Of a stretch of DNA of 64,000 bases, positions 1 through 64,000 are shown piece after piece; positions within the stretch are counted from its first letter, which is position 1; every line of letters begins with the position of its first letter. Location of the stretch: the sequence record NC_031103.1. One strand, 5' to 3'. The position numbers were made by a program, and so were the translations under genes. The stretch comes from Escherichia phage vB_EcoM-UFV13. The notes under the pieces are model-generated. The model worked only from the letters and a program-made list of their open reading frames with translations. It had not been told where the DNA came from and ran no database searches.

Positions 1-654
<654 letters not shown>

Positions 655-673
<19 letters not shown>

Positions 674-1143
674 TCAGTGATAAAGTTATTTAAATTTTGA
701 GTATATTTCTTTTCATCAAAAATCTTTTGCTGCCTACGTAAACGCCATGGCATTTCAATGAACACGCACCATATTCCTGATAGTACTGCTGCTGTAAAAA
801 TATTAACAAGTATGATTAAAAGAATCCAATCTCCCGTTCTGCCTACTGGACTTTCTCCAAAGAAGCAAAATACAAATGATGTCACAGGAAAACTAATGAT
901 ATACCACAGAATAACCTTCTTATCTGTGAACCAATCAGCGTTCGTTAATTTAGCGCGACCATTATGAATACACACGAATTTATCATCTGTTGCAGTAGAT
1001 GGCTTAACTGGTTGATATCCCATTCTAAACTCCCTAATCAGCAAATTTTTCATATCTTCGGAACAGCCGCTCCAGTCAACTCTATCGACTGAAATGCCAT
1101 CGTCCCCATCATCTAAATCATACCAGCGAGTTTTTAAAATCAT
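655..1143 (-). CDS. Hypothetical membrane protein (e.2-like)
   Basis: 162 aa ORF with hydrophobic C-terminal segments; start overlaps the next ORF. Confidence 0.6.
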
Positions 1144-1502
1144 TTGATTTTCCTACAATCACTCACAAACTCTTTCATTGATTCATTTTCAATATAAGAC
1201 ATGTAGTTATTATATTCTTTTAANTGTATTTTGTAATCCTTTTTTCTTTGCCAATTTATTTTAAAATTATCATAATGAAAATATAGTATAGTGCTAAAGA
1301 ATGAAAATAATGAAATCGCTATAGTAAAACGAAGTTCACTCCAAACCTCTGTTATAATTGCTGAACTATCGATGTTTAAAATAAAACAGTCAATCATTAG
1401 TCCAATAAGACTACCCGCAAGAGCTGCAAATACTGATACGGCAAGAATTAATAGCGCCTCAGGAAACGAATATTTGACTTTATTTANTTTTGGCTTTTGC
1501 AT
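1140..1502 (-). CDS. Hypothetical small membrane protein (e.3-like); contains ambiguous bases
   Basis: 120 aa ORF with two hydrophobic helices; n at 1224 and 1487 gives X residues. Confidence 0.55.
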   Translation of the reverse strand: MQKPKXNKVKYSFPEALLILAVSVFAALAGSLIGLMIDCFILNIDSSAIITEVWSELRFTIAISLFSFFSTILYFHYDNFKINWQRKKDYKIXLKEYNNYMSYIENESMKEFVSDCRKIK

Positions 1503-1897
1503 CGTGATTCCTTAACAAATTTCATAATTTCNTTAAATTCATACATATNTAGTTTAAGCTGGTGTTCCTTTTTAATCTTTTTNCACTGNGCTTTCCAATC
1601 ACGTACGCGTTTACGATAATGTCTTCCTTGATACCAGTATCCTACCCAATTTACGGGTACTAATAAAAGTGGAACTATTAATGGAAGAATTAGCATTAAC
1701 ACAAGTATTTCGCCAGAATCAATATCAGTCATAACATCTAAAACACCTCCAATAATCAATAGAATTACAAATGATATGAGTATAACAGGACCTATTAATA
1801 CATCAGTAGAAATTAGCTGGCGCTTTAATTCATACTTTAAGGGTTTACTTGGAAGATACATTGATGGCTTTGACATATTCTCTACATTCCTTAACAA
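1484..1897 (-). CDS. Hypothetical small membrane protein (e.4-like); contains ambiguous bases
   Basis: 137 aa ORF with long hydrophobic stretch; n at 1532, 1549, 1583, 1589. Confidence 0.55.
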   Translation of the reverse strand: MLRNVENMSKPSMYLPSKPLKYELKRQLISTDVLIGPVILISFVILLIIGGVLDVMTDIDSGEILVLMLILPLIVPLLLVPVNWVGYWYQGRHYRKRVRDWKXQXKKIKKEHQLKLXMYEFXEIMKFVKESRCKSQX

Positions 1898-2453
1898 ATT
1901 TTTCTAATAATAAATCGCTTTCAAAATTAGGATTTTCCACGAATTTATCAAAAAGATCATCAACGATAGTTAAGATATTCTTTTTACTAAGAATACGCTT
2001 ATTTTCATATTTTGTTTCAGAGTCAACTATAAGAGTAAAGAAATATTTCTTTCCCTGAAATTTTACCGTAGTATCAATATAGAACAAATTTGACTTTTGT
2101 AAATTACGTTTAAACCATGCATCACTTAAACTATAAACGCCAAGATAATCATAATCGTCATTTAAATAACAAACTGTCCATTCAGGAGAAATGAAATCAG
2201 TAAATTCAACATCAAAATCACACGTCAATGAATGAATTGATTCAATACTTTTAATGAGTATTCCAGGACGTATTAAAGACTTTTTACCTCTAGAAAATCT
2301 TCCAGAAAGACTTTCATCAGTTTCATATGAAGACCCCCAATAATAATTACGTCCTTCTGCCATACGTTTAAGAGCATTTAGTAATTGGTCTGGAACATCA
2401 ACCTGTCTTTGGAACTCTTCAAACATTGAATTGAAATCACTTTGCATTTTCAT
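1845..2453 (-). CDS. Hypothetical protein (e.5-like)
   Basis: 202 aa ORF in the co-oriented e.x array. Confidence 0.6.
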   Translation of the reverse strand: MKMQSDFNSMFEEFQRQVDVPDQLLNALKRMAEGRNYYWGSSYETDESLSGRFSRGKKSLIRPGILIKSIESIHSLTCDFDVEFTDFISPEWTVCYLNDDYDYLGVYSLSDAWFKRNLQKSNLFYIDTTVKFQGKKYFFTLIVDSETKYENKRILSKKNILTIVDDLFDKFVENPNFESDLLLEKFVKECREYVKAINVSSK

Positions 2454-2474
2454 TCCTATTTACTCCAAGTAATA

Positions 2475-2488
2475 GGGGCCGAAGCCCC
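2475..2488 (-). terminator. Stable GC hairpin with UUCG tetraloop on the transcribed strand, between e.6 and e.5
   Basis: plus ggggccgaagcccc; minus strand reads GGGGC-UUCG-GCCCC. Confidence 0.5.
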
Positions 2489-2494
2489 TTATCA

Positions 2495-3088
2495 TTATTT
2501 CAGAGAATTAATATATTCCTGGACATCGGCAGAGGTGGTTTCAACCCCAGAAATATTGCCGTTAAAAGTTTCAACTCGAGCAAGGGTATCTTCAATATCA
2601 ACCTTAGTCAGTGCTGCAATTTCAACTACATCATCGGCAGTACTAATTCCAAGGGCATTTGCTGCACGAGTTTCACGGATATATTCCAATTTAACTGCAA
2701 GTTCTTGACGAGCATCATCTAACTCAACTACTTTCTTGGCGATTTCAATTCGCATTTCAGCATAACCGTCAGCTTTAGTAGTCAACTGCTCAGCTGTTCG
2801 ACGATATAGTAAACCAAGTTTAGCATGCATTGTTACATCTTGACCTTCAGAAAGAAGTTTACGAATTTCACGCTCTTTTGATTCGGCCTGTCGATTCTTT
2901 TCGATAACAAGTTCACGAATACGTTTTTCTTCATTAATAGATTTAACGGAAGCAGTTTTTAGATCTTTAATCTTATCAAGTAGTTTTGCTGCCGCAGCAG
3001 TATACTGTTCTTCAACAGATAGATTTTTAGCCATAGCAGAACCAAGTTTAGTGCGAATAAACTCAACAATTTTCTTCAGTGTATTCAT
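2495..3088 (-). CDS. Hypothetical coiled-coil protein (e.6-like)
   Basis: 197 aa ORF rich in K/E/L heptad-like sequence. Confidence 0.6.
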
Positions 3089-3115
3089 AGTATTTCCTTA
3101 GGTTGGTATAATTAG

Positions 3116-3145
3116 ATAATATCACGTTTCTAATAGATTGTAAAC
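3116..3145 (-). promoter_or_regulatory. Candidate early promoter upstream of the e.6-like gene
   Basis: minus strand reads GTTTACA, 17 nt spacer, TATTAT; about 25 nt upstream of the ATG. Confidence 0.4.
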
Positions 3146-3481
3146 TTATTCTTCGTCTAGCTCGTCGATAAAGGCGTCGATGGCCTCGACAACGGCATCA
3201 TTGATAGCCAATAAAATAAAATCATCGTCAGTACCTTTAGAAGATTCTAAAGCATTGATATATGCTTGGTTGGCGAGTTCCCAAGCCTTTTTAAAATAAG
3301 GAGCTTCATCATCGGGGCCAACGAAACGTACGCCTTCAAAGATACGGTTAGCATAATCCAATACCCACTGTACAGGCATGTTTTGAGAACGTTCGTTAAA
3401 CTCTTTAAATTCCTTAGATTCAAAAAGCTCTTCAGGATAATCATTTCTATTACAAAAAGCTTTACTAAAGTTACGTTTCAT
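3146..3481 (-). CDS. Hypothetical acidic protein (e.7-like)
   Basis: 111 aa ORF. Confidence 0.6.
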   Translation of the reverse strand: MKRNFSKAFCNRNDYPEELFESKEFKEFNERSQNMPVQWVLDYANRIFEGVRFVGPDDEAPYFKKAWELANQAYINALESSKGTDDDFILLAINDAVVEAIDAFIDELDEE

Positions 3482-3525
3482 AATGTTTTCCTTGTGATGA
3501 TAAATCTATAGTAACGCCTTCATAC

Positions 3526-3690
3526 TTAGATGTAAACTATTTCAACATCGCCTTTTGCTGCTTTATAACCTTCAGCCCAAGATATAACCGAGTTTTTATC
3601 CGAAGATTCAAATTCTGGCATTGGGCTTTCGCCAATGTTCACGCAGTATGTTTCTTCATTTTCGTCAAACCAAATAATTAAAGTAGTCAT
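3526..3690 (-). CDS. Small hypothetical protein, about 54 aa, not in the ORF track (below size cutoff)
   Basis: ATG preceded by GGAGAAATAA Shine-Dalgarno (plus 3691-3700 ttatttctcc); reads MTTLIIWFDENEETYCVNIGESPMPEF... Confidence 0.35.
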   Translation of the reverse strand: MTTLIIWFDENEETYCVNIGESPMPEFESSDKNSVISWAEGYKAAKGDVEIVYI

Positions 3691-3759
3691 TTATTTCTCC
3701 GTTTTCTGTATTTGTTTTGATAAGTCTATAATAACACCGTCCTTGGCGTTTGTACACAA

Positions 3760-4023
3760 TTATTTCATATTATTGAAATATTCTTCTGCGATTTCATCGT
3801 TATCATGGTAAACTTTAGAAGACAGTTTAACATAACCTTCTGCTGTGAACATATTAATCACAACCTTTACAGTATACCACTGACCATCTTCATTACCCAT
3901 TACTGCGTAAGTTTCAAACATCGGATGATCAGGACCGATAACTTTAATATCATTCACCGTACGACCAAAATCTTCTGAAACACATTTCATAAAGAAGTTG
4001 AACAGTTCGCCGTAATTATCCAT
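3760..4023 (-). CDS. Hypothetical protein (e.8-like); start placed at internal ATG with SD
   Basis: Track ORF 3760..4152 begins at a TTG; internal ATG at 4021-4023 is preceded by GGAGAACGAA and gives MDNYGELFNFF... Confidence 0.5.
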   Translation of the reverse strand: MDNYGELFNFFMKCVSEDFGRTVNDIKVIGPDHPMFETYAVMGNEDGQWYTVKVVINMFTAEGYVKLSSKVYHDNDEIAEEYFNNMK

Positions 4024-4228
4024 TTCGTTCTCCAAGTTGTTTTCTGTATCAGTAGTTGATAGTTGTATAGTACCATGGAAGAACAGGGATGTAAACAGTT
4101 TTGTGAAAAATTTTTTAAAAAGTTTTGGGAATTCTAGGGCAGGGAGGGGCAATTAAAGGATAGGATAATATATTATAAAGGATAGAAACTAAATGATGCC
4201 TAGAGAGGCCCGGAAAGGCCTAGATGCC

Positions 4229-4253
4229 AAAAAGCCCTATCACTTAGATAGGG
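4229..4253 (-). terminator. Rho-independent terminator downstream of ORF 4262..4828
   Basis: minus strand: CCCTATC-TAAGT-GATAGGG hairpin followed by CTTTTT. Confidence 0.6.
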
Positions 4254-4261
4254 ATTTAAAA

Positions 4262-4828
4262 TTATTTACCTAGTTTAGTTATTATAGCTTCTGCGGCAGC
4301 TTTTAGCTTAGATGCGGTGTTAATACGATTTTTAATTTCAGTATACGCATCGCCAAGAACATCAAGGCTATCGGAATAAACACTTACACTATTGCGTTCG
4401 CTATTTGAAATAGAACCTTTAGTTTTACGATCAAAATCGGTGTACACGTCTTGAAGATCGCGGGCTGCCTTCTTTGCGTCATCCAATGCATCAAGAGCTT
4501 TATTCAAAGCATTAACGTATTTTTTAGTGTCGAACATATTCTTAGAAATTTTAACAGGTGCACGTTCAGGAGTAGCTAAGGCAGATTTAGGAAGAACCTG
4601 TTTGCCAGATGCCAGTTTCTTAGAAATTTTGAAAAACGCTTTATTGAAATTATTTTCTTGACTCATCGTAAAAGAACTATTATCAATGTTATACATTTCA
4701 ATAGCTTTAGCTTTCCACTTAAGAAAATCGCCACGGTCTTTTGGGTCCAAGTGGAAGAATACTTTAGTAAGATCTGCTTCAGATGGTAATTTTGCTGCTT
4801 CGGTTAAAAATTCGGCGTAGGTTTTCAT
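4262..4828 (-). CDS. Internal-protein-like capsid-packaged protein candidate with N-terminal capsid-targeting sequence
   Basis: 188 aa; N-terminus MKTYAEFLTEA resembles the T4 internal-protein CTS and contains a prohead-protease-type L-x-E site (LTE/A). Confidence 0.7.
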   Translation of the reverse strand: MKTYAEFLTEAAKLPSEADLTKVFFHLDPKDRGDFLKWKAKAIEMYNIDNSSFTMSQENNFNKAFFKISKKLASGKQVLPKSALATPERAPVKISKNMFDTKKYVNALNKALDALDDAKKAARDLQDVYTDFDRKTKGSISNSERNSVSVYSDSLDVLGDAYTEIKNRINTASKLKAAAEAIITKLGK

Positions 4829-4911
4829 TTAAAATCCTTGAAATAATTTATTGGTTATTAATTATTTATCACGTTGTTATATGTAACAGCATTCTCCGAG
4901 CGATTCAAACT

Positions 4912-4939
4912 AAAAAGCCCCAACCTTTCTGTCGGGGCT
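4912..4939 (-). terminator. Rho-independent terminator downstream of ORF 4947..5420
   Basis: minus strand AGCCCCGACAGAAAGGTTGGGGCT followed by TTTT; near-identical copy at 5466..5493. Confidence 0.65.
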
Positions 4940-4946
4940 AAAAATA

Positions 4947-5420
4947 TTATTTAATTTGCTTAGCAGACCAAATGCGGTCTTTAATAATTTTTTGGATGTC
5001 TTCAACATATTCAAGAGAGTGAACATGTGGGTTATCTTTGAAACTATAAGCACGAGCTAGCTTTTGGCCTTCAGTTTTGATTACTAAAAGCTCTTTAAGG
5101 ATAGCTTCATATTTGGAGATAATTCCTTTAACGATATTTTTCTCTTGTGTGACTTTAGGATCTGCTTTAGGAGCAGGTTTACCTGAAGCCTTTGCAAAAG
5201 CAGCNCCAGTAGCAACTAAACTTTTCCANGCCATACTAACAGCATTCCCCGTAAATCCTTCTGCTTTCATGTCGCGAGCAAATTGGAATCGTGATTCATC
5301 AGAAGCATCTTTATAGGAATATTTACCCGCGGCAATGGCNGCTTTTGCNACAGCTTGAATTTCAGTGCTAGATGCTTCATTTAACACCGCTTCATTTAAA
5401 AATTGAGCATATGATTTCAT
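4947..5420 (-). CDS. Internal-protein-like capsid-packaged protein candidate with CTS; paralogous N-terminus to ORF 4262..4828; contains ambiguous bases
   Basis: 157 aa; N-terminus MKSYAQFLNEA with LNE/A site; n at 5205, 5229, 5340, 5349. Confidence 0.65.
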   Translation of the reverse strand: MKSYAQFLNEAVLNEASSTEIQAXAKXAIAAGKYSYKDASDESRFQFARDMKAEGFTGNAVSMXWKSLVATXAAFAKASGKPAPKADPKVTQEKNIVKGIISKYEAILKELLVIKTEGQKLARAYSFKDNPHVHSLEYVEDIQKIIKDRIWSAKQIK

Positions 5421-5456
5421 CTTATTTCCTGTTTTAATTCGTGGTTTTAATATACT

Positions 5457-5464
5457 TATTTATA
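5457..5464 (-). promoter_or_regulatory. Late promoter box (TATAAATA on minus strand) upstream of ORF 4947..5420
   Basis: plus tatttata at 5457-5464; about 37 nt upstream of the ATG. Confidence 0.55.
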
Positions 5465-5465
5465 C

Positions 5466-5493
5466 TAAAAAGCCCCAACCTTTCGGCTGGGGC
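5466..5493 (-). terminator. Rho-independent terminator at the 3' end of the tRNA transcription unit
   Basis: minus strand AGCCCCAGCCGAAAGGTTGGGGCT followed by TTTTT. Confidence 0.65.
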
Positions 5494-5546
5494 TAAGCCT
5501 TGCGGCAACCTTGTCGGGGTTCCACCTGCTAAGGCAAGTGTTTGTA

Positions 5547-5637
5547 CGAAACGCCGGGATTCGAACCCGGTTATTAAGCAGTTGACGCTACTNAATATTT
5601 TTAAAAGGCCATATCTCGACCATATCCGAACGTTCCG
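5547..5637 (-). ncRNA. tRNA-like structured RNA (possible stable small RNA or pseudo-tRNA)
   Basis: 7-bp acceptor-like stem (CGGAACG/CGTTTCG) and canonical T-arm CCGGG-TTCGAAT-CCCGG but about 91 nt with no clear anticodon arm; contains n at 5593. Confidence 0.3.
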
Positions 5638-5810
5638 TCAAAAACGCTACTCGGCTTACGGCAAAGATATTTCCTCGAATCGATAATTCGGTGCGCCGTT
5701 TCTGCTGTGATGTAAGGGGGCATTAACCGATCGTAAAGATTTGTTAATGCCAGTCCTTACCCAGGGAACATCAGTCCGACGACTTACCGGTAGCGACCCG
5801 GCTTCTTGTT

Positions 5811-5886
5811 TGGTCGAGGCAGTAGGGATCGAACCTACGACCTAGGACTTAGAAGGTCCTTGCTCTTCCTTCTGAGCTATGCCTCG
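5811..5886 (-). tRNA. tRNA-Arg (anticodon UCU)
   Basis: Manual cloverleaf: acceptor CGAGGCA/TGCCTCG, anticodon loop CTTCTAA, T-arm GTAGG-TTCGATC-CCTAC, encoded CCA. Confidence 0.8.
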
Positions 5887-5890
5887 TATT

Positions 5891-5965
5891 TGGCGGACGT
5901 GATAGGATTCGAACCTATAACCAATCGCTTAACAGGCGATCGCTCTGCCATTGAGCTACACATCC
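5891..5965 (-). tRNA. tRNA-Asn (anticodon GUU)
   Basis: Manual cloverleaf: acceptor GGATGTG/CACGTCC, D-stem GCTC/GAGC, anticodon stem ATCGC/GCGAT with loop CTGTTAA, T-arm ATAGG-TTCGAAT-CCTAT, encoded CCA. Confidence 0.7.
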
Positions 5966-5969
5966 AAAT

Positions 5970-6056
5970 TGGTGGGGAGTGATGGAGTCGAACCACCCGA
6001 GTCGCAATGACAATGGATTTACAGTCCACACCGCTACCTCTACGGGATAACTCCCC
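5970..6056 (-). tRNA. tRNA-Tyr (anticodon GUA), class II with long variable arm
   Basis: 87 nt; acceptor GGGGAGT/ACTCCCC, anticodon loop CTGTAAA, variable-arm hairpin, encoded CCA; D-stem imperfect. Confidence 0.6.
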
Positions 6057-6068
6057 TAATTCATAATT

Positions 6069-6143
6069 TGGTGGCCCTGGGTGGAATTGAACCACCATCT
6101 GGCGATTATGAGTCGCTTGCTTGAACCTTCCAGCTACAGGGCC
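6069..6143 (-). tRNA. tRNA with CAU anticodon (Ile lysidine-type, as the T4 tRNA-Ile, or elongator Met)
   Basis: acceptor GGCCCTG/CAGGGCC, anticodon loop CTCATAA, T-arm GGTGG-TTCAATT-CCACC, encoded CCA. Confidence 0.75.
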
Positions 6144-6144
6144 T

Positions 6145-6220
6145 TGGTGCTGATTGACGGAATCGAACCGCCGACCTTCTCATTACAAGTGAGTTGCTCT
6201 ACCTACTGAGCTAAATCAGC
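6145..6220 (-). tRNA. tRNA-Thr (anticodon UGU)
   Basis: acceptor GCTGATT/AATCAGC, D-stem GCTC/GAGC, anticodon loop CTTGTAA, encoded CCA. Confidence 0.8.
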
Positions 6221-6225
6221 AAAAC

Positions 6226-6315
6226 TGGCGGAGGCGATAGGATTTGAACCTATGAGTCGCCGGAGCGACTGCCGGTTTTCAAGACCGGTGCATTAAACCA
6301 CTCTGCCACGCCTCC
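6226..6315 (-). tRNA. tRNA-Ser (anticodon UGA), class II
   Basis: 90 nt; acceptor GGAGGCG/CGCCTCC, anticodon stem CCGGT/ACCGG with loop CTTGAAA, long variable arm, encoded CCA. Confidence 0.8.
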
Positions 6316-6317
6316 AG

Positions 6318-6391
6318 TCTCCATACAAGGATTTGAACCTTGGACCTCCTGATCCCAAATCAGGCGCTCTACCAAACTGAGCTACACGGAG
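6318..6391 (-). tRNA. tRNA-Pro (anticodon UGG)
   Basis: acceptor CTCCGTG/TATGGAG (two G-U pairs), anticodon loop TTTGGGA, T-arm CAAGG-TTCAAAT-CCTTG; CCA not encoded. Confidence 0.75.
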
Positions 6392-6401
6392 TAAATTAAA
6401 T

Positions 6402-6475
<74 letters not shown>

Positions 6476-6480
6476 AAATT

Positions 6481-6567
6481 TGGTGCGAGAAGTGGGACTC
6501 GAACCCACAAGGAAATCATTCCGCAGCATTTTAAGTGCTGTGCCTTTACCAATTTGACCATTCTCGC
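6481..6567 (-). tRNA. tRNA-Leu (anticodon UAA), class II
   Basis: 87 nt; acceptor GCGAGAA/TTCTCGC, anticodon stem CAGCA/TGCTG with loop CTTAAAA, long variable arm, encoded CCA. Confidence 0.8.
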
Positions 6568-6568
6568 G

Positions 6569-6641
6569 CTGGGAATAAAGGACTCGAACCTTTGCATCCT
6601 GGAATCAAAATCCAGTGCCTTACCAACTTGGCTAATTCCCA
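6569..6641 (-). tRNA. tRNA-Gln (anticodon UUG)
   Basis: acceptor TGGGAAT/ATTCCCA, anticodon stem CTGGA/TCCAG with loop TTTTGAT; CCA not encoded. Confidence 0.75.
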
Positions 6642-6738
6642 ATTATTAACAAAGGCTCTCAAACAAGAACCCTTGATGATAGAGGGTATTAATCAGTGCG
6701 GTATGAGTTAATAATAACAAATAATTCTTAAAGCATAT

Positions 6739-7026
6739 TTACCATTTATGATAATACATATTTACGATGCATTCAAGACCCAAAGGATTCTTGAAAATAT
6801 CATATTCAAGAGGACCTTTTTCCGTTTCAATAAAGAAATCAAAATTTACTGTATTAAATTTACGGTCTTCCTTCACTAATTTAACTTGAGAAGATGAACG
6901 ATCAATGTAAACCTTTTCAACTTCAAAACATGTTAAAATGCCATAATCATCAATCAAGGCTTTAGCTGCTTCTTGATCATATTTATATCCATTTTCAATG
7001 GATGATACTTTCGCATAAAGAATCAT
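6739..7026 (-). CDS. Hypothetical protein
   Basis: 95 aa ORF between the tRNA array and ipI. Confidence 0.55.
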   Translation of the reverse strand: MILYAKVSSIENGYKYDQEAAKALIDDYGILTCFEVEKVYIDRSSSQVKLVKEDRKFNTVNFDFFIETEKGPLEYDIFKNPLGLECIVNMYYHKW

Positions 7027-7028
7027 TA

Positions 7029-7433
7029 TTAACCTTTATCAACAATAGTATGTGTATGGGCATTTACGATTTGCCACCAGTCAAAACTATCGCCAAATCG
7101 TTTTGATTTATTGTCTTCAATAATTTGGCGTAATTCATCTTCTGTTTCAGCATACGCAATCAAATCATCATATCCACCGCAAGGATAGTAATTATCGCCT
7201 GCGAACAAAAGAAAATTTACTTTAGATGGGTCTACATAATAATGCTCTTTAGGATATTTAGTTCCTTTCCAATCAGTTACTTCAACATAACGATAAGAAA
7301 ATCCATTTTTACTTTCAACCCAACTCCACGCTTCAAAAGGAGTATTAAAAACTCTATCAGGTATTAAATTACCTTCAAAATGAGAAGGATTTGCATAATC
7401 CCCAGCATAAACATAATATTCGTTAATATTCAT
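7029..7433 (-). CDS. Hypothetical protein (Tyr/Trp-rich)
   Basis: 134 aa ORF; stop/start-coupled to the upstream 61-aa ORF. Confidence 0.55.
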   Translation of the reverse strand: MNINEYYVYAGDYANPSHFEGNLIPDRVFNTPFEAWSWVESKNGFSYRYVEVTDWKGTKYPKEHYYVDPSKVNFLLFAGDNYYPCGGYDDLIAYAETEDELRQIIEDNKSKRFGDSFDWWQIVNAHTHTIVDKG

Positions 7434-7619
7434 TTATTCACCTTTAGAAATTTTATCCATAACAATAGCGATTAAACCAATTAAAAATGCTACTACAAGT
7501 GAAAAAACATTTTCTGCTGTAGTCAATAATCCGCATATAAATCCAACAAACATTGAAAAACTAAAAGCGGAAGCAGAAATTGCAATAGCAACATTTCGAA
7601 TTAATTCACAACGTTTCAT
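7434..7619 (-). CDS. Small two-helix membrane protein
   Basis: 61 aa; two hydrophobic stretches; SD GAGGAG upstream of the ATG. Confidence 0.5.
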   Translation of the reverse strand: MKRCELIRNVAIAISASAFSFSMFVGFICGLLTTAENVFSLVVAFLIGLIAIVMDKISKGE

Positions 7620-7647
7620 TTTATTCTCCTCGGTAGTTGATAGGGTA

Positions 7648-7677
7648 ATAGTATCACAACTAAAACCCTATGTAAAC
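7648..7677 (-). promoter_or_regulatory. Early promoter candidate upstream of the 61-aa membrane ORF
   Basis: minus strand GTTTACA, 16 nt spacer, ATACTAT; the caaagttgtttaca module is repeated at 8037..8056. Confidence 0.45.
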
Positions 7678-7695
7678 AACTTTGTGAAATATTTA

Positions 7696-7983
7696 TTACA
7701 AAAGATTTTTAGCAATAATCTTGAGATGTGCCGCAGAAATGTGTTTAGCTTTAAACAACGCAGTTTCTTCAGCAGGAGAGATAATGATTGTAGCACCATC
7801 CTTTTTAGCAGACCACCCATCACCTAGGTAAACAGTACCTTTGATTTCTTCGCCATCAACCAAACTAATCATTGGTTTACCTTCTCGTCCTTTATTTGCT
7901 TTAATAACTTCAGAAGTAAGAGTAGCTTCAGTAATAGTAGAAACCGGGGTAGTTGTAGAAGTAAATTCTTTGAAAGTTTTCAT
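7696..7983 (-). CDS. ipI: Internal protein I precursor
   Basis: 95 aa; N-terminus MKTFKEFTSTTTPVSTITE with ITE/A cleavage site that would leave a 76-residue mature protein; position between tRNAs and 57B as in T4. Confidence 0.8.
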   Translation of the reverse strand: MKTFKEFTSTTTPVSTITEATLTSEVIKANKGREGKPMISLVDGEEIKGTVYLGDGWSAKKDGATIIISPAEETALFKAKHISAAHLKIIAKNLL

Positions 7984-8013
7984 TTTATTTTCCTAATTAA
8001 TTTTGATGAGATA

Positions 8014-8045
8014 ATAGTATCACTACCTCATCAACGTGTAAACAA
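8014..8045 (-). promoter_or_regulatory. Early promoter candidate upstream of ipI
   Basis: minus strand GTTTACA, 18 nt spacer, ATACTAT; about 24 nt before the ipI ATG. Confidence 0.45.
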
Positions 8046-8055
8046 CTTTGTGAAA

Positions 8056-8764
<709 letters not shown>

Positions 8765-8765
<1 letters not shown>

Positions 8766-9478
8766 TATAGTACCTTTAGTGTATTTTTAATTTTAGAAAA
8801 AAGTTCTTCAAGAGAACCATCGTTTGTAATTACTAAATCGCCATCACGAATTGGCAATCCAGCTTCTGTAATATGAGTATCATTGGATTTTTGACCAGGA
8901 CGAACTACATGAATTACTGTAGCACCCATCGCCCTAGCCGCATCCATTTCATGATCTTGACGAGTATCAGGAACGATATAATAATCATAACCTGAGTTAA
9001 ATTTATCAAGATAATCTAAAGCAAATAATTTTACCCAATACATGCGGTCGAAGTTATTAACAATCAAATCCGTACCTAGGGCTTGCATCAGACGACGGAC
9101 TGACCATTGATCTTCAATATTATTTATAACGTCAGCAATCTTGTTAAATGCTACGAAATTAACTGCGTCATCAAAAACAAACACACCTTTAATTGGGCTT
9201 TTACTATTAAGATAGCAAAATGCTTGTTCCATAATCGTAATTACTTCTAATTTAGTCAGATTTAAATTAGTCTCACGATCATAGTCAATTCCTTCAAACT
9301 CTTTACGAGTTAAGCAAGGATAGTCAGTGTTTGCTGCAAATACACCCCATGCATAAGCCAATGCATCCTTAATAGGACCAGCAAGTTGATATTTAACTGC
9401 AGAATAATTATTCATAATAAAATCTGCAGTAGTATCTTTTCCACTACGCTTTACACCACTTAAAAAGATTAGTTTCAT
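8765..9478 (-). CDS. 1: Deoxynucleoside monophosphate kinase
   Basis: 237 aa; P-loop GVKRSGKDT; matches recalled T4 gp1. Confidence 0.85.
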
Positions 9479-9527
9479 ATGTTTCTCCTCAAATTTAGTT
9501 AAGATTATAACACATGAAACTGAAGCA

Positions 9528-10058
9528 TTAAACTTCTGCTATAATTTTGCCATCTTTTTCTACTTGAAAATACGTATAAGGAATCGTTGCTGTGCATACT
9601 AAGGCTGGGTCTGAATCTTCCGTGTAGCTAAATTCTACTTCAGACAGGTCAGAAACCCAAGGCTTATAAAAATTTATTGACATCACGATTTCAGTTTTAC
9701 TATTATCTAAAATGTAAAGCGTAATGTATTCAGGACCTGTTTTTTGGGCAGTATTTTCGCCTGTAAGATAGTTACTAGTTCCTAGCATCCATTCATACAT
9801 TCCTATCCACGACTTAAGCTCTTCATCAACTATAAATCTCACGATGAGTGGGTCGTACTCAAATGTAACACCTGGACGTTGCGCTCGGCCTAGTCCAAAC
9901 GGCCCAGTCACGGTATCAGTAACAGGTATCCTAATTCCCGGAATAGGAACTGACTGAGCATTTAAAGTAAAAGCGGATGTAGTATTACTATGCGGTATTG
10001 ATACTACAAAGTTAGTTGTATTTGCTTGGTTAAAAATTTGTTGTAGTGCTTGCGACAT
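9528..10058 (-). CDS. 3: Tail tube terminator / sheath stabiliser; start placed at internal Met to give 176 aa
   Basis: Track ORF is 195 aa; the internal MSQALQQIF start gives the T4 gp3 length; gene order 1-3-2-4. Confidence 0.7.
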   Translation of the reverse strand: MSQALQQIFNQANTTNFVVSIPHSNTTSAFTLNAQSVPIPGIRIPVTDTVTGPFGLGRAQRPGVTFEYDPLIVRFIVDEELKSWIGMYEWMLGTSNYLTGENTAQKTGPEYITLYILDNSKTEIVMSINFYKPWVSDLSEVEFSYTEDSDPALVCTATIPYTYFQVEKDGKIIAEV

Positions 10059-10163
10059 ATATTCCTCATAATGCTTTATAAATGTTGGTGGTATAATGGG
10101 TCTAAGTCCCTTCATTCAATTCCAATTAGAACAAACAATAGAAAAGAATGGAAGATAATAGAA

Positions 10164-10988
10164 TTAGATATTTGACCAGACTTTGTTTGCAGAGAAACGT
10201 TTTCCTTTTGAAACGAACTGCTGAAGTGGCATCAACACAACGTTCGCCCAGTCTTTCGGGGCGATTTCAACAAGGCTACCCATAATATTACCGGGTATAT
10301 ATGCCTTAATCATTTGGTCTGCACCCCTAAATCCTTTCACTTGACTCCAATCAATTTTTAATTTCGTTTTATTAGTAATAGTAGGTGTATTTGCATATTG
10401 CTTTAAAAGCTCTTCTAGAAATTGCTGACGAGCTTTAGGTGGAATATAGTGCAAGTTCAATCCGTACATTAAATTATGTTTACCTAAACCGAGGTAAATT
10501 ATCAAAGGAAATTTATCCCAATAAGGAAGAGTTTCCTTGTGTTTAGCATCATAAGCAAAAGCATATATTCGTCCCGGCTGCGGGCGAACAACTTTATGTC
10601 CTTTTACTTGCTTAATAGTTTCAGCAAACCATTTTCTGGTTTTATTATTAATTGCTGCGCCTTCATTACGAATTTTATCACGCAATGTTTGTCTGAATGA
10701 ATTTATCATAAGCAGTTGTCTTTCTTGCTTATTGAGCTTATTCATTGGTTTTGATTCAAGCTTTTGAATCTTTTCAGCCGTTTTAATTCCCGAAGCATAT
10801 TTTGACATTGCCGAAGTAAACGTAGAGTATTTGATTCCTCTTTCTTCAGCAAATTGCTTTCCTGTCATTCCTTTTGCTTTGGCCTTTTTGTATTCAAGAC
10901 CTATCTGAATCCATTTCTTTTCGTTTAATGATTGCTTAACCTTTGGAACTTGGGGAGTGCTTTCATTAATTATTTGAAAAATAGCCAT
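10164..10988 (-). CDS. 2: DNA end-protector protein
   Basis: 274 aa, basic; position and size as T4 gp2. Confidence 0.75.
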
Positions 10989-11440
10989 TATGCCCCCTTA
11001 AAGCCAAGAGCTCGTAATCCATCTTCTGTTAGAATTCTAAATTTTATTCCACGCTTTTCAGCTAAAGATTGTGCTGCTTTCCATTTGTCAGTGTTCACAG
11101 ACCAGGTATAAATTTCATTCATAAATCTTTTCTTCGCTGCGGTTGTTAGATGTGCTGGTTTAACTGGTGGTTGTGTTTCTTTTTTAGGTTTTATTTCAAT
11201 AAAAAATTCTTGCCCAGAAGAATCTTTCATCCAAATATCCATGAAGTATCTACGTTTTTTCCCTTCTGCATTACAAAAATAAGGAATTACTGCTGTTTCA
11301 CTACCCCATGCAATAATTTCTGGATTTTTATCTAACCATTCAAAAAAGAATTTTTCCCAATTTGATCTATACGTAATTTTTTTAGGGTCACCTCTATACT
11401 TTGATATATTTTTAGGAACCCATTTTCCAGAATATGCCAT
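10988..11440 (-). CDS. 4: Head completion protein
   Basis: 150 aa; position and size as T4 gp4. Confidence 0.75.
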
Positions 11441-11451
11441 TGGATTCTCCT

Positions 11452-11459
11452 TATAAATA
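11452..11459 (+). promoter_or_regulatory. Late promoter box TATAAATA for gene 53
   Basis: exact TATAAATA 29 nt upstream of the gene 53 ATG. Confidence 0.7.
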
Positions 11460-11466
11460 GATAATA

Positions 11467-11474
11467 TATTTATA
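11467..11474 (-). promoter_or_regulatory. Late promoter box TATAAATA (minus strand) for gene 4, divergent from the gene 53 promoter
   Basis: plus tatttata; 27 nt upstream of the gene 4 ATG. Confidence 0.6.
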
Positions 11475-11487
11475 AACAGGAGGGCCC

Positions 11488-12078
11488 ATGCTCTTTACAT
11501 TTTTTGATCCGATTGAATATGCGGCCAAAACGGTGAATAAAAACGCGCCGACTATTCCTATGACAGATATTTTTAGAAACTATAAAGACTATTTTAAACG
11601 TGCTCTTGCGGGATACCGCTTACGTACTTATTATATTAAAGGTTCACCACGCCCGGAAGAATTAGCAAATGCTATATATGGAAATCCACAGCTGTATTGG
11701 GTTTTATTGATGTGTAATGATAATTATGACCCGTATTATGGATGGATTACTTCACAAGAAGCTGCTTATCAAGCATCTATACAAAAATACAAAAACGTAG
11801 GTGGAGACCAAATAGTATATCATGTGAATGAGAACGGTGAAAAATTTTATAATTTAATATCATACGATGATAATCCATATGTTTGGTATGACAAAGGCGA
11901 TAAAGCTAGAAAATATCCTCAATATGAAGGAGCACTTGCTGCGGTCGATACGTATGAAGCGGCTGTTCTTGAAAATGAAAAACTTCGTCAAATAAAAATA
12001 ATAGCAAAATCAGACATCAATTCATTTATGAACGACCTTATACGTATAATGGAGAAATCTTATGGAAATGATAAGTAA
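11488..12078 (+). CDS. 53: Baseplate wedge protein
   Basis: 196 aa; first gene of the plus-strand late block. Confidence 0.8.
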   Translation: MLFTFFDPIEYAAKTVNKNAPTIPMTDIFRNYKDYFKRALAGYRLRTYYIKGSPRPEELANAIYGNPQLYWVLLMCNDNYDPYYGWITSQEAAYQASIQKYKNVGGDQIVYHVNENGEKFYNLISYDDNPYVWYDKGDKARKYPQYEGALAAVDTYEAAVLENEKLRQIKIIAKSDINSFMNDLIRIMEKSYGNDK

Positions 12079-13789
12079 TAACCTCAACTGGTTTGTTGGT
12101 GTTGTTGAAGATAGAATGGACCCATTAAAATTAGGTCGTGTTCGTGTTCGTGTGGTTGGTTTGCATCCACCTCAAAGAGCACAAGGTGATGTAATGGGTA
12201 TTCCAACTGAAAAATTACCATGGATGTCAGTTATTCAACCTATAACTTCTGCAGCAATGTCTGGAATTGGAGGTTCTGTTACAGGGCCAGTAGAAGGAAC
12301 TAGAGTTTATGGTCATTTTTTAGACAAATGGAAAACTAACGGAATTGTCCTTGGCACATATGGTGGAATAGTTCGCGAAAAACCGAATAGACTTGAAGGA
12401 TTTTCTGACCCAACTGGGCAATATCCTAGACGTCTAGGAAATGATACTAACGTATTAAACCAAGGCGGAGAAGTAGGATATGATTCCTCTTCTAATATTA
12501 TCCAAGATAGCAATCTAGACACCGCAATAAATCCCGATGATAGACCACTATCAGAGATTCCAACCGATGATAATCCAAATATGTCAATGGCTGAAATGCT
12601 TCGCCGTGATGAAGGATTAAGACTAAAAGTTTATTGGGATACCGAAGGATATCCGACAATTGGTATTGGTCATCTTATCATGAAGCAGCCAGTTCGTGAT
12701 ATGGCTCAAATTAATAAAGTTTTATCGAAACAAGTTGGTCGTGAAATTACTGGAAACCCAGGTTCTATTACAATGGAAGAAGCGGTAACTTTATTTGAAC
12801 GTGATTTAGCTGATATGCAACGTGACATTAAATCACATTCTAAAGTTGGCCCAGTTTGGAAAGCAGTTAATCGTTCTCGTCAAATGGCGTTAGAAAATAT
12901 GGCATTTCAGATGGGTGTTGGCGGTGTAGCTAAATTTAACACAATGTTAACTGCTATGTTAGCAGGAGATTGGGAAAAAGCATATAAAGCCGGTCGTGAT
13001 TCATTGTGGTATCAACAAACAAAAGGCCGTGCATCCCGTGTTACCATGATTATTCTTACGGGGAATTTGGAATCATATGGTGTTGAAGTGAAAACTCCAG
13101 CTAGGTCTTTATCGGCAATGGCTGCGACTGTAGCTAAATCTTCTGATCCTGCTGACCCTCCTATTCCAAATGACTCGAGAATTTTATTCAAAGAACCAGT
13201 TTCTTCATATAAAGGCGAATATCCTTATGTGCATACAATGGAAACTGAAAGTGGACATATTCAGGAATTTGATGATACCCCTGGGCAAGAACGATATAGA
13301 TTAGTTCATCCAACTGGAACTTATGAAGAAGTATCACCGTCAGGAAGAAGAACAAGAAAAACTGTTGATAATTTGTATGATATAACCAACGCTGATGGTA
13401 ATTTTTTGGTAGCCGGCGATAAAAAGACTAACGTGGGTGGATCAGAAATTTATTACAACATGGATAATCGTCTTCACCAAATAGATGGAAGCAATACAAT
13501 ATTTGTACGTGGCGATGAAACTAAGACGGTTGAAGGTAATGGAACTATCCTAGTCAAAGGTAATGTTACTATTGTAGTTGAAGGTAATGCTGACATTACA
13601 GTTAAAGGAGATGCTACCACTTTAGTTGAAGGTAATCAAACTAATACAGTAAATGGAAATCTTTCTTGGAAAGTTGCTGGAACAGTTGATTGGGACGTTG
13701 GTGGTGATTGGACAGAAAAAATGGCATCTATGAGTTCTATTTCATCTGGTCAATACACAATTGATGGATCGAGGATTGACATTGGCTAA
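12062..13789 (+). CDS. 5: Baseplate central spike with lysozyme domain
   Basis: 575 aa; central lysozyme-like segment DEGLRLKVYWDTEGYPTIGIGHL parallels the e N-terminus; C-terminal VEGN/VKGD beta-helix repeats. Confidence 0.95.
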   Translation: MEMISNNLNWFVGVVEDRMDPLKLGRVRVRVVGLHPPQRAQGDVMGIPTEKLPWMSVIQPITSAAMSGIGGSVTGPVEGTRVYGHFLDKWKTNGIVLGTYGGIVREKPNRLEGFSDPTGQYPRRLGNDTNVLNQGGEVGYDSSSNIIQDSNLDTAINPDDRPLSEIPTDDNPNMSMAEMLRRDEGLRLKVYWDTEGYPTIGIGHLIMKQPVRDMAQINKVLSKQVGREITGNPGSITMEEAVTLFERDLADMQRDIKSHSKVGPVWKAVNRSRQMALENMAFQMGVGGVAKFNTMLTAMLAGDWEKAYKAGRDSLWYQQTKGRASRVTMIILTGNLESYGVEVKTPARSLSAMAATVAKSSDPADPPIPNDSRILFKEPVSSYKGEYPYVHTMETESGHIQEFDDTPGQERYRLVHPTGTYEEVSPSGRRTRKTVDNLYDITNADGNFLVAGDKKTNVGGSEIYYNMDNRLHQIDGSNTIFVRGDETKTVEGNGTILVKGNVTIVVEGNADITVKGDATTLVEGNQTNTVNGNLSWKVAGTVDWDVGGDWTEKMASMSSISSGQYTIDGSRIDIG

Positions 13790-13823
13790 TATACTTCCAA
13801 TGAGCGCTGATTTAGGAGAATCC

Positions 13824-14318
13824 ATGGAAGGTTCTTCTATCGACGTCACCTTTACCGCTCAATTAGAAACAGGTGAAACGTTAGTATCTATAAATATAAC
13901 TAGTTACGAAGAAACTCCTGGGGTTTTAGTAGAAGAAAATCGTTTATATGGAACGTATGAATCTGTATTTGGATTTGGAAATGACGCATTGAAATATCGT
14001 TTAGATGATGAATTTAAAACTGCTGCTTCATGGGAAGACCTTCCAACTGATTCTAATACTCAGTTATATTTATGGAAAGCTCCTCAAAATCTCCAGAAGA
14101 CATTCACTTACGAAGTAACATTAATATATGACTACCAAGAACAAAGTGAATCTGGGGGTTCTGGCAGTAATTCTAGGTCATCTTCTGATACTACTGAACC
14201 AACGGATCCTCCTGCTCCAGTAAGAAAAACTCTTGTTAAAAATTACACAAAAACTATAGTTGGAAATTGGAGCCGTTGGGCTAATAAATTGAGAAGCTAT
14301 GTGTATGAGAGGTCATAG
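13824..14318 (+). CDS. Hypothetical protein 5.1-like; start chosen at ATG with SD
   Basis: Track ORF begins at TTG 13761 inside gene 5; ATG at 13824 preceded by TAGGAG. Confidence 0.55.
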
Positions 14319-14612
14319 ATGTCAGGATTAAGTTATGATAAGTGTGTTACTGCTGGTCATGAAGCGTGGCCTCCAACAGTTGTGAATGCCACACAAAGTA
14401 AAGTATTCACTGGAGGAATTGCTGTTCTAGTAGCAGGCGATCCAATTACAGAACATACAGAAATTAAAAAGCCATATGAAACACATGGCGGAGTGACACA
14501 ACCTAGAACTTCTAAGGTATATGTCACTGGAAAGAAAGCTGTTCAAATGGCTGATCCAATATCATGCGGTGATACTGTGGCTCAGGCATCATCTAAAGTA
14601 TTCATTAAATAG
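14319..14612 (+). CDS. 5.4: PAAR-repeat spike-tip protein
   Basis: 97 aa; matches recalled T4 gp5.4; located between 5 and 6. Confidence 0.8.
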
Positions 14613-14620
14613 GATTTAAA

Positions 14621-16603
14621 ATGGCAAATACCCCTGTAAATTATCAATTAACAAGAACAGCAAATGCTATTCCCGAGATATTCGTCGGGGGTACGTTTGC
14701 TGAAATAAAACAAAACCTCATTGAATGGCTTAATGGCCAAAATGAATTTTTGGATTATGATTTTGAAGGCTCAAGATTAAACGTTCTGTGTGACCTTTTG
14801 GCTTATAATACGCTGTACATTCAGCAGTTTGGTAATGCTGCTGTGTATGAAAGCTTTATGCGTACTGCTAACTTACGAAGTTCAGTTGTTCAAGCTGCAC
14901 AAGATAACGGATATTTACCTACTTCAAAATCCGCTGCGCAGACCGAAATTATGTTAACATGCACCGACGCATTGAATAGGAATTACATTACTATTCCTCG
15001 CGGAACTCGCTTTTTAGCATATGCAAAAGATACTTCTGTTAATCCATATAACTTCGTTTCTACCGAAGACGTTATTGCTATTCGTGATAAAAATAACCAA
15101 TATTTTCCACGTTTAAAACTTGCTCAAGGACGTATCGTAAGAACTGAAATCATTTATGATAAATTAACACCTATTATCATTTATGATAAAAATATTGATA
15201 GAAACCAGGTTAAATTATATGTTGATGGAGCGGAATGGATTAACTGGACGAGAAAGTCAATGGTTCATGCTGGTTCAACATCAACGATTTACTATATGCG
15301 TGAAACTATTGATGGAAACACTGAATTCTATTTTGGCGAAGGTGAAATTTCTGTTAATGCTTCTGAAGGAGCTTTGACCGCTAATTATATCGGAGGTCTT
15401 AAACCTACCCAGAACTCTACGATTGTTATTGAGTACATCAGTACTAATGGTGCAGATGCGAACGGCGCAGTCGGATTTTCATACGCAGATACATTAACAA
15501 ATATAACTGTCATCAATATTAATGAAAACCCAAACGATGACCCAGATTTTGTTGGGGCAGATGGCGGCGGTGACCCAGAAGATATTGAGCGTATTCGCGA
15601 ATTGGGTACTATTAAACGTGAAACTCAGCAACGATGCGTAACTGCGACTGACTACGATACATTTGTTTCAGAGAGATTTGGTTCTATTATTCAAGCTGTT
15701 CAGACTTTCACTGATTCTACTAAACCTGGTTATGCATTTATTGCTGCTAAACCTAAATCAGGATTGTATTTAACTACTGTACAACGTGAAGATATTAAAA
15801 ATTATCTCAAAGACTATAATTTAGCTCCTATTACGCCATCAATTATTTCTCCTAATTATCTTTTTATTAAGACTAATTTAAAAGTAACATATGCTTTAAA
15901 TAAACTGCAAGAATCCGAGCAGTGGCTTGAAGGTCAAATAATTGATAAAATTGATCGTTATTATACTGAAGATGTAGAAATTTTTAACTCGTCTTTTGCC
16001 AAGTCTAAGATGTTGACATATGTAGATGATGCAGATCATTCTATCATTGGTTCATCAGCGACAATTCAAATTGTTCGTGAAGTACAAAACTTCTATAAAA
16101 CACCTGAAGCAGGTATTAAATACAATAATCAAATAAAAGATCGTTCTATGGAATCTAATACGTTTTCATTTAATTCTGGACGAAAGGTTGTAAATCCTGA
16201 TACTGGTTTAGAAGAAGATGTATTATATGATGTTCGTATAGTATCAACAGACCGAGATTCTAAAGGAATTGGTAAAGTTATTATTGGTCCATTTGCTTCT
16301 GGCGATGTTACAGAAAATGAAAACATTCAGCCGTATACAGGCAATGATTTTAACAAATTAGCAAATTCTGATGGACGCGACAAATACTATGTTATCGGTG
16401 AAATAAATTATCCAGCTGACATGATTTATTGGAATATCGCTAAAATTAATTTAACATCTGAAAAATTTGAAGTTCAGACTATTGAATTATATTCTGACCC
16501 AACCGATGATGTTATCTTTACTCGCGATGGTTCACTGATTGTATTTGAAAATGACTTACGTCCACAATACTTAACTATCGATTTGGAGCCTATATCACAA
16601 TGA
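14621..16603 (+). CDS. 6: Baseplate wedge protein
   Basis: 660 aa; size and order as T4. Confidence 0.9.
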   Translation: MANTPVNYQLTRTANAIPEIFVGGTFAEIKQNLIEWLNGQNEFLDYDFEGSRLNVLCDLLAYNTLYIQQFGNAAVYESFMRTANLRSSVVQAAQDNGYLPTSKSAAQTEIMLTCTDALNRNYITIPRGTRFLAYAKDTSVNPYNFVSTEDVIAIRDKNNQYFPRLKLAQGRIVRTEIIYDKLTPIIIYDKNIDRNQVKLYVDGAEWINWTRKSMVHAGSTSTIYYMRETIDGNTEFYFGEGEISVNASEGALTANYIGGLKPTQNSTIVIEYISTNGADANGAVGFSYADTLTNITVININENPNDDPDFVGADGGGDPEDIERIRELGTIKRETQQRCVTATDYDTFVSERFGSIIQAVQTFTDSTKPGYAFIAAKPKSGLYLTTVQREDIKNYLKDYNLAPITPSIISPNYLFIKTNLKVTYALNKLQESEQWLEGQIIDKIDRYYTEDVEIFNSSFAKSKMLTYVDDADHSIIGSSATIQIVREVQNFYKTPEAGIKYNNQIKDRSMESNTFSFNSGRKVVNPDTGLEEDVLYDVRIVSTDRDSKGIGKVIIGPFASGDVTENENIQPYTGNDFNKLANSDGRDKYYVIGEINYPADMIYWNIAKINLTSEKFEVQTIELYSDPTDDVIFTRDGSLIVFENDLRPQYLTIDLEPISQ

Positions 16604-19600
16604 CAGTAAAAGCACCTTCAGTCACTAGTCTCAGAATTTCCAAGTTATCCGCAAATCAGGTGCAAGTACGCTGGGATGACGTTGGTGCTAATTTCTACTA
16701 TTTTGTAGAAATCGCTGAGACAAAAACAGACTCGGGGGAAAATCTCCCGAGTAATCAATACAAATGGATTAACTTAGGATATACAGCAAATAATAGTTTC
16801 TTTTTTGATGACGCTGATCCGCTGACATCGTATGTTATTAGAGTAGCTACGGCGGCGCAAGATTTTGAGCAGTCTGATTGGATTTATACCGAAGAGTTTG
16901 AAACTTTTGCTACGAATGCTTACACATTTCAAAACATGATTGAAATGCAATTAGCTAATAAATTCATTCAAGAAAAGTTCACTCTTAATAATTCTGATTA
17001 TGTTAATTTTAATAATGACACCATAATGGCTGCATTGATGAATGAATCGTTCCAGTTCAGCCCATCGTATGTTGATGTCTCATCAATCAGTAATTTTATT
17101 ATTGGTGAAAATGAGTATCATGAAATACAAGGTTCTATTCAGCAAGTATGTAAGGATATTAACCGAGTTTATTTGATGGAATCAGAAGGGATTCTATATC
17201 TTTTTGAGCGCTATCAACCCGTAGTTAAAGTATCTAATGATAAAGGACAAACCTGGAAAGCCGTAAAGCTCTTCAATGACCGCGTAGGATATCCTTTATC
17301 TAAGACAGTATATTACCAATCTGCAAACACAACATACGTTCTAGGATACGACAAGATTTTCTATGGCCGTAAATCGACTGACGTTAGATGGTCAGCAGAT
17401 GATGTCAGATTCAGTTCACAGGATATAACATTTGCTAAACTTGGTGACCAACTTCATTTAGGATTCGATGTTGAAATCTTCGCTACTTATGCTACTTTAC
17501 CGGCGAATGTATACCGCATTGCAGAAGCTATTACTTGCACCGATGATTACATTTACGTTGTTGCCAGAGATAAAGTTAGATACATAAAAACGAGTAATGC
17601 ACCTATAGATTCTGATCCATTATCCCCAACATATTCGGAAAGACTTTTTGAACCTGACACAATGACTATAACCGGAAATCCTAAAGCAGTATGCTATAAA
17701 ATGGATTCTGTTGGTGATAAAGTTTTTGCTCTTATTATTGGTGAAGTTGAAACATTAAATGCNAATCCNAGAACATCAAAAATAATTGATTCCGCTGATA
17801 AAGGAATATATGTTTTAAATCATGACGAAAAAACATGGAAAAGAGTTTTTGGTAATACNGAAGAAGAAAGAAGACGTATTCAACCNGGATATGCGAATAT
17901 GTCAACTGACGGTAAATTAGTTTCTCTGTCTTCGAGTAATTTTAAATTTTTAAGCGATAACGTTGTTAATGACCCTGAAACTGCAGCAAAATATCAGTTA
18001 ATTGGTGCTGTCAAATATGAATTTCCTCGTGAATGGTTAGCTGATAAGCATTATCATATGATGGCATTTATAGCGGATGAAAAATCTGATTGGGAGACTT
18101 TTACTCCTCAACCAATGAAATACTACGCAGAACCGTTCTTTAACTGGTCTAAAAAATCTAACACACGTTGTTGGATAAACAACTCCGATAGGGCTGTAGT
18201 AGTTTATGCTGATTTAAAATACATCAAAGTTATAGAAAATATTCCAGAAACATCACCAGATAGATTAGTTCATGAATACTGGAATGATGGCGATTGCACT
18301 ATAGTAATGCCAAATGTTAAATTCACTGGATTTAAAAAATACGCATCAGGAATGCTTTTTTACAAAGCCTCCGGTGAAATAATTTCTTACTATGATTTTA
18401 ACTATCGTGTGAGAGATACAGTAGAAATTATTTGGAAGCCAACTGAAGTATTTTTAAAAGCATTTTTACAAAACCAAGAGCATGAGACTCCTTGGTCACC
18501 AGAAGAAGAGCGTGGATTAGCTGACCCTGATTTAAGACCATTGATTGGCACAATGATGCCTGATTCTTATTTGTTACAGGATTCGAATTTTGAAGCATTT
18601 TGCGAAGCATATATTCAATATCTTTCTGATGGATATGGAACTCAGTATAACAATTTACGAAATTTAATTCGTAACAAATATCCACGAGAAGAGCATGCGT
18701 GGGAATATTTGTGGTCAGAGATATATAAAAGAAACATTTATTTAAATGCTGACAAACGTGATGCTGTTGCAAGATTTTTCGAATCACGTAGCTATGATTT
18801 TTATTCTACTAAAGGAATTGAAGCATCATACAAATTTCTTTTTAAAGTTCTTTATAATGAAGAGGTTGAAATTGAAATTGAATCTGGGGCTGGTACTGAA
18901 TATGATATAATCGTTCAATCTGATTCTTTGACTGAAGACTTAGTAGGACAAACGATTTATACAGCTACAGGAAGATGTAATGTTACTTATATAGAAAGAA
19001 GTTATTCTAATGGTAAATTGCAATGGACCGTAACTATTCATAATCTTTTGGGACGATTAATTGCCGGTCAAGAAGTTAAAGCAGAAAGACTTCCTAGTTT
19101 TGAAGGCGAAATTATTCGTGGGGTTAAAGGAAAGGATTTGCTTCAAAATAATATAGACTATATTAATAGAAGTCGATCATATTATGTAATGAAAATTAAA
19201 TCCAATTTACCTTCTTCTCGTTGGAAATCTGACGTTATTCGTTTTGTTCATCCAGTAGGATTTGGATTTATAGCAATTACCCTTTTAACGATGTTTATTA
19301 ATGTTGGTTTAACTCTTAAACACACAGAGACTATAATTAATAAATACAAAAACTATAAATGGGATTCTGGATTGCCTACTGAATATGCTGATAGAGTAGC
19401 TAAATTGACTCCAACTGGTGAAATTGAGCATGATTCGGTAACAGGCGAAGCAATTTATGAGCCTGGCCCAATGGCTGGTGTAGAATATCCTCTTCCTGAT
19501 GACTATAATGCTGAAAATAACAATTCAATATTTCAAGGTCAATTGCCGTCTGAACGACGTAAATTAATGAGTCCTTTATTTGATGCATCTGGAACAACAT

Positions 19601-19698
19601 TTGCACAATTTAGAGATTTAGTTAATAAACGTCTAAAAGATAATATAGGAAATCCAAGAGACCCTGAAAATCCAACACAGGTTAAAATAGATGAATGA
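16600..19698 (+). CDS. 7: Baseplate wedge initiator; contains 4 ambiguous bases
   Basis: 1032 aa; n at 17763, 17769, 17859, 17886. Confidence 0.9.
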   Translation: MTVKAPSVTSLRISKLSANQVQVRWDDVGANFYYFVEIAETKTDSGENLPSNQYKWINLGYTANNSFFFDDADPLTSYVIRVATAAQDFEQSDWIYTEEFETFATNAYTFQNMIEMQLANKFIQEKFTLNNSDYVNFNNDTIMAALMNESFQFSPSYVDVSSISNFIIGENEYHEIQGSIQQVCKDINRVYLMESEGILYLFERYQPVVKVSNDKGQTWKAVKLFNDRVGYPLSKTVYYQSANTTYVLGYDKIFYGRKSTDVRWSADDVRFSSQDITFAKLGDQLHLGFDVEIFATYATLPANVYRIAEAITCTDDYIYVVARDKVRYIKTSNAPIDSDPLSPTYSERLFEPDTMTITGNPKAVCYKMDSVGDKVFALIIGEVETLNXNXRTSKIIDSADKGIYVLNHDEKTWKRVFGNXEEERRRIQXGYANMSTDGKLVSLSSSNFKFLSDNVVNDPETAAKYQLIGAVKYEFPREWLADKHYHMMAFIADEKSDWETFTPQPMKYYAEPFFNWSKKSNTRCWINNSDRAVVVYADLKYIKVIENIPETSPDRLVHEYWNDGDCTIVMPNVKFTGFKKYASGMLFYKASGEIISYYDFNYRVRDTVEIIWKPTEVFLKAFLQNQEHETPWSPEEERGLADPDLRPLIGTMMPDSYLLQDSNFEAFCEAYIQYLSDGYGTQYNNLRNLIRNKYPREEHAWEYLWSEIYKRNIYLNADKRDAVARFFESRSYDFYSTKGIEASYKFLFKVLYNEEVEIEIESGAGTEYDIIVQSDSLTEDLVGQTIYTATGRCNVTYIERSYSNGKLQWTVTIHNLLGRLIAGQEVKAERLPSFEGEIIRGVKGKDLLQNNIDYINRSRSYYVMKIKSNLPSSRWKSDVIRFVHPVGFGFIAITLLTMFINVGLTLKHTETIINKYKNYKWDSGLPTEYADRVAKLTPTGEIEHDSVTGEAIYEPGPMAGVEYPLPDDYNAENNNSIFQGQLPSERRKLMSPLFDASGTTFAQFRDLVNKRLKDNIGNPRDPENPTQVKIDE

Positions 19699-20695
19699 TT
19701 CAAGTGTTATCTATCGTGCGATAGTTACTTCAAAATTTAGAACAGAAAAAATGTTGAATTTTTATAATTCAATTGGAAGTGGTCCGGATAAAAACACTAT
19801 CTTTATCACATTTGGAAGATCAGAACCATGGTCATCAAATGAAAATGAGGCGGGCTTTGCCCCGCCTTATCCAACCGATTCTGTATTAGGTGTAACTGAC
19901 ATGTGGGCTCATATGATGGGAACAGTAAAAGTTCTTCCATCAATGCTTGATGCAGTTATTCCTCGCAGAGATTGGGGAGATACTAGATATCCGGATCCAT
20001 ACACATTTAGAATTAATGATATTGTAGTGTGTAACTCAGCTCCTTACAACGCTACTGAATCAGGTGCAGGCTGGTTAGTATATCGTTGTTTAGATGTTCC
20101 TGATACCGGAATGTGTTCAATCTCATCTTTAACTGATAAGGATGAATGCCTTAAGTTAGGTGGAAAATGGACTCCTTCTGCTAGGTCAATGACTCCTCCT
20201 GAAGGTCGAGGAGATGCTGAAGGAACAATTGAACCTGGGGACGGATATGTTTGGGAATATCTATTTGAGATTCCGCCTGATGTATCTATAAATAGATGTA
20301 CGAATGAATATATCGTGGTTCCTTGGCCTGAGGAATTAAAAGAAGACCCGACTAGATGGGGGTATGAAGATAATCTCACTTGGCAACAAGATGATTTTGG
20401 ATTAATTTACCGTGTTAAGGCAAATACTATTCGTTTTAAAGCATATTTAGATTCAGTTTATTTTCCTGAAGCTGCATTGCCAGGAAATAAAGGATTTAGA
20501 CAAATATCAATAATCACGAATCCTCTTGAAGCTAAAGCTCATCCAAATGACCCAAATGTTAAAGCTGAAAAGGATTATTATGATCCGGAAGATTTAATGA
20601 GGCATTCGGGTGAAATGATTTATATGGAAAATAGGCCACCTATTATTATGGCAATGGATCAGACAGAAGAAATCAATATTCTGTTTACATTTTAA
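19691..20695 (+). CDS. 8: Baseplate wedge protein
   Basis: 334 aa; order as T4. Confidence 0.9.
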   Translation: MNDSSVIYRAIVTSKFRTEKMLNFYNSIGSGPDKNTIFITFGRSEPWSSNENEAGFAPPYPTDSVLGVTDMWAHMMGTVKVLPSMLDAVIPRRDWGDTRYPDPYTFRINDIVVCNSAPYNATESGAGWLVYRCLDVPDTGMCSISSLTDKDECLKLGGKWTPSARSMTPPEGRGDAEGTIEPGDGYVWEYLFEIPPDVSINRCTNEYIVVPWPEELKEDPTRWGYEDNLTWQQDDFGLIYRVKANTIRFKAYLDSVYFPEAALPGNKGFRQISIITNPLEAKAHPNDPNVKAEKDYYDPEDLMRHSGEMIYMENRPPIIMAMDQTEEINILFTF

Positions 20696-20700
20696 ATTAA

Positions 20701-20723
20701 GGGAGCCCATGGGCTCCCTTTTT
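20701..20723 (+). terminator. Intrinsic terminator after gene 8
   Basis: GGGAGCCC-ATG-GGCTCCC hairpin followed by TTTTT. Confidence 0.65.
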
Positions 20724-20726
20724 CTT

Positions 20727-20734
20727 TATAAATA
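20727..20734 (+). promoter_or_regulatory. Late promoter box TATAAATA for gene 9
   Basis: exact match 25 nt upstream of the ATG. Confidence 0.7.
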
Positions 20735-20758
20735 CTATAAACTCATAAGGAAACCGCT

Positions 20759-21625
20759 ATGTTCATTCAAGAACCAAAGAAATTGATTGATACCGGCGAA
20801 ATTGGTAACGCTTCTACTGGTGATATCTTATTCGACGGTGGTAATAAAATTAATAGTGATTTTAACGCAATTTATAATGCGTTTGGCGATCAGCGTAAAA
20901 TGGCAGTAGCAAATGGCACTGGAGCAGATGGTCAAATTATCCATGCTACTGGATATTATCAAAAACACTCTATTGCAGAGTATGCAACTCCAGTAAAAGT
21001 TGGCACTAGGCATGATATTGATACCTCTACTGTAGGTGTTAAAGTTATCATTGAAAGAGGCGAACTCGGCGATTGTGTTGAATTCATTAATTCTAACGGA
21101 TCAATATCAGTTACTAATCCTTTGACAATTCAAGCTATTGATTCAATTAAAGGTGTTTCAGGTAATTTAGTAGTAACTAGCCCATATAGTAAAGTTACTT
21201 TACGCTGCATTTCATCTGATAATTCTACGTCGGTTTGGAATTATTCTATTGAAAGTATGTTTGGACAAAAGGAATCACCAGCTGAAGGTACATGGAATAT
21301 TTCTACATCTGGATCAGTTGACATTCCATTATTTCATCGTACTGAATACAATATGGTTAAATTGCTAGTTACGTGCCAATCGGTAGATGGAAGAAAAATT
21401 AAAACAGCAGAAATAAATATTCTTGTGGATACTGTTAATTCAGAGGTCATTTCTTCTGAATATGCTGTCATGCGAGTTGGGAATGAAACCGAAGAAGACG
21501 AAATCGCTAATATTGCATTTAGTATTAAAGAAAACTATGTAACGGCGACTATAAGTTCTTCAACTGTCGGTATGAGAGCAGCAGTTAAAGTTATCGCTAC
21601 GCAGAAAATCGGGGTGGCTCAATAA
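20759..21625 (+). CDS. 9: Baseplate protein, long-tail-fibre socket
   Basis: 288 aa; order as T4. Confidence 0.9.
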   Translation: MFIQEPKKLIDTGEIGNASTGDILFDGGNKINSDFNAIYNAFGDQRKMAVANGTGADGQIIHATGYYQKHSIAEYATPVKVGTRHDIDTSTVGVKVIIERGELGDCVEFINSNGSISVTNPLTIQAIDSIKGVSGNLVVTSPYSKVTLRCISSDNSTSVWNYSIESMFGQKESPAEGTWNISTSGSVDIPLFHRTEYNMVKLLVTCQSVDGRKIKTAEINILVDTVNSEVISSEYAVMRVGNETEEDEIANIAFSIKENYVTATISSSTVGMRAAVKVIATQKIGVAQ

Positions 21626-23433
21626 TGAAACAAAATATTAATATCGGTAATGTTGTTGATGATGGTACCGGTGACTACCTGCGTAAAGGTGGTATAAAAA
21701 TAAATGAAAACTTTGATGAGCTTTATTATGAACTTGGTGATGGTGATGTTCCATATTCAGCCGGTGCCTGGAAAACTTATAATGCTTCATCAGGACAAAC
21801 ATTAACAGCAGAATGGGGAAAATCATACGCTATTAATACATCTTCTGGAAGAGTGACTATAAATCTTCCAAAGGGTACAGTTAATGATTACAACAAGGTA
21901 ATTAGAGCTAGAGACGTATTTGCTACATGGAACGTTAATCCAGTTACACTAGTAGCTGCTTCTGGCGATACGATTAAAGGGTCTGCAGTACCAGTTGAAA
22001 TTAATGTTCAATTCAGCGATTTAGAACTAGTGTATTGCGCCCCAGGACGTTGGGAATATGTCAAAAATAAACAAATTGACAAAATTACCAGTTCAGACAT
22101 TAGTAATGTAGCTCGTAAAGAATTTTTAGTCGAAGTTCAAGGACAAACAGACTTTTTAGATGTTTTCCGTGGAACGAGTTATAATGTAAATAACATCAGA
22201 GTAAAACATCGTGGTAACGAATTGTATTACGGAGATGTGTTTAGCGAAAACAGTGATTTTGGCTCTCCAGGTGAAAATGAAGGAGAACTGGTTCCTCTTG
22301 ATGGATTTAATATTCGATTAAGACAGCCTTGTAATATTGGTGACACTGTTCAAATTGAAACATTTATGGATGGTGTATCGCAGTGGAGAAGTTCATATAC
22401 AAGACGTCAAATTAGATTGTTAGATTCAAAATTAACGTCAAAAACTTCTTTAGAAGGAAGCATTTACGTTACTGATTTATCAACAATGAAATCAATTCCA
22501 TTTTCTGCTTTTGGATTAATTCCAGGAGAACCTATTAATCCTAACTCTCTTGAAGTTCGTTTTAATGGAATTTTGCAGGAATTGGCTGGCACAGTTGGAA
22601 TGCCATTATTTCATTGTGTTGGTGCAGATTCAGACGATGAAGTAGAATGCTCTGTTTTAGGTGGAACTTGGGAACAATCTCATACCGATTATTCAATTGA
22701 AACTGATGAAAACGGCATACCGGAAATTTTACATTTCGATAGAGTATTTGAGCATGGTGACATTATCAATATCACCTGGTTTAATAATGATTTAGGCACA
22801 TTATTAACAAAAGACGAGATTATTGATGAAACTGATAATCTTTATGTATCTCAAGGACCGGGAGTAGATATTTCTGGTGATGTAAATTTAACAGACTTCG
22901 ATAAAATTGGTTGGCCAAATGTAGAAGCGGTTCAATCTTATCAACGCGAATTTAATGCTGTTTCAAATATCTTTGATACGATTTATCCTATTGGAACTAT
23001 ATATGAAAACGCTGTTAATCCAAACAACCCTGTTACATATATGGGATTCGGCTCATGGAAATTATTTGGGCAAGGAAAAGTTTTAGTTGGATGGAATGAA
23101 GATATTTCGGACCCTAACTTTGCTCTAAATAACAACGATTTAGATTCGGGTGGAAATCCTTCACATACTGCAGGTGGAACAGGTGGTTCTACTTCTGTTA
23201 CATTGGAAAATGCTAATCTTCCTGCAACTGAAACAGATGAAGAAGTTCTAATAGTTGATGAAAATGGATCAGTCATTGTTGGTGGGTGTCAATACGATCC
23301 AGATGAATCCGGTCCAATTTACACTAAATACCGTGAAGCTAAAGCATCTACTAACTCTACTCACACTCCGCCAACATCAATAACTAACATTCAACCATAT
23401 ATTACAGTTTATCGTTGGATAAGGATTGCATAA
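21625..23433 (+). CDS. 10: Baseplate wedge / short-tail-fibre attachment protein
   Basis: 602 aa. Confidence 0.9.
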
Positions 23434-24092
23434 TGAGTTTACTTAATAATAAAGCGGGAGTTATTTCCCGCTTAGCCGATTTTCTTGGTTTTAGACCTAA
23501 AGCTGGTAATATAGATGTAATGAATCGTCAATCAGTTGGGTCAGTGACAATTTCTCAATTAGCGAAAGGATTTTATGAACCAAACGTAGAATCAGCTATT
23601 AATGACGTTCACAATTTTTCTATAAAAGACGTTGGTACAATTATTACTAATAAAACTGGTGTTTCTCCTGAGGGTGTTTCTCAAACTGATTATTGGGCAT
23701 TTTCTGGAACTGTAACAGACGATTCTCTTCCTCCGGGTTCTCCTGTTACGGTATTAGTATTTGGTCTTCCAGTTTCAGCAACAACTGGAATGACGGCAAT
23801 TGAGTTTGTTGCAAAAGTTCGTGTTGCCCTTCAAGAAGCTATTGCGTCATTTACTGCTATCAACTCATATAAAGACCATCCAACAGATGGTAGTAAATTA
23901 GAAGTTACTTATTTAGATAATCAAAAACATGTATTAAGCACATATTCTACATATGGAATAACTATTTCGCAGGAAATTATTTCTGAGTCTAAACCTGGCT
24001 ATGGTACATGGAATTTATTAGGCGCACAAACTGTAACTTTAGATAATCAGCAGACTCCTACAGTATTTTATCATTTTGAGAGAACAGCATGA
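23433..24092 (+). CDS. 11: Baseplate wedge protein; start moved to ATG within the TAATG overlap
   Basis: 219 aa from [10 protein letters not shown]; the track ORF extends 6 codons upstream. Confidence 0.85.
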
Positions 24093-25672
24093 GTAATAAT
24101 ACATATCAACACGTTTCTAATGAATCTCGTTATGTAAAATTTGATCCTACCGATACGAATTTTCCACCAGAGATTACTGATGTTCAGGCTGCTATAGCAG
24201 CCATTTCTCCTGCTGGCGTAAATGGAGTTCCTGATGCATCGTCAACAACAAAGGGAATTTTATTTCTTGCCACTGAACAGGAAGTTATAGATGGAACTAA
24301 TAATACCAAAGCAGTTACACCAGCAACGTTGGCAACAAGATTATCATATCCAAACGCAACTGAAACTGTTTATGGATTAACAAGATATTCAACCAATGAT
24401 GAAGCCATTGCCGGAGTTAATAATGAATCTTCTATAACTCCAGCTAAATTTACTGTTGCTCTTAATAATGCGTTTGAAACTCGTGTTTCAACTGAATCCT
24501 CGAATGGTGTTATTAAAATTTCATCTCTACCGCAAGCATTAGCTGGTGCAGATGATACGACTGCAATGACTCCGTTAAAAACTCAACAGTTAGCTATTAA
24601 ACTAATTGCGCAAATTGCTCCTTCTGAAACTGCAGCTACCGAATCGGCCCAAGGCGTTGTTCAATTAGCAACAGTAGCGCAAGTTCGTCAAGGAACTTTA
24701 AGAGAAGGCTATGCAATTTCTCCTTATACGTTTATGAATTCTACTGCTACTGAAGAGTATAAAGGCGTAATTAAATTAGGAACACAGTCAGAAGTTAACT
24801 CAAATAATGCTTCAGTCGCAGTTACTGGCGCAACTCTTAATGGTCGTGGTTCTACAACGTCAATGAGAGGCGTAGTTAGATTAACAACAACAGCTGGTTC
24901 ACAAAGCGGAGGTGATGCTTCATCAGCATTAGCTTGGAATGCTGACGTTATCCACCAAAGAGGTGGTCAAACGATTAATGGAACACTCCGCATTAATAAC
25001 ACGCTCACGATAGCTTCAGGCGGAGCAAATATTACCGGTACAGTTAACATGACTGGCGGTTATATTCAAGGTAAGCGTGTTGTAACGCAAAATGAAATTG
25101 ATAGAACTATTCCTGTCGGAGCTATTATGATGTGGGCGGCCGATAGCCTTCCTAGTGATGCATGGCGTTTTTGCCACGGTGGAACTGTTTCAGCGTCAGA
25201 TTGTCCATTATATGCTTCTAGAATTGGAACAAGATATGGCGGAAGCTCATCAAATCCTGGATTGCCTGACATGCGAGGTCTTTTTGTTCGTGGCTCTGGT
25301 CGTGGCTCTCACTTAACAAATCCAAATGTTAATGGTAATGACCAATTTGGTAAGCCTAGATTAGGTGTAGGTTGTACCGGCGGATATGTTGGCGAAGTAC
25401 AAAAACAGCAGATGTCTTATCATAAACATGCTGGCGGATTTGGTGAATGGGATGATTCTGGGGCATTCGGTAATACTCGTAGATCAAATTTTGTTGGTAC
25501 ACGTAAAGGACTTGACTGGGATAACCGTTCATACTTCACTAATGACGGGTATGAAATTGACCCAGCATCACAACGAAATTCCAGATATACATTAAATCGT
25601 CCTGAATTAATTGGAAATGAAACACGTCCATGGAACATTTCTTTAAACTACATAATTAAGGTAAAAGAATGA
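24089..25672 (+). CDS. 12: Short tail fibre
   Basis: 527 aa. Confidence 0.9.
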
Positions 25673-27132
25673 CAGATATTGTACTGAATGACTTACCATT
25701 CGTTGACGGCCCTCCTGCAGAGGGCCAGAGCCGCATTTCCTGGATTAAAAACGGCGAAGAAATTTTAGGAGCTGATACACAGTATGGAAGTGAAGGTTCA
25801 ATGAATAGACCTACAGTTTCCGTACTAAGAAATGTTGAAGTTCTCGATAAAAACATTGGAATACTTAAAACATCTTTAGAAACCGCAAATAGTGATATTA
25901 AAACAATTCAGGGCATCTTAGATGTATCTGGTGATATTGAAGCTTTGGCCCAAATAGGTATCAATAAAAAGGATATTTCTGACCTCAAAACGCTAACCAG
26001 TGAACATACAGAAATATTAAATGGAACTAATAGTACGGTTGACAGCATTCTTGCTGATATTGGTCCATTTAACTCTGAGGCCAACTCTGTATATAGAACG
26101 ATCAGAAATGATTTACTGTGGATAAAGCGTGAACTTGGACAATACACTGGTCAAGATATTAATGGTCTTCCTGTTGTAGGAAATCCTAGTAGTGGAATGA
26201 AGCATCGCATTATTAATAATACTGATGTCATTACTTCACAGGGAATACGTTTAAGCGAATTAGAAACAAAATTTATTGAATCTGATGTAGGTTCTTTGAC
26301 TATTGAAGTTGGCAATCTTCGTGAAGAGCTTGGACCGAAACCGCCGTCATTTTCCCAAACTGTTTATAGTCGTTTAAATGAAATTGACACTAAACAGACA
26401 ACAGTTGAGTCTGACATTAGTGTTATTAAGACCTCAATAGGATATCCAGGAAATAATTCGATTATCACGAGTGTTAATATAAACACTGATAATATTGCAT
26501 CTATTAATTTAGAGCTAAATCAAAGTGGAGGTATTAAACAGCGTTTAACCGCTATAGAAACTTCTATCGGTTCAGATGATATTCCTTCGAGTATTAAAGG
26601 ACAAATTAAAGATAATACAACTTCAATCGAAGCTCTAAACGGAATTGTAGGTGAAAACACTTCATCTGGTTTAAGAGCGAATGTTTCATGGTTAAACCAA
26701 ATTGTTGGAACTGATTCTAGCGGTGGACAACCGTCTCCTCCTGGGTCTCTTTTAAACCGAGTTTCTACAATTGAAACTTCTGTTTCAGGCTTGAATAACG
26801 ATGTTCAAAACCTACAGGTAGAAATTGGTAATAACAGCACAGGAATTAAAGGGCAAGTTGTAGCGTTAAATACTTTAGTAAATGGAACTAACCCAAACGG
26901 TTCAACTGTCGAAGAACGCGGATTAACCAATTCAATAAAAGCTAACGAAACCAACATTGCATCAGTTACACAAGAAGTGAATACCGCTAAAGGTAGTATA
27001 TCTTCTCTGCAAAGTGATGTTCAAGCTCTCCAAGAAGCAGGTTATATTCCTGAAGCTCCAAAAGATGGCCAAGCTTACGTTCGTAAAGACGGCGAATGGG
27101 TATTACTTTCTACCTTTTTATCACCAGCATAA
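25669..27132 (+). CDS. wac: Fibritin (whisker antigen control)
   Basis: 487 aa; coiled-coil body; C-terminal foldon [27 protein letters not shown]. Confidence 0.92.
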
Positions 27133-27135
27133 CAT

Positions 27136-27160
27136 GGGGCCGCAAGGCCCCAAAGGATTT
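27136..27160 (+). terminator. Hairpin/terminator after wac
   Basis: GGGGCC-GCAA-GGCCCC (GNRA loop) then aaaggattttt. Confidence 0.55.
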
Positions 27161-27164
27161 TTAA

Positions 27165-28866
<1,702 letters not shown>

Positions 28867-28907
28867 TAAATATTATAAACTAATTAAAGCCCAGATTAGG
28901 AGAAATC

Positions 28908-32048
<3,141 letters not shown>

Positions 32049-32076
32049 TATTAAAGCATATTAAAGAGGATTAAAA

Positions 32077-34056
32077 ATGACTTTATTATCTCCGGGCATT
32101 GAGCTCAAAGAAACTACGGTTCAAAGCACCGTGGTTAATAACTCTACTGGTACAGCAGCTTTGGCCGGTAAATTCCAGTGGGGTCCTGCTTTTCAAATTA
32201 AACAGGTTACAAATGAAGTAGATTTAGTTAATACTTTTGGTCAACCAACCGCTGAAACTGCTGACTATTTTATGTCTGCGATGAATTTCTTGCAGTACGG
32301 AAATGACTTACGAGTAGTTCGTGCTGTTGATAGAGATACCGCTAAAAACTCATCGCCAATTGCTGGTAATATTGAATACACAATTTCTACCCCAGGTAGT
32401 AACTACGCGGTTGGAGATAAAATCACGGTCAAATATGTTTCAGATGATATTGAAACTGAAGGTAAAATTACTGAAGTAGACGCAGATGGAAAAATTAAGA
32501 AAATTAATATTCCTACTGCAAAAATTATCGCTAAAGCGAAAGAAGTCGGTGAATATCCAACACTAGGTTCTAACTGGACTGCGGAAATTTCTTCATCTTC
32601 CTCTGGTTTAGCCGCAGTAATAACTCTTGGAAAAATTATTACTGATTCTGGTATTTTATTAGCTGAAATTGAAAATGCTGAAGCTGCTATGACAGCGGTT
32701 GACTTTCAAGCAAATCTCGAAAAATACGGAATTCCAGGAGTAGTAGCTCTTTATCCAGGTGAGTTGGGCGATAAAATTGAAATTGAAATCGTATCTAAAG
32801 CTGACTATGCAAAAGGAGCTTCTGCATTACTCCCAATTTATCCAGGCGGTGGTACTCGTGCATCTACTGCCAAAGCAGTGTTTGGATATGGACCGCAAAC
32901 TGATTCACAGTACGCTATTATAGTTCGTCGTAATGATGCTATTGTTCAAAGCGTTGTTCTTTCAACTAAGCGTGGCGAAAAAGATATTTACGATAGTAAC
33001 ATCTATATCGATGACTTTTTCGCAAAAGGCGGCTCAGAATATATTTTTGCAACTGCACAAAACTGGCCAGAAGGCTTCTCTGGAATTTTAACTCTGTCTG
33101 GTGGATTATCATCAAATGCTGAAGTAACAGCAGGAGATTTGATGGAAGCTTGGGACTTCTTTGCTGACCGTGAATCTGTTGACGTTCAACTGTTTATTGC
33201 GGGTTCTTGTGCTGGTGAATCTTTAGAAACAGCATCTACTGTCCAAAAACATGTTGTTTCAATCGGGGATGCTCGCCAGGATTGCTTAGTATTGTGCTCA
33301 CCACCGCGCGAAACTGTAGTTGGAATTCCTGTAACTCGCGCTGTTGACAACTTAGTCAATTGGAGAACCGCAACAGGTTCATATACTGATAATAACTTTA
33401 ATATTAGTTCAACCTATGCAGCAATTGATGGTAACTACAAATATCAGTATGACAAATATAATGATGTGAATCGTTGGGTCCCATTAGCAGCTGATATTGC
33501 TGGATTGTGTGCAAGAACTGATAACGTATCTCAGACTTGGATGTCTCCAGCTGGTTATAATCGTGGCCAAATTTTGAACGTTATTAAACTGGCTATTGAA
33601 ACTCGCCAGGCTCAGCGCGACCGTTTATACCAAGAAGCTATCAACCCGGTAACTGGTACAGGTGGTGATGGTTACGTATTGTATGGTGATAAAACAGCTA
33701 CTTCTGTTCCTTCTCCGTTTGATCGTATTAACGTTCGTCGTCTGTTTAATATGTTGAAAACGAATATCGGACGTAGTTCAAAATATCGTTTGTTCGAATT
33801 AAACAATGCGTTTACTCGTTCATCATTCCGCACAGAAACTGCCCAGTACTTACAGGGAATTAAAGCTCTCGGTGGAATTTATGAATATCGTGTAGTTTGC
33901 GATACAACAAATAACACTCCGTCAGTAATTGATAGAAATGAGTTTGTTGCAACATTCTACATCCAACCGGCTAGAAGCATTAACTACATTACCTTAAACT
34001 TCGTAGCAACTGCTACTGGTGCAGACTTCGATGAGTTAACTGGTCTTGCAGGTTAA
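32077..34056 (+). CDS. 18: Tail sheath protein
   Basis: 659 aa. Confidence 0.95.
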   Translation: MTLLSPGIELKETTVQSTVVNNSTGTAALAGKFQWGPAFQIKQVTNEVDLVNTFGQPTAETADYFMSAMNFLQYGNDLRVVRAVDRDTAKNSSPIAGNIEYTISTPGSNYAVGDKITVKYVSDDIETEGKITEVDADGKIKKINIPTAKIIAKAKEVGEYPTLGSNWTAEISSSSSGLAAVITLGKIITDSGILLAEIENAEAAMTAVDFQANLEKYGIPGVVALYPGELGDKIEIEIVSKADYAKGASALLPIYPGGGTRASTAKAVFGYGPQTDSQYAIIVRRNDAIVQSVVLSTKRGEKDIYDSNIYIDDFFAKGGSEYIFATAQNWPEGFSGILTLSGGLSSNAEVTAGDLMEAWDFFADRESVDVQLFIAGSCAGESLETASTVQKHVVSIGDARQDCLVLCSPPRETVVGIPVTRAVDNLVNWRTATGSYTDNNFNISSTYAAIDGNYKYQYDKYNDVNRWVPLAADIAGLCARTDNVSQTWMSPAGYNRGQILNVIKLAIETRQAQRDRLYQEAINPVTGTGGDGYVLYGDKTATSVPSPFDRINVRRLFNMLKTNIGRSSKYRLFELNNAFTRSSFRTETAQYLQGIKALGGIYEYRVVCDTTNNTPSVIDRNEFVATFYIQPARSINYITLNFVATATGADFDELTGLAG

Positions 34057-34091
34057 TACGGTGCATTCTAAAGGCCTGTTTCGGCAGGCCA

Positions 34092-34099
34092 TATAAATA
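34092..34099 (+). promoter_or_regulatory. Late promoter box TATAAATA (first of two upstream of gene 19)
   Basis: exact match. Confidence 0.6.
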
Positions 34100-34150
34100 C
34101 ACTATATCCTTAATTCTTTAATTCTATATGCCCTAGGTTAAACATAGGGA

Positions 34151-34158
34151 TATAAATA
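34151..34158 (+). promoter_or_regulatory. Late promoter box TATAAATA (second, proximal to gene 19)
   Basis: exact match 15 nt upstream of the ATG. Confidence 0.6.
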
Positions 34159-34172
34159 CTACAGAGGCTAAT

Positions 34173-34664
34173 ATGTTTGTAGATGATGTAACACGAGCGT
34201 TTGAATCTGGTGATTTTGCTCGACCTAACTTATTCCAAGTAGAAATTTCTTATCTTGGACAAAATTTTACGTTTCAATGTAAAGCCACTGCTTTGCCAGC
34301 TGGTATTGTAGAAAAAATTCCAGTCGGATTTATGAACCGTAAAATTAACGTGGCAGGAGATCGTACATTCGATGACTGGACTGTTACAGTAATGAACGAT
34401 GAAGCTCATGATGCTCGTCAGAAGTTTGTTGATTGGCAAAGCATTGCTGCTGGTCAAGGAAACGAAATTACTGGTGGAAAACCTGCAGAGTATAAAAAGA
34501 GCGCTATCGTTCGTCAATATGCTCGTGACGCTAAAACAGTAACAAAAGAAATTGAAATTAAAGGTCTGTGGCCTACTAACGTGGGTGAACTTCAATTAGA
34601 TTGGGATTCAAACAATGAAATCCAAACCTTTGAAGTAACTCTTGCTCTCGATTATTGGGAATAA
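34173..34664 (+). CDS. 19: Tail tube protein
   Basis: 163 aa. Confidence 0.9.
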   Translation: MFVDDVTRAFESGDFARPNLFQVEISYLGQNFTFQCKATALPAGIVEKIPVGFMNRKINVAGDRTFDDWTVTVMNDEAHDARQKFVDWQSIAAGQGNEITGGKPAEYKKSAIVRQYARDAKTVTKEIEIKGLWPTNVGELQLDWDSNNEIQTFEVTLALDYWE

Positions 34665-34696
34665 AATGAATGGGGAGAAATCCCCATCCTGCTTAA

Positions 34697-36321
<1,625 letters not shown>

Positions 36322-36322
<1 letters not shown>

Positions 36323-36561
36323 TGGAAGGTTTAATTGAAGCTATTAAATCAAACGACCTCGTAGCCGCTCGTAAATTATTTGCTGAAGCCATGGCTGCAA
36401 GAACGATTGATTTAATTAAAGAAGAAAAAATCGCTATCGCTCGTAATTTCTTAATCGAAGGTGAAGAACCTGAAAACGAGGATGAAGATGATGACGAAGA
36501 TAGTGATGATAAAGACGACAAAAAAGACAAAGACTCTGACGAAGACGAGGATGATGAATAA
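36322..36561 (+). CDS. 67: Prohead core protein with poly-acidic C-terminus
   Basis: 79 aa; C-terminal D/E-rich tail. Confidence 0.8.
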
Positions 36562-36986
36562 TGCTTCTGATCCCTGAAACTCATGAATTAGTTCTCGAGA
36601 ATGTCGAAGCACTTATTCCTGAAGCACAGGGTCGCTTTGACGAATTGTCTTCTGCTTTAAATAAAGACGATATAAATACAATTGTCGAGAATATGCTTGA
36701 TGATGAAACTGATTTAGCGATTGCATTAGCTTCTATTAATGAAAACATGCCGTTAAATGAATTTATCGTTAAACATGTTTCTGCCCGTGGTGAAATTACT
36801 CGCACTAAAGATCGCAAAACCCGCGAACGAAATGCATTTCAAACCACTGGGCTGTCTAAAGCAAAACGTAGACAAATTGCTCGCAAAGCTACCAAAACGA
36901 AGATTGCCAATCCAGCAGGTCAATCTCGTGCTCAGCGTAAGCGTAAAAAAGCTCTTAAACGCCGTAAAGCATTAGGATTAAGCTAA
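36561..36986 (+). CDS. 68: Prohead core protein
   Basis: 141 aa; basic C-terminus. Confidence 0.8.
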
Positions 36987-37624
36987 TGAATGAACCCCAA
37001 TTACTAATTGAAACTTGGGGTCAACCTGGCGAAATTATTGATGGTGTGCCAATGCTCGAATCCCACGATGGAAAAGACTTAGGTTTAAAACCTGGTTTAT
37101 ACATCGAAGGAATATTCATGCAAGCAGAAGTCGTCAATAGAAATAAACGTCTTTATCCAAAACGCATATTAGAAAAAGCGGTAAAAGACTATATTAATGA
37201 GCAAGTTTTAACTAAACAAGCTCTCGGAGAATTAAATCATCCTCCACGCGCTAATGTTGACCCAATGCAAGCCGCTATCATTATAGAAGATATGTGGTGG
37301 AAAGGAAATGACGTATACGGACGAGCTCGTGTTATTGAAGGTGACCATGGTCCTGGAGATAAATTAGCAGCTAATATTCGTGCCGGATGGATTCCAGGAG
37401 TTTCTTCTCGTGGATTAGGTTCATTGACTGACACAAATAAAGGTTATCGTATCGTAAACGAAGGATTCAAATTAACTGTAGGTGTTGATGCAGTATGGGG
37501 TCCAAGTGCTCCAGATGCATGGGTAACTCCTAAGGAAATTACCGAATCACAGACGGCGGAAGCCGATACAAGTGCCGATGACGCCTATATGGCTCTCGCA
37601 GAGGCCATGAAAAAAGCGTTATAA
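36986..37624 (+). CDS. 21: Prohead core protease
   Basis: 212 aa; position between 68 and 22. Confidence 0.9.
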   Translation: MNEPQLLIETWGQPGEIIDGVPMLESHDGKDLGLKPGLYIEGIFMQAEVVNRNKRLYPKRILEKAVKDYINEQVLTKQALGELNHPPRANVDPMQAAIIIEDMWWKGNDVYGRARVIEGDHGPGDKLAANIRAGWIPGVSSRGLGSLTDTNKGYRIVNEGFKLTVGVDAVWGPSAPDAWVTPKEITESQTAEADTSADDAYMALAEAMKKAL

Positions 37625-37627
37625 ATA
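37620..37627 (+). promoter_or_regulatory. Late promoter box TATAAATA for gene 22
   Basis: exact match about 27 nt upstream of the ATG. Confidence 0.65.
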
Positions 37628-37654
37628 TTATTATCTAAACAACAGGACTACAAA

Positions 37655-38464
37655 ATGCTTAAAGAACAACTGATTGCCGAAGCGCAGAAAATTGATGCTT
37701 CCGTTGCTCTTGATAGTATTTTCGAATCAGTTAATATTTCTCCGGAAGCAAAAGAAACTTTCGGCACTGTATTCGAAGCTACCGTCAAGCAGCACGCCGT
37801 TAAATTAGCTGAATCTCATATCGCTAAAATTGCTGAAAAAGCAGAAGAAGAAGTAGAAAAAAATAAAGAAGAAGCAGAAGAAAAAGCTGAGAAGAAAATC
37901 GCTGAGCAAGCTTCTAAATTCATTGACCATCTTGCGAAAGAATGGCTCGCTGAAAATAAATTAGCAGTTGATAAAGGCATCAAAGCCGAACTGTTTGAAT
38001 CCATGCTTGGTGGATTAAAAGAGCTCTTTGTTGAACACAACGTTGTTGTTCCAGAAGAATCAGTTGATGTTGTAGCTGAAATGGAAGAAGAGCTGCAAGA
38101 ACATAAAGAAGAATCAGCTCGTCTGTTCGAAGAACTCAATATGCGCGACGCATATATCAATTATGTGCAGCGTGAAGTGGCATTGAGCGAAAGTACTAAA
38201 GATCTGACTGAGTCTCAAAAAGAAAAAGTCTCTGCTCTGGTCGAAGGTATGGATTATTCAGATGAATTCTCAAGTAAATTGAGTGCCATCGTAGAAATGG
38301 TGAAGAAGTCTAATAAAGATGAAAGCACTATTACTGAGGGTATAAATACTCCTGATACTGAAGCAGCCGGACTGAATTTCGTCACTGAAGCTGTAGAAGA
38401 TAAATCTGCATCTGGTGCAGAAGATATTGTAAGTGTATATGCGAAAGTCGCATCTCGTTTCTAA
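37655..38464 (+). CDS. 22: Prohead scaffolding core protein
   Basis: 269 aa; highly charged, E/K-rich helical sequence. Confidence 0.9.
   Translation: MLKEQLIAEAQKIDASVALDSIFESVNISPEAKETFGTVFEATVKQHAVKLAESHIAKIAEKAEEEVEKNKEEAEEKAEKKIAEQASKFIDHLAKEWLAENKLAVDKGIKAELFESMLGGLKELFVEHNVVVPEESVDVVAEMEEELQEHKEESARLFEELNMRDAYINYVQREVALSESTKDLTESQKEKVSALVEGMDYSDEFSSKLSAIVEMVKKSNKDESTITEGINTPDTEAAGLNFVTEAVEDKSASGAEDIVSVYAKVASRF
38341..38348 (+). promoter_or_regulatory. Late promoter box TATAAATA inside the 3' part of gene 22, candidate promoter for gene 23
   Basis: exact match 135 nt upstream of the gene 23 ATG. Confidence 0.5.
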
Positions 38465-38482
38465 TTTTAAAGGTTAACACAA

Positions 38483-40048
38483 ATGACTATCAAAACTAAA
38501 GCTGAACTTTTGAACAAATGGAAGCCATTACTGGAAGGTGAAGGTTTACCGGAAATTGCTAATAGCAAACAAGCGATTATCGCTAAAATCTTTGAAAACC
38601 AGGAAAAAGATTTCCAGACAGCTCCGGAATATAAAGACGAAAAAATTGCTCAGGCATTCGGTTCTTTCTTAACAGAAGCTGAAATCGGTGGTGACCACGG
38701 TTACAATGCTACCAACATCGCTGCAGGTCAGACTTCTGGCGCAGTAACTCAGATTGGCCCAGCTGTTATGGGTATGGTACGTCGTGCTATTCCTAACCTG
38801 ATTGCTTTCGATATTTGCGGTGTTCAGCCGATGAACAGCCCGACTGGCCAGGTATTCGCACTGCGCGCAGTATATGGTAAAGACCCAATCGCTTCCGGTG
38901 CTAAAGAAGCATTCCACCCAATGTATGGTCCAGATGCAATGTTCTCTGGTCAGGGTGCTGCTAAGAAATTCGCTGCTTTGGCTGCTAGCACACAAACTAC
39001 AGTAGGTGATATCTATACTCACTTCTTCCAGGACACTGGTACTGTGTATCTGCAAGCTTCTGTTCAAGTAACAATCGATGCTGGTGCGACTGATGCTGCT
39101 AAATTAGATGCTGAAATTAAGAAACAAATGGAAGCTGGTGCACTGGTAGAAATCGCTGAAGGTATGGCTACTTCTATCGCTGAACTCCAGGAAAGTTTCA
39201 ACGGTTCTACCGATAACCCATGGAATGAAATGGGCTTCCGTATCGATAAACAAGTTATCGAAGCTAAATCTCGCCAACTGAAAGCTGCTTACTCTATCGA
39301 ATTAGCACAAGACCTCCGTGCTGTTCACGGTATGGATGCTGATGCTGAACTGTCTGGTATTCTGGCTACAGAAATCATGCTGGAAATCAACCGTGAAGTT
39401 GTTGATTGGATTAACTACTCAGCTCAGGTTGGTAAATCTGGTATGACCCTGACTCCGGGTTCTAAAGCTGGTGTATTTGACTTCCAGGACCCAATCGATA
39501 TTCGTGGTGCTCGCTGGGCAGGTGAATCCTTTAAAGCTCTGTTGTTCCAGATTGACAAAGAAGCAGTTGAAATTGCTCGTCAGACCGGTCGTGGTGAAGG
39601 TAACTTCATTATCGCTTCCCGTAACGTAGTTAACGTTCTGGCTTCAGTTGATACCGGCATTTCTTATGCTGCACAAGGTCTGGCTACCGGCTTTAACACT
39701 GATACTACCAAGTCAGTATTTGCTGGTGTTCTGGGTGGTAAATACCGTGTATATATCGACCAGTATGCTAAACAGGATTATTTCACTGTAGGTTATAAAG
39801 GTCCGAACGAAATGGATGCTGGTATTTACTACGCTCCATATGTAGCTCTGACTCCGCTGCGTGGTTCCGATCCGAAGAACTTCCAACCAGTAATGGGATT
39901 CAAAACTCGTTACGGTATCGGTATCAACCCATTTGCAGAATCCGCTGCTCAGGCTCCGGCTTCTCGCATCCAGAGCGGTATGCCTTCTATTCTGAATAGC
40001 CTTGGTAAAAACGCTTACTTCCGCCGTGTATATGTTAAAGGTATCTAA
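38483..40048 (+). CDS. 23: Major capsid protein
   Basis: 521 aa; N-terminal MTIKTKAELLNKWKPLLEGEGLPEIANSKQAIIAKIFENQEK matches recalled T4 gp23. Confidence 0.97.
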   Translation: MTIKTKAELLNKWKPLLEGEGLPEIANSKQAIIAKIFENQEKDFQTAPEYKDEKIAQAFGSFLTEAEIGGDHGYNATNIAAGQTSGAVTQIGPAVMGMVRRAIPNLIAFDICGVQPMNSPTGQVFALRAVYGKDPIASGAKEAFHPMYGPDAMFSGQGAAKKFAALAASTQTTVGDIYTHFFQDTGTVYLQASVQVTIDAGATDAAKLDAEIKKQMEAGALVEIAEGMATSIAELQESFNGSTDNPWNEMGFRIDKQVIEAKSRQLKAAYSIELAQDLRAVHGMDADAELSGILATEIMLEINREVVDWINYSAQVGKSGMTLTPGSKAGVFDFQDPIDIRGARWAGESFKALLFQIDKEAVEIARQTGRGEGNFIIASRNVVNVLASVDTGISYAAQGLATGFNTDTTKSVFAGVLGGKYRVYIDQYAKQDYFTVGYKGPNEMDAGIYYAPYVALTPLRGSDPKNFQPVMGFKTRYGIGINPFAESAAQAPASRIQSGMPSILNSLGKNAYFRRVYVKGI

Positions 40049-40062
40049 TCTTTGACGATTTA

Positions 40063-40090
40063 AGGGACCTTCGGGTCCCTTTAGTTGTTT
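40063..40090 (+). terminator. Intrinsic terminator after gene 23
   Basis: GGGACC-TTCG-GGTCCC hairpin followed by T-rich tract. Confidence 0.65.
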
Positions 40091-40096
40091 TTATGG

Positions 40097-40104
40097 TATA
40101 AATA
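40097..40104 (+). promoter_or_regulatory. Late promoter box TATAAATA for gene 24
   Basis: exact match 27 nt upstream of the ATG. Confidence 0.65.
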
Positions 40105-40131
40105 AATCATATAAACCAAAAGGAAAGCGCA

Positions 40132-41415
40132 ATGGCTAAAATCAACGAACTTCTGCGCGAATCAACCACAACGAATAGCAACTCAATCGGTCGCCCAAAT
40201 CTCGTTGCTTTGACTCGCGCTACCACTAAATTAATATATTCTGACATTGTAGCAACGCAAAGAACTAATCAACCTGTTGCTGCTTTTTACGGTATCAAAT
40301 ACCTTAACCCAGATAACGAATTTACGTTTAAAACTGGTGCTACTTACGCTGGCGAAGCTGGATATGTAGACCGAGAACAAATCACAGAATTAACAGAAGA
40401 GTCTAAATTAACACTCAATAAAGGCGATTTATTCAAATATAATAATATCGTTTATAAAGTATTAGAAGATACTCCATTTGCTGATATTGAAGAAAGCGAC
40501 TTAGAGTTAGCTCTTCAGATTGCAATCGTTCTTTTAAAGGTTCGTCTATTTTCTGACGCAGCGTCAACAAGCAAATTTGAAAGCTCTGATAGCGAAATTG
40601 CGGATGCTAGATTCCAGATTAATAAATGGCAAACCGCCGTTAAATCTCGTAAACTTAAAACTGGTATCACAGTTGAATTAGCACAAGATTTAGAAGCAAA
40701 CGGATTCGACGCTCCTAATTTCCTGGAAGATTTGCTTGCAACTGAAATGGCAGATGAAATCAATAAAGATATTCTACAGTCTTTGATTACAGTATCAAAA
40801 CGTTATAAAGTTACAGGAATTACTGATACTGGATTCATTGATTTGAGTTATGCATCTGCTCCTGAAGCAGGTCGTTCATTATACCGAATGGTATGTGAAA
40901 TGGTTTCACATATCCAAAAAGAATCAACTTATACAGCAACGTTCTGTGTTGCTTCAGCTCGTGCCGCTGCGATTCTTGCTGCATCAGGTTGGTTAAAACA
41001 TAAACCAGAAGATGACAAATATCTTTCACAAAATGCCTACGGGTTCTTAGCTAATGGTTTACCGCTTTATTGCGATACTAACAGCCCATTAGATTATGTA
41101 ATCGTTGGTGTAGTAGAAAATATCGGTGAAAAAGAAATTGTTGGATCAATTTTCTATGCTCCGTATACAGAAGGTCTCGACTTAGATGACCCTGAACATG
41201 TAGGTGCATTTAAAGTTGTGGTTGATCCAGAAAGCTTACAACCGTCTATCGGTTTATTAGTTAGATATGCTTTATCAGCAAATCCTTATACCGTAGCAAA
41301 AGATGAAAAAGAAGCAAGAATAATTGACGGTGGAGACATGGATAAAATGGCAGGTCGTTCAGATTTGTCTGTTTTATTAGGTGTTAAGCTACCAAAAATT
41401 ATTGTTGATGAATAA
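40132..41415 (+). CDS. 24: Capsid vertex protein
   Basis: 427 aa; paralogue of gp23. Confidence 0.9.
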   Translation: MAKINELLRESTTTNSNSIGRPNLVALTRATTKLIYSDIVATQRTNQPVAAFYGIKYLNPDNEFTFKTGATYAGEAGYVDREQITELTEESKLTLNKGDLFKYNNIVYKVLEDTPFADIEESDLELALQIAIVLLKVRLFSDAASTSKFESSDSEIADARFQINKWQTAVKSRKLKTGITVELAQDLEANGFDAPNFLEDLLATEMADEINKDILQSLITVSKRYKVTGITDTGFIDLSYASAPEAGRSLYRMVCEMVSHIQKESTYTATFCVASARAAAILAASGWLKHKPEDDKYLSQNAYGFLANGLPLYCDTNSPLDYVIVGVVENIGEKEIVGSIFYAPYTEGLDLDDPEHVGAFKVVVDPESLQPSIGLLVRYALSANPYTVAKDEKEARIIDGGDMDKMAGRSDLSVLLGVKLPKIIVDE

Positions 41416-41420
41416 AACAA

Positions 41421-41443
41421 AGGGACCTTTCGGTCCCTTTTTA
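41421..41443. terminator. Bidirectional terminator between convergent gene 24 and rnlB
   Basis: AGGGACC-TTTCG-GTCCCT hairpin flanked by A-run and T-run. Confidence 0.65.
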
Positions 41444-41444
41444 T

Positions 41445-42449
41445 TTAACTTACCAATTCAATCCAAGCCGGACGAAGTACATCTTGTACCATTTTAACTA
41501 ATTCCTTTTTAATCAAAGAAGGATTATCCGCTTGAGTTAGAGTAATACCTTCACGAGAAGTTTCTTCCAAAATATCTTGAACAGTTAGTCCCATCACCTT
41601 TCCAAAATCTTTAGGACCAATTTCGCCAATTTTAGAAATAACGTTATTTACTCGGTTCAGTGTAACGTAACAAGCTAAAATTCCCACCAATTTGTTATCA
41701 GCTTCTGATAGTTCAACTTTAGCTTTAATAGGCTTATCAGACTTTTTCTTTTCACTAAATTTGGAATTCTTGCATTTAATAGCTACACGATTGCGATTAG
41801 GCAGCCAAGAAGGATAACAAGGTTTCAATACATATCCTTCAGCGGTAAATACTTCGCCTTTAGCTTCGGCATTCCAAACGCATTTATTTGCATCAACTAA
41901 TCCAGCATGGTCTACTGTAAAATTATAATCTTGGACAACAGAATCTAAATCATTTGGCAATTTAATAAGCTCTTCAAATTTACCGCGGCCTAAAAGTGGA
42001 GCCATTTTAAATTTAAATGTATTACAGAATGATTCCATCATATAATCGTCGACATAAGTCACATCACCACTTTCTGTAGTGACAATAATGTCAAATACAT
42101 AAAAATCTTTATCACCATAATCAACATTCTTCTGAATGCCAGGTCCAGCGAATTCGCCAAAGACTTGATAAGATACAACCGCTGAGGTTTCCATAATATC
42201 TTGTACTGCTTTAATGGAATCAGCGTAATTCTTTAAAATAATTTCATACCCAAAGAAATCTTCAGCAGGAAGAATCGGTCCAGTACGTTTAGCGCAAGTT
42301 ACTTTATCACGCTCAATAATCAATGAGAAATTTGTACCATGAATCTTTTCACGAGCTACCCACTCCCCACCAGTCAATCCCAAGCTGTAAAGTTTTTCAA
42401 TAAATTTAGAGTTGTAATGATTTTCAAGACTGCTATACTTTTTAAACAT
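41445..42449 (-). CDS. rnlB: RNA ligase 2
   Basis: 334 aa; nucleotidyltransferase motif [11 protein letters not shown]. Confidence 0.85.
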
Positions 42450-42458
42450 AATTAATCC

Positions 42459-42737
42459 TCAAAATGTAATTTCTAACCAATCACCATCACGCTGATCACT
42501 ATTGACTTTAAAGCTGAATCCTTCTTTTCTCAGCCAATCACCAATTTCTTCAGTAATCAATTTATCGCGAGCAGTACAATAATAACTAAAATATGTTTTA
42601 CCTTGTTCAGCTGCTTTATTAGCAAGTTCTGAAAAATCTTTAATAAAACACTCTAGCTTAAACTGTTTACTTTTTAATGCTTTTTCACGTAATTGATTAG
42701 CAAAAGATTCATTTTCATAAAGATCATACTGTTCCAT
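42459..42737 (-). CDS. Hypothetical protein (24.2-like)
   Basis: 92 aa ORF. Confidence 0.55.
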   Translation of the reverse strand: MEQYDLYENESFANQLREKALKSKQFKLECFIKDFSELANKAAEQGKTYFSYYCTARDKLITEEIGDWLRKEGFSFKVNSDQRDGDWLEITF

Positions 42738-42939
42738 TTTTCACCTTTTTATTGATATGTCTTTTTCTATAGACAACTTTTTCTCGAGTTTCAAATTTAT
42801 TCTTAGCAGTCATAGCTCGAGCCCATAATACAGCCACTTCTTTTGCCTGTAAGTTCAATTCACGAGCAATTTCAATGAATGACTTTCCAGACTCATGAAG
42901 AGTAAACACCACAACCTCAGTTCTCATAATCAATCTCAT
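42724..42939 (-). CDS. Small putative DNA-binding protein (24.3-like) with helix-turn-helix-like segment
   Basis: 71 aa; KSFIEIARELNLQAKEVAVLW resembles an HTH. Confidence 0.5.
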   Translation of the reverse strand: MRLIMRTEVVVFTLHESGKSFIEIARELNLQAKEVAVLWARAMTAKNKFETREKVVYRKRHINKKVKNGTV

Positions 42940-43007
42940 GTTATCGAGTTAGTGCCATTATATACATCATTTTCTGATTGTGTTTTGTGTGCTTTCAAAA
43001 TGAAGAA

Positions 43008-43023
43008 AGGGGCCGAAGCCCCT
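43008..43023 (-). terminator. UUCG-tetraloop hairpin between hoc and the downstream ORF
   Basis: plus aggggccgaagcccct. Confidence 0.45.
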
Positions 43024-43028
43024 TATGA

Positions 43029-44159
43029 TTATGGATAGGTATAGATGATACCAGTTTCTAAAGCAGTTTTATGAATGATGTATCCATTACGTGATTCTTG
43101 AACATCAACTTCTGGATAGTCTTTCATCATCTTCTGAAGAGTGTAACGATGCAGGTAATATTTACTATCTGGATCGTCAGTTTTCCAATCTTTACCTTCT
43201 TCAGTCATTTTTTGGATTTCATCCATAACCCACCAACCGCACCAGATGTAAGCTGAAGTACGATGTGGAAGAGGATGAACATAAGGTAATTCACCTTCTG
43301 GTTCTGGAGCAACTTTATCAGTTACCTGAACTTGACCTTCTGCTGTAATAGTTTTACTATCATAATCAGTAGCAGTAACAGTTGCAGTAACTTCAATAGT
43401 TTGACTTCCAATAGATGAGGTATCAACGGTATATACATTAGTTGACCCTTCTACAGGAGAAGAATCTTTCTTCCATGAATATTCAATTTGCGCTTCTTCT
43501 GGAGCATCCGTAACATTAGCCGTAAATGTAGCCGAAGCATCTTGCTGAACGTTAATAGAAGGAGGAGTCAATGTAACCTGTGGATTCATTGTCTTCTTAT
43601 TAACAGTCAGTGATACTTCATTAGAAGTAACTTCCTTTGCATCATAATCTGCCGCGGTTACTTGAGCTACACACTTGATTTTTTTAACTCCGCTTGTAGT
43701 AGGAGTGTAATTGAATGTAGCAGAAGTTGCTTCGCCCACAGGAGAACCGTCAACGTGCCATTGATACGTAGCAGATGCACCTGATGGCTGCGAAGCTAAA
43801 GCAGCAGTAAATTCAACTGGGGTTCCGATTACTCCAGCGGCGGGGCTATCAGGAGTTACAGCCAATGTAGTCGTCTGTGTCTTATTTTGAACTGTGATAG
43901 TTGTAGTAGCTTCTGCTGTTTCAGGTTCAGATTCTGCAACTTGATTGGTTGCAACTACTTTAATAGTCTTTTGACCGGCAGGTCCTTTTAGTACATAACT
44001 AAAAGTTGCTGACGTTTCTTCCTGTGGAGCATCGTCTACAGTCCAAGCATATGTAATAGGTCCATCTCCAGTTTGACCACTGGGTGTAGCAGTAAACTGC
44101 TTAGTTTCATCAATAACCCCTGTCGGTGTTTTAGGAGTTATATCAACTGTAAAAGCCAT
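43029..44159 (-). CDS. hoc: Highly immunogenic outer capsid protein with tandem Ig-like domains
   Basis: 376 aa; repeated approx. 90-aa T/V/A-rich beta-type modules. Confidence 0.85.
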   Translation of the reverse strand: MAFTVDITPKTPTGVIDETKQFTATPSGQTGDGPITYAWTVDDAPQEETSATFSYVLKGPAGQKTIKVVATNQVAESEPETAEATTTITVQNKTQTTTLAVTPDSPAAGVIGTPVEFTAALASQPSGASATYQWHVDGSPVGEATSATFNYTPTTSGVKKIKCVAQVTAADYDAKEVTSNEVSLTVNKKTMNPQVTLTPPSINVQQDASATFTANVTDAPEEAQIEYSWKKDSSPVEGSTNVYTVDTSSIGSQTIEVTATVTATDYDSKTITAEGQVQVTDKVAPEPEGELPYVHPLPHRTSAYIWCGWWVMDEIQKMTEEGKDWKTDDPDSKYYLHRYTLQKMMKDYPEVDVQESRNGYIIHKTALETGIIYTYP

Positions 44160-44168
44160 AAGTTATCC

Positions 44169-44849
44169 TTATTTTAATGTTACGAAAGAAGAATTGCGTG
44201 TTTCACGAATTAAAACTGATCCGTCACGGTTAATGTAATAAATTAAGCTAAATAAAGTTTGGTGTGCTGACGCATGCTCAAAACTTGTTGGGTGAGATTT
44301 CCAATCAGGAGTTTCAGCTATCCATTGATAAATCCACCAAGGAACAGTGCAGAATCCTGGATTTTTTCCAATCAGCTGAAGATTCGGACTAAAGTTTTCC
44401 GGAAGAGTAAATACAGACGGCTTTTCAGATTCAATAATCTCAGCTACAGCCTGTTCGAATTTTTCTTCAACAAAAGGAGTATCTTCAATCAAAACATCGG
44501 TATTTTCAGGAATTTTATCCGTTTCTACTACTTCAATTTTAATGTCAGATTTAACTGGAGAATCAATCAAAAGTGCTGCTTCTGGATTGACTTCTTCATC
44601 GTCATATTTTAATCCCTCTGCAGCATCAGCAGCATCAATTAAGTCTTTAATAGATAACCCATCAGTCTCTGGCATAGGTTCACTAGCGAGCTTCTGGAGG
44701 GCTTCTTCAATATCAACAACGATATTATCAAAAGATTTATTCTTTTTGACCTTTATACCAAACTGTTCAGCATATTCAGCTAATTTAGCTTTAGCTTCTT
44801 TATTATCATCAAGAGCCTTCAGCTCTGCAATATAATCTTTATCTATCAT
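44169..44849 (-). CDS. inh: Inhibitor of prohead protease
   Basis: 226 aa; position between hoc and uvsW. Confidence 0.7.
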   Translation of the reverse strand: MIDKDYIAELKALDDNKEAKAKLAEYAEQFGIKVKKNKSFDNIVVDIEEALQKLASEPMPETDGLSIKDLIDAADAAEGLKYDDEEVNPEAALLIDSPVKSDIKIEVVETDKIPENTDVLIEDTPFVEEKFEQAVAEIIESEKPSVFTLPENFSPNLQLIGKNPGFCTVPWWIYQWIAETPDWKSHPTSFEHASAHQTLFSLIYYINRDGSVLIRETRNSSFVTLK

Positions 44850-44862
44850 AATATTTCCTCAG

Positions 44863-44870
44863 TATAAATA
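44863..44870 (+). promoter_or_regulatory. Late promoter box TATAAATA for uvsW
   Basis: exact match 30 nt upstream of the ATG. Confidence 0.6.
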
Positions 44871-44899
44871 TAGATATATTTATTACATGGTATTTAGAC

Positions 44900-46411
44900 A
44901 TGACTGACATTAAAGTACATTTTTATGATTTTAGTCACGTGAGAATTGATTGTGAAGAAAGTACATTTCATGAACTCCGTGATTTCTTTAGCTTTGAAGC
45001 TGATGGGTATCGTTTTAATCCGAAGTACAGATATGGCCACTGGGATGGACGAATCCGTCTTTTAGATTATAATCGTCTTCTTCCATTCGGCTTAGTCGGG
45101 CAAATTAAAAAGTTCTGTGATAACTTTGGCTATAAAGCCTGGATTGACCCACAAATTAACGAAAAAGAAGAATTATCAAGAAAAGATTTTGATGAATGGC
45201 TTTCTAAATTAGAAATCTATTCAGGAAATAAAAGAATTGAACCACACTGGTATCAAAAAGATGCAGTGTTCGAAGGATTAGTTAATCGTCGTAGAATTCT
45301 TAATCTTCCAACATCCGCTGGTAAATCTTTAATTCAAGCTTTGCTTGCGCGATATTATTTGGAAAATTATGAAGGTAAAATTCTTATCATTGTTCCAACA
45401 ACTGCTCTGACAACTCAGATGGCTGATGACTTCGTTGACTATCGTTTATTCAGTCATGCAATGATAAAGAAAATTGGCGGCGGAGCATCAAAAGATGATA
45501 AATATAAAAATGATGCACCAGTCGTTGTTGGTACATGGCAAACTGTAGTTAAACAACCAAAAGAATGGTTCTCACAGTTTGGAATGATGATGAATGATGA
45601 ATGCCATCTTGCTACAGGAAAAAGTATTTCATCTATCATATCAGGTTTAAATAACTGTATGTTTAAATTTGGTCTATCAGGTTCATTACGTGATGGCAAA
45701 GCCAATATCATGCAGTATGTTGGAATGTTTGGTGAAATATTTAAGCCAGTAACGACTTCTAAATTAATGGAAGATGGGCAAGTAACTGAGCTAAAAATTA
45801 ATAGTATTTTTCTTCGCTATCCCGATGAGTTCACTACTAAATTAAAGGGGAAAACTTATCAAGAAGAAATAAAAATTATTACTGGGCTCAGTAAAAGAAA
45901 TAAATGGATCGCTAAATTAGCTATTAAGCTTGCGCAAAAAGATGAAAACGCTTTTGTCATGTTTAAACATGTATCACATGGTAAAGCTATTTTTGATTTA
46001 ATTAAAAATGAATACGATAAAGTTTATTACGTATCAGGGGAAGTTGATACCGAAACCCGCAATATAATGAAAACCTTAGCTGAAAACGGTAAAGGAATAA
46101 TTATAGTAGCTAGTTATGGTGTATTTTCTACTGGTATTTCAGTTAAAAATCTACATCACGTTGTTTTAGCGCACGGTGTTAAATCAAAAATCATTGTATT
46201 ACAAACAATCGGTCGTGTATTACGTAAGCACGGTTCTAAGACAATAGCAACAGTCTGGGACCTCATAGATGATTGTGGTGTTAAGCCAAAATCTGCTAAT
46301 ACGAAAAAGAAATATGTTCATTTGAACTATCTTTTAAAACACGGCATTGATCGTATTCAGCGCTACGCAGATGAAAAATTTAATTACGTAATGAAAACAG
46401 TTAATTTATAA
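44900..46411 (+). CDS. uvsW: UvsW DNA/RNA helicase
   Basis: 503 aa; Walker A PTSAGKS and DECH box. Confidence 0.9.
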   Translation: MTDIKVHFYDFSHVRIDCEESTFHELRDFFSFEADGYRFNPKYRYGHWDGRIRLLDYNRLLPFGLVGQIKKFCDNFGYKAWIDPQINEKEELSRKDFDEWLSKLEIYSGNKRIEPHWYQKDAVFEGLVNRRRILNLPTSAGKSLIQALLARYYLENYEGKILIIVPTTALTTQMADDFVDYRLFSHAMIKKIGGGASKDDKYKNDAPVVVGTWQTVVKQPKEWFSQFGMMMNDECHLATGKSISSIISGLNNCMFKFGLSGSLRDGKANIMQYVGMFGEIFKPVTTSKLMEDGQVTELKINSIFLRYPDEFTTKLKGKTYQEEIKIITGLSKRNKWIAKLAIKLAQKDENAFVMFKHVSHGKAIFDLIKNEYDKVYYVSGEVDTETRNIMKTLAENGKGIIIVASYGVFSTGISVKNLHHVVLAHGVKSKIIVLQTIGRVLRKHGSKTIATVWDLIDDCGVKPKSANTKKKYVHLNYLLKHGIDRIQRYADEKFNYVMKTVNL

Positions 46412-46424
46412 GGGCTTCGGCCCT

Positions 46425-46667
46425 TTGGAGAAAAAGATGTTACTAGAATTTAAACAATTTCTTTATGAAGCTTCTATTGATGAATTTATGGGTAAAATTG
46501 CCTCTTGTCAAACATTAGAAGGTTTAGAAGAACTTGAAGCTTATTATAAGAAAAGAGTTAAAGAAACTGAATTAAAAGATACTGATGACATCTCTGTGAG
46601 AGATGCTTTGGCAGGAAAAAGAGCTGAATTAGAAGATTCAGACGATGAAGTAGAAGAAAGCTTTTAA
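46425..46667 (+). CDS. UvsW.1-like small acidic protein
   Basis: 80 aa ORF immediately after uvsW, preceded by a GGGC-TTCG-GCCC hairpin. Confidence 0.65.
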   Translation: MEKKMLLEFKQFLYEASIDEFMGKIASCQTLEGLEELEAYYKKRVKETELKDTDDISVRDALAGKRAELEDSDDEVEESF

Positions 46668-46733
46668 ATTAAAAAAGGCCCAACCGAAAAGGAAGGGCCA
46701 AAACTATAGACTAAAGGTCACACTATAGCAAAA

Positions 46734-46890
46734 GTTGTGTTTCATTTAATTGTTCTTCCGAACTTTCTGAAACTGGTAGTTCTTTAATGTAATTATAGCA
46801 AGGCCCAGGATGTACAGGACCTTTGTCTGTTTCAACAACCAATGCAGAATCGATTGGAGTTTTACAGACAACACAAATCTTATCTGACAT
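46734..46890 (-). CDS. Small Cys-rich protein, about 52 aa, zinc-ribbon-like (not in ORF track)
   Basis: ATG preceded by GAGGAG; MSDKICVVCKTPIDSALVVETDKGPVHPGPCYNY has CxxC...PxPC. Confidence 0.45.
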
Positions 46891-46918
46891 GATTGTCTCC
46901 TCTGAATTATATATCTAT

Positions 46919-47143
46919 TTATACAACTCTCATATGCATATCAATGCCCATATCTTTAGAATAAAAATATTCATCAAGATATCCGGCAAATTTTCCTTTA
47001 ATATAAAGGACATCTTCACCACATGGATGATCAGCCAGGATACGAATATCCTGACGCTTAAGATTATGCTTTTTCATTAAGAATTGAATTTCCGTTTCAA
47101 ATTCTTCTTCATAATTAAAAGCATCATCAATGTTATATCTCAT
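46919..47143 (-). CDS. Hypothetical protein (uvsY.-1-like)
   Basis: 74 aa ORF, start overlaps the uvsY stop. Confidence 0.6.
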   Translation of the reverse strand: MRYNIDDAFNYEEEFETEIQFLMKKHNLKRQDIRILADHPCGEDVLYIKGKFAGYLDEYFYSKDMGIDMHMRVV

Positions 47144-47556
47144 TATTTTCCAGCCTCAAATGCTCGCATGTCTTGAATATGCTTAATAGCAAATCCACGT
47201 GATTTGATAGCATCAAGAGCTCCGCTACAGAAATCTAATAAAATTCCCCAATATTGTAATGAAGTATCAACCTTTAAAACATCCTTATCAGCTGATAGAA
47301 CTGTCTTCATTTCTGATTTCTCGTAACGATCCATACTAAATTCATCACCATCTCCTCGTCCCGAGTAGTAGTCTAATTTAGCTTTAAGAGCAACTTTTTT
47401 CTGTGCATCAATTCTAAGCATTTCCTTTTTAATACTTGAATGCTTATTAAGCCATTTACTATATAACATCACATTATTAGCTGCTTCATACTGCAATTTA
47501 GTCGAATCTATAAACACATCTTTCTTCAATTCTTCTTGAAGATCTTCTAATCTCAT
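47143..47556 (-). CDS. uvsY: Recombination mediator protein UvsY
   Basis: 137 aa; position between uvsW and gene 25. Confidence 0.85.
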   Translation of the reverse strand: MRLEDLQEELKKDVFIDSTKLQYEAANNVMLYSKWLNKHSSIKKEMLRIDAQKKVALKAKLDYYSGRGDGDEFSMDRYEKSEMKTVLSADKDVLKVDTSLQYWGILLDFCSGALDAIKSRGFAIKHIQDMRAFEAGK

Positions 47557-47596
47557 ATTGTTCTCTATTCAATTGTTATTGGATGGACTTAGATTC

Positions 47597-47624
47597 ATTA
47601 TACCACGTTTATACGTGAAGCATT
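47597..47624 (-). promoter_or_regulatory. Middle (MotA-dependent) promoter candidate for uvsY
   Basis: minus strand aaTGCTTcA (MotA-box-like), 13 nt, TATAAT. Confidence 0.55.
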
Positions 47625-48021
47625 ATACTCTATTACTGGAAGCCAGTTGCAGTTTTATCTGCTCAATATCATCAGGATTATCGATGACCGAAAAGCGTAT
47701 TTCTACTATCAGAGTATAATCATCATAAACCGGTATCACATTAACTGATAATTTATCAATACGTGGCTCATAGTTTCTTACCGCGCTTTCGATGTTACGC
47801 TCAACTGTGTCAGCAGTAAGAGGAGTCATATTTTCAAAAAGCTGGTCTGATAAATCACATCCAAATTCAGGGTCAAACGGTCTTGAACCTTTTCTTGTTG
47901 TAATAATTCCCAAAAGACTGTTTTTAATTGACCTTAATCCAAGAGATCTAGAAACGTCTTTGTCCCAGTCCATTTTCATTTCTGGGTCAATGTCAGAATA
48001 AAGCTTATTAATATTTGCCAT
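47623..48021 (-). CDS. 25: Baseplate wedge protein (lysozyme-fold)
   Basis: 132 aa. Confidence 0.85.
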   Translation of the reverse strand: MANINKLYSDIDPEMKMDWDKDVSRSLGLRSIKNSLLGIITTRKGSRPFDPEFGCDLSDQLFENMTPLTADTVERNIESAVRNYEPRIDKLSVNVIPVYDDYTLIVEIRFSVIDNPDDIEQIKLQLASSNRV

Positions 48022-48647
48022 TACAATAGCTCAAAGAATTCTTTGAGTCCTCTTATTACATGAGCGTGAGTTTTTCCACACTCTGGACACTTAATTGGAA
48101 CAGCCAAATAAACAGTAGGCTTTAAAAGCATATCTTTTATAGCTACAATATCTGACTCTGTGATGATAGAATATAAATCTTCCAGTTCTTTTTCATTTAA
48201 GTCTTCAACTGGAATGCTTTCCCCGTTAGCATGAATCGTTTCTATACATGATACTATCATGTGGGCTATATTTTTATCATCAAAAATTTTAGGGTAATGG
48301 AACTTAATTTTAATGTCACCCAGTGTATACCAGAGGTCTTCTGGTGCATCTATTTGTGTATGTAATAGATTTATATGGGTTGGTATTTCAGTTCCACAGG
48401 TGCACTTCCAGGAGTTTTCGTGATTAACTTCACCAAGAGAATGTGCCCATAAATGAATCAACAATAGTTCTGATTCTTGGCGGTTTAAATCTTTTGCATT
48501 TGTGCAGTCTTTGATTAGCTTTTTAACAATTACTTCTACGGAACCATTATTTTTGGCAGTAATAAGTTCTAGATATTCTTTAAGCGTGAATGCGCGACAA
48601 TTGATTATTTTAGAACCAACTCTCACGTCAAATTTGTATTCATACAT
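48021..48647 (-). CDS. 26: Baseplate hub assembly protein
   Basis: 208 aa. Confidence 0.8.
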
Positions 48648-48668
48648 ATTTAGCTCCTTTATTTATCA

Positions 48669-48680
48669 TATTTATAAATA
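48669..48680. promoter_or_regulatory. Overlapping divergent late promoter boxes (minus for gene 26, plus for gene 51)
   Basis: tatttataaata contains TATAAATA on both strands (plus 48673-48680; minus as plus tatttata 48669-48676). Confidence 0.6.
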
Positions 48681-48697
48681 GAATAAAAGGAGCATCT

Positions 48698-49447
48698 ATG
48701 GCAAACATTATTCGTTGTAAATTACCAGATGGTGTTCATCGTTTTAAACCATTTACGGTAGAAGATTATCGAGATTTTTTGTTAGTTCGAAACGATATAG
48801 AACATCGGTCACCACAAGAACAAAAAGAAGTAATTGCTGATTTAATTGCTGATTATTTTGGAGACTATCCAAAGACTTGGCAACCATTTATATTTTTGCA
48901 GGTATTTGTAGGGTCAATAGGTAAAACTAAAGTACCAGTCACATTTGTGTGTCCAAAATGTAAAAAAGAAAAGACGGTTCCATTTGAAATATATCAAAAA
49001 GAATTAAAGGAACCTGTTTTTGATGTAGCTAATGTTAAAATTAAATTAAAGTTTCCTTCTGAGTTTTATGAAAATAAAGCAAAGATGATTACTGAAAATA
49101 TTCATTCTGTTCAAGTAGATGAAATATGGTATGATTGGAAGGAAATTAGCGAGTCCAGTCAAATAGAACTAGTTGACGCCATCGAGATAGAAACATTAGA
49201 AAAAATTCTCGATGCAATGAATCCTATTAATTTAACATTGCACATGTCGTGTTGTAATAAGTATGTAAAAAAATACACTGATATAGTAGATGTGTTTAAG
49301 CTATTAGTTAACCCAGATGAAATATTTACTTTTTATCAAATTAATCACACACTCGTAAAAAGTAATTATAGCTTAAATTCAATAATGAAAATGATTCCTG
49401 CCGAGCGCGGATTCGTATTAAAACTGATTGAGAAGGATAAACAATAA
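48698..49447 (+). CDS. 51: Baseplate hub assembly catalyst
   Basis: 249 aa. Confidence 0.8.
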
Positions 49448-50622
49448 TGAGTATGTTGCAACGCCCCGGATATCCAAATCTCAGCGTTAAATTATTTGAT
49501 AGCTACGACGCTTGGAGTAATAATAGATTTGTTGAATTAGCTGCTACTATTACCACATTAACTATGCGGGATTCTCTTTATGGCCGAAATGAAGGAATGC
49601 TGCAGTTTTATGATTCTAAAAATATCCACACAAAAATGGATGGGAATGAAATAATTCAGATTTCTGTAGCTAATGCAAATGATATTAATAATGTTAAAAC
49701 ACGAATTTATGGATGTAAGCATTTTTCCGTGTCAGTAGATTCAAAAGGTGATAACATCATTGCTATTGAATTGGGAACTATTCATTCTATAGAAAATCTT
49801 AAATTTGGTAGACCATTTTTCCCTGATGCAGGTGAATCTATAAAAGAAATGCTTGGCGTCATTTATCAGGATCGCACATTATTAACTCCAGCAATAAATG
49901 CCATAAATGCCTATGTTCCTGATATTCCATGGACTAGCACATTTGAAAACTATTTGTCATATGTAAGAGAAGTTGGTCTAGCTGTAGGAAGCGACAAATT
50001 TGTATTTGTGTGGCAAGACATCATGGGAGTTAACATGATGGACTATGATATGATGATAAATCAAGAACCATATCCAATGATTGTCGGTGAGCCATCTTTA
50101 ATAGGTCAATTCATCCAAGAATTAAAATACCCATTAGCATATGATTTCGTTTGGTTAACTAAATCGAATCCTCACAAACGTGACCCAATGAAAAATGCTA
50201 CTATCTATGCGCATTCATTTTTAGATTCTTCATTGCCAATGATTACTACGGGAAAGGGCGAAAACTCTATTGTAGTGTCAAGGTCAGGTGCTTATTCTGA
50301 AATGACTTATAGGAACGGATATGAAGAAGCTATTCGTCTTCAAACTATGGCACAATATGACGGATATGCTAAATGTTCTACTGTCGGCAATTTTAACTTG
50401 ACTCCTGGTGTTAAAATTATTTTTAATGATAGTAAAAACCAATTTAAAACAGAATTTTACGTTGATGAAGTTATCCATGAATTATCCAATAATAATTCAG
50501 TAACTCATCTATATATGTTCACTAATGCAACGAAACTGGAAACAATAGACCCAGTTAAGGTTAAAAATGAATTTAAATCTGATACTACCACTGAAGAAAG
50601 TAGTTCTTCCAATAAGCAATAA
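49447..50622 (+). CDS. 27: Baseplate hub protein
   Basis: 391 aa. Confidence 0.85.
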
Positions 50623-51100
50623 AGAAGTTTCTATTCCTAAAATGGGTCTTAAACATTATAACATTTTAAAAGATGTTAAAGGCCCCGATGAAAATTTAAA
50701 ACTTCTTATTGATTCTATTTGTCCGAATTTGTCACCGGCAGAAGTTGATTTCGTTTCTATTCATTTATTGGAATTTAATGGAAAGATTAAATCTCGTAAA
50801 GAAATAGATGGCTATACTTATGACATTAATGATGTTTATGTGTGCCAAAGATTAGAATTTCAATACCAAGGAAATACATTTTATTTTAGACCTCCTGGAA
50901 AATTTGAACAATTTTTAACGGTGAGCGATATGTTATCTAAATGCTTGCTTAAGGTCAACGATGAAGTTAAAGAAATTAATTTTCTTGAGATGCCAGCATT
51001 CGTTTTAAAATGGGCAAATGATATTTTTACAACTTTAGCAATTCCTGGCCCTAATGGTCCAATAACCGGAATTGGCAATATTATTGGATTATTTGAATGA
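50567..51100 (+). CDS. 28: Baseplate hub distal protein
   Basis: 177 aa; overlaps the gene 27 3' end in another frame. Confidence 0.75.
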
Positions 51101-52869
51101 AAAAGCCACAAGAAATGCAAACGATGCGTAGAAAAGTTATTTCAGATAATAAACCAACACAGGAAGCGGCTAAATCCGCTTCCAACACTTTATCTGGACT
51201 TAACGATATATCTACGAAATTGGATGATGCTCAAGCTGCCTCTGAATTAATAGCTCAAACTGTCGAAGAAAAATCGAATGAAATAGTTGGAGCAATTGAC
51301 AACGTTGAAAGCGCAGTGAGTGATACTACCGCAGGTTCTGAGTTAATTGCCGAGACTGTTGAAATTGGCAATAATATCAATAAAGAAATCGGTGAATCAC
51401 TCGGGAGCAAATTAGATAAATTAACGAGTTTATTAGAACAAAAAATTCAGACAGCTGGAATTCAACAGACGGGAACGAGTTTAGCCACGGTTGAAAGCGC
51501 TATTCCTGTTAAAGTCGTTGAGGATGATACTGCTGAATCTGTAGGTCCTTTATTACCGGCTCCTGAAGCAGTTAATAATGATCCTGACGCTGATTTTTTC
51601 CCTACCCCTCAGCCAGTTGAACCCAAACAAGAATCACCAGAAGAAAAACAGAAAAAAGAAGCATTTAACTTAAAATTATCTCAAGCTTTAGATAAATTAA
51701 CAAAGACAGTTGATTTTGGATTTAAGAAATCTATTTCAATTACTGATAAAATATCAAGCATGCTATTTAAGTACACCGTCAGTGCTGCTATTGAAGCTGC
51801 TAAAATGACTGCAATGATACTGGCTGTTGTTGTTGGAATAGACCTTTTGATGGTTCACTTTAAATACTGGTCAGGTAAATTTTCACAAGCCTGGGACTTG
51901 TTTAGTGCAAACTTTACTAAATTCTCTAGCGAAACCGGAACATGGGGTCCTTTATTACAGAGCATCTTTGGTTCTATTGATAAAATTCAACAATTTTGGG
52001 AAAATGGAGATTGGGGCGGATTGACGGCAGCTATCATAGAAGGACTCGGAAGTGTTCTTTTTAATTTAGGAGAGCTTATTCAATTAGGCATGGCTAAATT
52101 ATCTGCTGCAATTCTTCGAGTCATTCCTGGCATGAAGGATACTGCTGATGAAGTAGAAGGAAGAGCACTGGAAAATTTCCAAAATACTACTGGAGCATCT
52201 CTCAATAAAGAAGACCAGGAAAAAGTTGCAAATTATCAGTACAAAAGAATGAATGGAGACCTTGGTCCAATAGCAAAAGGATTAGACAAAATTGCGAACT
52301 GGAAAACTCGTGCATCTAACTGGATTCGTGGTGTAGATAATAAAGAAGCACTAACATCTGATGAAGAGAGAGCAGAGGAAGAAGAAAAATTAAAGCAGCT
52401 TTCTCCAGAGGAAGCTAAAATTGCTTTAATGAAAGCTAATGAAGCTCGTGCTGCTATGAATCGTTTTGAAAAATATGCTGATTCAGCTGATATGAGTAAA
52501 GACTCAACGGTTAAATCAGTTGAATCTGCCTATGAAGACCTTAAAAAACGGATGGATGACCCGGATTTAAATAATTCAACGGCAGTTAAAAAGGAACTTG
52601 CTGCTAGATTTTCTAAAATTGATGCTACTTATCAAGAGCTCAAGAAAAATCAGCCTAATGCCAAACCTGAAACTTCTGCTAAATCGCCAGAAGCGAAACA
52701 GGTCCAGGTTATTGAAAAGAACAAAGCACAGCAAGCTCCTGTTCAGCAAGCATCTCCTTCAATCAATAATACTAATAATGTTATTAAGAAAAATACTGTC
52801 GTTCATAATATGACACCTGTCACAAGCACAACTGCTCCTGGTGTATTTGATGCGACTGGAGTTAATTAA
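51097..52869 (+). CDS. 29: Tail tape-measure / baseplate hub protein
   Basis: 590 aa. Confidence 0.85.
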   Translation: MKKPQEMQTMRRKVISDNKPTQEAAKSASNTLSGLNDISTKLDDAQAASELIAQTVEEKSNEIVGAIDNVESAVSDTTAGSELIAETVEIGNNINKEIGESLGSKLDKLTSLLEQKIQTAGIQQTGTSLATVESAIPVKVVEDDTAESVGPLLPAPEAVNNDPDADFFPTPQPVEPKQESPEEKQKKEAFNLKLSQALDKLTKTVDFGFKKSISITDKISSMLFKYTVSAAIEAAKMTAMILAVVVGIDLLMVHFKYWSGKFSQAWDLFSANFTKFSSETGTWGPLLQSIFGSIDKIQQFWENGDWGGLTAAIIEGLGSVLFNLGELIQLGMAKLSAAILRVIPGMKDTADEVEGRALENFQNTTGASLNKEDQEKVANYQYKRMNGDLGPIAKGLDKIANWKTRASNWIRGVDNKEALTSDEERAEEEEKLKQLSPEEAKIALMKANEARAAMNRFEKYADSADMSKDSTVKSVESAYEDLKKRMDDPDLNNSTAVKKELAARFSKIDATYQELKKNQPNAKPETSAKSPEAKQVQVIEKNKAQQAPVQQASPSINNTNNVIKKNTVVHNMTPVTSTTAPGVFDATGVN

Positions 52870-52877
52870 GGAATAAT

Positions 52878-53972
52878 ATGGCAATTGTTAAAGAAATAAC
52901 TACTGATTTAATTAAAAAGTCCGGTGAGAAAATTTCAGCCGGACAGAGCACTAAATCAGAAGTAGTAACTAAAACATACACTGCCCAGTTTCCAACTGGG
53001 CGTGCTAGTGGTAATGACACTACAGGGGACTTCCAGGTAACAGATCTATATAAGAATGGATTATTATTTACTGCATACAATATGTCATCTAGGGATTCTG
53101 GAAGTCTTAGATCGATGAGATCTAACTACTCTTCTTCATCTTCGAGTATTTTAAGTACAGCTAGAAACACTATTAGTAGTACAGTATCAAAACTATCAAA
53201 TGGATTAATATCAAACAATAATTCAGGAACAATAAGTAAAGCTCCTGTGGCAAATATTCTTTTGCCGAGATCTAAATCTGATGTTGATACATCATCACAC
53301 CGATTTAATGATGTTCAAGAAAGTCTTATCAGCAGAGGCGGAGGTACTGCTACTGGTGTGCTAAGTAATATTGCTTCAACTGCAGTATTTGGAGCACTGG
53401 AAAGTATAACACAAGGTATAATGGCTGATAATAATGAACAGATTTATACGACAGCCAGAAGTATGTATGGCGGGGCTGAAAATAGAACTAAAGTGTTCAC
53501 TTGGGATTTGACTCCACGTTCAACAGAAGATTTAATGGCTATTATTAATATCTATCAGTATTTTAACTATTTTTCTTATGGTGAAACAGGTAAATCTCAA
53601 TATGCTGCTGAAATAAAGGGGTATTTAGATGATTGGTATCGTTCTACGTTAATTGAACCTTTATCTCCGGAAGACGCAGCTAAAAATAAAACACTATTTG
53701 AGAAAATGACAGCAAGTTTAACGAACGTTCTTGTAGTTTCAAACCCGACAATTTGGATGGTGAAAAACTTTGGTGCAACATCTAAGTTTGATGGAAAAAC
53801 GGAAATATTTGGTCCATGCCAAATACAGAGCATTAGATTTGATAAAACGCCTAATGGTAACTTTAACGGATTAGCTATTGCTCCAAACCTCCCTAGTACA
53901 TTTACTCTCGAGATTACTATGAGAGAAATTATCACGTTAAACCGTGCTTCTTTATATGCGGGGACTTTTTAA
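52878..53972 (+). CDS. 48: Baseplate-tail tube junction protein
   Basis: 364 aa. Confidence 0.85.
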   Translation: MAIVKEITTDLIKKSGEKISAGQSTKSEVVTKTYTAQFPTGRASGNDTTGDFQVTDLYKNGLLFTAYNMSSRDSGSLRSMRSNYSSSSSSILSTARNTISSTVSKLSNGLISNNNSGTISKAPVANILLPRSKSDVDTSSHRFNDVQESLISRGGGTATGVLSNIASTAVFGALESITQGIMADNNEQIYTTARSMYGGAENRTKVFTWDLTPRSTEDLMAIINIYQYFNYFSYGETGKSQYAAEIKGYLDDWYRSTLIEPLSPEDAAKNKTLFEKMTASLTNVLVVSNPTIWMVKNFGATSKFDGKTEIFGPCQIQSIRFDKTPNGNFNGLAIAPNLPSTFTLEITMREIITLNRASLYAGTF

Positions 53973-54937
53973 TGTATTCTTTAGAGGAATTTAATAATCA
54001 AGCAATAAACGCAGATTTCCAACGTAATAATATGTTTAGCTGCGTTTTTGCGACAACTCCATCAACTAAAAGCTCTTCGTTGATAAGTTCAATTAGCAAC
54101 TTTTCTTATAATAACTTGGGCCTAAATTCAGATTGGTTAGGATTAACTCAAGGCGATATTAATCAGGGAATTACCACGCTAATTACTGCTGGTACACAAA
54201 AACTAATAAGAAAATCAGGAGTCAGTAAATATCTTATTGGTGCCATGAGTCAACGTACTGTCCAGAGTTTATTAGGCTCATTTACAGTCGGTACATATTT
54301 AATCGATTTCTTTAATATGGCGTATAATTCATCTGGATTGATGATATATTCTGTAAAAATGCCAGAGAATAGATTATCCTATGAAACTGACTGGAACTAT
54401 AATTCTCCTAATATTCGTATAACTGGGAGAGAATTAGACCCTTTGGTTATTTCATTTAGAATGGATTCAGAAGCTTGTAACTATCGTGCAATGCAAGACT
54501 GGGTTAACGCTGTTCAAGACCCAGTAACTGGATTACGTGCTTTGCCACAAGATGTCGAGGCAGATATTCAGGTTAATCTTCATGCTCGTAATGGATTACC
54601 TCATACTGCGGTGATGTTCACCGGATGCATTCCAATATCAGTGAGCGCTCCTGAGTTATCATATGATGGAGATAACCAAATAACTACATTTGACGTTACT
54701 TTTGCGTATAGAGTGATGCAGGCTGGAGCAGTTGATAGGCAAGCTGCGCTTGAATGGCTTGAATCTGCTGCTATAAATGGTATTCAAAGCGTTCTCGGAA
54801 ATAGTGGAGGTGTTACTGGACTATCTAATTCGCTTTCACGACTTAGTAGATTAGGAGGAACTGCAGGAAGCATTTCAAACATTAATACTATGACAGGGAT
54901 TGTCAATTCGCAAAGTAAAATATTAGGAGCAATATAA
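53972..54937 (+). CDS. 54: Baseplate-tail tube initiator protein
   Basis: 321 aa. Confidence 0.85.
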   Translation: MYSLEEFNNQAINADFQRNNMFSCVFATTPSTKSSSLISSISNFSYNNLGLNSDWLGLTQGDINQGITTLITAGTQKLIRKSGVSKYLIGAMSQRTVQSLLGSFTVGTYLIDFFNMAYNSSGLMIYSVKMPENRLSYETDWNYNSPNIRITGRELDPLVISFRMDSEACNYRAMQDWVNAVQDPVTGLRALPQDVEADIQVNLHARNGLPHTAVMFTGCIPISVSAPELSYDGDNQITTFDVTFAYRVMQAGAVDRQAALEWLESAAINGIQSVLGNSGGVTGLSNSLSRLSRLGGTAGSISNINTMTGIVNSQSKILGAI

Positions 54938-54940
54938 CAA

Positions 54941-54971
54941 TGGGGACCGAAAGGTCCCCATATTTTTATTT
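54941..54971. terminator. Bidirectional terminator between gene 54 and the convergent minus-strand ORF
   Basis: TGGGGACC-GAAA-GGTCCCCA hairpin followed by tatttttattt. Confidence 0.65.
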
Positions 54972-55256
54972 ACGGAATGAAATAAAAGCAGCAACTGAAG
55001 CAACTAAACTGTCTTCAATATAAACTTCAATTTTTACCGGAGCTTCTGACTCAAATTTACCTGTTACTACACCTTGAAAAATACTTTCAGTCTGTTCTGG
55101 CTTTGAAAAATTTTCAGAAGGAAAAATTCCGAACTTTTTATCCGTTCCAAAAATTTTGATAAATTCATCGTAAACTGCTTCATTAAAAGCATTATCAGCA
55201 GGAATAACGCCTTCAACTACAAGTTCTTGACCTAAAAAGCGCAAAGAAGATTTCAT
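54966..55256 (-). CDS. Hypothetical protein
   Basis: 96 aa ORF downstream of the alt paralogue. Confidence 0.55.
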   Translation of the reverse strand: MKSSLRFLGQELVVEGVIPADNAFNEAVYDEFIKIFGTDKKFGIFPSENFSKPEQTESIFQGVVTGKFESEAPVKIEVYIEDSLVASVAAFISFRK

Positions 55257-55316
55257 TTTGTGTTCCTCATGTTATGTCAGTAAGACTACTATAACACAAC
55301 ATAAGGAACTTGTAAA

Positions 55317-57374
55317 CTACATTTTGAACTTTTTAGACATTCCGTTGATGTTAACCAAAGAAGCTAAGATTTGAGAAACTTCGTTTTCCTCTTCTTTTGA
55401 TTCTTCTACAAGGAATTGATTAAATCCAGTCATTGGACGAACTTCACCAGTTTCCATCAGATGGTCGCCATCATATACTGATTCTTCTAATTGTTCAGAA
55501 GGAGGAACGATTGTACCTTCGATTAGATACTTGTTATAAGCAGTTTCTTTCATAAAGTAAGTACTTACTTTATTAATCTTCAGTAAAATTCCACGCGGTA
55601 GAATAACTTCAGCTTCTGATGGAAATCCTGATAAATGACCTGGAACGATAACTTTGATTCGCTCAGCTCCTTTAATTACCATACCCACGCTAGTTTCAGC
55701 ATCTTCATTAGCATATGTAGAATGACTACCCATATGCATTAAATCTTCGGCATCAACGGAACCTTCTCCTTCACCAGAAAATACTGCGCCGGAATCATCT
55801 AGAGCCATATAGTTTTTACCATGCTCACCGAAGATATTTGGTTTAAGCGATGTGGATACGAAGTTCTTGAAATAGAACATTTTATTTTCAATGTTATGAC
55901 GCAAAGTTTTAAAGGTAACTTCTTGTCCACGGTAAAGTGTAGTTCCTGGAGGAAGAACTGATCCTTTGGCAAAGGCAGAATCCAACGTCTCGATGTGCTT
56001 AATAGCTCGTTCCATGTATTCTTCACGGGTAGAATCTGGTTTACCCAAAAGGAACGAGTTCATTTCAACATATGAATCTGCACAATAATCTTCAATTACA
56101 TCAGATTCAGCTTGGGTTAGTCCTTTTGGAGTTACTTCGGTGCTTGCGTATTCATATGCCTGAGCAGCAGATTCATTAATCAATTTATAAATGCCATTCA
56201 TTACAAATTGAATAATAGCTGTCTTTTCATCTGGTGTAGCTTTAGAACCTTTAACTAAATCATTGATAATTTTCTTAATAACATCAAAGCTATTAGAAAT
56301 ATTAATGTCAGCAAGATCACTTAAAATTTTATCAGTTTTATAATCAAAGAATTCTTTATTCTTTAAATATTCTTGAGAACCTTGATATGTTATATCGCTC
56401 TGCAGCTTGATAGATGGATCGCGTAAACGTGCATGGGCCAATGCAATATGATTTCGGAAGCTTTCTAGTTCATAATCGTTAGATTTAAAACGAGAAGCAC
56501 TTCTCATACCACCGATAGCTCCTTTGCTGAAGTTTGAACCAATCTGAATAACGCCAGAGTTCATTGGTCCTTCTGCTTTATATACCGGAACCTTAGATTC
56601 AAACTCTTGATATTTCTTAGCAGCGAAGCTATCACCCTGAAGTGAAGCGTCAACAGTAGAATATTGAGCTTGTGCTGCTAATCGACGACTAATTTTAGTT
56701 TTCTGAATAACAGCTTGGTCAGTACGTTTATCATTTTCTAAAGCAATAGAAGCAGCAACAGCGACAGCTTTAGGAACAGCATTACCTGTTTTAACGTCTA
56801 CATAAACATCACCAACCTTTGATTCAACTTTTGTGAATAACTCAGTTGAAATAGGAGGTACACCTGGAATGTCTTCTAAATTGGCATTTTTACGGTAAAC
56901 CATAATATATGCATATTTCTTATCATAGTCCCAGATTTCCTTTAAGAGAACATATCGACCTGCTCCTTTAGTACGTACTAAACGGTCAGCAATAACTTGC
57001 ATTTGACGAGCAGCGCCATTTGTTTTACTTTTTAGTACGCGGAATAGGCATGCATCAATTTTATACTGCTTCATTGTTTGAAGAGCAGTATCAAAAACAG
57101 CATTAATGACACCAATTGGATTTCCACCCAAGTTTCTAAGCTTAACCAGCGATAATTTCTCGTTGACACCTATCATTACGATATGCATCATTTTATCGCC
57201 TGGCTTAACGTTTTTATTTGTATCACCGCCAGAGGTGTATGTACAAAATCTAAATCCAGGAAGCACACTTTCTTCACCGGCTTGAATAGCAAAAATTTGA
57301 GGTATTTTATGCTTAGGATTTAAGTTAACAACCGGCGCCGAAGCGCCGTCAAATAATTCTGTAATAAGTTCCAT
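55317..57374 (-). CDS. Alt-family ADP-ribosyltransferase paralogue (second copy)
   Basis: 685 aa; N-terminus MELITELFDGASAPVVNLNPK parallels the adjacent gene; ART motifs LYRG, FVSTS, EAEVILPRG. Confidence 0.85.
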   Translation of the reverse strand: MELITELFDGASAPVVNLNPKHKIPQIFAIQAGEESVLPGFRFCTYTSGGDTNKNVKPGDKMMHIVMIGVNEKLSLVKLRNLGGNPIGVINAVFDTALQTMKQYKIDACLFRVLKSKTNGAARQMQVIADRLVRTKGAGRYVLLKEIWDYDKKYAYIMVYRKNANLEDIPGVPPISTELFTKVESKVGDVYVDVKTGNAVPKAVAVAASIALENDKRTDQAVIQKTKISRRLAAQAQYSTVDASLQGDSFAAKKYQEFESKVPVYKAEGPMNSGVIQIGSNFSKGAIGGMRSASRFKSNDYELESFRNHIALAHARLRDPSIKLQSDITYQGSQEYLKNKEFFDYKTDKILSDLADINISNSFDVIKKIINDLVKGSKATPDEKTAIIQFVMNGIYKLINESAAQAYEYASTEVTPKGLTQAESDVIEDYCADSYVEMNSFLLGKPDSTREEYMERAIKHIETLDSAFAKGSVLPPGTTLYRGQEVTFKTLRHNIENKMFYFKNFVSTSLKPNIFGEHGKNYMALDDSGAVFSGEGEGSVDAEDLMHMGSHSTYANEDAETSVGMVIKGAERIKVIVPGHLSGFPSEAEVILPRGILLKINKVSTYFMKETAYNKYLIEGTIVPPSEQLEESVYDGDHLMETGEVRPMTGFNQFLVEESKEEENEVSQILASLVNINGMSKKFKM

Positions 57375-57377
57375 GAT

Positions 57378-59474
57378 TTATCCTTGAACGAACTTGTAAG
57401 GCATGTTTGTAATATCTATGCAAGACGCAATAATTCCAAGAGATGATTCTACTTTCTGTTTAACATTTGATGAAACAAATGATGCAAAGTCAACTCTGTC
57501 TTCTACTTCAATATCACCTGTCATTGCAACTACTTCACCGGTTTCCATTAAATGGTCTCCGTCATAGATTACCGATTCGGTGAGCTCTTCCGTAGTCATA
57601 ACTTCAGCTTGAATGAGTTTTGTATTATTAGATGTTGTTCCGTCATTATTAGAAGCATCAGTTATTTTATTAACTTTGACCATCAATCCGCGCGGTAGAA
57701 TAACTTCAGCTTCTGTTGCTATTCCGAGACTTCCTGGATATACAACATTAACTTTATGAGCTCCATCAATTGCCCATCCTATTTGAACTTTAACGTATTC
57801 AGGATTTTCTTTATACGCTCTTATTTCGTTTGGATTAATAGTTATTCCTTCTTCATTTTTATCAACTGTTAATTCATTGCGAGCTTCTGGTTCTAAAAGA
57901 CCAATACCAGCATGTGTAATTCCAAAACGTCCAAAAATGATAGGAGTTAAAGAAGTAGATACAAAATTTCTGAAATAGAACACTTTATTTTTAACTAGTG
58001 CTTCGTATATAGGAGCAGTCATACTTTGAGCACGATAAACTGTAATGCCTTCCGGTATGCGGTCACCATTTTCAAAAGCTGAATCTAAATTATTTATAGC
58101 AGATTCAATTTCTTTTTCACTCATTACATCATATCGTTCTGGATTGTAACGACCTAAAAGAAGATTATTAATGTCTGTATATCCTGAACCACAATATTCT
58201 CTAATACCTCGCTTTTGTGATGGAGTATATTTAGAACCATCACGGGCGATAGTAATATCAATCATTGGACCAGCGCCAATTCCGGAAAAGCTATAAATCA
58301 TTCGTTTGAGGAATTTAGTTTTTGCCGCATTCCAGGCATTTTTAGTTATTTCTCCCCAGACTTCATCTGACTGCCCTTTACGAGTTTTATTATGTTTATC
58401 AAGCCAATTATCTTTGTATTCTTCAAAGAATTTATTAACAGCTGCTGCGTATTTCTCTAAACATTTTATTGAAGTAGTTGGTTCATTTTTGATTGCGTTA
58501 AAAATTACATCTTTAATTTTTTCTGAAACTTCATCAACCTCACTTTTTGAAAAGAATTTATAGTCATAGTGAAGTTCATTCGCAGTTCCTTCGGCAATAA
58601 TTTTTGCTGCCTTAGTTTTAGAAGCTAATGAATTAATTCCAAGCTTCATTTCTTCTGCTTCGGGAATTAAAGGAGCGGTAGCAGGTTTATTGAAATTAGC
58701 TGCGGTAGATTCATACTTCTGGAATAATTCACTTTCAAATCTAGAAGATTCCAATGATTGACTTTGCGCAATTGCTCTACGGGAAATTTTAACTTTAACG
58801 ATTACAGCTTGGTCAGAACGCTTATCATTTTCTTGCGCAATAGATGCTGCAATTGCCTCATTTTTAGTTACTTGGGCTCCAGTATCTTTATTGATATAAA
58901 CATCACCGACCTTCGATTCAACTTTAGTAAAGAGCTCGGTACTAATTTCCGGAACTCCTGGAATGTCTTCTAGCGATACATTTTTGCGATGTATAAGAAT
59001 ATATGCATACTTTTTATCGTAATCCCAGAGTTCCTTAAGAAGGACGTATCTGCCACCTGAACGACTACGGATAAGTCTATCAGCAATAACTTGAATTTGT
59101 CGAGCTTGACCAGCAGTTTTAGACTTAAGAATACGAAGCATACAAGCATCAATTTTATATTGACGCATAGTTTGCATTGCAACAGTAAAAACTGAATTGA
59201 TATAATTAATTGGGCTTGGACCAAGACCTTTTAATTTAGCAATTGAACCTTTAGCAGTTAATGTAAAAGGAACAATATGCATCATTTTATCGCCCATCTT
59301 TAAATCGCGATTAGTATCACCTCCAGATGTATAGGTACATAAACGAAAGCCTGGTTGTTCAATTGCATCATCAACATGAACTGAAAAAATTTGTGGTATT
59401 TTCTTCTTTGGATTTAAGTTTGTAATCGGAAGAGTAGTATCTTCGTCAAATAATTCTGTAATAAGTTCCATCAT
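57378..59474 (-). CDS. alt: Alt ADP-ribosyltransferase (capsid-packaged, injected)
   Basis: 698 aa; ART motifs VYRA, FVSTS, TEAEVILPRG; N-terminus MMELITELFDEDTTLPITNLNPKKKIPQIF. Confidence 0.85.
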   Translation of the reverse strand: MMELITELFDEDTTLPITNLNPKKKIPQIFSVHVDDAIEQPGFRLCTYTSGGDTNRDLKMGDKMMHIVPFTLTAKGSIAKLKGLGPSPINYINSVFTVAMQTMRQYKIDACMLRILKSKTAGQARQIQVIADRLIRSRSGGRYVLLKELWDYDKKYAYILIHRKNVSLEDIPGVPEISTELFTKVESKVGDVYINKDTGAQVTKNEAIAASIAQENDKRSDQAVIVKVKISRRAIAQSQSLESSRFESELFQKYESTAANFNKPATAPLIPEAEEMKLGINSLASKTKAAKIIAEGTANELHYDYKFFSKSEVDEVSEKIKDVIFNAIKNEPTTSIKCLEKYAAAVNKFFEEYKDNWLDKHNKTRKGQSDEVWGEITKNAWNAAKTKFLKRMIYSFSGIGAGPMIDITIARDGSKYTPSQKRGIREYCGSGYTDINNLLLGRYNPERYDVMSEKEIESAINNLDSAFENGDRIPEGITVYRAQSMTAPIYEALVKNKVFYFRNFVSTSLTPIIFGRFGITHAGIGLLEPEARNELTVDKNEEGITINPNEIRAYKENPEYVKVQIGWAIDGAHKVNVVYPGSLGIATEAEVILPRGLMVKVNKITDASNNDGTTSNNTKLIQAEVMTTEELTESVIYDGDHLMETGEVVAMTGDIEVEDRVDFASFVSSNVKQKVESSLGIIASCIDITNMPYKFVQG

Positions 59475-59507
59475 AGCCTCTCTAGTGTTTATTCTATTTA
59501 TAAAATT

Positions 59508-59525
59508 AAAGGCCCGAAGGCCTTT
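59508..59525 (-). terminator. UUCG-tetraloop hairpin upstream of alt
   Basis: plus aaaggcccgaaggccttt. Confidence 0.45.
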
Positions 59526-59712
59526 AGTAATCTAGTGGTAAGAGAGTACGATATATTTCAAACTTTGGTCCTTTTTCATAGGCATCAAATGTTTCTGTAA
59601 ATTTATTATAAGCGTATGCATCTACAAATTCGAGAATGACTTGTGATACAGAAGTAGAAACATCTCCACCTTCTTTTTGAGCAATGACAATTGTTTCTAA
59701 GTAAGCTTTCAT
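59524..59712 (-). CDS. Hypothetical small protein
   Basis: 62 aa ORF between gene 30 and alt. Confidence 0.5.
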   Translation of the reverse strand: MKAYLETIVIAQKEGGDVSTSVSQVILEFVDAYAYNKFTETFDAYEKGPKFEIYRTLLPLDY

Positions 59713-61172
59713 AGACCAGTTACCTCATGAAAATCGCCAAATACATCTTCGAACGTATTAGCTTTAGTTTTATCTTCGCGTAAACGAATCGCAATTGGAA
59801 GAAATAATTTAACGTAATCAGTGCGGCCATCAGATTTTAACCAACCGTTGCATTCGCACTCTAGAATTTTTCCAATATAATAATTTTGGTTTTCCATAAT
59901 GCGAGTACGGTCAAGTTCATGCGATTTTACGCCGGCTTTATCTTTTAAGCCTGAACCAGCATTTACTTTAATTTTTCCACACTCTGACTCAAGAATAAAT
60001 CCACCTGCTTTAGTAGGGTCTTTACGGTGAGGATAAATTCCTACAATTTTTAAATCAACATCAATTACTTCTTTAAATTTATAAAGATTTTTTGAACGAG
60101 CATTTTCCCATAATCCATCGATATTTTTGAGAATAATACCTTCAAGACCTTGGTCAATATACTTTTTATAAATTACCTTAGCTTCATCTAGGTTATTTAC
60201 TACCTGGTTTTCAATTAAAATTACTTTATCATAACCTGATGTCATTTGTTCTAGTTTAGAAAAACGTACATCATATTTCAAACGAAATGCAGGAAGACCG
60301 TATATTTCTACCAACGGGACATAATCCCAGACCTGAAACTTCATGCATTGAGCTTCTTTTTCAGAAATGGTTCCCTTTAAAGATTTATTAGCGATTCCAT
60401 TAGAAGCAGTACGTGATTCAGCTACTTCGGCGAATTCTTTAGCTTTACTAATTTCAGGATAAGCATCAAAAAGAAAATCTAGGCCTTCTGGCTCCTTTTT
60501 AACTTGCTCATGGTATACCAATTCGCCATCAATTAACACACCTTCTGGATGAATCTGGCGGGCTTCAGCGGTCATTTTGATTAACTCTTCTTTGAGAAGG
60601 TCTAATCCTAGATATTCATTACCAGCTCGTGATAAAAGACGAACATCATCTAATTCATCACCTCTGACTTCAGCAAAGCACCGAGCCCCATCAGCTTTTA
60701 ACTGGGCAAAGGCTGGAAATTTGATATTCTTATTAATGCCTTTTTCATCATAAGAACTTGCCAGCATTTGAGGTTGTTCAGGAATTAAACCTGGCCAAAC
60801 TTTGTTTGCAATAGATACTGAAGCACCGCATTCAAGGTCTCGCATCATCACCCGACGCAAAACTTCAACATCATCTTTTTTACCGTCAGTAATATATCCA
60901 GTTAATTCCTCAATTGCCGCATTTCCAGTCAATTTCCGAGTAGCTAACGTGAATTCAATGAAGTCGAGCATATCGGTAAGAGTCAACATTCCAAAACTCT
61001 GGGTAGCAATACCCGGTTTAGGCCATTTCTTGATATAATACTGTAACCCACGAGAATAAGTCAGACGATATACTCGTTTAAGCAATTCATTATCTTTATT
61101 CTTTTCAAGAATTGCTTGCTTCTGCTTAGTTGAACCAATAGATGCTATTTCGTTCAGAATTTTAAGAATCAT
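59709..61172 (-). CDS. 30: ATP-dependent DNA ligase
   Basis: 487 aa; adenylation motif I LKADGAR. Confidence 0.9.
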   Translation of the reverse strand: MILKILNEIASIGSTKQKQAILEKNKDNELLKRVYRLTYSRGLQYYIKKWPKPGIATQSFGMLTLTDMLDFIEFTLATRKLTGNAAIEELTGYITDGKKDDVEVLRRVMMRDLECGASVSIANKVWPGLIPEQPQMLASSYDEKGINKNIKFPAFAQLKADGARCFAEVRGDELDDVRLLSRAGNEYLGLDLLKEELIKMTAEARQIHPEGVLIDGELVYHEQVKKEPEGLDFLFDAYPEISKAKEFAEVAESRTASNGIANKSLKGTISEKEAQCMKFQVWDYVPLVEIYGLPAFRLKYDVRFSKLEQMTSGYDKVILIENQVVNNLDEAKVIYKKYIDQGLEGIILKNIDGLWENARSKNLYKFKEVIDVDLKIVGIYPHRKDPTKAGGFILESECGKIKVNAGSGLKDKAGVKSHELDRTRIMENQNYYIGKILECECNGWLKSDGRTDYVKLFLPIAIRLREDKTKANTFEDVFGDFHEVTGL

Positions 61173-61438
61173 TGTTCATCCTTTAGAGTTTGGTTTACAG
61201 CTCTATTATAAATCAATTCATCATTAAGCTCAGTCAAAGACCTGTGGTATGTGGTTCTAACTTTATTTCCTTGCATCCAGTGCTTGACGTAAATGAAACC
61301 TTGCTCTACACATTTTTTAAAAATTCGTTCGTCTTTTTGAGCTCGGAATTCTGGATTGCATCTAAAAAATTGATTTACGTGACCGTAATCACGTGTAGTA
61401 TTACCTTCATTTTCATAAATAGTGTGAACGACAAACAT
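61169..61438 (-). CDS. Hypothetical protein (30.1-like)
   Basis: 89 aa. Confidence 0.55.
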   Translation of the reverse strand: MFVVHTIYENEGNTTRDYGHVNQFFRCNPEFRAQKDERIFKKCVEQGFIYVKHWMQGNKVRTTYHRSLTELNDELIYNRAVNQTLKDEQ

Positions 61439-62277
61439 TAGAATGCTCCTTGGAAAATATTATCACCACTAGTAGGTCTATTATACAAATACTCTATGCC
61501 ACCAGGTTTAATATAGTTCCATGTCTGAAACGGATGTGTCTGATATGGATGATATAGATGATTATAAGGATTAAATCCAGGAGTTCTCCAGGTAGTGTTC
61601 CAAGGAAAAGAATCGTTTTTGATCATCTTCTCAATTACATCTTTTATAACTTTTTCACTATCAAAACTTTCTTTATTTTCCTTCGATGGAAAAAGCTTAT
61701 TCTCTACATCATTCCATGTATAAACTCGCTGTGCAGTTTTTGGAATACTGTCACGCTCTCCTCGAGCCATCCAATAAACAGGAACACTTAATATTTCACT
61801 CGCATGATCGCAGTGGTGAGCGAGATCGTCAATATAACAAATTACGTTATATTTCTCTTTTGCCTTTTTGAACAACTCTTCTTTTGAAGAATCATGACCA
61901 CACATCAATACTTCTGAGAAGGCACCAGGAAAAAGAGCATTCAAATTAAATTGACGATTCAGCAGAGCGTCAATAGAATCACCCAGTGCTGTAACAGCTA
62001 CAAAATTATAATCTTCTTTTAATTTGTTAATTACACACAGGGCATCTTTATATGGCGACAAGTAACGAATAAAATCTGAACGATTGTATTTTTCAATTAG
62101 CTTAACGCCAAGTTCTTCATCACAATTAAAAAGTTTACCAGGAGAAATAAATTTCTCATCCTGGATCATTTTTAAAATATGTTCTAACGGAAGATTATAT
62201 TTCTGAGCAAAATAAGGAAGGCCTGATTGCCAGCTTAAACATACACCATCAATATCAGTCAAAATAGTAGGCTTCAT
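61438..62277 (-). CDS. HAD-superfamily phosphatase-like protein (30.2-like)
   Basis: 279 aa; N-terminal DIDGV motif (HAD motif I). Confidence 0.55.
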   Translation of the reverse strand: MKPTILTDIDGVCLSWQSGLPYFAQKYNLPLEHILKMIQDEKFISPGKLFNCDEELGVKLIEKYNRSDFIRYLSPYKDALCVINKLKEDYNFVAVTALGDSIDALLNRQFNLNALFPGAFSEVLMCGHDSSKEELFKKAKEKYNVICYIDDLAHHCDHASEILSVPVYWMARGERDSIPKTAQRVYTWNDVENKLFPSKENKESFDSEKVIKDVIEKMIKNDSFPWNTTWRTPGFNPYNHLYHPYQTHPFQTWNYIKPGGIEYLYNRPTSGDNIFQGAF

Positions 62278-62732
62278 AGAGAGTCTCTTAATAGGTTTAA
62301 CACATCAATAAATTCAGCTTCGGTTAGTATTGTATCATCTTTTGTTAGACCACTAGCCATGCTGTGCTTCAAAACTTTTCCTTTCGAGGCTAGTAATGCA
62401 TCACGAAAGCCCTTGTTTTGGATCGCTGCTTCAAAATATGCATTTGTGTATAATTCTTTCCACGCTGGGGAGTATCTTGAAAACGGAACTCCCAGCCAGA
62501 AGAGGGTCCCACGGTCCTGAGCTCTTGCATAAGACCTTCCAGCTTGTTGGGCGGCCAATCCGGAGAGCCTAAATATACGTTTTTGTTGTTCAACATTTTT
62601 CACCTTGCATCCTTGGAGGAATCCTTCAAGACCTCCAAATTGGATACCATCCATAACAAAAGGCCATTGGGCGAAATTACTTAATGCGCATGATGGCCAT
62701 CTAAAATTACTTCTTATCTCTAACTCAGACAT
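62274..62732 (-). CDS. NADAR / YbiA-like domain protein (30.3-like)
   Basis: 152 aa; LSNFAQWPFVMDGIQFGGLEGFLQGCK resembles the YbiA/NADAR signature NF..WP..VDG...E.YFQA.K. Confidence 0.6.
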   Translation of the reverse strand: MSELEIRSNFRWPSCALSNFAQWPFVMDGIQFGGLEGFLQGCKVKNVEQQKRIFRLSGLAAQQAGRSYARAQDRGTLFWLGVPFSRYSPAWKELYTNAYFEAAIQNKGFRDALLASKGKVLKHSMASGLTKDDTILTEAEFIDVLNLLRDSL

Positions 62733-62940
62733 CTTTAATACTTATAATTTCAACATCAGCCCAATGACCATAACTTGGCAGACGGTCTTCAATAGATAAT
62801 CCGCCATCATATTTAAGCATTTTAATTGTCATAATATATGGCTCTAAATGGTCTTCTGTGAGCGGAGAAACGTCAGTCACACGATAAGTAACTTCAACCA
62901 TTTCCGTACCTAATAATTTCTGAATTAATTTCTTAAACAT
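62725..62940 (-). CDS. Hypothetical protein
   Basis: 71 aa. Confidence 0.5.
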   Translation of the reverse strand: MFKKLIQKLLGTEMVEVTYRVTDVSPLTEDHLEPYIMTIKMLKYDGGLSIEDRLPSYGHWADVEIISIKDV

Positions 62941-62944
62941 ATTA

Positions 62945-63232
62945 TCAGAACCTCATCTGAAAACCGTGTGATTTAACATTACCGCCACCAATATCAGAGA
63001 TATTAATTTCGCGCGCAATTGAAGGGTCAATGTCAATTTCATGATTAAGTTTAGTGATAGCTAAAGTATCACGCCCATTTACTGTACGGAATTCTAAAGG
63101 ACAAACCACATCAACGTAATTTTTAATCGATTCACTTGTAGGTTGCAAATGTACAGGAAGGTCTTTGGGCGCCTTTGAGAAAACAACTTCACAGAAATTT
63201 TTGCGGGTGTCAAAATAAGTAGTCATAAACAT
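62945..63232 (-). CDS. Hypothetical protein
   Basis: 95 aa. Confidence 0.5.
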   Translation of the reverse strand: MFMTTYFDTRKNFCEVVFSKAPKDLPVHLQPTSESIKNYVDVVCPLEFRTVNGRDTLAITKLNHEIDIDPSIAREINISDIGGGNVKSHGFQMRF

Positions 63233-63248
63233 AATGTTTTCCTCAGTA

Positions 63249-63264
63249 AGGGGCCGAAGCCCCT
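63249..63264 (-). terminator. UUCG-tetraloop hairpin
   Basis: plus aggggccgaagcccct. Confidence 0.45.
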
Positions 63265-63273
63265 CATTTTATT

Positions 63274-63651
63274 TTAAATATCAAATTCGTTAAGAACTAC
63301 ATCAAAGATTGCTTCAAGATGCTCAGGTTTAGCTCTGTTACTCAGAATATGACGAATCCAAGTTTTAACAAGAAGCTTGCGATTAACGCCATTCCAGCAA
63401 GGATGAGTACCTAAATCACGTTGACGAAAATCATCATCCAGAGCGATTTTAAAGTTGGAACCTTCCATCGTGATTGAAACCGTGATACCGTTTTCAAATC
63501 GCATATAAACGTAGTTAGGAGTCATATACTGCTCAATTTCGCATACTGATCCATTTTGATGTTTCCAAAGGCAAATAGTATCAATAGAACCTGCAATACC
63601 ATTAGAAACATATTTACGTTCAAAGTTAATGTAGTTCATTTTATTCTCCAA
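63274..63651 (-). CDS. Hypothetical protein
   Basis: 125 aa. Confidence 0.5.
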   Translation of the reverse strand: MENKMNYINFERKYVSNGIAGSIDTICLWKHQNGSVCEIEQYMTPNYVYMRFENGITVSITMEGSNFKIALDDDFRQRDLGTHPCWNGVNRKLLVKTWIRHILSNRAKPEHLEAIFDVVLNEFDI

Positions 63652-63706
63652 GATGTTTAATTGTGGTACAGGTGTATAATATCATATCCTGTACCAAAGT
63701 AAACAA

Positions 63707-63973
63707 TTATTTTACTACTTTCCAATGCTTCATGTCAAGTTTACCAACTTTTTTCATCTTCTCAATTAAGCGTTCGGCACGTTGGCGAGCTGTAACATAA
63801 TACCATTCACCTAATTCATTTTGTTCAATTTTTCCAACGATTACTGTATTCAATTCATAAATCCAACCAGTAAAGAAATTATGAACTTGAATTGTAAAGG
63901 TGAAATCTGTTCCCATACCTTCTGTTGTTTCTACTTCAATAATATCACCTTCAACTGCCATTAAGAACCACAT
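63707..63973 (-). CDS. Hypothetical protein (start may lie further upstream)
   Basis: 88 aa ORF near the window edge. Confidence 0.45.
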   Translation of the reverse strand: MWFLMAVEGDIIEVETTEGMGTDFTFTIQVHNFFTGWIYELNTVIVGKIEQNELGEWYYVTARQRAERLIEKMKKVGKLDMKHWKVVK

Positions 63974-64000
63974 AGTTTCATCATATGCACCGTTGAAGCA

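Follow-up and report, generated by a model that had tools for sequence, protein, structure and literature searches.

ORF1 and ORF2, two neighbouring genes of the T4-like phage analysed here, carry a T4-type head-loading tag, and so are probably extra internal proteins injected with the DNA. We propose, with a probability of about 0.65, that both encode previously unlabelled internal head proteins. Their features are listed in Table 1 together with those of the relevant head genes of the window, which is the whole stretch of 64,000 nucleotides under analysis.

Internal proteins are recognised by their leader alone. Since 2025, all three T4 internal proteins, Ip1, Ip2 and Ip3, each inhibiting a distinct GmrSD variant (PMC12373910), and one of Bas37, the leader-bearing Bas37_0260, which inhibits McrBC (bioRxiv 10.1101/2025.11.20.689424), are known as specific type IV restriction inhibitors. 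This kind of protein is well known; the phrog_2280 family, to which ORF1 and ORF2 belong, and the rnaC/e.8 position are newly labelled as such. As far as we found, this leader-bearing family, common in T4-like phages, has apparently not yet been labelled or tested as internal proteins: literature searches with the leader strings and the RB14/RB69 ORF names returned nothing on these genes, and searches with the names Ip5–Ip10 returned unrelated papers only. ORF1 and ORF2 are two candidates for new anti-defence functions and for host-range determinants in therapeutic T4-like phages. Phages with zero, one or two of the genes occur naturally and permit comparison, and the locus marks a third cassette-exchange site, with terminator and late-promoter borders.

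Table 1. Features of the ORF1/ORF2 region, in the order of transcription, and head genes of the window
Feature	Position	Strand	Evidence and remarks
Terminator hairpin 1, AGCCCCAGCCGAAAGGTTGGGGCT plus T-tract	5471..5494	-	Scan; fold -20.6 kcal/mol, z -3.5
Late-promoter box TATAAATA of ORF2	5457..5464	-	Exact match; immediately after the hairpin 1 T-tract
Shine-Dalgarno AGGAAA of ORF2	5425..5430	-	Read from the sequence; conserved in RB68 and G50
ORF2	4947..5420	-	157 aa, basic, Cys-free, pI about 9.4; leader, then a small helical N-domain, a linker rich in Pro and Lys, and a helical hairpin at the C-terminus
Capsid-targeting sequence MKSYAQFLNE, ORF2 codons 1-10	5391..5420	-	Predicted gp21 cleavage after E10
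Second LNE↓A site, ORF2 codons 13-15	5376-5384	-	
Terminator hairpin 2, near-identical to hairpin 1	4916..4939	-	Fold -16.3 kcal/mol, z -3.8
GATAAATA upstream of ORF1, identical to the late-promoter box at 7 of 8 positions	4863..4870	-	Alignment; function uncertain
ORF1	4262..4828	-	188 aa, basic, Cys-free, pI about 9.4; leader, then a helical N-domain, a disordered linker rich in Pro, and a long helical hairpin at the C-terminus
Capsid-targeting sequence MKTYAEFLTE, ORF1 codons 1-10	4799..4828	-	Sole [LI]xE site in ORF1, then Ala
Predicted N-termini from Ala11			ORF1 AAKLPSEADLTK; ORF2 AVLNEASS
Terminator hairpin 3, CCCTATCTAAGTGATAGGG plus CTTTTT	4235..4253	-	Different stem; downstream of ORF1
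ipI	7696..7983	-	Pfam IPI_T4 E=2e-53; phrog_4363; leader reference
gp21 prohead protease	36986..37624	+	Pfam Peptidase_S77 E=1.5e-111
gp22 scaffold	37655-38464		T4_CASP E=1.7e-89; adjoins the gp21 gene

Capsid-targeting leader and protease site

The first-pass annotation had reported two ORFs starting with MKTYAEFLTEA and MKSYAQFLNEA, and their exact coordinates were verified on the minus strand. It had also likened these starts to the N-terminus of ipI and to the T4 internal-protein targeting sequence. In IPIII, packaging needs no more than the first 10 residues, of which positions 4 and 7 are needed for targeting and 8 and 10 for processing (Mullaney & Black, reviewed in PMC9026906). Y4, F7, L8 and E10, with Ala as the next residue, are all present in both leaders. 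These thus have an aromatic residue at position 4 and Phe at position 7 (MKTYAEF in ORF1, MKSYAQF in ORF2), followed at positions 8–10 by the L/I-x-E motif of gp21 and a small residue (LTE↓A and LNE↓A, cleavage predicted); the prohead-protease-type site noticed earlier after about 10 residues is indeed there.

Translated in all six frames, the 64-kb window contains three matches to the motif MK[TS][YF].[EQDK]F, all at ORF starts (ipI, ORF1 and ORF2), where a rough estimate gives about 0.02 occurrences by chance. The likeness to ipI holds for this common motif, but the two leaders are closer to those of T4 IPII/IPIII (MKTYQEFIAEA) than to that of IPI. The leader survives in homologues of as low as 17–31% identity, in whose alignment E10 is invariant; positions 4 and 7 are retained in both subfamilies, and the peptide is conserved while its codons change synonymously. 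Beyond the leader, no [LI]xE occurs in ORF1, and ORF2 has it at one further place besides its two N-terminal sites; this scarcity agrees with proteins that gp21 leaves intact, as it does IPII and IPIII. The phage encodes both gp21 and gp22 within the window, where ipI is the only internal protein of an annotated type. Packaging of the ORF1 and ORF2 proteins into the head is probable.

Protein features and family

ORF1 and ORF2 are real genes. Many pairwise comparisons gave pN/pS values of 0.04–0.19, which is strong purifying selection, and the lengths and ribosome-binding sites (RBS) are conserved among relatives. Four codons of ORF2 contain an N. Both proteins have a pI of 9.4–9.5 and no Cys, as do IPII and IPIII. 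Their predicted structures are all-helical, and structure search gave no informative fold match; the ORF1 model (pLDDT 60) was too weak to serve as a query. Pfam returned sub-threshold noise alone (e.g. Cytochrome b562, 17.7 bits vs a cutoff of 30), and NCBIfam, PADLOC and PDB sequence and profile searches had zero matches.

Both ORFs were assigned to phrog_2280 ('unknown function') by a strong full-length match, while the named Ips have a separate PHROG each, with the annotation 'internal virion/head protein'. In the protein search against T-even ip families that had been suggested at first, the bodies matched none of IPI–III and Ip4–7: BLASTP without the leaders found nothing significant, and mature-protein homology places neither ORF in a named Ip family. 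On these comparisons, bodies and family separate ORF1 and ORF2 from IPI–III and Ip4–7.

BLASTP of ORF1 against ORF2 aligned the first 11 residues and nothing more, in agreement with the earlier description of unrelated bodies. A shallow profile comparison was also negative, and a deeper one gave a probability of 75% over 49 C-terminal columns. The term 'paralogous', used in the same description, is favoured by this profile result and by the shared PHROG, and disfavoured by the pairwise BLASTP and the shallow profiles. The two genes share a direct repeat of 74% identity over their first 42 nt, RBS included. The N-domain of ORF2 is common to Klebsiella/Yersinia proteins (P0021, P0022), against which BLASTP of ORF1 found nothing significant, and C-terminal domains are swapped among relatives.

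Locus and distribution

The insertion site is the rnaC/e.8 junction. It is empty in T2, T4 and T6; RB68 carries ORF2 alone and RB14 ORF1 alone, and the phage of the window and G50 have both. In the window as in T4, RB68 and RB14, every junction falls in the hairpin/T-tract. In our reading each gene forms a cassette of its own, with promoter, RBS, ORF and terminator, and from the four natural configurations we infer that such cassettes are gained or lost at this junction by recombination inside the terminator hairpins. The locus had first been taken as one known to be hyperplastic; this has to be amended, since the classical IP loci are 57B–trna.4 and denV–e. In Mosigvirus-like contigs and in PG7, a Karamvirus phage, this slot is filled by relatives, and ORF2 is found in 510 phage records, compared with 595 that have the neighbouring gene e.8.

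Strong purifying selection and the same slot across Tevenvirinae genera make the pair look more like a conserved housekeeping accessory than an arms-race effector. Alternatively, the proteins might be packaged through the leader but work in the head itself, as DNA-binding, charge-neutralising or minor core proteins that aid assembly, condensation or ejection. The basic character, the Pro/Ala/Lys-rich linker, the long helical hairpins, the low pN/pS, the constancy of the slot from Tequatrovirus to Mosigvirus-like and Karamvirus genomes and the number of records with ORF2 next to that with e.8 all agree with a role of this sort. However, T2, T4 and T6 have neither gene and yet assemble normal heads, RB14 and RB68 each do without one, and all leader-bearing internal proteins of known function are anti-restriction factors; the C-terminal swaps are also more typical of target-specific modules. 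We regard an in-head role as unlikely, though it is the alternative that best survives.

As a tentative extension of the injected-protein proposal, which we hold to be possible but rather doubtful, phrog_2280 might be an ancestral modular injected-protein family at a third internal-protein locus (tRNA/rnaC–e.8) throughout the Tevenvirinae. Its members would be built as a leader, a conserved helical 'chassis', a Pro/Ala/Lys linker and an exchangeable helical-hairpin 'warhead' that determines the host defence nuclease to be blocked. Its loss from the classical model phages T2, T4 and T6 by terminator-repeat recombination would be the reason that the family escaped characterisation.

Virion association

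In Yersinia phage fD1, Gp140 is 98% identical to ORF2 and particle-associated in the LC-MS/MS list of purified virions. It lies above the stricter virion threshold, and the neighbours g138 and g139 lie below it. Virion association of an ORF2 homologue is thus shown in this published data set, whose list is poorly specific: it includes 113 of 277 gene products, among them non-structural enzymes (DenV, lysozyme e, NudE), so the presence of Gp140 is weak evidence. The published descriptions of fPS-65/fPS-90 and fGh-Ecl01 contain no proteomics.

The low specificity of the fD1 list, together with the fact that the virion data concern the ORF2 homologue alone, would also suit cytoplasmic late proteins that are never packaged and owe their common 5' end, the 42-nt repeat with its RBS, to cassette recombination or to favourable translation initiation. 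We consider this improbable, because the leader is conserved as a peptide despite synonymous differences, persists in the most divergent homologues and keeps precisely the four functionally mapped positions, and because Gp140 passes the threshold that g138 and g139 fail.

Hairpins and promoters

As the genes are transcribed towards lower coordinates, hairpin 1 precedes ORF2, and the near-identical pair of hairpins consequently flanks this one gene. Hairpin 1 terminates the stable RNA rnaC at its 3' end and is also found in T4 (it aligned to the T4 rnaD–rnaC region, with its single terminator); it is the upstream boundary of the cassette array. Hairpin 2 stands between the two genes, after ORF2 and before ORF1. 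That two near-identical hairpin/U-tract terminators exist was well observed, as both are within a 39-nt direct repeat of 87% identity and have low z-scores; that each ORF ends in one of them was not, since ORF1 ends at hairpin 3, beyond which the DNA matches the T4 sequence following the single T4 terminator.

The late-type box TATAAATA proposed upstream of ORF2 was recovered as an exact match 36 nt from the ATG, a position at which RB68 and G50 have it too; the window has 24 copies of it vs 9.6 expected. The exact box is absent upstream of ORF1, where the 7-of-8 match stands, reading AATAAATA in G50. Scanning for sigma-70 promoters gave no early promoter in front of ORF1 or ORF2. A MotA-box middle promoter for ORF1, seen by eye as TGCTGT, was rejected because it has no properly spaced -10 and its spacing is not conserved in G50 and RB14. 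Late expression would fit the conserved box of ORF2; ORF1 has only the 7-of-8 box of uncertain function and no other recognisable promoter.

Rfam over positions 4000–6000 found tRNAs only and no family in the cassette, and the idea that both ORFs are chance frames in an intergenic spacer with the RNA hairpins as the sole functional elements, which the label 'hypothetical protein' in all database records would permit, is effectively refuted by the substitution pattern and has practically no probability left given also the conserved lengths and RBS, the full-length PHROG match and the peptides detected for the fD1 homologue.

Proposed mode of action

As internal head proteins, ORF1 and ORF2 would be made late in infection, ORF2 from a canonical late promoter. 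Within the prohead, the 10-residue leader would dock each protein to the scaffolding core of gp22, and gp21 would cut after Glu10 and, in ORF2, probably after Glu15 too. The basic mature proteins, of about 19.8 and 16 kDa, would then remain in the head with the DNA and be ejected into the next host. Docking, cleavage and injection are all deduced here from the leader and its counterparts. [quoted passage not shown] This anti-restriction role is drawn by analogy with the known inhibitors; since there is neither a fold match nor a Pfam, NCBIfam, PADLOC or PDB match, the proposed target is pure analogy. Of the first-pass description as candidate packaged and injected effectors, packaging and injection gain from the leader, the presence of gp21 and gp22 and the fD1 homologue, and the effector part stays an analogy.

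Comparison with known systems

Like T4 IPII, IPIII and IPI, the two ORFs have a leader of 10–11 residues and an L/I-x-E↓A gp21 site, at which cleavage is predicted; like T4 internal proteins, they are small, basic, Cys-free, non-essential and variably present, with mutually unrelated bodies. They differ from these in having no body similarity to them, in their family (phrog_2280 vs 4363, 7857 and 5341) and in the rnaC/e.8 locus.

Polymorphic T-even internal proteins, Ip4–Ip7 and others, were reportedly described by Repoila et al. (1994, EMBO J 13:4181; cited in PMC12373910 and PMC3012670). ORF1 and ORF2 resemble Ip4–Ip7 as leader-bearing ORFs in presence/absence cassettes whose flanking repeats could mediate shuffling. 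Unlike them, Ip4–Ip7 lie at the 57B–trna.4 and denV–e loci, and have at their flanks an early promoter (GTTTACA...TACTAT) that overlaps an inverted repeat, whereas the flanks of ORF1 and ORF2 are intrinsic-terminator hairpins, with a late promoter at ORF2 and no sigma-70-like promoter. The bodies are also unrelated, in a comparison that spans Ip4–7.

Bas37_0260 is likewise an internal protein defined by its N-terminal leader alone and absent from T4; compared by description, it differs from ORF1 and ORF2 in lying at the ipI locus and in having a demonstrated target.

The borders of the cassettes recall the PeSL/PmSL composite promoter-stem-loop elements of T4-like phages (Arbiol 2010; Comeau, Arbiol & Krisch 2014, PMC4122927). 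In both, a stem-loop and a promoter motif border variable genes, indels map there, and excision of the DNA between tandem copies is conceivable. Unlike PeSL/PmSL, the stem-loop here carries the late box TATAAATA instead of an early or middle promoter, and there are only three hairpins. As in a PeSL-type cassette, the 39-nt repeat flanks ORF2 and the indel junctions fall in the motif, with a late promoter and putative recombination.

Genomic context and layout of the cassettes

The minus strand of the window keeps the T4 gene order, and ORF1 and ORF2 lie between the stable RNA genes and e.8. Both were recovered on that strand with the N-termini proposed in the first-pass annotation. The DNA of these cassettes has 94–97% identity to many Tequatrovirus genomes, from phages of Escherichia, Shigella and Yersinia. 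The window is a draft or consensus sequence with 15 ambiguous bases (N), including four within ORF2, which result in X residues; several others are in the e.3/e.4-like membrane-protein ORFs.

Coordinates of the features of the window, from high to low positions, and of its ambiguous bases
Feature	Position	Strand	Remark
ipI	7696-7983	-	after gene 1, 57A and 57B; followed by trna.4/.3/.2
Ten tRNA genes	5811-6641	-	
rnaD and rnaC	about 5520-5810	-	stable RNAs, ~93% identity to T4
Hairpin 1	5494-5471	-	terminator-like (terminator scan); rnaC terminator
Late box TATAAATA	5457-5464	-	36 nt upstream of ORF2 start
ORF2	4947-5420	-	157 aa
Hairpin 2	4939-4916	-	terminator-like (terminator scan)
ORF1	4262-4828	-	188 aa
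Hairpin 3	4253-4235	-	terminator-like (terminator scan)
e.8	3760-4023	-	beyond ORF1/ORF2 in T4-like order
RB14ncORF134c-type gene	3526-3690	-	54 aa
e.7-type gene	3146-3481	-	
e.6 homologue	2495-3088	-	197 aa, no Pfam match
nudE	218-673	-	far end of the minus-strand series after e.8
Paired TATAAATA boxes	194-201, 207-214	-	13 nt apart, directly downstream of nudE
N bases	1224, 1487, 1532, 1549, 1583, 1589, 5205, 5229, 5340, 5349, 5593, 17763, 17769, 17859, 17886		

Each ORF had been described as followed by its own near-identical terminator, and this detail was wrong; the remainder of that observation was upheld. Transcription heads to lower coordinates and passes rnaC, hairpin 1, the late box, ORF2, hairpin 2, ORF1, hairpin 3, the e.8 promoter and e.8, so the near-identical hairpins 1 and 2 bracket ORF2, while ORF1 ends with the dissimilar hairpin 3. 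Hairpins 1 and 2 sit in a 39-nt direct repeat (87% identity) and both fold stably. The sequence TATAAATA occurs 24 times in the window against 9.6 expected, the majority directly upstream of late genes. The promoter scan found no sigma-70-like promoter upstream of either ORF; for ORF1, the only candidate upstream is G/AATAAATA, in place of an exact late box.

ORF1 and ORF2 are real genes. Across six natural alleles of ORF1 and eight of ORF2, synonymous differences per site exceeded the non-synonymous ones, with pairwise pN/pS of 0.03–0.19 in all but one pair, a near-identical one with three differences. Conservation extends to their lengths, ribosome-binding sites and position, and neither an Rfam family nor a rival long ORF was found on either strand at these loci.

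Proposed cassette exchange at the rnaC/e.8 junction

In T4, the rnaC–e.8 interval has a single terminator and no gene, and the junction is likewise empty in T6 and T2. Aligned with T4, the window presents an insertion bounded on the left by the T-tract of the T4 terminator and on the right by that of hairpin 3, past which the T4 match resumes. Phage RB68 has ORF2 without ORF1, followed by a GGGGC-type hairpin fused directly to the T4-like flank; RB14 has ORF1 without ORF2, its rnaC terminator abutting the ORF1 upstream sequence; and the window, G50 and further phages have both. These comparisons reveal four configurations that differ by whole promoter–ORF–terminator units with hairpin junctions, as recombination between repeated hairpins would be expected to produce. 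The pattern is reminiscent of the PeSL idea put forward by Krisch and colleagues (PMC4122927). The locus is not, as had been assumed, a classical hyperplastic internal-protein (IP) locus: those have flanks in which an early promoter overlaps an inverted repeat, whereas here sigma-70-like promoters are missing and a late box directly follows hairpin 1. It is a third locus, with different flanks.

In one comparison contig (L011), ORF1 is 97% identical to the window copy and the adjoining ORF2 only 75%; the mosaic of this contig (3501-4654) includes e.8 at 94% and e.6 at 88%. Phage RB69 also carries a 97% identical ORF1 copy, broken into two ORFs. Both observations indicate that the ORF1 cassette moved laterally, and recently. 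The split RB69 homologue (NC_004928.1, 73431-73990, annotated as 148c/149c) is a pseudogene with a frameshift, or else its split reflects a sequencing error; elsewhere, the RB69 genome is far more divergent from T4-type phages than in this copy.

ORF1 was found in 163 phage records, almost all at 95–100% identity, and ORF2 in 510, with identity falling to 72–75% in Mosigvirus-like phages. As the adjoining e.8 is in 595 records, ORF2 is common where e.8 is present, and it is the model phages that stand out for lacking it. The N-terminal half of ORF2 was found again in Klebsiella and Yersinia T4-like phages. Two predicted proteins are chimeric, owing perhaps to deletions in nature or to faulty assembly: in P0025 (94 aa), a trna.3-like N-terminus runs into the final ~28 residues of ORF2, as though the entire tRNA region had dropped out, and in P0024 (182 aa) an ORF2-type N-domain is fused to unrelated sequence. 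In the Mosigvirus-like contigs L010 (3998-4573) and, with similar spacing, L013, the ORF2 homologue and e.8 are separated by an unrelated, membrane-protein-like ORF of ~190 aa whose start codon is TTG or a nearby ATG; since it has no leader, the slot also takes cassettes not encoding internal proteins.

Leader and protein family

The first residues of ORF1 (MKTYAEFLTEA) and ORF2 (MKSYAQFLNEA) correspond to the capsid-targeting leader of T4 IPII and IPIII (MKTYQEFIAEA). A scan of the window in all six reading frames finds the pattern MK[TS][YF].[EQDK]F at three sites, always at ORF starts: ipI, ORF1 and ORF2. According to IPIII mutagenesis, head loading needs no more than the first ten residues (summarised in PMC9026906), of which 4 and 7 serve targeting and 8 and 10 processing by the prohead protease gp21, which cuts after L/I-x-E (PMC9026906). 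All four key positions are present in both ORFs, with Ala after Glu10, as in IPII and IPIII. The leader site is the only [LI]xE in ORF1; ORF2 adds another LNE|A at residues 13–15 and one internal LKE. With so few sites, both proteins would outlast gp21 essentially intact, like internal proteins and unlike the scaffold. The leader peptide is constant while its codons differ (ACA/ACC/ACT, TAT/TAC, TTT/TTC, TTA/TTG/ATT/ATC), and it persists in ORF1 relatives of just 17–31% identity, in which Glu10 is invariant and most have a second I-T-E-A site after the leader. Both proteins are basic (pI 9.4–9.5) and lack Cys, as do IPII and IPIII, and the window encodes gp21 (Peptidase_S77) and the scaffold gp22.

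The two ORFs had been called paralogous. Pairwise, their similarity is confined to the leader; a common origin is nevertheless plausible, as distant paralogues, from comparing the profiles of the two subfamilies, which match over 49 columns in the C-terminal hairpin with 75% probability (E=2.5e-5), and from PHROGs, where all members tested fell in phrog_2280, of "unknown function". Exhaustive HMMER search with ORF1 gave one distant relative (P0027, 31% identity), through which a wider family came to light in T4-like phages of Enterobacter, Cronobacter, Klebsiella, Erwinia and Aeromonas; Karamvirus PG7 has its relative at the equivalent slot, between the tRNA genes and e.8. Alignments show one plan in both subfamilies: after the leader come a conserved helical N-domain, a Pro/Ala/Lys-rich linker that varies in length, and member-specific C-terminal helical regions. 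The AlphaFold models (mean pLDDT 73 for ORF2 and 60 for ORF1) are consistent with this: the predicted leader is unstructured, three or four short helices come next, and a disordered linker connects them to a long helical hairpin. Membership in IPI–III or Ip4–Ip7 is excluded, since the bodies of ORF1 and ORF2 have no similarity to these seven proteins, each of which has a separate PHROG labelled internal virion or head protein. Ip4 (fD1 g129, L005 786-1259; T2 ip4, L020 4437-4910) also has 157 aa, with the leader MKTYQEFITEAA, and is unrelated to ORF2; the fD1 ip4 gene is downstream of denV, not between denV and e, and its product is listed among head proteins.

Virion association and possible function

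Yersinia phage fD1 carries only ORF2 at the rnaC/e.8 junction (g140, 98% identity). In LC-MS/MS of purified fD1 particles, Gp140 was particle-associated at the stricter threshold, and the products of the neighbours g138 and g139 (e.8) were not (PMC8309999, Table S3). The particle list comprises 113 of 277 gene products, DenV, lysozyme and NudE among them (PMC8309999), and the detection is supportive but not decisive for packaging of an ORF2-type protein. We estimate a probability of about 0.65–0.75 that ORF1 and ORF2 are packaged into the head, higher for ORF2. The internal-protein proposal yielded two genuine T-even candidates, so far unlabelled as such, of a well-known kind, with layout and locus corrected.

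Any functional inference comes from this class. Of the GmrSD-type type IV restriction enzymes, Ip1, Ip2 and Ip3 each inhibit a different one (PMC12373910), IPIII is required on ECOR17 (bioRxiv 10.1101/2022.04.14.488369), and Bas37_0260, known as an internal protein by its leader only, inhibits McrBC (bioRxiv 10.1101/2025.11.20.689424). By this analogy, ORF1 and ORF2 might tentatively be assigned an action against type IV restriction; sequence and structure searches found no clue to a target. The low pN/pS and a position conserved across genera weigh against a fast arms-race role. The main rival is a role in DNA packing or head assembly. The main appeal of both genes is that they are directly testable with existing phages.

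Other features of the region

The tRNA cluster of the window (Arg, Asn, Tyr, Met-CAT, Thr, Ser, Pro, Gly, Leu, Gln) lacks the segB homing endonuclease inserted in T4, which has eight tRNAs; G50 has an additional tRNA-His, and RB68 a homing endonuclease where tRNA-Pro would be. Between e.8 and e.6, the RB14ncORF134c-type/e.7 pair is a further small presence/absence polymorphism, the former occurring without e.7 in RB14, G50 and fD1, and e.7 alone in T4 and T6. The fD1 counterparts of e.6 (g137) and e.5 (g136) are also in the particle-associated list. The paired boxes beyond nudE are presumably tandem late promoters of the lysozyme gene e, past the window edge.

Follow-up and report, generated by a model that had tools for sequence, protein, structure and literature searches.

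Probable rnaD and rnaC orthologues at the end of the tRNA operon of Escherichia phage vB_EcoM-UFV13, and a covariation-supported, tRNA-like fold for rnaC

The window analysed here, a stretch of 64,000 nucleotides from Escherichia phage vB_EcoM-UFV13 (NC_031103.1), belongs to a Tequatrovirus, i.e. a T4-like phage. ARAGORN predicts ten tRNA genes from 6641 to 5811, of which tRNA-Arg is the last, and this set is as in RB7, with ten tRNAs including Tyr, Asn and Met where T4 has segB. Downstream, a terminator scan finds a terminator-like site at 5494-5471 on the minus strand, at the same place as inverted repeat I2, and the record X03016 carries the annotation 'pot. terminator' at this site. The initial annotation had located the interval between tRNA-Arg and this terminator inside the tRNA transcription unit, and ARAGORN and the terminator scan both agree with it. 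The interval (5500-5810) very probably corresponds to two long-known stable non-coding RNAs, rnaD and rnaC, which are co-transcribed from the minus strand as the last part of the ten-tRNA operon, up to the terminator (Table 1).

Table 1. Features of the tRNA-Arg/rnaD/rnaC region (positions in the window; nt, numbering within each RNA)
Feature	Position	Strand	Sequence, basis or remark
tRNA-Arg (UCU)	5811..5886	minus	encoded CCA; ARAGORN and Rfam tRNA, 68.1 bits
rnaD (species 2 RNA) orthologue, probable, 121 nt	5689..5809	minus	column-by-column alignment to annotated rnaD of RB7, RB33 and T2L
rnaD hairpin 1 (nt 8-24), predicted	5786..5802	minus	GCCGG-GUCGCUA-CCGGU; MFE and consensus folds
rnaD invariant core (nt 25-48)	5762..5785	minus	AAGUCGUCGGACUGAUGUUCCCUG; near-invariant in 18 homologues, Providencia and Klebsiella phages among them
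rnaD hypervariable long hairpin	5709..5762	minus	inverted repeat I1
rnaD invariant 3' segment	5691..5710	minus	AUCACAGCAGAAACGGCGCAC; paired with GUCGUCG (nt 27-33) in predicted folds
Spacer rnaD/rnaC	5684..5688	minus	AAUUA, then U5683
rnaC (species 1 RNA) orthologue, probable, 139 nt	5545..5683	minus	covariance model R1; annotation of T4, RB7, RB33 and T2L
rnaC acceptor-like stem, 5' strand (nt 2-8), predicted	5676..5682	minus	CGAUUCG; pairs with 5547-5553
rnaC long arm (nt 9-78), predicted	5606..5675	minus	apical loop UUGAC at 5641-5637
rnaC arm 3 (nt 87-112), predicted	5572..5597	minus	loop C-GUCAA; 7/9 pairs compensatory
rnaC T-arm (nt 114-130), predicted	5554..5570	minus	CCGGG-UUCGAAU-CCCGG; 100% paired
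rnaC acceptor-like stem, 3' strand (nt 131-137), predicted	5547..5553	minus	CGUUUCG; then UA tail, without CCA
Conserved trailer, rnaC to terminator	5495..5544	minus	small hairpins predicted
Intrinsic terminator of the tRNA/rnaD/rnaC unit	5466..5494	minus	AGCCCCAGCC-GAAA-GGUUGGGGCU, then U run

Species 1 and species 2 are small stable RNAs of T4 known since the 1970s. The 376 nt downstream of tRNA-Arg have matches in 804 phage records, among which rnaD (species II RNA) and rnaC (species I RNA) are annotated in RB33, RB7, T2L, T4 (NC_000866) and X03016; the initial suggestion that the region might be the equivalent of the two T4 RNAs is thus confirmed. Covariance model R1 matches rnaC on the minus strand with 155.8 bits (E=4e-41), and the orthologue in T4 (NC_000866 70908-71046; X03016 4741-4877), which likewise lies between rnaD and the terminator, has the same length of 139 nt and differs at two positions in the alignment; base 5593 is N in this record and G in relatives. 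Together with the trailer, rnaC shows 97-100% identity in hundreds of records, of which T4, RB10 and X03016 are examples. The T4 orthologue of rnaD (NC_000866 71053-71171) shares the invariant cores and starts, as here, one nucleotide past the CCA of tRNA-Arg, the spacer being the single position 5810. Identity of rnaD is 92-100% to other Tequatroviruses and only 87% to T4, because its hairpin is variable, although the sequence type of this hairpin is that of T4, RB7 and RB33; the last nucleotides at the 3' end are CACCG here, against CACCA in T4 and RB7. The trailer is identical in RB7, RB33 and T2L, it folds together with the terminator with z=-3.9, and in the Dhakavirus IME08 it lies directly 3' of rnaD. 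For T4 itself, a Northern blot has shown rnaC as a stable RNA of about 140 nt in infected cells, and both RNAs are classed as late (PMC9697503). The finding is therefore a rediscovery of the species 1 and species 2 RNAs and not a new entity; what may be new are the structural details.

For the comparative work about 50 loci were sampled, and the covariation set of rnaC comprises 32 distinct homologues from more than 10 phage genera. Of the 40 pairs predicted by RNAalifold 24 are compensatory, and in the final model 93.5% of the cells are paired over the 32 distinct sequences, with compensatory changes in 28 of the 46 pairs, so that the check on stem covariation comes out in favour of this fold. 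Its pairing score was matched by none of 500 shuffles, and controls in which the strands were slid are 35-50% paired. The acceptor-like stem is among the helices with covariation: of the 32 sequences, 18 have G-C and 14 A-U as its third pair, and in the Tegunavirus lineage U-A and C-G pairs stand in place of its two central U.U mismatches. Five helices (2-6) make up the long arm, where 16/20 pairs are compensatory (A6) and the three pairs of P2 (helix 2) are all invariant. The middle pair of the T-arm occurs as G-C (16), U-A (15) and U.G (1). According to the covariation-supported model, the 3' strand of the T stem runs straight into the 3' strand of the acceptor (helices 1 and 9). Loops and linkers, including a single-stranded AAAAAU, are invariant.

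The two terminal loops of the long arm and of arm 3 are probably also in contact. GUCAA of arm 3 (5586-5582) is complementary to UUGAC of the long arm (5641-5637) in 32/32 sequences, i.e. 100% paired, and double changes have replaced A-U by G-C in Marfavirus and C-G by U-A in Tegunavirus; in the slid controls the paired fraction is 0-42%. Five of the six nucleotides of the arm 3 loop would be engaged in this way, and the covariation in two lineages argues for a kissing interaction.

The predicted architecture of rnaC is that of a cloverleaf-type tRNA mimic, with a 7-bp acceptor-like stem, a 5-bp T stem and a 7-nt T loop; acceptor and T stem would form a 12-bp minihelix of tRNA type, and the D and anticodon domains appear to be replaced by the 70-nt arm and the 26-nt arm. 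With canonical tRNA (RF00005) rnaC thus shares the 7-bp acceptor, the 5-bp T stem and the 7-nt UUCGAAU loop, as well as the position in an array and the spacers, but it is 139 nt long and has no D arm, no anticodon loop and no encoded CCA, the genomic tail after the acceptor strand being UACAAA. Strict mimicry is weakened because CCA is not encoded and because T loops are non-canonical in Kanagawavirus CIP9 (UGCAUGC) and Winklervirus Kc304 (UGCAUUC). As a separate observation, T-loop position 55 covaries, in one lineage only, with the G on the 3' side of the long arm's first internal loop, which raises the idea of an elbow-like contact.

All the sequences described in the initial annotation are present on the minus strand, and its T-arm, at 5570-5554, is real and belongs to rnaC; the acceptor stem with which it closed a tRNA-like element of about 91 nt (5547-5637) has to be corrected. 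CGGAACG (5637-5631) and CGUUUCG (5553-5547) are indeed complementary, but over the homologues they are 83% paired, no pair changes in a compensatory way and one is disrupted in 12/21 sequences, so that the specific 91-nt fold is left unsupported. The nucleotides of CGGAACG belong to a different helix of rnaC, in which 5/5 pairs covary, and the partner of CGUUUCG by covariation is the true 5' end of rnaC. The 91 nt might nevertheless be taken as a genuine, unusual tRNA with a long variable arm or an intron: besides the complementarity and the canonical T-arm, there is a weak Rfam match to tRNA-Sec at 5546-5638, and phage G4507 (MK327946) annotates a 94-nt tRNA-Lys(ttt) at the homologous place. 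This tRNA-Sec match, at 15.9 bits (E=2.5) against a gathering score of 47, is the best among the tRNA families, tmRNA_permuted reaches 10.1 bits against 47, and ARAGORN calls neither a tRNA nor a tmRNA over 5500-5810. No match in this interval reaches the RF00005 gathering score of 29 bits; in the reverse direction, model R1 cross-matches weakly (21.9 bits) a genuine tRNA-Gln. At the gathering score and at E<=10 the Rfam scan gives no family for rnaC or rnaD, the matches (tRNA-Sec, isrK, plastid UTR models) being at chance level. Since the alleged acceptor stem shows no compensatory change and its 5' strand is used by a covarying helix, and since the invariant single-stranded AAAAAU linker stands where the anticodon region would have to be, we regard a genuine tRNA as highly improbable.

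Mimics of the acceptor and T-arm that tRNA enzymes can read but that do not decode are known elsewhere, namely the mascRNA of MALAT1, the tRNA-like RNAs of murid herpesvirus 68, the tRNA-like domain of tmRNA and the bacterial YrlA RNAs, and in several of this group the mimic sets the end of an adjacent RNA. None of them has a sequence or covariance-model relationship to rnaC and none appears in the Rfam scan; to our knowledge, no counterpart of the kissing-loop body of rnaC occurs in these RNAs. The geometry of the modelled minihelix and the 5' end of species 1 in X03016, which is the C of the first acceptor pair, fit rnaC as a putative substrate of RNase P.

The placement of rnaC in other genomes resembles that of a tRNA gene. 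At the Karam-, Gelderland-, Moon-, Kanagawa- and Winklervirus loci examined it directly follows a tRNA-CCA end and a spacer of the AAUAAU type, to which, comparing the upstream flanks of all homologues, AAUUA-U5683 of the present phage is similar; a further tRNA begins within a few nucleotides past rnaC in Karamvirus (fGh-Ecl01), Winklervirus (Kc304), Tegunavirus (TG1) and Gelderlandvirus loci. Without exception, the flanks of the homologues place rnaC directly after another RNA unit, either a tRNA or rnaD. IME08 and PSTCR6 lack rnaC, and in PSTCR6 rnaD is followed by tRNA-Ile; other relatives lack rnaD. rnaC and rnaD are independent modules, each placed in phage tRNA arrays as a tRNA gene would be. 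A scan by pattern found no copy among 185,579 genomes of bacteria and archaea, which speaks against a host origin; the scan of IMG/VR added one locus only, and the metagenome scan returned the same lineages and no others.

This placement is also what would be expected if the two RNAs were processing modules acting in cis only, the RNase P site of rnaC maturing the 3' end of the upstream RNA and insulating the tRNAs from the terminator, with no role in trans. Precedent is found in mascRNA, which serves the 3' end maturation of MALAT1. rnaC indeed comes directly after an RNA unit with a tRNA-type spacer, it has the acceptor/T minihelix geometry, and where it is absent rnaD precedes another RNase P substrate (tRNA-Ile in PSTCR6). 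Nevertheless the minihelix alone would suffice for such a task, and yet conservation extends to the 70-nt arm, to arm 3 and to the kissing loops as well as the AAAAAU linker; moreover, ordinary tRNAs supply RNase P sites across the array, and in non-T4 genera rnaC stands between normal tRNAs that need no help. We consider a purely cis-acting role possible but unlikely.

A third way of accounting for the region is to see in rnaC and rnaD functionless leftovers of decayed tRNA genes or spacers, kept stable as by-products of the processing enzymes; the initial annotation had likewise mentioned a decayed tRNA. Both RNAs are dispensable on laboratory hosts. rnaC is missing from IME08 and PSTCR6 and rnaD from others, and the literature assigns them no function in 50 years (PMC3014915, PMC9697503, PMC12685909). 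The reading as a decayed tRNA applies only in so far as rnaC has kept an acceptor/T-arm minihelix of tRNA type; being under strong structural constraint, rnaC is not decaying. It is 97-99% identical in hundreds of Tequatro- and Mosigviruses, and in distant genera 28 pairs are kept by compensatory change while loops and linkers stay invariant, which points to purifying selection on the fold rather than decay. With the evidence on rnaD under host adaptation described below also against it, we hold this explanation to be improbable.

rnaD is organised differently: in the alignments a long hairpin, which is hypervariable, lies between two segments that are invariant. The long hairpin of the initial annotation is real, at about 5762-5709, and is this hypervariable arm; as an inverted repeat it has near-perfect inner arms (5719-5732 and 5738-5751) and folds far better than its shuffles (z=-4.5; 1/200). 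Other phages carry four unrelated sequence types at this site, each folding as a hairpin. Upstream, pair 8/24 of hairpin 1 occurs as A-U, G-C and G.U, and the Marfavirus homologue has GCGAG...CUCGC at the same position; the covariation of this hairpin including Marfavirus is a direct reading of the sequences and not a counted alignment, because MAFFT misplaced a 46-nt insertion of Marfavirus. The pairs of the stem GUCGUCG/AUCACAGCAGAAACGGCGCAC never vary, and it is predicted folds that support it. Among close relatives covariation touches 3 of the 37 predicted pairs of rnaD. A stretch of nine nucleotides complementary between the 3' segment of rnaD and the 3' strand of rnaC (I5) is treated as chance because it is absent from the Marfavirus pair.

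CUGAUG...GAAAC of rnaD was also considered as a hammerhead ribozyme and this reading was rejected: the Rfam scan returns no hammerhead family even at E<=10, and the residue after CUGANG is U, and not A, in all homologues.

During adaptation of phage BW-1 to ECOR34 one SNP in rnaD was fixed in 3/3 lines (PMC12685909). We mapped this change to the apex of the hairpin, where A-to-G (A76G of the BW-1 rnaD) turns a C.A mismatch into a C-G pair and lowers the predicted MFE from -25.9 to -31.0 kcal/mol. That a pair-restoring change arose convergently under host adaptation suggests a host-dependent role for rnaD.

The same comparisons bear on whether the region codes for protein, as the 'hypothetical protein' CDS features annotated over it in many GenBank records would have it. 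The initial statement that there is no ORF holds for credible genes, but not for mechanical ones, an 81-aa frame on the plus strand (5441-5686, GTG start) and a 40-aa frame on the minus strand (5601-5723). Against a coding function, the substitutions obey the rules of RNA base pairing, the homologues of rnaC (138-142 nt) differ by 1-nt and 2-nt indels, the rnaD hairpin is swapped for unrelated sequences of differing length, and in T4 both rnaC and rnaD have been directly characterised as RNAs; protein coding can practically be dismissed.

One or both RNAs could instead act in trans as base-pairing sRNAs on host or phage mRNAs. The wording 'small regulatory RNAs' in PMC9697503 leans towards this, and so do stretches that are both single-stranded and invariant, namely AAAAAU in rnaC and, in rnaD, the 5' leader and the core. 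However, the 64-kb window holds no further complementarity of at least 13 nt, its two 12-mers are A/U-rich and at about chance level, and the mature RNAs, as annotated, do not end at the terminator U-tail typical of Hfq sRNAs; we find this role improbable.

As to how the two RNAs arise, they would be excised by the tRNA-processing machinery. From the structure and the annotated ends, RNase P probably cuts at the first acceptor base pair of rnaC; the same cut would also free the 3' side of rnaD, and exonucleases may then trim to the terminal stem. The compact pseudoknotted fold might account for the stability of rnaC. Deletions of the tRNA region of T4 are viable on laboratory hosts, and any function of rnaC and rnaD would therefore be conditional. 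Our proposal for such a function is speculative: mature rnaC may be a non-decoding tRNA decoy for a factor that reads the acceptor and T-arm, candidate targets being a host enzyme that processes or modifies tRNAs, or a defence protein directed at tRNA, and rnaD may act in a host-dependent way that relies on an intact variable hairpin. Still less probable, in our estimate, is the wider idea that rnaC, as a pseudoknotted tRNA-mimic decoy or sponge, and rnaD, as an anti-host RNA whose hairpin determines host specificity, make up a joint module for counter-defence and host takeover within the tRNA cluster.

rnaC and rnaD, which are abundant, stable and conserved, belong to the longest-standing puzzles of the T4 genome, and Rfam 15 has no family for either of them. 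The analysis offers three testable handles on them: a corrected, covariation-supported fold of rnaC, with a putative tRNA-type minihelix and kissing loop; the view of rnaC and rnaD as independent, tRNA-gene-like modules in the arrays of many genera; and a structural reading of the published adaptive SNP of BW-1 as a base pair restored in the predicted rnaD hairpin. Their identity also accounts for recurrent mis-annotations in GenBank, in which the same RNAs are recorded as 'tRNA-Lys' or 'hypothetical protein'.

rnaC and rnaD, the counterparts of the stable RNAs species 1 and species 2 of T4, are conserved structured units inside the tRNA operon. Since tRNA-Arg lies upstream of them and a terminator on the same strand lies downstream, the interval forms the closing part of the tRNA transcription unit, as the initial annotation had placed it, and its sequence has to be taken from the minus strand. 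A BLAST search with the 376 nt after tRNA-Arg matched 804 phage records, nearly all from Tequatrovirus and its relatives, with a top identity of 98.9%; the window therefore belongs to a T4-like phage. The annotated order tRNA-Arg, rnaD (species II RNA), rnaC (species I RNA), terminator is found in RB33, RB7, T2L, T4 (NC_000866) and X03016, the original record of the T4 tRNA region, and the window copies agree with the T4 rnaC and rnaD families in both homology and synteny. Alignment to the annotated genes of T4 and relatives thus bears out the early suggestion that the interval corresponds to the two stable small RNAs of T4. As entities both are already known: PMC3014915 (2010), PMC9697503 (2022), which includes a Northern blot of RNAC, and PMC12685909 (2025) describe them as late-accumulating products of the T4 tRNA region without known function, and rnaC is mentioned once in the full text of a preprint from 2026 (bioRxiv 10.64898/2026.09.05.749240) that deals with how H-NS silences antiviral immunity in E. 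coli.

Features of the tRNA operon tail and its surroundings (nt, position counted from the RNA 5' end)
Feature	Position	Strand	Basis or remark
Ten tRNA genes	6641 to 5811	minus	
tRNA-Arg, last of the ten	5811-5886	minus	Rfam concurs
rnaD	5689-5809	minus	annotation transferred by alignment from T4-type records
rnaD 5' leader		minus	AAGAA, single-stranded
rnaD hairpin 1	nt 8-24	minus	after the leader
rnaD core		minus	AAGUCGUCGGACUGAUGUUCCCUG, after hairpin 1, invariant
rnaD long hairpin	about 5762-5709; inner arms 5719-5732 and 5738-5751	minus	between invariant core and invariant 3' segment
rnaD 3' segment		minus	UCACAGCAGAAACGGCGCAC, invariant
Spacer rnaD-rnaC	5 nt	minus	transferred annotation
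rnaC	5545-5683	minus	annotation transferred by alignment
rnaC acceptor-like stem	nt 2-8 with nt 131-137	minus	CGAUUCG (true 5' end) with CGUUUCG (3' end)
rnaC long arm	nt 9-78	minus	70 nt
rnaC linker		minus	AAAAAU, invariant
rnaC arm 3	26 nt	minus	
rnaC T-arm	5570-5554	minus	CCGGG-UUCGAAU-CCCGG
Trailer	5495-5544	minus	50 nt, between rnaC and terminator; identical in RB7, RB33, T2L
Terminator-like hairpin and U run	5494-5471	minus	terminator scan
ORF, 157 aa	4947-5420	minus	PHROG 2280
Second terminator hairpin	4939-4916		
ORF, 188 aa	4262-4828	minus	PHROG 2280

The tRNA cluster has the RB7 arrangement (Gln, Leu, Gly, Pro, Ser, Thr, Met(CAU), Tyr, Asn, Arg), whereas T4 carries the segB homing-endonuclease gene in place of Tyr and Asn; CCA is encoded in eight of the ten tRNAs, all except tRNA-Pro and tRNA-Gln. 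Two tandem paralogous ORFs of unknown function stand directly downstream of the unit. The first is flanked by near-identical terminator hairpins (AGCCCC...GGUUGGGGCU and a U run), so that the other directly follows the second hairpin; many relatives have an ORF cassette between two terminator copies, visible as two-piece BLAST matches spanning about 770-900 bp. Ambiguous bases (n) occur at 5206, 5230, 5342 and 5350 in the 157-aa ORF and at 5593 in rnaC (nt 91, where all close relatives have G), which suggests a region of lower assembly quality.

Homologues of rnaC were taken from GenBank phages, IMG/VR and metagenomes, and represent Tequatro-, Mosig-, Kanagawa-, Winkler-, Teguna-, Gelderland-, Karam-, Moon- and Marfavirus and unclassified Straboviridae. 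With 21 distinct sequences RNAalifold predicted 40 pairs, 24 of which show compensatory changes. The covariance model built from this alignment (R1) gave the rnaC of the window a score of 155.8 bits and all homologues scores of 107-159 bits; a real tRNA-Gln (21.9 bits) was its sole cross-match. On 32 distinct sequences 93.5% of the cells of the fold are paired and covariation among related phages, proposed initially as the check on the stems, appears as compensatory changes in 28 of 46 pairs. None of 500 shuffles matched these values, and slid controls were 35-50% paired.

The covariation-backed fold is overall a four-way junction. At the third pair of the acceptor-like stem 18 sequences have G-C and 14 have A-U, and Tegunavirus has U-A and C-G in place of the two central U.U mismatches. 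Compensatory changes affect 16/20 pairs of the long arm, while the three pairs of P2, the helix at its base, never vary. The T-arm was correctly recognized from the start, and, as in tRNA, its 3' strand continues directly into that of the acceptor stem. A different acceptor stem had been proposed, CGGAACG with CGUUUCG (5637-5631 and 5553-5547); this complementarity exists, but it fails the covariation test. In fact, the pairing (nt 47-53 with 131-137) has zero compensatory changes and one pair broken in 12 of 21 sequences, and its 5' strand is taken up by another helix in which 5/5 pairs covary.

At the tip of the long arm the loop reads UUGAC (5641-5637), the complement of GUCAA (5586-5582) in the arm 3 loop. 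Both loops are invariant apart from two lineages with matched double changes, UUGGC with GCCAA in Marfavirus and UUGAU with AUCAA in Tegunavirus. The five kissing pairs are possible in all 32 sequences (slid controls, 0-42% paired), and the alignment is unbiased towards this helix because R1 does not contain it. On the evidence of the two lineages a kissing interaction is probable, and the rnaC body, bearing the acceptor/T minihelix, is probably locked by it. In the Kanagawavirus and Winklervirus rnaCs the T loop is non-canonical (UGCAUGC or UGCAUUC vs UUCGAAU), and the same sequences have a G-to-C change in UGG, on the 3' side of the long-arm internal loop adjoining P2. A second tertiary contact, between the G of this first internal loop and T-loop position 55, is just an idea: the change from G.U55 to C-G55, seen in one lineage, would fit a contact like that of the D-loop and T-loop.

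rnaC shares with tRNA the 12-bp acceptor/T minihelix, which is measured by tRNA enzymes, but it lacks an anticodon loop and its CCA is not encoded. ARAGORN made no tRNA call for it, the ARAGORN and Rfam scans rejected a tmRNA, and no Rfam family was found for rnaC or rnaD; the hammerhead-like CUGAUG...GAAAC motif of rnaD failed the hammerhead test. The 94-nt 'tRNA-Lys(ttt)' labelled at 473-566 of Escherichia phage G4507 (MK327946) is the 3' two-thirds of rnaC (window about 5545-5638), a false tRNA reading identical to the tRNA-like element first noticed here. That rnaC is a real if odd tRNA is very improbable. In many further GenBank records rnaC or rnaD is covered by a CDS labelled 'hypothetical protein'. 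The interval, initially said to have no ORF, is overlapped by ORFs of 81 aa (plus strand) and 40 aa (minus strand), which are mechanical only; no credible gene is present, and a coding role is scarcely conceivable. Against shuffled sequences the folding z-score is -4.6 for the entire 139-nt rnaC (0/200 as good), -2.8 for the entire 121-nt rnaD and -4.5 for the long rnaD hairpin.

This hairpin, already noted in the initial annotation, is the central arm of rnaD. It is hypervariable, with at least four unrelated sequence types in one slot (window/T4/RB, T2, Dhaka/Mosig and Marfa), each of which folds as a hairpin with CUG...CAG closure. The closing pair of hairpin 1 is seen as A-U, G-C and G.U, and Marfavirus has GCGAG...CUCGC around a 46-nt insertion at this position. 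Covariation is seen in only 3 of the 37 pairs predicted within the type of the window, and the conserved stems show no variation at all, so the rnaD fold is less secure than that of rnaC. Part of the 3' segment, GAAACGGCG (5694-5702), is complementary at 8/9 positions to the rnaC 3' acceptor strand CGGCGUUUC (5548-5556; inverted repeat I5). An interaction of the two RNAs at the precursor stage may exist; this match is probably due to chance because it is not kept in the Marfavirus pair. Base-pairing sRNAs are an unlikely description of rnaC and rnaD.

The two are separable modules, as judged from their distribution. rnaC occurs without adjoining rnaD in Karam-, Gelderland-, Moon-, Kanagawa-, Winkler- and Tegunavirus; rnaD occurs without rnaC in Dhakavirus IME08 and Providencia phage PSTCR6, followed by the trailer and by tRNA-Ile, respectively; in Marfavirus both are present about 400 nt apart. 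A pattern scan of 185,579 bacterial and archaeal genomes found no copy of the rnaC core. In the first five of these rnaC-only genera a CCA-ending tRNA and an AAUAAU-type spacer precede rnaC, and in T4-type phages this slot is held by rnaD, ending in CACC(A/G) and AAUUAU; another tRNA follows rnaC within a few nt in Karamvirus fGh-Ecl01, Winklervirus Kc304, Tegunavirus TG1 and Gelderlandvirus. rnaC and rnaD are thus arranged exactly as tRNA genes. The trailer is also a conserved module: in IME08 (about 527-600 of the locus) it lies directly behind rnaD, and one small hairpin reads ACC-CUA-GGU instead of GCC-GCAA-GGC. It may be a processing site or a piece of a stable 3' fragment.

A putative RNase P cut is placed at the first acceptor pair of rnaC; X03016 starts species 1 exactly at the C of this pair. 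The same cut would free rnaD, whose 3' end would then be trimmed to its terminal stem. Work of the 1980s on the species 2-species 1 precursor reportedly involved RNase P. That the two elements serve solely as a processing module in cis is a rather doubtful reading. As a speculation, mature rnaC would be a non-decoding tRNA decoy for a factor reading the acceptor/T-arm, and rnaD would have a host-dependent role needing its hairpin.

When phage BW-1 was evolved on the semi-permissive host ECOR34, all three lines fixed one common SNP in rnaD, at position 164264, and the overall rnaD fold was considered not drastically altered by it (PMC12685909). In OR125554.1 this position is T on the plus strand, that is A76 of a T2-type rnaD, at the hairpin apex within CACAG-UUUUA-CUAUG (equivalent to window about 5730-5745). 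The reported T-to-C transition gives CUGUG, as in T2L and G4507, and puts a C-G pair in place of a C.A mismatch. With this change the long hairpin typical of the family returns, and the predicted MFE is -31.0 instead of -25.9 kcal/mol. We infer that the SNP lies in the apical stem, where it restores C-G pairing. If so, integrity of the rnaD hairpin matters to fitness in a host-dependent manner; that rnaC and rnaD are functionless by-products seems improbable.

The feature is a correct and well-observed rediscovery of a known one. What may be new is the covariation-backed rnaC fold with its corrected acceptor stem, the kissing loop, the modular spread across genera and the structural reading of the BW-1 SNP, and the structural model makes the long-standing question of rnaC and rnaD function more testable.

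Follow-up and report, generated by a model that had tools for sequence, protein, structure and literature searches.

T4 Alt, a mono-ADP-ribosyltransferase packaged in the phage head and injected, acts on Arg265 in one alpha subunit of RNA polymerase, on MazF and on other host proteins, and almost all that is known of injected phage ADP-ribosyltransferases comes from T4. ADP-ribosylation of Arg265 of the alpha subunit has been shown for T4 Alt only (PMC2988021). T4 Alt is cleaved at two sites, ITE-6 and LTE-619, of which the latter removes 63 residues (PMC5694885), and in T4 the discussion of a targeting signal has been confined to the short propeptide (PMC9026906, PMC5694885). Duplications of alt in phages 44RR and RB49 have been remarked upon previously (Nolan et al. 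2006, PMC1524935), and the T4 ORFs alt.-1 and alt.-2 have also been described as alt duplications (Nolan et al. 2006, PMC1524935; T4 record).

The window examined here is a stretch of 64,000 nucleotides from Escherichia phage vB_EcoM-UFV13 (NC_031103.1). It contains, exactly where the preliminary description had placed them, two adjacent minus-strand ORFs of 685 amino acids (55317-57374) and 698 amino acids (57378-59474), here named altB and altA, respectively. A GAGAGG Shine-Dalgarno sequence lies 2 nt from the first ATG of altA and 5 nt from the second, and the RB32 and T2 annotations place the start of the upstream gene at the second ATG; because of this spacing and these annotations, the start was amended to the second ATG (59471), which is most likely the true one and gives a protein of 697 amino acids beginning MELITE. 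The altB start codon is found 3 nt past the altA stop codon. The genome position of the pair, between DNA ligase/alt.1 and alt.-3/gene 54, is conserved. The genes and their parts are as follows:

57378..59471, minus strand: altA, positional orthologue of T4 alt, 697 amino acids (698 from the first ATG at 59474)
58752..59471, minus strand: altA N-terminal domain (amino acids 1-240), from sequence comparison
57592..58217, minus strand: altA catalytic cassette (gene nucleotides ~1255-1880), a recombinant segment, from sliding-window nucleotide identity
57381..57575, minus strand: altA predicted C-terminal propeptide (amino acids 633-697), beyond the conserved LTE motif
55317..57374, minus strand: altB, second paralogue, equivalent to 'alt.-2' of RB32, 685 amino acids
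56655..57374, minus strand: altB N-terminal alpha/beta domain (amino acids 1-240), proposed head-packaging module
55509..56129, minus strand: altB ADP-ribosyltransferase (ART) domain (amino acids ~416-622), from PF03496 and Foldseek
55320..55481, minus strand: altB predicted C-terminal propeptide (amino acids 632-685), beyond LEE-631

The two proteins align end to end with 42% identity (E = 5e-165), which together with their Pfam and PHROG matches excludes chance similarity or mis-called ORFs. The N-terminal region described as common to both, with its MELITELFD, NLNPK.KIPQIF and PGFR.CTYTSGGDTN sequences, was found in each protein and is 67-68% identical over ~238 residues. The divergence reported for the central and C-terminal regions was borne out by the pairwise alignment, identity being ~18% or less in the centre (3-20% across 40-column windows), 35% in the catalytic domain and 46% in the tail.

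Pfam PF03496 (ADPrib_exo_Tox), which has a curated gathering cut-off of 23.4 bits, matches altA with 128.7 bits and altB with 71.9 bits (amino acids 416-620), and phrog_802 ('Alt-like RNA polymerase ADP-ribosyltransferase') matches both whole proteins with 854 and 909 bits; neither protein has a match in NCBIfam. PF26846 is listed in precomputed Pfam results for all full-length homologues. The motifs occur in the same order in altA (ITE-6, R480, S505-T-S507, E587-A-E589, LTE-632) and altB (ITE-6, R482, S507-T-S509, E587-A-E589, LEE-631), with YR.Q, FVSTSL and EAEVILPRG present in both, and the catalytic motifs align with the YR and E-Y-E segments of CDTa/iota. Thus, the ART catalytic signature attributed to each gene (Arg motif, S-T-S and EAEVILPRG) is indeed intact in both, and no disrupted motif was found in either copy. 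An E-x-E motif, as against Q-x-E, fits arginine specificity in the R-S-E toxin family. The AlphaFold2 model of altB (pLDDT 73.9) was matched by Foldseek to Vis, Certhrax, CDTa, C3, VIP2 and iota toxin with a probability of 1.00, at target-normalised TM scores of 0.53-0.66 against single-domain toxins. The sequences support the identification of altA and altB as true Alt-family paralogues with intact catalytic motifs.

The N-terminal domain of altA is 99.6-100% identical to that of T4 Alt, 68% to that of altB and 46% to that of the Dhakavirus upstream Alt. Both prohead-protease motifs mapped in T4 Alt are kept at aligned positions in altA and altB, LEE-631 of altB being aligned with LTE-619 of T4, and the altB tail beyond LEE-631 is predicted to be disordered (pLDDT <50 in the model). 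By analogy with T4 Alt, both proteins would be cleaved at ITE-6 and at the L-x-E motif. Their N-terminal domain may serve in packaging. Eight such domains scanned against Pfam at E <= 10 gave no meaningful match, and a profile search with this domain returned only 74 clusters, nearly all of them Alt-like, with no sequence-level support for fusion to other effector types. Structural matches of the modelled N-terminal domain, an unverified lead, include phage proteins annotated as zeta-toxin, deaminase and ParB. The fold is possibly GNAT-like, and possibly present also in large uncharacterised proteins of other myoviruses.

Signals for transcription of the pair, and the neighbouring gene downstream, were located as follows:

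59507..59526, minus strand: intrinsic terminator hairpin after alt.1, directly upstream of the alt late promoter, from a terminator scan
59495..59502, minus strand: T4-type late promoter box TATAAATA, from a pattern search
55288..55316, minus strand: Sigma-70/T4-early-type promoter (TTTACA, 17 nt, TATAGT with TG), from a promoter scan
54966..55256, minus strand: alt.-3 (96 amino acids, DUF5498; PF17602, 215 bits; phrog_1739; T4/RB32 annotation)
54940..54961, bidirectional: terminator hairpin between alt.-3 and gene 54, from a scan of both strands

The box TATAAATA precedes the altA start codon by about 24-31 nt and occurs at the same place in T4, RB32, PYPS2T, CF1 and CGG4-1, and the hairpin after alt.1 is kept in these five phages and in JS10. 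From the established T4 late promoter consensus, TATAAATA would act as a late promoter. Such a box is present upstream of altA only, and from there no terminator occurs between altA and altB or anywhere before the hairpin past alt.-3; both genes are probably made late from the one promoter upstream of altA. The Sigma-70/T4-early-type consensus match stands directly past the altB stop codon, ahead of alt.-3, where it may be a functional promoter for this neighbouring gene, which does not encode an ADP-ribosyltransferase.

The tandem pair is already known and is the usual arrangement among T4 relatives. In 339 of 543 matching phage records, among them T2, T6 and RB32, the pair is matched over at least 80% of the query, and altB copies with at least 95% protein identity are found in about 395 phage records. 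RefSeq calls both genes Alt-like, and altB corresponds to the RB32 gene labelled 'alt.-2 ... similar to alt' and to the second 'Alt-like RNA polymerase ADP-ribosyltransferase' of T2, T6, RB27, Ozark and Sf22. Loci of the RB32/T2/T6 type have 97-98% DNA identity and the same position as altB, with no difference of substance, and altA is 99.7% identical to RB33 Alt; over 24 kb, no record exceeds about 97% identity to the window. The departure from a single-gene norm that was implied in the preliminary description is not upheld, as the two-gene state is that of the majority and was annotated already in T2, T6 and RB32.

T4 does have a single full-length alt, as stated in that description, and beside it only the broken 5' end of altB rather than a second full-length gene. 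The products of T4 alt.-1 and alt.-2, 'hypothetical proteins' of 61 and 67 amino acids (phrog_23015 and phrog_15247), match altB residues 1-56 and 62-116 with 95-96% identity, the gene being broken in T4 by a 1-nt loss in an A run (frameshift). T4 has lost 1,699 bp between two copies of a 9-bp direct repeat, both of which are present in altB:

57027..57035, minus strand: upstream copy of CTAAAAAGT, left end of the T4 deletion
55328..55336, minus strand: downstream copy of CTAAAAAGT, right end of the T4 deletion

The same junction is found in Lv5cm. A T4 query spanning the junction was covered in 91 of 484 records, and a query spanning the frameshift showed the altB 5' region to be present in 485 records. 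Sequence comparison identifies T4 alt.-1 and alt.-2 as the 5' remnant of a full-length paralogue of the altB type, although the T4 record has them as a duplicated first portion of alt. Because this remnant arose by the deletion together with the frameshift, T4 is the derived state, and the two-gene state is ancestral for Tequatrovirus, with altB lost in T4. Since T4 and some 90 further records manage well in its absence, altB is dispensable, at least on laboratory hosts.

Tandem arrays occupy the same locus in Dhakavirus JS10/IME281 (694 and 707 amino acids) and in Moonvirus CF1, where the downstream copy is split into two ORFs; Biquartavirus 44RR has three Alt-like genes, and Krischvirus has one of 683 amino acids and an ART-only gene of 274. 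The copies of 44RR and Krischvirus are not assignable to the altA or the altB type. In its centre, ART domain and tail, altB clusters with the downstream copies of JS10, IME281 and CF1, its ART domain being 57-58% identical to those of the JS10/IME281 downstream copies and 33-40% identical to those of full-length upstream-type Alt proteins. N-terminal domains, however, follow for the most part the genome and not the paralogue type, a pattern that is clear in Tequatrovirus and Dhakavirus, although the two of CF1 are only 59% alike. The catalytic cassette of altA has 80-98% DNA identity to the upstream alt of Dhakavirus JS10/IME281 as against 40-80% to T4 alt; at the protein level it is 94-95% identical to a Dhakavirus Alt but only 65% to T4 Alt. 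Recent gene conversion between altA and altB was considered and rejected: only the first 31 nt are nearly identical in DNA, and the remainder of the N-terminal region is 71-73% identical. Thus, any homogenisation is not recent.

The preliminary description had read the pair as a duplication of alt followed by diversification, and altA and altB are true Alt paralogues with intact motifs; a recent, phage-specific event from a single-gene, T4-like ancestor, still diversifying, is extremely improbable. T4 does have only one full-length alt, and N-terminal domains within one genome are 68% alike as against 42-46% for orthologues across genera, both of which would suit such an event. However, T4 keeps a decayed altB 5' end with a clear deletion junction, altB is intact in about 390-400 records, its centre, ART domain and tail are of a type found also in other genera, and DNA identity between the copies is just 71-78% beyond the first 31 nt. 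The duplication is old, because it is shared with Dhakavirus and Moonvirus. The copies are also highly conserved: dN/dS is 0.02-0.05 for altA and altB (Shigella phage sb4, in which the locus is broken up into numerous short ORFs, most likely an assembly artefact, was left out), which points to conservation and not to continuing diversification. Purifying selection acts strongly on altA and altB alike.

That altB is redundant or decaying, without activity of its own and heading for the T4 state, is very improbable. Its loss in T4 and about 91 records with no obvious harm would be consistent with decay, and literature searches gave neither a function for the second paralogue nor a report of it in virions; but hundreds of records have the 685-codon frame unbroken, the catalytic residues R, S-T-S and E-x-E of altB are intact, each of the four regions of the gene has a dN/dS of 0.02-0.04, and its ART domain has no amino-acid change as against 13-24 synonymous changes in several comparisons. 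The intact frame, intact motifs and dN/dS rule out a pseudogene. An active AltB might instead remain unpackaged, with AltA alone injected, and act late in the producing cell or on phage proteins. Packaging has been shown for T4 Alt only, and the second place of altB in the unit could lower the yield of its product. This alternative is nevertheless unlikely, for altB keeps the MELITE propeptide, the N-terminal domain and the aligned C-terminal L-x-E site, as well as a tail modelled as disordered, like that of T4 Alt, and there is no evident reason to keep such features outside the prohead.

The preferred reading, to which we assign a probability of roughly 0.7, is that altA and altB are old tandem, functional Alt paralogues whose products, by analogy with T4 Alt, would be made late, packaged in the head, trimmed by gp21 and injected, each with host targets of its own. 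Each protein would consist of a 6-residue N-terminal propeptide ending in I-T-E, an alpha/beta domain of ~235 residues acting as a prohead-core anchor, a helical centre of ~170 residues that is unrelated between altA and altB, a C3/VIP2/iota-type ART domain with R, S-T-S and E-x-E, and a C-terminal tail of 54-65 residues past the L-x-E motif. As in T4, prohead protease gp21 would trim both ends of AltA and AltB, and a few tens of copies would remain packaged and be injected along with the phage DNA. AltA and AltB would then modify arginines of separate sets of host proteins by ADP-ribosylation, with specificity set by the divergent centre and the loop before E-x-E, a segment that reads F-P-S-E-A-E in altB and I-A-T-E-A-E in altA. 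Different targets, as the preliminary description had suggested, are plausible from the unrelated central domains and the differing loop.

A more specific proposal, that AltB is a second head-delivered ADP-ribosyltransferase with its own host targets and that the alt locus is a polymorphic-effector system, is put forward tentatively, as possible rather than probable. Such a system would combine a lineage-matched, head-anchoring N-terminal domain with interchangeable effector modules recombined within and between genera. If this is true, the injected-enzyme repertoire of most T-even phages is essentially unstudied. As genome annotation the pair is ordinary; its value is that it points to an uncharacterised, strongly conserved and easily tested enzyme. 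Phages with two enzymes include some used for therapy or in studies of bacterial defence systems.

Alt proteins share the catalytic R, S-T-S and E-x-E with the R-S-E toxins C3, VIP2, iota, CDTa and Vis, and the altB model shows the same fold, but they add a phage-specific N-terminal extension of 400 residues and a putatively cleavable tail, and would be delivered, as T4 Alt is, by the phage head rather than by a binary toxin pore or secretion. T4 Alt (gpAlt, NP_049811) is 70% identical end to end to altA, which occupies the same position from alt.1 to alt.-3/gene 54 and has in common with it the late promoter box, the upstream terminator, ITE-6, LTE, R/S-T-S/E-x-E and a 96% identical tail; their centres, however, are only 31% identical and their ART domains 65%. 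The whole architecture of T4 Alt is also common to altB (41% identical end to end), but the centre is unrelated (9%) and the ART domain is 38% identical. Because the effector parts of altA and altB differ from those of T4 Alt, the target data of T4 are not confidently transferable to either. Most T-even phages carry two enzymes whose target-facing parts both differ from those of T4 Alt, which needs to be borne in mind when T4 Alt biology (RNA polymerase alpha Arg265, MazF and other targets) is extended to them. It is T4 that is atypical at the alt locus, having lost the second enzyme and retained an Alt with an effector segment different from the allele of T2, T6, RB32 and this phage.

The window belongs to a T-even phage (Tequatrovirus), with at most about 97% identity over 24 kb to any record of the phage collection, the nearest being Ozark, Sf22, RB33 and RB32. 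Its alt locus, all on the minus strand apart from a hairpin that serves both strands, comprises two adjacent Alt-type ORFs, the upstream altA and the downstream altB, and the following neighbours and signals:

Features of the alt locus
59709-61172, minus strand, DNA ligase gp30
59524-59712, minus strand, alt.1 (62 aa; Pfam PF24647 'Phage_blade', 101.9 bits)
59526-59507, minus strand, terminator hairpin 3' of alt.1
59502-59495, minus strand, T4 late promoter box TATAAATA (consensus match), right after the hairpin, with the altA start about 24-31 nt downstream
57378-59474, minus strand, altA ORF (698 aa from the first ATG; 697 aa from 59471)
55317-57374, minus strand, altB ORF (685 aa)
55316-55288, minus strand, T4-early-type promoter (TTTACA, 17 nt, TG-TATAGT; consensus match), right after the altB stop and before alt.-3
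54966-55256, minus strand, alt.-3 (96 aa, DUF5498)
54940-54961, both strands, bidirectional terminator hairpin

The plus-strand genes 54 and 48 come next, past alt.-3. The alt.1 start codon and the DNA ligase stop codon overlap by 4 nt. The start of altA is probably the second ATG (59471, 697 aa), because the spacing to the Shine-Dalgarno sequence GAGAGG is 5 nt there, against 2 nt at the first ATG, and because the RB32 and T2 annotations place the upstream alt start there. The preliminary description had read these ORFs of 685 and 698 aa as diverged Alt-family paralogues with intact catalytic signatures, and so they are: altA and altB align end to end with 42% identity (E = 5e-165), each scores above the Pfam PF03496 ADP-ribosyltransferase (ART) cut-off, the full length of both proteins matches phrog_802 ('Alt-like RNA polymerase ADP-ribosyltransferase'), and every motif quoted was found in both. 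Pfam family PF26846.1 (precomputed), presumably a model of the N-terminal or central part of Alt, is present besides PF03496 on all full-length Alt homologues of altB.

A three-way alignment with T4 Alt (NP_049811) and an AlphaFold2 model of altB (pLDDT 73.9) agree on a plan of four parts.

Parts of the Alt proteins (altB residues) and identity between altA and altB
~1-238, MELITE propeptide and alpha/beta domain, 67-68%
~239-415, helical centre, ~18% or less
~416-622, ART domain with R, S-T-S and E-A-E, 35%
~623-685, tail (pLDDT <50 in the model), 46%

The same description had taken the pair for a departure from the norm, which it is not. The 4.9-kb locus matched 543 phage records and was at least 80% covered in 339 of them, T2, T6, RB27, RB32, RB33, RB3 and Sf22 included, these and the following counts being of records rather than independent isolates, in a collection with RefSeq/GenBank duplicates and several T4 entries. 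Identity to altB was at least 95% in about 395 records and intermediate in 6, and almost all others fell below 60%. Annotations of the pair already exist for hundreds of genomes: RefSeq labels both genes 'Alt-like RNA polymerase ADP-ribosyltransferase', the second gene of RB32 is annotated 'alt.-2 ... similar to alt', and the duplication of alt was noted in 2006 (PMC1524935).

T4 does have a single full-length alt, as the preliminary description stated, followed by two short ORFs, alt.-1 of 61 aa and alt.-2 of 67 aa, which its record explains as the first part of alt, duplicated long ago. Their exact origin is an addition of the present analysis. Residues 1-56 and 62-116 of altB are 95-96% identical to T4 alt.-1/alt.-2, to which T4 Alt or altA is only 56-62% identical, and PHROG families built from alt.-1/alt.-2 score altB above altA. 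In the DNA alignment a single A is missing from an A run in T4, splitting the frame, and the T4 junction falls exactly at CTAAAAAGT, a 9-bp sequence that occurs twice in intact altB (57035-57027 and 55336-55328); T4 has therefore lost 1,699 bp by deletion between direct repeats. A query across the T4 junction was covered by 91 records out of 484 and matched the remaining ones in two separate halves; T4 is thus the derived, minority state. altA also occurs as two alleles with distinct effector cassettes, and the four combinations with intact or remnant altB were all found, which shows recombination within the locus:

Allele combinations at the alt locus
The window, RB32 and T2: RB32-type altA, intact altB
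PYPS2T: T4-type altA, intact altB
T4: T4-type altA, altB remnant
Lv5cm: RB32-type altA, altB remnant as in T4, with the same junction

For the age of the duplication, altA, altB and T4 Alt were compared domain by domain with alt genes of other Straboviridae: two genes each from Dhakavirus JS10 and IME281, Moonvirus CF1 (the second split) and a Krischvirus, one each from Mosigvirus APCEc01 and Gelderlandvirus CGG4-1, and three from Biquartavirus 44RR. altB is 45% identical in the centre, 57-58% in the ART domain and 61-68% in the tail to the downstream copies of JS10 and IME281, and groups also with CF1 (ART domain 48%, tail 53%), whereas its identities to full-length upstream-type Alt are at most 18%, 33-40% and 39-46%, respectively. 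The duplication of the effector part therefore predates the split of the genera. The N-terminal domains cluster largely by genome (altA-altB 68%, the JS10 pair 67-68%, 42-46% across the two genera). Either homogenisation of this domain within genomes or movement of downstream-type cassettes between genera would account for the pattern. CF1 fits imperfectly, its own two N-terminal domains being 59% alike and that of the downstream copy nearer to CGG4-1 (76%). Any N-terminal homogenisation is not recent, because altA and altB DNA there is only 71-73% identical, apart from the first 31 nt. Other arrangements were also noted: 44RR2.8t, an Aeromonas phage, has three consecutive Alt-like genes of 319, 639 and 642 aa (L005 558-5426), and Krischvirus Delraymugoa has a full-length alt followed by a 274-aa ART-only gene (L006 2411-5365).

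Selection is clearly preserving both genes. In Nei-Gojobori comparisons of the window, RB32, T2 and PYPS2T, dS was 0.07-0.15 and dN/dS was 0.025-0.055 for altA and 0.019-0.041 for altB, low in every region of altB; in its ART domain several pairs had zero amino-acid changes against 13-24 synonymous ones. That the pair is ancestral and strongly constrained is a further addition of the analysis, as is a mosaic history followed domain by domain.

Identity of altA segments to T4 alt and to the upstream alt of JS10/IME281
nt 1-715: T4 94-100%, JS10/IME281 40-64%
nt ~715-1255: T4 37-73%, JS10/IME281 61-78%
nt ~1255-1880: T4 40-80%, JS10/IME281 80-98%
nt 1880-2094: T4 86-99%, JS10/IME281 49-64%

The catalytic cassette of altA (57592-58217, minus strand) has about 90% DNA identity with alt of JS10 and IME281 and is flanked by T4-like sequence, a clear tract of recombination between genera. 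The ART domain of the altA protein has 94-95% identity with the Dhakavirus protein and 65% with T4 Alt; for the centre the values are 65% and 31%. The RB32-type allele is present in about 315 phage records, and 211 more lie in the 60-80% band relative to altA, including the T4-type (about 70%) and Dhakavirus Alt (about 66%). T4 Alt modifies Arg265 of the RNA polymerase alpha subunit (review PMC2988021); given the mosaic, such target data rest on an effector segment unlike those of altA and altB.

The hairpin and late box upstream of altA also precede alt in T4, RB32, PYPS2T, CF1 and CGG4-1. Only 3 nt separate the altA stop from the altB start, AAGGA lies 6 nt upstream of the latter, and a terminator scan found none between the two genes, nor past altB before 54940-54961. 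Since the promoter signals are consensus matches, it is a prediction that altA and altB are transcribed together late in infection. A second exact TATAAATA inside the altA coding region (58091-58098, minus strand) may be a chance match; such exact sites number 24 in the window, with 9.6 expected. As for the gene downstream, C-terminal extensions of T4 Alt.-3 permit escape from CmdTAC defence by blocking CmdA degradation (PMC11618068).

The N-terminal domain alone was modelled with pLDDT 84.4 and pTM 0.83, and had no sequence-level match to GNAT. Its profile found only 74 clusters among 1.84 billion representative proteins, the large majority of 560-790 aa with the domain N-terminal, and a scan of 10 divergent members found a C-terminal ART domain in 5. 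In a Foldseek search of predicted viral structures the domain further matched large proteins, so far uncharacterised, from other myoviruses, a few carrying zeta-toxin, deaminase or ParB domain annotations (E 1e-8 to 1e-4, query-normalised TM about 0.4-0.5), which hints, as a lead only, at a more general head-delivery module.

Family membership, the catalytic and cleavage motifs, the gene arrangement and the conservation of the pair are shown by the comparisons, while the packaging, activity and targets of AltA and AltB are inferred as follows. Both would be made late and probably assembled into the prohead core; the prohead protease gp21 would trim both ends of each, leaving the proteins in the head; they would enter the host with the phage DNA, and each would ADP-ribosylate arginines of a separate set of host proteins. 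gp21 cuts T4 Alt at ITE-6 and LTE-619 (PMC5694885; review PMC9026906), and the aligned positions hold ITE-6 and LTE-632 in AltA and ITE-6 and LEE-631 in AltB, giving predicted mature masses of 70.1 and 69.2 kDa (T4 Alt, 68.2 kDa). The LTE-619 site agrees with the NP_049811 count used here. The E577A mutant of T4 Alt is inactive (PMC11404850); on NP_049811 (T4 locus L003 855-2903, minus strand) the E-x-E motif is counted as E574-M-E576, an offset from the residue number in the mutant's name. A literature search found no paper with experiments on the second paralogue.

No Alt structure was found in the PDB, and the structural matches of the altB model are Vis, Certhrax, CDTa, C3, VIP2 and iota toxin. 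In the three-way alignment the three residues preceding E-x-E differ, reading F-P-S-E-A-E in altB, I-A-T-E-A-E in altA and P-S-N-E-M-E in T4 Alt. In C3 and iota toxins the region before E-x-E helps substrate recognition, and the iota toxin sequence Y-A-G-E-Y-E, like F-P-S-E-A-E of altB, has an aromatic residue before the motif.

Follow-up and report, generated by a model that had tools for sequence, protein, structure and literature searches.

The 7.5-kb segment of Escherichia phage vB_EcoM-UFV13 (NC_031103.1) that carries two alt genes, the ligase gene 30 and genes 30.1 to 30.3 is very probably the conserved T-even alt-30-30.x segment, organized as two independent units and not as a single ADP-ribose module. 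It was examined within a window consisting of the whole 64,000-nucleotide stretch of DNA analysed, which comes from a T2-like Tequatrovirus (nucleotide identity with T2 and relatives of 96.6-96.9%). The genes of the alt-gene 30-30.3 region are real and have been described before, and 391 phage records extend over at least 80% of the stretch. A first-pass annotation had gathered five ORFs of the segment under an NAD- and ADP-ribose-related heading and suggested that they act during infection as a writer/eraser or by-product clean-up module. All five lie on the minus strand, with coordinates unchanged (Table 1), and their clustering on one strand within 7.5 kb is real, but it represents the standard Tequatrovirus synteny, and the linkage of NADAR with Alt or with the HAD gene is not conserved beyond close relatives. 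The idea of a module finds no support here or in the literature, given the separate late alt unit, the weak co-occurrence of the genes, the neutrality of alt and 30.2 insertions, and the role of the NADAR protein (AdfN) against DarT1. The case serves mainly as a correction: where genes are packed as tightly as in T-even phages, closeness says little about common function.

Table 1. Genes and transcription signals of the alt-30.x segment (positions in the window)
Feature	Position	Strand	Basis
alt.-3 (DUF5498), 96 aa, last gene of the late alt unit	54966..55256	-	PF17602, 1.4e-64; 100% identity with T4 alt.-3
Second Alt paralogue "altA", 685 aa	55317..57374	-	PF03496, phrog_802
alt orthologue "altB", 698 aa	57378..59474	-	PF03496, phrog_802
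T4-type late promoter TATAAATA	59495..59502	-	Exact match
Intrinsic-terminator-like hairpin AAAGGCC-TTCG-GGCCTTT, then T-run	59507..59526	-	Sequence
alt.1, 62 aa, Pfam "Phage_blade"	59524..59712	-	PF24647, 1.9e-29; 90% identity with T4 alt.1
Gene 30, ATP-dependent DNA ligase	59709..61172	-	PF01068, 1.2e-32; 99.6% identity with T4 gp30
30.1 (DUF3045), 89 aa	61169..61438	-	PF11243, 2.9e-64; 98.9% identity with T4 30.1
30.2, predicted HAD-superfamily phosphatase, NT5C-like	61438..62277	-	Motifs, AF2 fold
30.3 = adfN, NADAR family, 152 aa	62274..62732	-	PF08010; T4/T2 identity
30.4-like ORF, 71 aa	62725..62940	-	phrog_2042, 3.1e-35; 51.5% identity with T4 30.4

Two transcription units

Genes 30.4 to alt.1 are joined by ATGA or TAATG overlaps (e.g., 4 nt, ATGA, between 30.3 and 30.2), and the stop codon of 30.4 overlaps the start of 30.3 by 8 nt. 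Directly after the alt.1 stop codon lies a hairpin, followed by the late-promoter motif TATAAATA, which stands 20 nt upstream of the altB ATG and has 24 matches in the window compared with 9.6 expected. The hairpin ends the early/middle operon, and the alt genes belong to a late unit of their own. With the terminator hairpin and the late promoter between alt.1 and altB, the transferases and the hydrolase do not share a transcription unit; the NADAR gene is ~2.8 kb from the nearest alt gene, and four other genes lie between them. The early/middle unit would thus run through the translationally coupled genes 30.4-30.3-30.2-30.1-30-alt.1 to the terminator at its end, and would include gp30 as the essential ATP-dependent ligase. 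gp30 matches the ATP-dependent DNA ligase domain PF01068 and uses ATP, not NAD, and it was therefore misplaced under an NAD-related heading; the gene is essential in a T4 transposon screen. A literature search for alt.1 returned nothing relevant.

The two Alt ADP-ribosyltransferases recognized in the first-pass annotation are present. Both altA and altB match PF03496 (ADPrib_exo_Tox; 5.8e-20 and 2.2e-37, respectively) and the Alt-like family phrog_802 (1.9e-256 and 1.9e-273), and the R / S-T-S / E-x-E catalytic triad is complete in each. In a three-way alignment of altA, altB and T4 Alt, R482, S507-T508-S509 and E587/E589 are invariant, and the Tevenvirinae N-terminal domain (residues 1-240) is conserved; altA retains its MELITE N-terminus and the motifs YR, STS and EAE. 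Like the T4 Alt and the T2 pair (ARTC-type R-S-E), altA and altB share the MELITE N-terminus, the ~240-aa N-terminal domain and R/STS/ExE, and as judged from these features both are intact Alt ADP-ribosyltransferases. Identity of altB is 71.9% with T4 Alt and 99% with T2 Alt, while that of altA is 45% with T4 Alt, 99.1% with T2 gp211 and 88-96% with T4 alt.-1/alt.-2. The altA gene is the intact form of a second Alt paralogue that in T4 has been reduced to the fragments alt.-1 and alt.-2. Alt is a mono-ADP-ribosyltransferase that modifies arginine, and the T4 record places it in the capsid, from which it enters together with the DNA. The late unit (late promoter, altB, altA and alt.-3) would accordingly encode two Alt-type arginine mono-ADP-ribosyltransferases that are made late, packaged in the capsid and injected with the DNA at the next infection, where they may modify host proteins (e.g., RNA polymerase and MazF) and aid evasion of Mokosh.

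A predicted nucleotide-type phosphatase linked to the ligase

The remaining gap in the segment is gp30.2, a conserved, dispensable and predicted NT5C-like HAD phosphatase that travels with the ligase across T4-like phages; a literature search for it found no publication (one numeric false positive). The N-terminus reads MKPTILTDIDGV, and all four HAD motifs are present, with D8, D10, G11 and K132 invariant and T96, D150 and D151 at least 90% conserved among 30 homologues. The earlier description of this ORF as HAD-like is upheld by the motifs and the AF2 fold but not by a plain profile search, since the Pfam/NCBIfam scan gave no significant HAD match, no Pfam match at E<0.1, and only E=0.19 for PF25109 (HAD_PNKP). 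Among the homologues, 8 of 30 match PF00702 (Hydrolase; best 3.5e-4) and 6 of 30 match PF06941 (NT5C; best 1.2e-4). The family profile found 2jao in the PDB (E=0.028), whereas single-sequence phmmer against the same database reached only E=1. The AF2 model has a pLDDT of 83 overall and above 90 over residues 1-190, and Foldseek against the PDB returned 119 matches at E<=1e-3, of which the best 50 of 119 are all HAD-fold; 5'(3')-deoxyribonucleotidases (cdN/mdN) come out on top, with 2jao, 3bwv and 2i7d as the best matches. An hhalign comparison of the 30.2 family with the 30.3 family was negative, as expected.

Two features of the model bear on the likely substrate. A four-helix C1 cap (residues 16-65) is inserted between strand 1 and the helix preceding strand 2, and W16 places an aromatic residue in alignment with the cdN Phe that stacks on the base in the cdN/mdN structures. 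The protein ends in a largely disordered tail of ~80 aa (pLDDT <50 over residues 229-279) that closes with a conserved peptide, G-IEYL-x-x-[QR]-P-T; as a candidate clamp-binding motif it bears only a weak resemblance to polymerase C-termini, and that idea was set aside. Both the HAD core (DxDGV/T/K/DD) and the four-helix cap are shared with cdN/mdN (NT5C, PF06941) and with the PBS1 dTMP phosphatase Dtm (PMC12697855), but identity is only 14-19%, no significant Pfam NT5C match is obtained, and the tail is an addition of gp30.2. T-even DNA chemistry has no obvious need for a dNMP phosphatase.

The genomic company of gene 30.2 was surveyed in IMG/VR with 78 gp30.2-anchored and 79 NADAR-anchored loci, counting neighbours within 8 kb. 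Ligase lies within this distance in 73 of the 78 gp30.2-anchored loci, 60 of them within 300 bp on the same strand, and distant gp30.2 homologues adjoin cd, gene 31, UvsX, gp59, PhoH and a PD-(D/E)XK nuclease. gp30.2 is most likely a small-molecule phosphatase linked to ligase and replication genes, with both the phosphatase activity and the nucleotide type of the substrate being predictions. It would be a Mg-dependent, capped, NT5C-like HAD phosphomonoesterase whose most probable substrate is a (deoxy)nucleoside monophosphate or another small phospho-metabolite of that kind, and it would serve in an ancillary role to the genes for nucleotide and DNA metabolism alongside which it travels. A more specific version of this proposal, put forward tentatively and on balance doubtful, is that a nucleotide-monophosphate (or nucleotide-like signal) phosphatase is tethered through its C-terminal peptide and disordered linker to a replication, ligase or host partner, where it either edits the dNMPs that feed T-even DNA synthesis or destroys a nucleotide-derived immune signal. 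If true, gp30.2 would add an accessory or anti-defence enzyme to those known from T4-like phages. On any reading, identification of its substrate would close a minor gap in what is known of T4 nucleotide metabolism or of anti-defence.

Alternatively, gp30.2 could act on DNA ends (e.g., by removing 3'-phosphates, as the HAD domain of Pnkp does), readying nicks for the neighbouring ligase. This appears quite unlikely, even though 30.2 is found directly upstream of the ligase in nearly all loci, the very weak PF25109 match points towards Pnkp, phage polynucleotide kinase/phosphatases are among the BFVD structural neighbours, and the conserved C-terminal peptide on its flexible tether could dock a replication or repair partner. 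HAD C1 caps enclose small substrates, and HAD enzymes that act on macromolecules are usually capless, whereas the gp30.2 model carries four cap helices just behind motif I. Nucleotidases, not Pnkp, give the best structural matches, end healing in T4 is already served by PseT, and on K-12 gene 30.2 is dispensable while the ligase is essential.

AdfN and the DarTG1 defence

The ORF that the first-pass annotation described as NADAR-like belongs to that family, with a match to PF08010 (Phage_30_3) at 3.6e-70 (234.6 bits; cutoff 36) and a NADAR fold by Foldseek; the general NADAR model PF08719 gave no match, and TIGR02464 reached only E=0.065. In the PDB, the family profile found E. coli YbiA (2b3w, E=0.0046), and the AF2 model (pLDDT 94.2) matched at a Foldseek probability of at least 0.99 only 2b3w YbiA (3.2e-5), 8bau PnNADAR and 8bat GlNADAR. 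In a set of 31 sequences, E36 and H123 never vary and K43 is at least 90% conserved; the catalytic Glu and Lys, the clade-specific His in the final strand and the complete C-terminal helix are all present. Unlike the truncated RB69 allele, gp30.3 has the full 152 aa of T4 and T2 AdfN, to which it is 97.4% and 98.7% identical, respectively. It shares their catalytic residues (E36, K43 and H123), their NADAR fold and their place upstream of 30.2; only 2-4 substitutions separate it from these proteins, none of them catalytic. gp30.3 is identified as AdfN and, by analogy with the 97-99% identical T4 and T2 proteins from which the activity is known, would act against DarTG1 as a DNA (guanine-N2) ADP-ribosylglycohydrolase of the NADAR family.

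AdfN of T4 and of T2 is required to counter DarTG1 and suffices to do so, and it strips ADP-ribose from DNA in vitro (PMC11825919), acting specifically on guanine-ADPr and being inactive on thymine-ADPr (PMC11125620). The link drawn in the first-pass annotation between NADARs and reversal of ADP-ribosylation is borne out, as these proteins are genuine de-ADP-ribosylases (PMC11543638). The AdfN target is guanine ADP-ribose placed on DNA by the host toxin DarT1, and Alt-modified proteins are no known substrate (PMC11825919, PMC11125620, PMC11543638); no assay of AdfN on Arg-ADP-ribosylated proteins was found in the NADAR literature searched. In the phage studied here, gp30.3 would hydrolyse the ADP-ribose set on phage-DNA guanine by host DarT1. 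That AdfN also erases guanine ADP-ribosylation made by the second Alt paralogue is much less likely than the tethered phosphatase suggested above for gp30.2. The true writer-eraser pair DarT1-NADAR of DarTG1 likewise has an ART gene near a NADAR gene, but there the two genes share an operon and their products work on a single bond, guanine-ADPr in DNA, whereas the phage ART is Arg-specific, late and packaged, and is parted by a terminator and a promoter from a phage NADAR that is an orphan antitoxin mimic directed against host DarT1.

In published T4 HIDEN-SEQ data under DarTG1, gene 30.3 is depleted (log2FC -7.25, padj 0), while 30.2 (log2FC -0.12, p=0.61, 71 TA sites) and alt (log2FC -0.01, p=0.97) are neutral; these transposon data refer to T4, which has no second Alt paralogue. 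On plain K-12, the T4 transposon data class 30.1, 30.2 and 30.3 as non-essential, and loss of adfN leaves T2 and T4 able to plaque on hosts without DarTG1 (PMC11825919). The AdfN study reports that AdfN(T4) needs a further, T-even-specific factor for full activity (PMC11825919). The second significant gene under DarTG1 is 30.4 (padj 0.014), but as a candidate for this factor it was rejected: its depletion is more likely polar because of the 8-nt overlap with the 30.3 start, and because the T2 reference copy of 30.4 is frameshifted although T2 is DarTG1-resistant. gp30.2 as the missing potentiator was likewise rejected, on the HIDEN-SEQ values for 30.2.

Linkage of NADAR, 30.2 and alt in viral loci

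Within 8 kb, the gp30.2-anchored loci contain NADAR in 36 of 78 cases and Alt in 54 of 78, while the NADAR-anchored loci contain Alt in 14 of 79, a 30.2 homologue in 18 of 79 and ligase in 19 of 79. ART-hydrolase co-occurrence is thus not conserved across lineages, and neither the NADAR-Alt nor the NADAR-HAD linkage extends beyond close relatives. Where NADAR is found near 30.2, it is always upstream on the same strand, directly adjoining it in 22 of 78 loci and lying at most 1.3 kb away in 36 of 78, and the adjacency spans several genera (phages of Escherichia and Acinetobacter, and KVP40-like phages of ~220-235 kb). Judged by this synteny, a weak functional tie between NADAR and 30.2 is conceivable. 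Elsewhere the genes are apart: Shewanella phage Thanatos-1 has 30.2-ligase with no NADAR or Alt nearby, and in several T4-like genomes NADAR is ~55-60 kb away from 30.2-ligase. The neighbours of one such relocated NADAR (locus L111) are only small hypothetical ORFs and were uninformative.

These counts, together with the 4-nt ATGA overlap between 30.3 and 30.2 and the T-even factor reported in the AdfN study (PMC11825919), give some appeal to a two-gene anti-DarT unit in which gp30.2 either is that factor or processes the ADP-ribose released by AdfN. Such a unit is highly improbable and largely refuted by the genetics, as 30.2 insertions go undepleted under DarTG1 while 30.3 insertions are lost; moreover, the reciprocal count is low (18 of 79), 30.2 is tied far more tightly to the ligase, and 30.2 homologues occur in phages without a nearby NADAR.

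Expression of NADARs together with ARTs in T4-like phages had already been remarked on in a comparative survey (PMC9503650), so the association itself is not new. That association, the common strand within 7.5 kb and the genuine de-ADP-ribosylase activity of NADARs (PMC11543638) are what speak for one regulatory or clean-up module in which ADP-ribose is written by the Alts and removed by NADAR while the HAD phosphatase clears up the products, yet there is very little chance that this is correct, given that Alt is late and packaged and its gene follows a terminator and a late promoter of its own, that the known NADAR chemistry is on DNA guanine-N2 and that of Alt on arginine, that the NADAR-Alt pairing is so infrequent, that insertions in alt or 30.2 are neutral under DarTG1, as are those in 30.3 when it is absent, that adfN deletion mutants plaque on hosts lacking DarTG1, and that T4 has retained AdfN despite the loss of its second Alt. 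The one protein of the block directly linked to ADP-ribose removal has a published role in shielding phage DNA from DarT1, not in undoing Alt marks. In 13 of the gp30.2-anchored loci, Alt is encoded on the opposite strand, with a tail-gene context where this was checked (L003).

Gene content and transcription units of the alt-30-30.3 region

The alt-30-30.x region is already known: Escherichia phage T2 and its close relatives share 96.6-96.9% nucleotide identity over 7.6 kb around the alt-30-30.3 block, and at least 80% of this stretch is spanned by 391 phage records in a nucleotide comparison. Every gene from alt.-3 through 30.4 is encoded on the minus strand, and the names alt.-3, alt, alt.1, 30, 30.1, 30.2, 30.3 and 30.4 are taken from the annotated T4 and T2 records. 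A first-pass annotation had listed two ADP-ribosyltransferases (ARTs), a DNA ligase, a HAD-like phosphatase and a NADAR-like protein here, and had proposed that they act together as a writer/eraser or clean-up module for ADP-ribose. Each of these elements is present at the locus, and for a reading by eye the domains had been assigned well. The module itself is not supported, given the separate transcription units, the unstable linkage of the NADAR gene with alt or 30.2, and the neutrality of alt and 30.2 under the host defence DarTG1.

Features of the alt-30-30.4 region and its flank
Feature	Coordinates	Strand	Remarks
Hairpin ATGGGGACC-GAAA-GGTCCCCAT	54940-54961		perfect 9-bp stem; between convergent 54 (+) and alt.-3 (-)
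altA	55317-57374	minus	second Alt paralogue, downstream
altB (alt)	57378-59474	minus	alt orthologue, upstream
Late-promoter box TATAAATA	59502-59495	minus	T4 type; 20 nt ahead of alt (altB) start codon
Hairpin + T-run	59526-59507	minus	GC-rich; directly after alt.1 stop codon
alt.1	59524-59712	minus	62 aa
30	59709-61172	minus	DNA ligase
30.2	61438-62277	minus	HAD-like protein gp30.2
C-terminal ~80 aa of gp30.2	61438-61680	minus	conserved peptide GIEYLYNRPTS at residues 259-269
30.3	62274-62732	minus	NADAR protein gp30.3 (AdfN)
Internal ORF	62390-62596	minus	68 aa; within 30.3, other frame; the annotated 30.3' of T4 and T2; no sign found of expression or of conservation as a protein
30.4-like ORF	62725-62940	minus	71 aa, intact; 51.5% identity with T4 30.4

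The hairpin, the late promoter and the gene overlaps argue for two units, an early/middle operon ending at a terminator and a late alt unit. Upstream of the boundary, ATGA or TAATG overlaps join 30.4 through alt.1. The late-promoter sequence is enriched throughout the window (24 matches versus 9.6 expected). The hairpin adjoins the late box so closely that the T-run of the terminator overlaps it, making a compact early/late boundary. The hairpin between 54 and alt.-3 scores as a terminator on either strand.

Within the operon, gene 30 encodes a ligase with 99.6% identity to T4 gp30, as the first-pass annotation had recognized, but its placement under an NAD-related heading was wrong because the match to PF01068 identifies the enzyme as ATP-dependent. 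The alt.1 product matches PF24647 (1.9e-29), a recent Pfam entry named 'Phage blade protein'; a literature search found no publication explaining this name or the function of alt.1.

Alt paralogues

Both proposed ART genes were confirmed, with full-length matches to PF03496 and the Alt PHROG. A three-way alignment of altA, altB and T4 Alt shows the invariant Arg, S-T-S and E-x-E in all three, as well as a conserved N-terminal domain of ~240 residues starting MELITE. The upstream paralogue, altB, is the alt orthologue (72% identity with T4 Alt and 99% with T2 Alt), and the downstream altA has 45% identity with T4 Alt. T4 carries a decayed copy of altA, since altA is intact here and in T2, with its catalytic triad kept, and all that is left of it in T4 is a pair of N-terminal fragments, alt.-1 and alt.-2, with 88-96% identity to it. 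The middle of altA (residues ~240-600) is very different from the corresponding part of Alt. A late alt unit agrees with the known biology of Alt, which is packaged in the capsid and injected (T4 record note; PMC9503650). The Alt enzymes are ARTs of host takeover, made late and packaged.

AdfN and resistance to DarTG1

The NADAR assignment of gp30.3 held up well, with a match to PF08010 at 3.6e-70, a match of the family profile to YbiA, and structural matches of the model (pLDDT 94) only to the three solved NADAR structures. The protein is full length, has 97.4% identity with T4 gp30.3 and 98.7% with its T2 counterpart, and retains E36, K43 and H123. Its function is settled by the literature on the T4 and T2 proteins, which were renamed AdfN and are necessary and sufficient for resistance to the toxin-antitoxin defence DarTG1; in vitro, AdfN strips ADP-ribose off DNA modified by the toxin DarT1, and the substitutions E36A and K43A impair it (PMC11825919). 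In an independent study, the phage protein hydrolysed ADP-ribose linked to guanine in DNA but not that linked to thymine (PMC11125620), and the phage NADAR clade is marked by a histidine replacing the catalytic Glu/Asp of other NADARs (PMC11543638).

Transposon sequencing of T4 on E. coli K-12 (bioRxiv 10.1101/2025.11.20.689424) found 30.1, 30.2 and 30.3 to be non-essential and gene 30 essential. In the DarTG1 table of that study only two genes are significant, 30.3 (log2FC -7.25, padj 0) and 30.4 (-1.79, padj 0.014). The effects on 30.2 (-0.12, p=0.61), alt (-0.01, p=0.97) and 30.1 (-0.01, not significant) are negligible. The neutrality of 30.2 and alt indicates that AdfN works without gp30.2 and without Alt, and loss of AdfN is costless without DarTG1, which would not be predicted of a needed eraser of Alt marks. 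The depletion of 30.4 is probably a polar effect, since there is an 8-nt overlap between its stop codon and the start of 30.3, and T2 relies on AdfN although 30.4 carries a frameshift in the T2 reference. AdfN is an orphan antitoxin mimic directed at a host DNA-modifying toxin.

Conservation of the gene neighborhood

Per-gene profiles were run against the six-frame ORFs of two sets of IMG/VR loci, 78 with a gp30.2 homologue as the anchor and 79 with a NADAR of the gp30.3 family. Within 8 kb of 30.2, the ligase was found in 73 of the 78 loci (in 60 of them within 300 bp downstream on the same strand), a NADAR in 36 (22 adjacent) and Alt in 54 (13 on the opposite strand). From the NADAR anchor, the same distance included the ligase in 19 loci, 30.2 in 18 and Alt in 14. 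Individual genomes illustrate these patterns (e.g., Shewanella phage Thanatos-1 has 30.2-ligase without NADAR or Alt nearby, and in an Acinetobacter phage 30.3-30.2-ligase and Alt occupy opposite strands, Alt lying with the tail genes). More distant gp30.2 homologues neighbor cd, gene 31, UvsX, gp59, PhoH and a PD-(D/E)XK nuclease. The stable pairing is that of 30.2 with the ligase and the replication set, not 30.2 with NADAR or NADAR with Alt.

In several T4-like genomes (~160-175 kb), 30.2-ligase and the NADAR gene are 55-60 kb apart, the latter amid small hypothetical early genes; within the T4 superfamily the NADAR gene has thus moved or been separately acquired. These relocated family members have ~40-44% identity (loci L111, L103, L119, L120, L122, L134 and L151 compared with L024, L069, L049, L082, L040, L027 and L039).

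The HAD protein gp30.2

Although a plain Pfam or NCBIfam scan of gp30.2 gave nothing significant, the proposed HAD-phosphatase assignment is right, and gp30.2 is placed firmly in the superfamily by its motifs, homologue and profile matches, model fold and structural neighbors. Four HAD motifs (D8-x-D10-G11-V, T96, K132 and D150-D151) are kept across 30 aligned homologues with identities as low as 34%, some of which weakly match Pfam Hydrolase or NT5C, and the family profile matches mouse cytosolic 5'(3')-deoxyribonucleotidase in the PDB (E=0.028). Residues 1-190 of the AlphaFold model are confident and show a Rossmannoid core, in which four helices inserted behind motif I make up a cap. A Foldseek search of the PDB returned 119 significant matches, the best 50 of which are all HAD-fold entries, headed by the deoxyribonucleotidases cdN/mdN and a bacterial deoxyribonucleotidase-like protein. 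Phage 5'-nucleotidase is the annotation of many structural neighbors from the BFVD viral library. W16 aligns with the Phe of cdN that stacks on the base in the cdN/mdN structures. The protein is most likely a capped, nucleotidase-like small-molecule phosphatase with a presumptive nucleotide-type substrate; PBS1 Dtm, a phage enzyme of the same fold, is a proven dTMP phosphatase (PMC12697855). The protein is a putative NT5C-like HAD phosphatase belonging with DNA and nucleotide metabolism genes.

Modest novelty in the region lies with gp30.2 alone, its conserved C-terminal peptide included, which sits on a disordered tether (residues 229-279 are disordered in the AlphaFold model). The ~200-aa homologues from RB69-like, Acinetobacter and Shewanella phages lack the whole tail, and the long homologues have in common, after a variable, low-confidence linker, the peptide G-[IT]-E-Y-[LWY]-x-x-[QR]-P-T, which looks like a docking motif for a partner.
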